A stretch of 32,000 bases of DNA from Xanthomonas campestris pv. campestris str. ATCC 33913 (lineage in GTDB: Bacteria > Pseudomonadota > Gammaproteobacteria > Xanthomonadales > Xanthomonadaceae): positions 4,256,497 to 4,288,496 of the forward strand of contig NC_003902.1 of NCBI RefSeq assembly GCF_000007145.1, written 5' to 3'. The number at the start of each line of letters is the position of its first letter. The stretch's first letter is position 1. Positions 1 through 32,000 of the stretch are shown here, in pieces. The notes beneath the pieces are model-generated. The model was not told the DNA's origin. It ran no database searches and worked only from the letters and a program-made list of their open reading frames with translations. A program made the position numbers and the translations under genes.

Positions 1-7278: not shown

Positions 7279-8559
7279 ATGAAACGATTCCGGATGGGTG
7301 AGTTGTATCGCTACGCCAGGCCCGCTCTGCCAGAAGTGCTCGAGATCGATGGAATCTCGAATTTTCACTACGTCGTTGCAGCTCCTGGCTCGCCTTCATT
7401 GCAGCTTGAGAGGCGGATCAATGCGCCGAGCGTAACCCGTGCCATTGATGGGGACCGGGTCGCCGTGGTTCTTCTAGCGAGTAACGAGCACAAGCGTGGA
7501 TCGATGGAAAATCCATGGCACGACACGCTCGCACCTGACGAAGGCTTTGCGCGCTACTTCGGCGACAACAGAACTCCCGATGTAGATCCGGGGACTGCTA
7601 TTGGCAATCGAACCCTGCTTCGCCAATTCGAGTTCCATACTTCTCCGGATCAAGGAAAGCGTGAGCGAGCAGCGCCGGTGCTACTGTTTCGTTCAACGAA
7701 GAAAGGCTTTAAGGAGTTTTCGGGACTTGCGCTTATCGTCGGAGCGCGGCGGGTTACGCAATTCTCTGAGAAGAACGGCGGGTTCTTCACGAACTACCTC
7801 TTCGATCTGGCCGTCTTGTCTTTGACGGAAGAAGACGAAAGCCTAGCGATGCTTTGGATCCATGATCGTCGTGATCCATCGCGTGCGTGTGGCGTTGCTA
7901 ATGCAATGGCACCGAAGGCGTGGCAGCGCTGGGTGAAGTTCGGTAGCCCGGAGATTGAGCGTATCAAGCGACGGGTTGCGCGATATCACATCTTGCCCAA
8001 GCGGGATCAGGTTGCTCCAGTTAGCTCAGAAGGCGGCAAGACCCTGGAAGCCATCTACAGGTTCTACGAACCGAAGCGGCATCGCTTCGAAGCATTGGCA
8101 AGCTTGGCGTGCGAGTCTATGGTTCGCGGTACAGGTGCCGAGTACCACCGTGGTTGGCTAACGCGAGGCACAGGTGATGGCGGCTTGGATTTCGTCGGCC
8201 GCATCGATATTGGTGAAGGGCTATGGGGAACCAAGCTTGTTGTCCTGGGCCAAGCCAAGTGCGAGAAGATCGATGCTCCCACCGGTGGCGTCCACATCGC
8301 CCGGACTGTGGCCCGTCTGCGTCGGGGGTGGCTAGGTGCGTACGTGACTACCTCGTTCTTTTCCGAAGCCGTGCAGCGAGAAGTACACGACGATCAGTAC
8401 CCCGTTTTGTTGCTCAATGGAGCCGGCTTGGCTGCCGAGGTGACCAAGTTGCGGCTGGAAGGCGGCTTCGCAAGTACAGAACAGTTTCTTGAACACATTG
8501 ACGCTGATTATGAGGCGCAGGTCAGCAGCAGACGGCCAGAAGAAGTTCTGTGGGAATAG
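7279..8559 (+). CDS. modification-dependent (type IV/IIM-like) restriction endonuclease: SRA-like N-terminal domain plus Mrr/MspJI-like PD-(D/E)xK nuclease
   Basis: The ATG at 7279 has AGGAAA 8 nt upstream; the track starts one codon earlier at a TTG. The C-terminus FEALASLACESMV..GDGGLDFVGRID..(about 20 aa)..VLGQAKC carries the D...QxK nuclease motif. The N-terminus NPWHD..FARYFGDNRTP..GNRTLL..PVLLFRS..FSGLALI resembles SRA/YDG-type modified-base readers. Confidence 0.55.
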   Translation: MKRFRMGELYRYARPALPEVLEIDGISNFHYVVAAPGSPSLQLERRINAPSVTRAIDGDRVAVVLLASNEHKRGSMENPWHDTLAPDEGFARYFGDNRTPDVDPGTAIGNRTLLRQFEFHTSPDQGKRERAAPVLLFRSTKKGFKEFSGLALIVGARRVTQFSEKNGGFFTNYLFDLAVLSLTEEDESLAMLWIHDRRDPSRACGVANAMAPKAWQRWVKFGSPEIERIKRRVARYHILPKRDQVAPVSSEGGKTLEAIYRFYEPKRHRFEALASLACESMVRGTGAEYHRGWLTRGTGDGGLDFVGRIDIGEGLWGTKLVVLGQAKCEKIDAPTGGVHIARTVARLRRGWLGAYVTTSFFSEAVQREVHDDQYPVLLLNGAGLAAEVTKLRLEGGFASTEQFLEHIDADYEAQVSSRRPEEVLWE

Positions 8560-8662
8560 CGCGACGGCTAGCTTAGTCCAAGCCTCGCCTCCGGCAGTTG
8601 ACATCGTATCTATCGCATCGCAATCTTTGCCTCAAGGAGCGTCGAAACTCCTCAGAGAGCGG

Positions 8663-8671
8663 TACCCACCT
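8663..8671. repeat. second half of the IS4 9-bp target-site duplication (TACCCACCT)
   Basis: Directly abuts the IS4 copy 2 terminus at 8672. It is the reverse complement of 1709..1717. Confidence 0.7.
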
Positions 8672-9756
8672 CTGAGGTTTCCCCACATTTCCTCCTGGCA
8701 AATCAATCACTTGCGACGTAATTGCCTGGAAGAAAGTGCGCGCATGGCGCAATCTTCAAGGTGACTAAGCCAGAGAAGGTTGACGACCATGCGCGCCAGC
8801 GAAGTATTGCAGAAGTGCCTGCCCAACTCACTGTCCGGGATGCATGCGTTGCGCGAACGCGCGTTGCTGCATGCGGTCGAGGCGTTGTTGCACGGACGCA
8901 GGCTGACACTGATGGACATCGCACGTTCGTGGCCGAGCGCACTGCGGGTGCGCGCGCCGCTCAAGGCAGTTGATCGCCTGTTGAGTAATCGCAATTTGCA
9001 GGTCGAGCGATCAGTGATCGACCACGAGATGGCGCACTGGCTGCTGCGCGGCGCGCAGCCGGTAATCGTCATCGACTGGAGCGATCTGAAGCCAGACAAA
9101 TCGTGGTGTCTGCTGCGCGCAGCGGTGCCGGTGGGCGGCCGCACGCTTACCTTGCTGGACATGGTAGTGCCAGGAAAGCAGCAGGGATCGCCTGGTGCAG
9201 AAAGACGCTTCTTGCAACAACTGAGGGCACTGGTTCCGGACGATGTTCGCCCGATCCTGGTCACTGACGCCGGCTTCCGGACACCGTGGTTCCGCGCTGT
9301 ATCGGCCATGGGCTGGTGTTGGGTTGGGCGACTGCGCGGGCGCACGCAAGTCAAGCCGCAGGACGTGCGGGATGAAGCAGATCAGTGGATCGACAGCCGG
9401 AAACTGCATGTGTTGGCGTCCAATCGTGCATGCGAGTTACCGCCGATGCAGGCCAATCGCAGCGATCCACTCGATTGCAGGTTGGTGATTTACGCCAAGG
9501 CACGGCAAGGGCGCAAACAGTGCAATCGCCGCTCACCCGCCAAAGTCTCGCGTGCGTCATCGAGTCTGAAGGCCGCAGCGCGCGAGCGCGAGCCTTGGCT
9601 CATCGTTGCATCCCCGCAGCTGCAGGCGCCCAGCGCAAAGCAGTTGGTTAATGTGTACGCACGACGGATGCAGATCGAGCTTGCATTTCGCGATCTGAAA
9701 TCACATCGCTACGGCCAGGCGCTGGAAGACAGTTTGACCCGACGCGGCGAGCGACT
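8672..9756 (+). mobile_element. IS4-family insertion sequence, 3'-truncated inverted copy
   Basis: Matches copy 1 (reverse complement) from the terminus through codon 325 of the transposase. I noticed one synonymous difference, T at 9649 versus the complement of G2090. Identity stops at 9756, where an IS3 end (TGATACG...) begins. Confidence 0.85.
8780..9756 (+). pseudogene. IS4-family transposase, truncated after about 325 codons
   Basis: The first 325 aa or so are identical to the 407-aa copy. The ORF then reads into the IS3 terminus (..GERLDTPRVP stop). Confidence 0.85.
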
Positions 9757-10078
9757 TGATACGCCCAGGGTTCCGTAGACACTCAAGACCCTCGTTGCGC
9801 GTAGCGCCGTTCAAACTCTACAGGTGACAGGTCGCCAGTTGAACCGTGGCGGCGGTTGGGGTTGTAGAACATCTCGATGTAGTCGAATACCTCGGCGCGA
9901 GCGGCGTCCTTGGTGGGATAGGTCCGCCGCCTGATCCGCTCGCGTTTGAGCAGGCCGAAGAAGCTCTCCACGGGTGCGTTGTCGTGGCAGTTGCCACGCC
10001 GACTCATGCTGCACACCAAGCCATGGGACGCCAGGAAACTGCGCCAGTCTGACCTGCCCCCACCGGCCATACCAGTGA

Positions 10079-10957
10079 TTACTGATAAAGCCCGGGGTTG
10101 AAGGGTACTGCGTTGTTGCCGGTTTGTGCTCGGTGGTTGGAGGCAAACTGCGCTGGCGGGATGCGACCACAGCTGCTGTGCGGACGTACCTCGTTGAAGT
10201 CACGCCGCCAATCGGCGATGACCTCGCGAGCCTGGATCAGCGACGTGAACCAGTGTTCGTTGAGACATTCGTCGCGGAACTTGCCGTTGAAGCTCTCGAT
10301 GTAGCCGTTCTGCATGGGTTTGCCGGGTTCGATCAGGATGTGTTCGATGCCACGCTGCTGTGCCCAAGTGATGAAGGCGCGGCTGGTGAACTCCGGGCCG
10401 TTGTCCGTGCGCACCGCGCGGGGATAGCCGCGGAAGCAGGCGATCTGCTCCAGCACACGCACCACGTAAGCCCCGCTGATGCCATGGTCCACCGCGATGT
10501 CCACGCATTCATGGGTGAAGTCGTCGGCGACGGTCAGGCATTTGATGCGGCGGCCACTGGCCAACTGATCAAAGACGAAGTCCATGCTGATTACCTCGTT
10601 GGGATGCCGCGCTGGCCGTAACGGCTGCCGCTGTGCCGCCGGGAACTTGGCCTTCTTGCGCCGGCGCACGCTCAGCTTCGCCTCGCGGTACAGACGGTAG
10701 ATCTTCTTATGGTTCACCTGCGGAAACTCCGGGCGCAGCAGGTCGTGCAGGCGGCGATAGCCGAAGCGGCGACGCGCCTGCGCCAGTTCCACCAGTCTGG
10801 CCGACAGGGTTTGCGTCGCCGGCGTGGGTGTCGGCGCGTGGCGGAAAGCATCGCGGGAGATCCCCGCAAGGCGACAAGCCCGGCGCTCGCTGATCGACGT
10901 CAGCTCGCACATGCGCCGGATTGCCTCGCGCTTGCGTTGCGGGGCTAGCGTTTTACC
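10079..10957 (-). CDS. IS407-group transposase OrfB (DDE core)
   Basis: The lower part of ORF 10079..11131, in the -1 frame relative to orfA. Contains [14 protein letters not shown] and an rve-type C-terminus. Confidence 0.85.
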
Positions 10958-11211
10958 CCGAACCCGACCTTCAGCGCCTCGATGTCCAGGTGCGCCTCGG
11001 CCAGCAACCGCTTCAGGCGGTTGTTCTCCTGCTCCAGCTCCTTCAGGCGCTTCGCGTCTTCGGCCTCCATGCCGCCGTACTTGGCCCGCCACTGGTAGAA
11101 GCTGGCCGGGCTGAAACCGTGCTGGCGGCACAGCTCAGCCACCGCCATCCCGGCATCCGCCTGCTTGATGAATCCGATGATCTGCTCGGTGGTGAAACGA
11201 CTCTTCTTCAT
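10945..11211 (-). CDS. IS407-group transposase OrfA
   Basis: 88 aa, [44 protein letters not shown]. Confidence 0.9.
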
Positions 11212-11883
11212 GTCCGTCCTCGTGGTTGACGGACTTTACAGCTTCACGTGGTACGGCTCAGCGGGGGCAGGTCAAGTCATCGCTGGTGTAGACAGACCCT
11301 TGGTCCGAATGAACCAAGCAACCAGCGTTGGGTTTGCGCCGCCACACCGCAGACAACACCGCCTGCACGACCAACTCGGTGTCGGCCCGATCGCGCATCG
11401 CCCAGCCGACGACCTGCCTGGAAAACAGATCGATCACAACAGCCAAATACATCCAGCCTTCATGCGTGCGGATGAAGGTGAAATCGCTCGCCCAGGCCGT
11501 GTCCGGCTCCGTCACGTCGAACTGTCGGTCAAGCAGGTTGGCCGCCGCCTTGCACTGCATTCCTCCATGGAAGCGCGGTTTGCGACCATAGCCCACCTGG
11601 GCACGCAGTCCCTCGGTGCGCATCAGCCGATGCACCCGATGACGACTACAACGCTCACCCAGATCGCGCAGATCCGTGGTGATCTTGCGATGCCCATAGA
11701 CACTGCCGCTGGCCAGCCAGTGGTGCTTGATTAGTCCAAGCAAGCGATCATCTTCCTTGGCGCGCTCACTGTTGGGCGAGCACAACCAGGCGTAATAACC
11801 CGACCGGTTGACCCGCAATACCCGGCACATTGCACACACCCTGAATTCCCCGCAGTGGGCTTGCATGAAGGCGTACTTTGCCT

Positions 11884-12177
11884 TTACCCCTTGGCAAAGT
11901 ACGCGGCGGCCTTTTTTAGGATGTCGCGCTCCTCGGTCACTCGACGCAACTCTGCCTTCAGCCGCCGAACCTCGGCGCTCTGGTCCACCTCGGCGCGATG
12001 CACCACGCCAGACTTGCCGAACGTGCGCAGCCAGGCGTACAGGCTGTGCGTGGTGACACCCAGCCGCTCGGCGACTTCTGCCACCTTGAACCCACGATCA
12101 GTCACTTGCCGGACCGCCTCGATCTTGAACTCATCCGTATACCGCTTGCTGCTCATAGACACCTCCGAATCGACCAT
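11884..12177 (-). CDS. outer IS3-family transposase OrfA
   Basis: 97 aa, SSKRYTDEFKIEAVRQVTDRGFKVAEVAERLGV..., with an A6G slippery site near its 3' end (+ strand 11922..11928). Confidence 0.85.
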   Translation of the reverse strand: MVDSEVSMSSKRYTDEFKIEAVRQVTDRGFKVAEVAERLGVTTHSLYAWLRTFGKSGVVHRAEVDQSAEVRRLKAELRRVTEERDILKKAAAYFAKG

Positions 12178-12489
12178 TTTCCATGGCCTTGAGATGTCTA
12201 GGAAACCCTGGGCGTATCAGTGCTTTCTGCCGGGTGGCCCCTATGAAATTCAGATTATTGAGTCAAATAAAGGCCTGTTCGGCTTATCAAATGTAAATTT
12301 AATACGTCCACCTTAGGTAGTGCAGGATGATAGGTTGTATTAATTATTTCGAAGGTGAGTTTTGGCTGATTTTTGATTTTAGTGACTTGGCGCACGGCCT
12401 ATTAGTAATTGTTGGCGCCTAATGCGGCCGCGACTGCCGTTCTAGCGGCTATTGCATATAAAATAATCATTTATTGAAAAGAAGGTTAT

Positions 12490-13503
12490 ATGAAAATTTC
12501 AGAAACGTCTTGCGTAAAATTTAGCGTGGGAAGATTGGCTGCAGGGCTTGTTTTGATTGCTTCAATTGCAGGGGCCGGCTTTGCTACCGCTGCTGAGCGA
12601 AATCTTGGGGCTAGACCAGCGGGTGTCCCAGCCGACTACGTGATAACTCCGTTCGGTTATTTTTCGCCTGCCTGTGTTCAGCAGATTCACGATGGAGACC
12701 ATATCACGCAGGATGGAGGAATTCAGCGTGTCACCGGCTCGTTAGAGCAGCGGAAGATCTGTAATCAGGACAACTTCACGCGTGATGGTGTTCGCGTTAA
12801 GTCTGACGGACGAACGTTGGAAGGCAAGCTGGCTCGAACAAGTGATGGCAATTCACTAGCAGAAACCAAGGCAGTCCACCCCCCCACAATTGCCCATGAA
12901 TATCTAGCTGACGGAAGTTATATCACATCTCAACCGATTGGCAGAATCATCGCTAGTTGGAAAGTTCCGCCGAATCCACGAGTTCGATCCAAGCAGACAA
13001 TCTATTTTTTCCCGGGGATGCAAGGCGATACAATTCTACAGCCAGTATTGGGGTATCGAGGAGAATCCAATACTTGGGATCTCAGTAGCTGGAATTGTTG
13101 CAAAGATGGGACCGTGTGGACTAGTGATTATATCCCAGCAAAATCTGGCGATCAAATAGTTGGTGATACGTACTCCACTTGCGCGGCTGGCATGGCCTGT
13201 AATCGTTGGAATATTGATACGAAAAATGTCACGTCGGGACGCAGCGTACGACTAACAACTGCCCCCTACGGAAACCCAAGTTTGATCTTCGGCGGAGCTC
13301 TGGAAGTATACGATGTTACCAGTTGTGACGAGTTTCCGGACGGTGGATTTCTTACGTTTAGCAACATCGCTGTCTATGATCGAAATATGATTCGCGTTTC
13401 GTCCCCGCCATGGGATAGTAATGGGCCGGCTGCTGCGGGGCTCACTCCGCAATGTAATTATGGCGTAAAAACAACTGATACTTCAGTTACTGTGTTCTAT
13501 TGA
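12490..13503 (+). CDS. secreted protein with a peptidase G1 (eqolisin/scytalidoglutamic peptidase)-like motif layout
   Basis: 337 aa in an AT-rich islet. RBS AAGAAGG. Signal peptide ..LIASIAGAGFATAAE. The segments YFFPGMQGDTILQPVLGY, SSWNCC, GGALEVYDVTSCDEFPDGGFLTFSNIAV and the C-terminal TSVTVFY parallel the G1 peptidase order as I recall it (WVGIDGDT..ILQTG, AWYEW, AEWIVEDF..FgsVtF, ..VTVTY). The family assignment is tentative. Confidence 0.45.
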   Translation: MKISETSCVKFSVGRLAAGLVLIASIAGAGFATAAERNLGARPAGVPADYVITPFGYFSPACVQQIHDGDHITQDGGIQRVTGSLEQRKICNQDNFTRDGVRVKSDGRTLEGKLARTSDGNSLAETKAVHPPTIAHEYLADGSYITSQPIGRIIASWKVPPNPRVRSKQTIYFFPGMQGDTILQPVLGYRGESNTWDLSSWNCCKDGTVWTSDYIPAKSGDQIVGDTYSTCAAGMACNRWNIDTKNVTSGRSVRLTTAPYGNPSLIFGGALEVYDVTSCDEFPDGGFLTFSNIAVYDRNMIRVSSPPWDSNGPAAAGLTPQCNYGVKTTDTSVTVFY

Positions 13504-13519
13504 TAATTAGTATTAAACC

Positions 13520-13547
13520 ATCTTGCGGAGCATTTGCTCCGCAAGAT
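13520..13547 (+). terminator. perfect 12-bp stem hairpin after the stop codon (no T-run)
   Basis: ATCTTGCGGAGC-ATTT-GCTCCGCAAGAT, 17 nt after the TGA at 13503. Confidence 0.4.
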
Positions 13548-13666
13548 GACCTCGCGATCTTGGGAGAATTATTTACCTGAGAAGTGGCTTGGAATCGCGT
13601 TTTGTGTAACGTGACGATCTAACAATGAGACGCCCAGTAGTATGCGCCTCTCGTATCGTGCACTAG

Positions 13667-14826
13667 GGAACCTCTGAACAACGCACCACAGATACGCGAC
13701 ACTACCCGCCTGATGTTGAGGGGTGATCCATGCAACTGACGTTCGGTGACGCTGAGGGCCTGGGCAAGCGCAAGCAGACGCGCCGGGAGATCTTCCTGGC
13801 CGAGATGGAGCAGGTCGTCCCGTGGCAGCAATTGCTCGGGCTGGTCGCGCCGCACTATCCCGTGTCGGGCCGGCCAGGTCGGCAGCCGTACGCACTGGCG
13901 ACGATGTTGCGGATTCATTTGCTGCAGCAGTGGTATGCGTTGAGCGATCCGGCGATGGAAGAAGCACTGCACGAGATCCCGACCTTGCGGCGGTTTGCCC
14001 AGCTCGGTGGCTTGGACAACGTTCCGGACGAGACCACGATTCTCAACTTTCGCCGCCTGCTGGAGACCCATGGCCTTGCCGCGCGGATGCTGGAAGCTGT
14101 CAACGCGCATCTGGCGCGCAAGGGCCAGAGCCTGCGGTCGGGCACGATCGTCGATGCGACGCTGATCGCGGCGCCCAGTTCGACCAAGAACGCCGACCAT
14201 GCGCGCGACCCCGAGATGCATCAGACCAAGAAGGGCAATCAGTGGTATTTCGGGATGAAGGCGCACATCGGCGTGGATGAATTTTCCGGGTTGGTGCACC
14301 ACGTCCATTGCACGGCCGCCAACGTCGCCGATGTCACGGTGACGCACGCATTGCTGCATGGCAAAGAAGACAGCGTGTTTGGCGACAGCGGCTACACCGG
14401 TGCGGATAAGCGCGAAGAACTGCAGGACTGCGAGGCTGCATTTTTCATTGCTGCCAAGCGTTCGGTGCTTCAAGCCATCGGCAACAAGCGGGAGCGTGCT
14501 CGGGAACAGCGCTGGGAACACTTCAAGGCCAGCGTGCGTGCGAAGGTGGAGCATCCGTTCCGGGTGATCAAGCGCCAGTTCGGTTACACCAAGGTCCGCT
14601 ATCGCGGCCTGGCGAAGAACACCGCGCAGGTGCTGACGCTGTTTGCGCTGTCAAACCTGTGGATGAAGCGAAAGCAGTTATTGCCTGCTATGGGGAGCGT
14701 GCGCCTGTAACGCAGGCAACACCCTGCAAACGCGCCGGAAACGGCAAAAAAATCGAGGATCTGAGCGCCGTCAGCCTGGCCGATGTAGTTGGGCTCATCC
14801 TCCGACGCCGTTGATCAGACCATCCC
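13667..14826 (+). mobile_element. IS5-family insertion sequence (about 1160 bp)
   Basis: Imperfect terminal inverted repeats GGGAACCTCTGAACAACGC and GGGATGGTCTGATCAACGGC (reverse complement). Flanked by TAG on both sides (13664..13666 and 14827..14829). Confidence 0.75.
13730..14710 (+). CDS. IS5-family DDE transposase
   Basis: 326 aa. N-terminal DUF772-type region (REIFLAEMEQVVPWQQL), then IVDATLI, FGDSGY and AKVEHPFRVIKRQFGY. Confidence 0.9.
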   Translation: MQLTFGDAEGLGKRKQTRREIFLAEMEQVVPWQQLLGLVAPHYPVSGRPGRQPYALATMLRIHLLQQWYALSDPAMEEALHEIPTLRRFAQLGGLDNVPDETTILNFRRLLETHGLAARMLEAVNAHLARKGQSLRSGTIVDATLIAAPSSTKNADHARDPEMHQTKKGNQWYFGMKAHIGVDEFSGLVHHVHCTAANVADVTVTHALLHGKEDSVFGDSGYTGADKREELQDCEAAFFIAAKRSVLQAIGNKRERAREQRWEHFKASVRAKVEHPFRVIKRQFGYTKVRYRGLAKNTAQVLTLFALSNLWMKRKQLLPAMGSVRL

Positions 14827-14948
14827 TAGGTCCGTTGGGGCGTACCTGCTCGTTCAGTCCCTCTTGATGCACACGGGCAATGCGCGACACGCGCCCCACG
14901 AATCCCACGCTCACCGCGTTGGGGCTGGCGCTGATTTTGAAGTATTTG

Positions 14949-16454
14949 GTCGCCCCTGAAAAACCCCCTTCAAGCACCAAGTGTCATCGGCGACAGCGGC
15001 ACGGCGCTAAAGGATGGCCATCCCATCGCCCGCATCCAGGCACGCAAAAACGCGATCCAGCGCAGCAGCCAGCGCAGGTTGTAGCCGGCGGCGCAGCCGA
15101 GTACGTGCAGCGCATCGCCTTGTGCACCTTTCAGCCTGCAGCGACGCAACCTGCAGTCGTCTTTCAGATGTCCGATCACCGGTTCCACCGCCTGCCGTCG
15201 TTTGATCCAGCGCCATTGCCGTCGCGTCAGCGTCTTGGCCTTGCCACGATGGAGCACCTGCACGCCATCGACCTCGCGCCCGCGATAGCCCAGGTCCACG
15301 ATCGCCACCGTCGGTTCTACGCTCAGATCCTGCAGCAACCCGCGTGTCTGCTCCAGCTGCTCGGCCAAGGTGTCGCCGTCGTACGGGTTGCCCGGGAAGC
15401 TACGCGCACCCACGACCAATCCCTTGCAGGCGGTGACCGCAATGCCGACCTTGACGCCGAATTCGTACGCTTGACGCGCCTTGCCCTTACCGATGCATTC
15501 CACTTCCGGGGCATGCAATGCGTACAGTTTTTGTTTGTCCTTCGGACGCTGCGTGTACAGCCGTTGCGCACGTTCCAGCCAGACCGCGATGCGCTCGCGC
15601 ACGCCGGGTTCCACCTGGTCCAGCTTGCGCGCGATATCGCGCAACACCCGCCCCAAGACCGTGCGTTGACGTCGCAGCACGCGCTGCATGCGCTTGAACT
15701 GGCGTGCATGCGCATAGCGGCCCGCCTTGCGGCTCAGGGCCGGACCTTGCCGTGCGTAGCTCTGCCGCAACCCGATGCCGTAACGCTTGGCCAGCAGCAC
15801 CAGTTTCTTGCGTGCCACCTCCAGCAACCGACTATCGGTCGGATAGGCAATCGCCTTTTCCTGCACCGTGGTGTCCACGATCACCCGCGACAACTCGCGT
15901 GCGTCCACCGCCTGCATGGCATGTGCAGCGTTGATGGTGTGTGCCAGCAACTCTTCCATCCCCGCTTCGTCAAGCCGCTGACGCCAGCGCGTCAGCGAGC
16001 TGGCATCGCACGGCAAGCGCGTCTGGAACACGACCTCGCCAGTGAAAAACTGCCAATACGGATTTTCCAGCCAACGCTCGCACACCGCCTCATCGGACAG
16101 GTCGTAGGCGTGTTTGAGGTAGAGCAAACCGGCGATCAGCCGCACCGGCAATGCCGGCCGACCGCCACCAGCCTGGGTGGCCGGCAAGCGCGATGAAAGT
16201 GCTTGCTCCAACGCCGTCCACGGCATCCGTTGGCTCAGCTGCGCCAGCGGATGCCGCAGATCGATCTGGTTCTCCAGGCGCGAACGAAACAACTCCTCGG
16301 CAGGCATGTGCTCGGCAGCAGGACGGCGTGTATGCATGAGTGGAAATTGCCAGAAACCAGCCTTCAGCGTAGCGAAAACTGGTAGTTCTGGCACGCCACT
16401 GCAGACATCAAGGCCTTGCGGGCGTTGGGTGATTGGGGGTTTTTCAGGGGCGAC
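14949..16454 (-). mobile_element. IS5-family (long-transposase subgroup) insertion sequence, 1506 bp
   Basis: 20-bp perfect terminal inverted repeats GTCGCCCCTGAAAAACCCCC at 14949 and, as reverse complement, at 16454. Confidence 0.85.
14970..16394 (-). CDS. IS5-family DDE transposase (474 aa)
   Basis: DUF772-like N-terminus (LRHPLAQLSQRMPWTALEQAL), then IVDTTVQEKAIAYPTDSRLL, VDLGYRG and AVEPVIGHLK. Confidence 0.9.
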   Translation of the reverse strand: MPELPVFATLKAGFWQFPLMHTRRPAAEHMPAEELFRSRLENQIDLRHPLAQLSQRMPWTALEQALSSRLPATQAGGGRPALPVRLIAGLLYLKHAYDLSDEAVCERWLENPYWQFFTGEVVFQTRLPCDASSLTRWRQRLDEAGMEELLAHTINAAHAMQAVDARELSRVIVDTTVQEKAIAYPTDSRLLEVARKKLVLLAKRYGIGLRQSYARQGPALSRKAGRYAHARQFKRMQRVLRRQRTVLGRVLRDIARKLDQVEPGVRERIAVWLERAQRLYTQRPKDKQKLYALHAPEVECIGKGKARQAYEFGVKVGIAVTACKGLVVGARSFPGNPYDGDTLAEQLEQTRGLLQDLSVEPTVAIVDLGYRGREVDGVQVLHRGKAKTLTRRQWRWIKRRQAVEPVIGHLKDDCRLRRCRLKGAQGDALHVLGCAAGYNLRWLLRWIAFLRAWMRAMGWPSFSAVPLSPMTLGA

Positions 16455-16530
16455 TATGTACCCCCGTACACTCTGGTTCCTCCGCGCCGTCCGCGCCCAC
16501 CTGACGGCTGCTCGCTACGTTTTGTTAGCC
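16455..16530. repeat. dispersed intergenic repeat, copy A
   Basis: About 80% similar to 29771..29847. Shared cores are GTTCCTCCGCGCCGTCCGC and TGCTCGCTACGTTTT. Confidence 0.5.
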
Positions 16531-16748
16531 GCGCTAAGTCGCACATTGCGTCCGATCTGCATCCAGCTTGCGCAGGCCACACGCAATGGTAAGTGGCCCT
16601 CCTGGGCGAATGATGCGACGTGGAGTGCTGCGCGCAACGTCAGTGTGACTCGGGGTAGGCGAGAAGGTAGCGCGAACGCGCAGCTGCACTTTTCCGTTGC
16701 CGATGAAACAGTGGCACGCCCGAAACGTGCGTGTTATCAATGCATCCC

Positions 16749-16832
16749 ATGAACGCACCCCGCAGCCAATTTTATTTTTGGTACTACGGTTTTCCGATGC
16801 CGCTGGCGGAGGAAGGAGTGCGCTCACCCTGA
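16749..16832 (+). CDS. candidate aromatic-amino-acid leader peptide (MNAPRSQFYFWYYGFPMPLAEEGVRSP)
   Basis: 27 codons containing the run F-Y-F-W-Y-Y-G-F (codons at 16770..16793). An in-frame alternative ATG lies at 16740. The ORF ends 27 nt before a strong intrinsic terminator and about 105 nt before aroG. Confidence 0.55.
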   Translation: MNAPRSQFYFWYYGFPMPLAEEGVRSP

Positions 16833-16859
16833 AGGAAACTTCAGCAGCATTCCCGAAAA

Positions 16860-16887
16860 GCCGCCAGCGCACACTGGCGGCTTTTTT
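16860..16887 (+). terminator. intrinsic terminator (attenuator) between the leader ORF and aroG
   Basis: GCCGCCAG-CGCACA-CTGGCGGC followed by T6. The 5' arm (CCGCCAGCG, 16861..16869) can alternatively pair with CGCTGGCGG at 16801..16809 inside the leader ORF. Confidence 0.7.
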
Positions 16888-16938
16888 GTTGCCGCCTCGC
16901 CTGGCTTCCCTGATGCACCGCCGACCCGAGACAACGTT

Positions 16939-18012
16939 ATGCCGCCGCTGACCGATGACCTGCGTATCCGCAAGATCGAACCGTTGACCCCGCCCTCGCA
17001 GCTGCTGTCGCTGCTGCCCTGCGATGAGCGCGCTTCCGAAACCGTCACCAACGCACGTGCCGCCCTGCACGAGATTCTGCACGGGCGCGATGACCGCCTG
17101 GCGGTGGTGATCGGCCCCTGTTCGATCCACGACCCTGTGGCTGCCATGGAGTACGCGCAGCGTCTGCGCCCCTTGCGTGAGCAGTTTGGCGACGCGCTGG
17201 AAATCGTGATGCGCGTGTACTTCGAAAAGCCGCGCACCACCATTGGCTGGAAGGGCCTGATCAACGACCCGGACCTGGATGGCAGTTTCCAGATCAACAA
17301 GGGCCTGCGCGTGGCGCGTGGCTTGCTGCGCGATATCAACAACCTCGGCCTGCCGGCCGGCGTGGAATTTCTCGACATCATCTCGCCGCAGTACATCGCT
17401 GACTTGGTGGCCTGGGGCGCGATCGGTGCGCGGACCACCGAAAGCCAGGTGCATCGCGAAATGGCCTCCGGCCTGTCGTGCCCAGTGGGGTTCAAGAACG
17501 GCACCGGTGGCGACGTCAAGATTGCCGTGGACGCGGTGGGTGCGGCCTCGCATCCGCATCATTTCCTGGCGGTGACCAAGGATGGCCACACGGCGGTGGC
17601 GGCCACCGCGGGCAACCCGGATTGTCATGTGATTTTGCGTGGCGGCAAGCAGCCTAACTTCGACGCGGCCAATGTGGAAGCATCCAGCCAGGTGCTCAAC
17701 AAGGCCGGCTTGCCGGCGCGGCTGATGATCGACGCCAGCCACGCCAACAGCGGCAAGAACCCGGACAACCAGCCCAAGGTCATCGACGACATCGCCACGC
17801 AGCTGGAGGGCGGCGAGACGCGCATCGTTGGCGTGATGGTGGAAAGCCACCTGGTCGGCGGCCGGCAGGAACTGGTGCCGGGCGGCACGCTGACCTACGG
17901 CCAAAGCATCACCGACGGCTGCCTGGATTGGGACGCCTCGCTGCAGGTGCTGGAGCGCTTGGCGATTGCGGTGCGTGCACGTCGTGCGCGGCGGGTTGCC
18001 GAGGCTGCGTGA
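16939..18012 (+). CDS. aroG: 3-deoxy-7-phosphoheptulonate (DAHP) synthase, class I
   Basis: 357 aa. Contains VIGPCSIHD, RVYFEKPRTTIGWKGLINDP, GARTTESQVHRE, KNGT and IDASHANS. The isozyme label (G, F or H) cannot be resolved from sequence. Confidence 0.9.
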   Translation: MPPLTDDLRIRKIEPLTPPSQLLSLLPCDERASETVTNARAALHEILHGRDDRLAVVIGPCSIHDPVAAMEYAQRLRPLREQFGDALEIVMRVYFEKPRTTIGWKGLINDPDLDGSFQINKGLRVARGLLRDINNLGLPAGVEFLDIISPQYIADLVAWGAIGARTTESQVHREMASGLSCPVGFKNGTGGDVKIAVDAVGAASHPHHFLAVTKDGHTAVAATAGNPDCHVILRGGKQPNFDAANVEASSQVLNKAGLPARLMIDASHANSGKNPDNQPKVIDDIATQLEGGETRIVGVMVESHLVGGRQELVPGGTLTYGQSITDGCLDWDASLQVLERLAIAVRARRARRVAEAA

Positions 18013-18041
18013 TCGTTGAGGCGGTGGCGTGAGAATACGAG

Positions 18042-18133
18042 GCTTCGCCCGCACCCTCATCCGGCGCTCCGCGCCACCTTCTCCCGGTGGGAGAAGGGAT
18101 AAAGCCCCTCTCCCGCCGGGAGAGGGGTTGGGG
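18042..18133. repeat. REP-like compound palindrome
   Basis: Outer arms GCACCCTCA and TGAGGGTGC enclose two sub-hairpins, CCTTCTCCC-GGT-GGGAGAAGG and CCCCTCTCCC-GCC-GGGAGAGGGG. Confidence 0.6.
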
Positions 18134-18530
18134 TGAGGGTGCGGCGGAAGACAGCCATCCCAAGCCGTGTGCCTGCAACTGACCTGACGCCGCAACAAGC
18201 GCGCATGTGCAACAGATTCAAAGCCCAGAACATTTGAGTGCAGCACATCAAACGCGCAGCACATTCATGGTTCGGCATCGTCAAGCAGCGTTCGAGATAT
18301 TCAAAGCGCAACACATAAAAAACGCGGCGCATCCAAACGCAGCACATCCAAACAAGTGCTTGCACGCCGGCGGCGATAATCTCGTTGGCACGAGCGGCCA
18401 CCAAAACGTATCGAGTAGCCTGACGGTGAGCACACTAGTGTTGGTCGATGGCGTTCTAAAACAAGAACGTCGGGGCGGCACAGGGAGCCGGCCCGACGGA
18501 TTGGACACCACCCAGTGATGACCCGATGCC

Positions 18531-18571
18531 ACCGGCGGCAGGAGGGGAGAGAGGGGCTTCCTGCCGCCGGT
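18531..18571. repeat. perfect 13-bp stem hairpin with a purine-rich loop
   Basis: ACCGGCGGCAGGA-GGGGAGAGAGGGGCT-TCCTGCCGCCGGT. Confidence 0.5.
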
Positions 18572-18822
18572 GACGGGCGGGCAGGAATGTTATCCGCGAC
18601 GCACGTGCCAGCGCGATGTCGCAGCGTGGCAACACCAGCAATGAAGTTTGGGAAGCGTTAAATGCCAGGTATGGCAATCGCACGTTGAGCTCTGTGCTGT
18701 GCGTGCTCACCGACAAAAGCAGGGCTGCAGCGCAGCGTTCGCATGCCGCAAGAATCAGAAGGGTAGGCGCGTTGCCGTCGAACCATGGCGTCCCCGAAAG
18801 CACCATGCTGCGCAGCTTCAGC

Positions 18823-19173
18823 GCAGCAACAACAACAGCAACAACAACAACAACAACAACAACAACAGCAACAACAACAACAGCAACAACAGCAACAACA
18901 GCAACAACAGCAACAACAGCAACAACAGCAACAACAGCAACAACAGCAACAGCAACAGCAATAACAGCAACAGCAACAGCAATAGCAATAGCAATAGCAA
19001 TAGCAACAGCAACAGCAACAGCAACAGCAATAGCAACAGCAATAGCAACAGCAATAGCAACAGCAATAGCAACAGCAATAGCAATAGCAATAGCAACAGC
19101 AATAGCAATAGCAACAGCAATAGCAATAGCAATAGCAACAGCAATAGCAATAGCAACAGCAATAGCAATAGCA
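18823..19173. repeat. 351-bp uninterrupted triplet array built only of GCA, ACA and ATA (117 triplets)
   Basis: Read directly from the sequence. Order is an (ACA)n run, then (GCA ACA ACA)x7, then (GCA ACA)n, then a mosaic of (GCA ATA) and (GCA ACA). Confidence 0.95.
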
Positions 19174-19368
19174 TGGCAGTTCGCATTGCCACAGCATGAT
19201 TTATGCGTGTTGCGAAAAGCGACGACACCCATGATGCGAGCCGCTAAGGCTGCGGCGCGGCCAAGTATCTACGGCAAAGCACCGGCCCAAGTTGAAGTTC
19301 GTGCAACACATTGATCGCGCTGCAAAGAGCGGCTGAAACTGACGAATCCCGAATCCCGAATCCCCAAC

Positions 19369-20883
19369 TCACCCCAACATATCTCCAGTCTCCAGCCACC
19401 GCTGGTGCCACGCCAATGCTTCGGTCAGCAGATGCGGCGTGTGCTTGCCATAGCTGTCGCGATTGGCACGTGCCACGTAGTCTTCCAGCGCGTCGCGGTA
19501 ACGCGGATGCACGCAGTGCTCTAGCAGCTGGCGTGCACGTTGCTTGGGCGTCAGGCCGCGCAGGTCGGCCAGGCCTTGTTCGGTCACGATCACTGAGACG
19601 TCGTGTTCGGTGTGGTCGACATGGCTGACCATCGGCACGATTGAGGAAATACTGCCGGCCTTGGCGATGCTGGGGCTGAGGAAGATCGACAGGAACCCGT
19701 TGCGCGCGAAATCGCCGGAGCCGCCGATGCCGTTCATGATGCGGCTGCCCATGACATGGGTGGAATTGACGTTGCCGTACAGGTCGGCCTCGATCATGCC
19801 GTTCATGCCGATGCAGCCCAGCCGCCGCACCAGCTCGGGATGGTTGGAGATCTCCTGCGTGCGCATCACGATGCGCTGCCGGTAGAAATCGATGTTGCGC
19901 TTGAATTCTTCGTTGCCTTCCGGGCTGAGCGCAAAACCGGTGCACGAGGCATAACGCAAGACGCCATCGCGCAGCAGCGCCAGCATGCCGTCCTGGATCA
20001 CTTCGGTGAAGGCTTCCAGGTCGCGGAAACCGCTACGTGCCAGGCCGGCCAGCACCGCATTGGGAATATTGCCCACGCCCGATTGCAGCGGCAGCAGGTT
20101 CGCCGGCAGCCGGCCCTTGCTCACCTCGTGTCGCAGGAAGGCGATCAGGTGTTCGGCGATGCGCTCGCTGCTGTCATCGGCAGCGGCAAACGGGCTGTTG
20201 CGGTCCGGGCCATGCGTACGCACCACGGCCACGATCTTGTCCGGGTCGCAGCGCAGGCTGGGCTCGCCGATGCGGTCGTCGCCGTGCAGCAGCGGAATCG
20301 GTTTGCGGTGCGGTGGCAGCGCGGTGCCGTAATACACATCGTGCATGCCATCCAGGCCGGCCGGTTGCCAGTCGTTGACCTCGATGATCACTTTCCTGGC
20401 CAGGTCCAGCCAGGTCTTGTTGTTACCGATGGAGGTGGACGGCACCAGGCTGCCATCGGCGCGGATCGCCGACACTTCCACCACCGCGGTGTCGATCTGC
20501 CCGTAGAAGCCGAACCACACGTGCTGGGCAACGTGGCTCAGATGGATATCGATGTAGTCCAGCGTGCCGGCATTGATGCGTTGGCGCGCATCCGGGTCGG
20601 ACTGGAACGGCATGCGCATGGCGATGCCGTCGGCCTTGGCCAGCGCGCCATCGAGCTCGGGCGCGGTGGAGGCGCCGGTCATCAGCTTGATCTGGAACGC
20701 TTCGCCCTGCAGGTGCGCCGCTTCGATGCGCTGCGCCAGCGCCATCGGCACTGCCTTGGGATAACCCGACCCGGTGAAGCCGCTCATCGCCACGGTCTCG
20801 CCGGGCTGGATCAGCGCAGCAGCGGCCTCGGCAGAGACCAGGTGGTCGCGCAGCGGCGCGTTGAGGATGCGTTCGTCGGACAT
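19369..20883 (-). CDS. acetyl-CoA hydrolase/transferase family protein (succinyl-CoA:acetate CoA-transferase-like)
   Basis: 505 aa from the ATG at 20883 (MSDERILNAP...); the upstream 70 codons of the track ORF look non-coding. Motifs GFTGSGYPKAV, LQSGVGNIPNAV and MNGIGGSGDFARN. Confidence 0.85.
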   Translation of the reverse strand: MSDERILNAPLRDHLVSAEAAAALIQPGETVAMSGFTGSGYPKAVPMALAQRIEAAHLQGEAFQIKLMTGASTAPELDGALAKADGIAMRMPFQSDPDARQRINAGTLDYIDIHLSHVAQHVWFGFYGQIDTAVVEVSAIRADGSLVPSTSIGNNKTWLDLARKVIIEVNDWQPAGLDGMHDVYYGTALPPHRKPIPLLHGDDRIGEPSLRCDPDKIVAVVRTHGPDRNSPFAAADDSSERIAEHLIAFLRHEVSKGRLPANLLPLQSGVGNIPNAVLAGLARSGFRDLEAFTEVIQDGMLALLRDGVLRYASCTGFALSPEGNEEFKRNIDFYRQRIVMRTQEISNHPELVRRLGCIGMNGMIEADLYGNVNSTHVMGSRIMNGIGGSGDFARNGFLSIFLSPSIAKAGSISSIVPMVSHVDHTEHDVSVIVTEQGLADLRGLTPKQRARQLLEHCVHPRYRDALEDYVARANRDSYGKHTPHLLTEALAWHQRWLETGDMLG

Positions 20884-21050
20884 GGGGGCATAGCGTGTGA
20901 CGGGGGAAGCCAAATTATCGCCGCTGCGTTGCCTGGGCGGGGCTTCGACGATGGTGCAATGGTGTATGCGGTCAGGCGGCGGGAAGGCATTCACGCCTTG
21001 CCGTCGGCCCAACCGGGATAGTGGCGGCAGACTCATCACACTGCGCATCC

Positions 21051-23225
21051 ATGCCCTCTCTTCGCGATCGCTTCCAGCGCTGGCCCCGGCCATGGCGCAT
21101 TGCAGTGGTCGTGTTGCTGGCGCTGTACGTGCTGTATCTGCTGGCAGGCAATATTTTTCTCAACACGCCGCTGTTCGATGCCACTACCAACCGTCAGCCG
21201 CACAAGTTCACCATGCAGACCGGCCCGGCAATCACGGTATTTCCGGGGCAGGTGATGGCCTGGAACGTGCGCATGCGTGGGCAGGCCAACCGGACCGTGT
21301 ACGTCTTCCATGCCGACCGCGCGCATGCGCGCATCGCGCTGCTGCCGTTGTTGCGGCGCGAGGTGCGGCTGCCGTGGCTGCATGCGTCCGGCCTCAGTGC
21401 CGAGGTCGAAACCGCCGAAAAGGCCATCCCGCCGCCGCCGCGCGGCAACCGCGGCTGGACGCTGCGCTTCGATGCGATCAGCAGTACCAGCATCCGCAGT
21501 GCACGCCTGGGCAAGCTGCTCATCGCCGGGCACGGCCACGGCACGGTGGGTTTTCTCAAACAGCTCAAGGGCGGGCCATCGGAGTTGTTTCCTTCCGAAG
21601 CGGGCTTTACCGATGCGGTGGTCAGCTACGACGGCGTGCAGGTGTTCAACGGCGCGCAATTGGACGCGCAGTTCCAGTTCCCCCGCCATTACCGCGACCA
21701 GGCGCCGGGCCTGCGCAAGCTCGGCATCACCCGTGCACGCCTGAAGCTCAACGCCAGCACGGTGGCGCTGAAGATCGACACCGGCGCGCCGCACGTGGAC
21801 ATCAGCAGCGGCCCCTCCGCCGCACGCGTGGAGGCCGATATCACCCTGGAAAACGGCGCCTTGAAGCCGGGTAGCCGCGCGGTGTGGCGGCTGCCGTTGC
21901 TGGCCGGTGTGGGTGCCACCGATCGCGGCATGCTCGCGCTGCAGCTGGATGTGGCGCAGGACATCCGCGTGCAGGCACGGCTGCCGCGCGATGCCGACAC
22001 CGGCAGCGAACTCGATGCGGATCTGCGCATCGCCGGCCGCAGCATTCCGTTCGCCGCACCGGCGCAACTGCTGCCGCGCCTGTCCGGGCAGGTGCGCGGC
22101 CGCTGGAAGTTCGAATCGCTGAACTGGATCGCCGAGTTGTTCGTGCGCAAGCCGTGGTTCCAGCTGGAAGGCGGTGGCCTGGTCGAGGCGGATCTGCGCC
22201 TGGCGCAGGGGCGGCTGGCCAGTGGCAGCACGCTGGATATCCCGCGGGTGGAAGCGGTGGCACAGGTGGCGGGCACCCGCCTGGCCGGTGTTGCCAAGGC
22301 ACACGGGCACATCGACGATGCCGCCACGCCGCAGGCGCATCTGGATGTGGGTATCCCCACGTTCAGGGCCACGCCCAGCGATGCGCCACGGCAGGTGCTG
22401 CTGGACGGCCGCGACCTGCAATTGGCCATGCAGGGCGATGCGGAGTTGGCGCGGCTGCGCGAGACAATGAAGGCGCAGCTGCGTTTCAGCGATGCGCGCG
22501 TGCCGGACCTCACCGTCTACAACCGCTATCTCTCCGGCAAGACCGTGCGCCTGTTGGGAGGCAGCGGCCGGCTGAGTGGCGACGTGGCGCTCAATGCGGC
22601 CGGTGAAGTGGGCAACGGCCATGCGGACCTGCGCGGGCAGGGCGCGCACCTGTCCATCGCCGGCATCCAGATGCGCGGCGATGCGCAATTGCAGGCGAAC
22701 CTGCGGCGTGCCGACTTCAAGGCCAAGTTCTTCGACCTGAGCGGCACGCACATTCGCTTGCGCAACATGCGCGTGGGCGACGCCGCCACCGATGCCGCCT
22801 GGTGGGGTGAGGTGGAGGTGCCGGCCGGCACGATTCAGGCCACCGCGCCCTTCCAGGTGGATGCCGATGCGGCAGTGCGCATGCGCGATGCCGCGCCGCT
22901 GCTGTCGGTGTTCGCACAACGCGCCGATTACCCGCGCTGGGTGCTGGGCCTGCTGGATGCCGGCCAGCTCGACGCCACCGGCCGGCTGCGCTGGCGCAAG
23001 CAGCAGGTGGTGGACGACCTGCACGCGGAGAACGCACGCCTGTCGCTGCGCGCGCGCCTGGCAATTGACGATGATCACAAGCGAGGCGACCTGTATCTGC
23101 GCTGGGGCGTGCTTGGTGCAGGCATCGAGCTCGATGGCCAACAGCGCCAATGGCATCTAGCCGGCGCACGCGAGTGGTACGAGGGGCGCCCATCCTTGCT
23201 GCCGCCGATGGCGAACAAGAAGTGA
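21051..23225 (+). CDS. AsmA-family-like membrane-anchored protein, paralogue 1
   Basis: N-terminal TM segment IAVVVLLALYVLYLLAGNIFLNTP, then ARIALLPLLRREVRLPWLHASG and GWTLRFDAI. This mirrors the AsmA N-terminal pattern as recalled (LVNPNDF, LDVALLPLLSHQL, GWSFDISSL). The remainder is long and beta-rich. The start could also be the GTG at 21021. Confidence 0.5.
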   Translation: MPSLRDRFQRWPRPWRIAVVVLLALYVLYLLAGNIFLNTPLFDATTNRQPHKFTMQTGPAITVFPGQVMAWNVRMRGQANRTVYVFHADRAHARIALLPLLRREVRLPWLHASGLSAEVETAEKAIPPPPRGNRGWTLRFDAISSTSIRSARLGKLLIAGHGHGTVGFLKQLKGGPSELFPSEAGFTDAVVSYDGVQVFNGAQLDAQFQFPRHYRDQAPGLRKLGITRARLKLNASTVALKIDTGAPHVDISSGPSAARVEADITLENGALKPGSRAVWRLPLLAGVGATDRGMLALQLDVAQDIRVQARLPRDADTGSELDADLRIAGRSIPFAAPAQLLPRLSGQVRGRWKFESLNWIAELFVRKPWFQLEGGGLVEADLRLAQGRLASGSTLDIPRVEAVAQVAGTRLAGVAKAHGHIDDAATPQAHLDVGIPTFRATPSDAPRQVLLDGRDLQLAMQGDAELARLRETMKAQLRFSDARVPDLTVYNRYLSGKTVRLLGGSGRLSGDVALNAAGEVGNGHADLRGQGAHLSIAGIQMRGDAQLQANLRRADFKAKFFDLSGTHIRLRNMRVGDAATDAAWWGEVEVPAGTIQATAPFQVDADAAVRMRDAAPLLSVFAQRADYPRWVLGLLDAGQLDATGRLRWRKQQVVDDLHAENARLSLRARLAIDDDHKRGDLYLRWGVLGAGIELDGQQRQWHLAGAREWYEGRPSLLPPMANKK

Positions 23226-23233
23226 GCGCGTGC

Positions 23234-23261
23234 GTAGGAGCGCACCTGGGTGCGCTGCTAC
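23234..23261. repeat. REP-like hairpin just after the stop of paralogue 1
   Basis: GTAGGAGCGCAC-CTGG-GTGCGCTGCTAC, with 11 of 12 bases paired. Confidence 0.5.
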
Positions 23262-23385
23262 GGTCTGCTGCGGCTGAGCGGATACGCGGGAGCAACTACC
23301 AATGCATTTAGTTCGTGGGTAACCACGTTTGTCGCGGTCTATCGTCATCGGCATGCTTACACAGCGTTGGTGACGCGAATAGCCA

Positions 23386-23454
23386 CGTAGGAGCACACCT
23401 GGGCGCGACAAGGATTTCCCGGTAATGCCCGTCGCGCCCGGGTGCGTTCCTACG
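23386..23454. repeat. inverted pair of REP-like units (BIME-like)
   Basis: CGTAGGAGCACACCTGGGCGCGAC, 21 nt, then GTCGCGCCCGGGTGCGTTCCTACG. The arms are 21/24 complementary and share the unit seen at 23234. Confidence 0.55.

Positions 23455-32000: not shown

Follow-up and report, generated by a model that had tools for sequence, protein, structure and literature searches.

The closest described counterparts of the element reported here are the ribosome-mediated attenuators of enteric bacteria. Like trpL, pheL, hisL and leuL, the leader upstream of aroG in Xanthomonas campestris pv. campestris combines a short ORF carrying codons for the pathway products, three predicted alternative pairings among four RNA segments (1:2, 2:3 and 3:4) and a terminator located before the gene, an arrangement in which a stalled ribosome would favour the antiterminator. 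It resembles the enteric leaders neither in sequence nor at the level of family models, and it differs from them in that segment 1 lies 5' of the regulatory codons instead of containing them, segment 2 falls within the ORF and ends 20 nt short of the stop codon, a Shine-Dalgarno (SD) motif is absent and the mRNA is probably leaderless, and the putative target is the entry enzyme of the common pathway rather than a branch operon. Attenuators that respond to several amino acids are known, such as the Escherichia coli ilvGMEDA leader, with Leu, Val and Ile codons, and the thr leader, with Thr and Ile codons. As in these multivalent leaders, the codons of several end products are mixed here, and shortage of any of them could relieve termination, although in this case the mixture is of Phe, Tyr and Trp, placed ahead of DAHP synthase in another pathway. 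Leaderless short ORFs that act in attenuation are also known, for example the polycysteine leaderless ORFs of mycobacteria. The mini-ORF described here would likewise be translated from an AUG at the mRNA 5' end, with no SD motif, but it belongs to another phylum and reads other amino acids, and its leaderless character is deduced from promoter spacing.

A functional analogue exists in the actinobacterium Corynebacterium glutamicum, where the aroR leader, with a Phe-Tyr-Phe motif, precedes the DAHP synthase gene aroF (PMC4046766, PMC11802643). Attenuation by aroR was reportedly relieved in experiments under Phe limitation, and Tyr supply had no effect (PMC11802643). Both systems thus place a mixed-aromatic leader peptide before a DAHP synthase gene, but aroR, as described there, has three aromatic codons and no Trp, in contrast to the 4–10 aromatic codons of the proteobacterial leaders. 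Homology between them is unlikely, judging by the published description, given that they occur in different phyla and precede different DAHP synthase genes. In Acholeplasma, the uORFC-13-1 motif upstream of aroF is a candidate Phe-codon uORF which, as in the present leader, directly precedes a terminator and a gene for 3-deoxy-7-phosphoheptulonate synthase (PMC8632094). That motif is restricted to Acholeplasma, is based on a U-run with Phe codons only and has another structure, and the loci studied here gave no Rfam match to it. The view expressed in an earlier note on this DNA, that a classical leader responds to one amino acid only, is contradicted by the multivalent ilvGMEDA and thr leaders and by the Phe-Tyr-Phe leader on C. 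glutamicum aroF.

The leader region preceding aroG

The window, by which we mean the whole 32-kb stretch of DNA analysed, contains a gene for an aroG-type class I DAHP synthase of 357 aa (16939–18012; TIGR00034, 526 bits; PF00793, 303 bits), the presumed regulated gene; this and all features described below are on the forward strand. Immediately upstream, in an interval of about 190 nt between the leader ATG and the aroG start that had been unannotated until now, lies a leader ORF of 27 codons plus stop (MNAPRSQFYFWYYGFPMPLAEEGVRSP, 16749–16832, with the ATG at 16749 and the stop codon at 16830–16832). Seven of its eight codons at 16770–16793 are aromatic (UUU UAU UUU UGG UAC UAC GGU UUU, encoding FYFWYYGF), three for Phe, three for Tyr and one for Trp. 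This putative regulatory run is the only one of its kind in the window, a six-frame scan for at least six aromatic codons in any eight having returned this single site. An intrinsic terminator (GCCGCCAG-CGCACA-CTGGCGGC plus T6, 16860–16887) follows 27 nt after the leader stop codon, and its U-tract is separated from the aroG ATG by 51 nt. The hairpin alone, with a 12-bp stem and U6, has a folding energy of -20.1 kcal/mol, and AAAA/UUUU pairing extends the stem to 16856–16885. A search of the window for this terminator pattern gave one occurrence where 0 were expected. A simple terminator scan of 16300–17100 found nothing, which was a false negative, since a dedicated hairpin scan found the terminator; the simple scan likely missed it because the pairing between A-run and U-run consumes the U-tract required after the stem. 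The earlier note had proposed the leader ORF, the aromatic run, the terminator and a 9-bp antiterminator, all of which were recovered at the positions it gave, and its two spacings, from stop codon to terminator and from U-tract to aroG, were also correct. The alternative start that it mentioned, an in-frame ATG at 16740, is present in the window, but as a start codon it is not kept in relatives (ATA in locus L002), and it overlaps the predicted -10 element.

The antiterminator is formed by CGCTGGCGG (16801–16809), which is perfectly complementary to CCGCCAGCG in the 5' arm of the terminator (16861–16869), and the antiterminator and terminator helices are mutually exclusive. Among dinucleotide-shuffled leaders, only 0.9% contained a perfect complement of at least 9 nt to the terminator 5' arm (P=0.009). 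Segment 2 (CGCUGGCGGAGG, 16801–16812) has two alternative partners. One is segment 3 (16856–16869), made up of the A-run, the terminator 5' arm (AAAAGCCGCCAG) and CG, of which 16861–16869 pairs with segment 2. The other is segment 1 (CCCCGCAGC, 16758–16766), a candidate anti-antiterminator strand located just 5' of the aromatic codons, which pairs with 16802–16812. Segment 4 with the U-tract (CUGGCGGC, 16874–16887) completes the intrinsic terminator and is part of the RNAalifold consensus. A central hairpin (16815–16853, with 16815–16821 paired to 16847–16853 and 16829–16834 to 16839–16844) holds the leader stop codon and fits both conformers, being present in the terminator- and antiterminator-constrained folds as well as in the minimum free energy (MFE) structure. 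In the window, the 1:2 duplex was not significantly better than in composition-matched shuffles (-13.8 versus -10.8 kcal/mol, p=0.15).

Folding recovered the two alternative structures anticipated by the earlier note. The MFE structure of the nascent RNA up to 16816 contains 1:2 (-17.7 kcal/mol), and that of the RNA up to 16873 contains 2:3 (-44.9 kcal/mol). For the complete leader, it combines 1:2, the central hairpin and 3:4 (-55.9 kcal/mol, compared with -49.7 kcal/mol when 2:3 is enforced). The three alternative pairings plausibly constitute a classical attenuator design.

A predicted extended -10 element, TGtTATCAA (16732–16740), is separated by 8 nt from the leader ATG, and the motif TGnTATCA(A/C) is found 6–9 nt upstream of the ATG in all nine Xanthomonadales loci that we compared. 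More generally, a -10-like hexamer is located 5–10 nt upstream of the ATG in 24 of 46 loci, and the Rhizobiales have a promoter-like arrangement of the form GTGACA-17-TAnAnn-6/7-ATG. No SD motif was detected in front of the leader ORF of the window, and an SD-like motif was absent before the leader ATG in 45 of the 46 loci. Considering that the predicted -10 element abuts the leader ATG, the leader mRNA is probably leaderless or nearly so, with a transcription start at or within a few bases of 16749. In X. campestris pv. vesicatoria, leaderless transcripts make up 14% of the mRNAs (PMC3300014). A consensus promoter scan of 16300–17100 passed no promoter, and the promoter scan found no promoter-like site between the terminator and aroG. 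Given that neither an SD motif nor a consensus promoter accompanies the leader ORF, its predicted translation depends on the mRNA being leaderless.

Conservation across DAHP synthase loci

The comparison comprised 81 DAHP synthase loci, with most pairing statistics calculated on 46 regular ones. The leader architecture was detected upstream of DAHP synthase in 50 of the 81 (the 46 regular loci and 4 with less regular terminators), all from Xanthomonadales, Burkholderiales and Rhizobiales and hence from three proteobacterial classes, Alpha-, Beta- and Gammaproteobacteria. Carriers on the gammaproteobacterial side include Xanthomonas, Stenotrophomonas, Pseudoxanthomonas, Luteimonas and Dyella, and further carrier genera are Burkholderia, Paraburkholderia, Caballeronia, Janthinobacterium, Massilia, Oxalobacter, Bradyrhizobium, Mesorhizobium, Devosia and Neorhizobium. 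Among the 81 loci, the leader was missing upstream of DAHP synthase in Enterobacterales, Rhodocyclales and others. The leader-bearing enzymes mostly belong to one DAHP synthase clade, and the element was confined to the region just 5' of the DAHP synthase gene, in the same orientation and 23–140 nt from the gene start. The common order is an ATG-started ORF, the aromatic run, a GGCGG-type segment 2 located 8–17 nt past the run, a gap of 36–57 nt, and a CCGCCAG/CUGGCGG terminator followed by a U-tract. This comparison strongly supports the leader-peptide attenuator of aroG, responding to aromatic codons, that the earlier note had proposed: its elements are in register in all 46 + 4 loci, and the upstream regions of aroG orthologues retain the aromatic run together with two-sided pair changes in the stems.

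Pairing is maintained in both competing helices. For 3:4, 94.5% of the alignment cells are paired, far above slid controls, with five pairs changed on both sides. For 2:3, the 9-bp helix that the earlier note had put forward as a mutually exclusive antiterminator, 83% of the cells are paired, compared with 13–53% in slid controls, and again five pairs are changed on both sides. A concerted change in segments 2, 3 and 4 (G/C/G to A/U/A) occurs in one locus (L037), and a G-C to A-U change in 2:3 in another (L058). The GGCGG core of segment 2 is nearly invariant and, depending on the locus, falls in any of the three frames of the ORF. The near-invariance of the segments can be attributed to segment 1 resembling segment 3 and segment 2 resembling segment 4, so that each needs two partners. 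RNAalifold on a MAFFT alignment recovered the terminator only; the alignment does not bring segment 1 into register, and 1:2 was therefore scored sequence by sequence. Across the family, the 1:2 duplex had a median energy of -14.4 kcal/mol, compared with -8.4 kcal/mol for shuffles, with p<0.05 in 20 of 46 loci, shuffle-based scores that overstate independence because the aligned sequences are related. If segment 3 is left out of the fold, segment 2 finds an upstream partner with P>0.5 in 37 of 46 loci. A CCGC/CGCC core is located 5' of the aromatic codons in 37 of 46 loci, the expected number being 12.3. Support for segment 1 comes from Burkholderiaceae, Bradyrhizobium and Mesorhizobium and is weak in Oxalobacteraceae, whose leaders are mostly without Trp codons and without a clear segment 1.

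The ORF changes in a different manner. Related leaders hold 4–10 aromatic codons, usually including one for Trp, and the amino acids of the run are kept through UUU/UUC and UAU/UAC changes. Insertions and deletions within the ORF are multiples of three among relatives, and the in-frame ATG, the aromatic run and the stop codon are kept. These patterns indicate that the aromatic run is constrained as a peptide and the pairing segments as RNA.

Family-wide, 78% of the leader Phe codons are UUU, compared with 17% in the adjacent coding sequences (odds ratio 17), which is a bias towards the rare codon.

Taken together, amino-acid-level conservation of the aromatic run with synonymous changes and the rare-codon bias provide indirect support for translation of the leader.

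Proposed mechanism and alternative explanations

We interpret this region, with good confidence, as a transcription attenuator of the ribosome-mediated (leader-peptide) type that controls the DAHP synthase gene and follows the classical four-segment plan. Transcription would begin at or a few bases from the leader ATG at 16749. With ample charged aromatic tRNAs, the ribosome would pass the aromatic codons to the stop codon at 16830 and melt the central hairpin. Behind the passing ribosome, segment 1 (16758–16766) would re-pair with segment 2 (16801–16812), leaving segment 3 free for segment 4, and the resulting terminator (16856–16887) would yield a transcript of ~140 nt that ends before aroG. 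An untranslated RNA is also expected to terminate, because 1:2 should form first. Where Phe-, Tyr- or Trp-tRNA is scarce, the ribosome would stall on codons 8–13 (16770–16787), covering segment 1 and freeing segment 2; the latter could then pair with the newly made segment 3, blocking the terminator and allowing RNA polymerase to enter aroG. As the leader recurs in Xanthomonas, Burkholderia and Bradyrhizobium alike, aromatic shortage very probably raises DAHP synthase production by attenuation. Stalling, the response to each amino acid and the size of the effect are predictions from sequence. In particular, sensing of all three amino acids by the leader of the window is a possibility tempered by its single Trp codon and by the reported lack of a Tyr response in the C. 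glutamicum leader.

Ribosome placement was modelled by masking a 30-nt footprint in equilibrium folding. With the ribosome on aromatic codons 8–13 of the window leader, segment 3 was paired with segment 2 with a probability of 1.0, in agreement with the earlier proposal that a stall on these codons leaves the antiterminator free. On the last Phe codon the probability dropped to 0.38, and at the best stall position the family median was 1.0. The companion proposal, that a ribosome at the stop codon masks the antiterminator, failed: segment 2 ends 20 nt upstream of that codon, and in the window the 2:3 helix still forms with a probability of 1.0 when a ribosome is placed on it. The anti-antiterminator would instead be supplied by segment 1, which the earlier note overlooked. 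Equilibrium folding thus does not separate stalled from stop-codon ribosomes in the window, segment 3 pairing being 1.0 in both states, and the discrimination must be kinetic or steric. Once the whole terminator is present, it is favoured at equilibrium under every ribosome mask, and such folding is therefore uninformative on the kinetic switch.

Among other explanations, the one that survives best, though improbable, is that the leader transcript belongs mainly to a trans-acting sRNA or small-protein gene, which the terminator would simply end, and that aroG has its own downstream promoter, with a dual function as a milder form. The leader does come with a promoter-like element of its own and ends in a strong terminator, and a known sRNA, sX9, is already present in the aroG neighbourhood. 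Leader peptides and attenuator RNAs of Sinorhizobium meliloti act in trans, and a dual function of RNA and peptide has been reported for the Sinorhizobium trp attenuator (PMC7298713). A plain sRNA gene would, however, have no role for a conserved, covarying antiterminator overlapping the terminator, nor does it account for an element confined, in three classes, to the same strand and short distance upstream of DAHP synthase. Furthermore, amino-acid conservation of the peptide is limited to the aromatic run, and no promoter-like site was found from the terminator to aroG.

Less probable still, and in our judgement very unlikely, is a switch driven by a protein, tRNA or small molecule, in the manner of TRAP, T-box or riboswitch systems, with an incidental ORF. 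The unusual invariance of segments 2, 3 and 4 across classes could suggest a sequence-specific partner, but the four-way coupling of the segments accounts for it. No Rfam family reached threshold on the window leader or on 20 related loci, and no conserved aptamer-like structured domain was detected, RNAalifold recovering the terminator alone. Moreover, an incidental ORF would not be expected to keep its ATG, aromatic run and stop codon with synonymous variation and indels in threes.

We give slightly less credence again, and very little in all, to a TnaC-like arrest mechanism, in which the nascent peptide would detect free aromatic amino acids within the ribosome and tRNA charging would not be the signal. 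In its favour, a P-x-A-[E/D/V] stretch follows the run in most leaders, and the exit tunnel would be lined by aromatic residues. These shared C-terminal residues coincide with segment 2, however, and the nucleotides persist in the other two frames, where the peptides differ (SHWRKG, SRWQPK, RTGGLS, AFGGRE); unlike in TnaC-type peptides, conservation outside the aromatic run follows the nucleotides. The distance from segment 2 to the stop codon ranges from -1 to 31 nt (L006 included), and the downstream element is an intrinsic terminator, not a Rho site. The logic would also be inverted, with abundance inducing a biosynthetic gene. That the ORF and complementarity are chance features beside an ordinary terminator is refuted by the comparative data: spurious ORFs and complementarities are plentiful in GC-rich genomes and 1:2 alone is not significant in the window, but the aromatic run is unique there, the shuffle test gave P=0.009 and the register is kept in ~50 loci.

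Annotation status and biological meaning

Attenuators of this kind are already known, and the present locus and family are unannotated in the databases searched. Rfam 15 was searched with an E-value threshold on the window and with the gathering threshold on 20 + 3 related loci, and no leader family was found at threshold in either. The weak matches (Thr_leader, Phe_leader, RNAI, RcsR1, asX2 and Bp2_287) cover the terminator alone; Phe_leader (RF01859) and Thr_leader (RF00506) scored ~20 bits, with 55 needed for the gathering threshold. Bp2_287 was considered as a Burkholderia version of the leader and rejected, since it had no match in the Burkholderia loci. Searches of five leader peptides against Pfam and NCBIfam models produced no match with E<=10, and the leader ORFs, where called in databases, are named 'hypothetical protein'. 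The full-text literature searched gave no account of a DAHP synthase leader in proteobacteria, and a mention in attenuator surveys is possible. Tentatively, and with somewhat more doubt than belief, we suggest that these leaders represent an undescribed attenuator family across Alpha-, Beta- and Gammaproteobacteria, tied to one class I DAHP synthase clade, with the present locus as its first recognised member. Its members would lack an SD motif, with about half of the lineages leaderless, and would combine UUU-biased Phe/Tyr codons with usually one Trp codon, four near-frozen segments and a codon mix that depends on the lineage.

DAHP synthase sets the carbon flow into the shikimate pathway. 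To our knowledge, control of its gene is well known only in enteric bacteria, through TyrR and TrpR repression, and is far less understood in plant pathogens (Xanthomonas, Burkholderia), in the opportunist Stenotrophomonas and in symbionts (Bradyrhizobium, Mesorhizobium). A conserved attenuator offers a testable mechanism as well as an account of the ~190 nt interval before aroG, and the leader family points to a gap in RNA and small-ORF annotation. It also provides an engineering target for aromatic-compound production, by terminator deletion or leader recoding, and a natural case for work on leader peptides read from leaderless mRNAs and on multivalent sensing where one Trp codon stands among Phe/Tyr codons. 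If the proposed family is real, the codon mix of each lineage, such as the absence of Trp in most Oxalobacteraceae, may predict which amino acids govern the entry of carbon into the shikimate pathway, a prediction that would concern bacteria without TyrR/TrpR-type control of the DAHP synthase step.

Leader architecture in the window and in relatives

The positions that the earlier note gave for a leader ORF, a terminator and aroG were all confirmed by reading 16500-17100 and by ORF listing. The leader ORF (16749-16832, +) encodes MNAPRSQFYFWYYGFPMPLAEEGVRSP, with F Y F W Y Y G F as codons 8-15, and is followed by a terminator (16860-16887, +; stem GCCGCCAG/CUGGCGGC, loop CGCACA, U6) and by aroG (start 16939, +), which encodes a class I DAHP synthase (TIGR00034, 526 bits; PF00793). 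AAAA/UUUU pairing extends the terminator stem to 12 bp, and the hairpin folded alone has an energy of -20.1 kcal/mol. No terminator was reported at the leader by a consensus scan, likely because the A-run pairs with the U-run and takes away the U-tract expected after the stem; a separate custom scan recovered the hairpin. The complementarity of CGCUGGCGG (16801-16809) to CCGCCAGCG (16861-16869) is, as previously noted, perfect. Three tests argue against a chance origin: across six frames, the leader is the sole locus of the 32-kb window with at least six aromatic codons in eight; a complement of at least 9 nt to the terminator arm arose in 0.9% of dinucleotide shuffles; and the window has a single occurrence of the terminator pattern versus 0 expected.

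A DAHP synthase protein scan, taking one genome per species, yielded 80 loci from many proteobacterial groups (81 with the window), and the complete architecture lies upstream of the gene in 46 of the 81, window included. In these 46, an ORF of 17–30 codons starting with ATG carries a run of 4–10 aromatic codons, followed 8–17 nt 3' by a GGCGG-type segment and, after a gap of about 46–55 nt, by a CCGCCAG...CUGGCGG hairpin with a U-tract. Four further loci have the ORF and a less regular terminator. The leader is found in Xanthomonadales (Xanthomonas, Stenotrophomonas, Pseudoxanthomonas, Luteimonas and Dyella), Burkholderiaceae (Burkholderia, Paraburkholderia and Caballeronia), Oxalobacteraceae (Janthinobacterium, Massilia and Oxalobacter), several metagenome-assembled genomes of other Burkholderiales, and Rhizobiales (Bradyrhizobium, Mesorhizobium, Devosia and Neorhizobium), with peptides such as MSAKFYFYFFWHLRPLADREGC and MITVATSYFWYFSYDSSLAAGGSRSI. 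Among the 81 loci, the element is absent from those of Enterobacterales, Rhodocyclales, Methylophilaceae and other groups. A neighbour-joining tree of the enzymes places most leader-bearing genes in one clade mixing the three classes, and so leader and gene seem to travel together, probably through horizontal transfer.

Pairing segments and the proposed switch

The leader contains four pairing strands, with 1:2 as putative anti-antiterminator, 2:3 as antiterminator and 3:4 as terminator. In a MAFFT alignment of 44 distinct leader sequences, the terminator is 94.5% paired and the antiterminator 83% (versus 13–53% with the partner slid), each with five pairs changed on both sides. One compared locus (L037) has A in place of G in segment 2, with concerted C-to-U and G-to-A changes in segments 3 and 4, respectively, and another (L058) has the 2:3 change only. 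Segment 2 nucleotides are kept even when the segment sits in either other reading frame, where the peptides are unrelated (SHWRKG, SRWQPK, RTGGLS and AFGGRE); on this comparative evidence, what looks like a P-L-A-E/D peptide motif simply follows from the conserved RNA. In the aromatic run, by contrast, it is the amino acids that persist, despite UUU/UUC and UAU/UAC changes and multiple-of-three indels. A segment conserved as RNA beside a run conserved as amino acids is what a translated regulatory leader would predict, and this combination opposes a riboswitch, a protein-binding leader or an arrest peptide.

In the earlier note, segment 2 was to be masked by a ribosome that had reached the stop codon. 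That step could not be upheld for the window, where 20 nt separate the end of segment 2 from the stop codon and where a 30-nt footprint placed on this codon leaves the 2:3 helix forming with probability 1.0. The stop codon has no fixed place among relatives, its distance past segment 2 ranging from -1 to 31 nt. The conserved feature is instead segment 1, a stretch complementary to segment 2 that follows the ATG and precedes the first aromatic codon (CCCCGCAGC at 16758-16766, +, in the window; UCCGCCAAG in Burkholderia; GUCGCCACCAGC in Bradyrhizobium). A CCGC/CGCC core is present between the ATG and the aromatic run in 37 of 46 loci versus 12.3 expected. With segment 3 left out of the fold, the probability of upstream pairing of segment 2 exceeds 0.5 in 37/46 loci (P=0.68 in the window). 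The median 1:2 duplex energy is -14.4 versus -8.4 kcal/mol for shuffles, significant in 20 of 46 loci; for the window the values are -13.8 and -10.8 kcal/mol (p=0.15). Since segments 1 and 2 resemble segments 3 and 4, respectively, every segment has to satisfy two partners, which would explain the near-frozen sequences across classes.

The predicted folds of the window run in the classical order: the MFE is 1:2 for nascent RNA to 16816 (-17.7 kcal/mol), 2:3 for RNA to 16873 (-44.9 kcal/mol), and 1:2 with a central hairpin and 3:4 for the complete leader (-55.9 kcal/mol, versus -49.7 kcal/mol with the 2:3 antiterminator enforced). A ribosome stalled on codons 8-13 would cover segment 1 and leave segment 2 free; in the model, segment 3 pairing is then 1.0, and only a stall on the last Phe codon, where the footprint reaches segment 2, lowers it to 0.38. 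At the stop codon, the ribosome would melt the central hairpin (16815-16853) and sit between segments 2 and 3, and 1:2 may re-form behind it.

Two further sequences were observed. GCCGCC at 16891-16896, directly after the U-tract, is able to pair with terminator segment 4 and may stabilize read-through transcripts, and the MFE of 16730-16900, which includes it, is the antiterminated form; similar CATGCCGCC or GGCCGCC sequences also lie 3' of the terminator in L001, L002, L005 and L013. Within the leader ORF, directly after segment 2, an SD-like purine-rich GGAGGAAGGAG (16809-16819) pairs with AUUCC at 16847-16853 as the 5' strand of the central hairpin.

Leader start and codon choice

An SD-like motif was found in only 1 of the 46 leader ORFs, and 24 of 46 loci have a -10-like hexamer, often TGn-extended, that ends 5–10 nt 5' of the ATG (TGtTATCAA at 16732-16740, +, in the window). 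These features suggest a mini-ORF that is leaderless or nearly so, with a transcription start that we infer from these motifs. Rhizobiales show the arrangement GTGACA-17-TAnAnn-6/7-ATG; Burkholderiaceae differ, with a TTGCCA-17-TATAAA promoter about 35–45 nt upstream of the ATG. The -10 element of the window overlaps an in-frame ATG at 16740, which is not conserved. In X. campestris pv. vesicatoria, 14% of mapped mRNAs are leaderless (PMC3300014). At 16700-16731, and at the same relative position in L001-L003, a conserved TTGCnnATGAAACA motif precedes a small hairpin with a species-variable stem (GCACG/CGTGC in the window, TTCGCG/CGCGAA in L003), 20–50 nt 5' of the leader ATG.

Phe is encoded by UUU in 111 of 142 leader codons versus 48 of 276 in the adjacent DAHP synthase genes (odds ratio 17), and Tyr UAU is likewise enriched (odds ratio 2.4), counts that come from non-independent sequences and a trend present in every clade. 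This bias fits tuning for slow decoding; alternatively, it may reflect pairing of leader U-runs with the A-run before the terminator. Most leaders have exactly one Trp codon, and most of those in Oxalobacteraceae have none. A Phe-Tyr-Phe leader in C. glutamicum responds to Phe and not to Tyr (PMC11802643).

Genomic surroundings and known systems

The sRNA sX9 (Rfam RF02228, 92.8 bits) lies at 16456-16530 (+), on the strand of the leader and 219 nt 5' of its ATG, with identical spacing in two other genomes with identical DAHP synthase (L081 and L084). No sX9 was detected in L082, where the end of an IS transposase gene (52-1032) coincides with the expected site. Two transposase-like ORFs of IS elements (13730-14710, +; 14970-16394, -) lie just 5' of the sX9/aroG region, and the upstream neighbour of aroG varies among strains (a HipA_C gene or different IS elements). 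Antisense ORFs of 576 and 231 aa (16534-18264, -; 16824-17519, -) overlap aroG and the leader, and resemble the spurious ORFs that are common in GC-rich DNA. A (CAGCAA)n microsatellite at 18824-19173 (about 58 copies, 87% matches) gives rise, on either strand and in several frames, to long ORFs of low complexity. In Stenotrophomonas maltophilia (L002), a tandem glycine riboswitch with two aptamers (3474-3680, -; 45.5 and 40.1 bits) is located 3' of aroG, on the other strand, and is unrelated to the leader.

Ribosome-mediated attenuation is textbook knowledge, and multivalent leaders are established (ilvGMEDA and thr), so the 'distinct regulatory logic' suggested in the earlier note is not a new one. 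DAHP synthase leaders have been published for aroR/aroF of C. glutamicum (PMC4046766; PMC11802643) and as the uORFC-13-1 motif of Acholeplasma (PMC8632094). No Rfam 15 family reached threshold for the proteobacterial aroG leader, no Pfam or NCBIfam model matched the leader peptides, and the few database entries for them are named 'hypothetical protein'; six complete genomes with the identical enzyme have no gene call for the leader. Full-text literature searches, peptide strings included, found no description of a proteobacterial DAHP synthase leader, though an earlier mention may exist, and the element is apparently unannotated to date. The feature is real, and almost certainly an aromatic-codon attenuator of aroG. 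Its mechanism will not surprise a specialist; it is a worthwhile and easily testable addition for its broad family, its probably leaderless start and its mix of codons for three amino acids.
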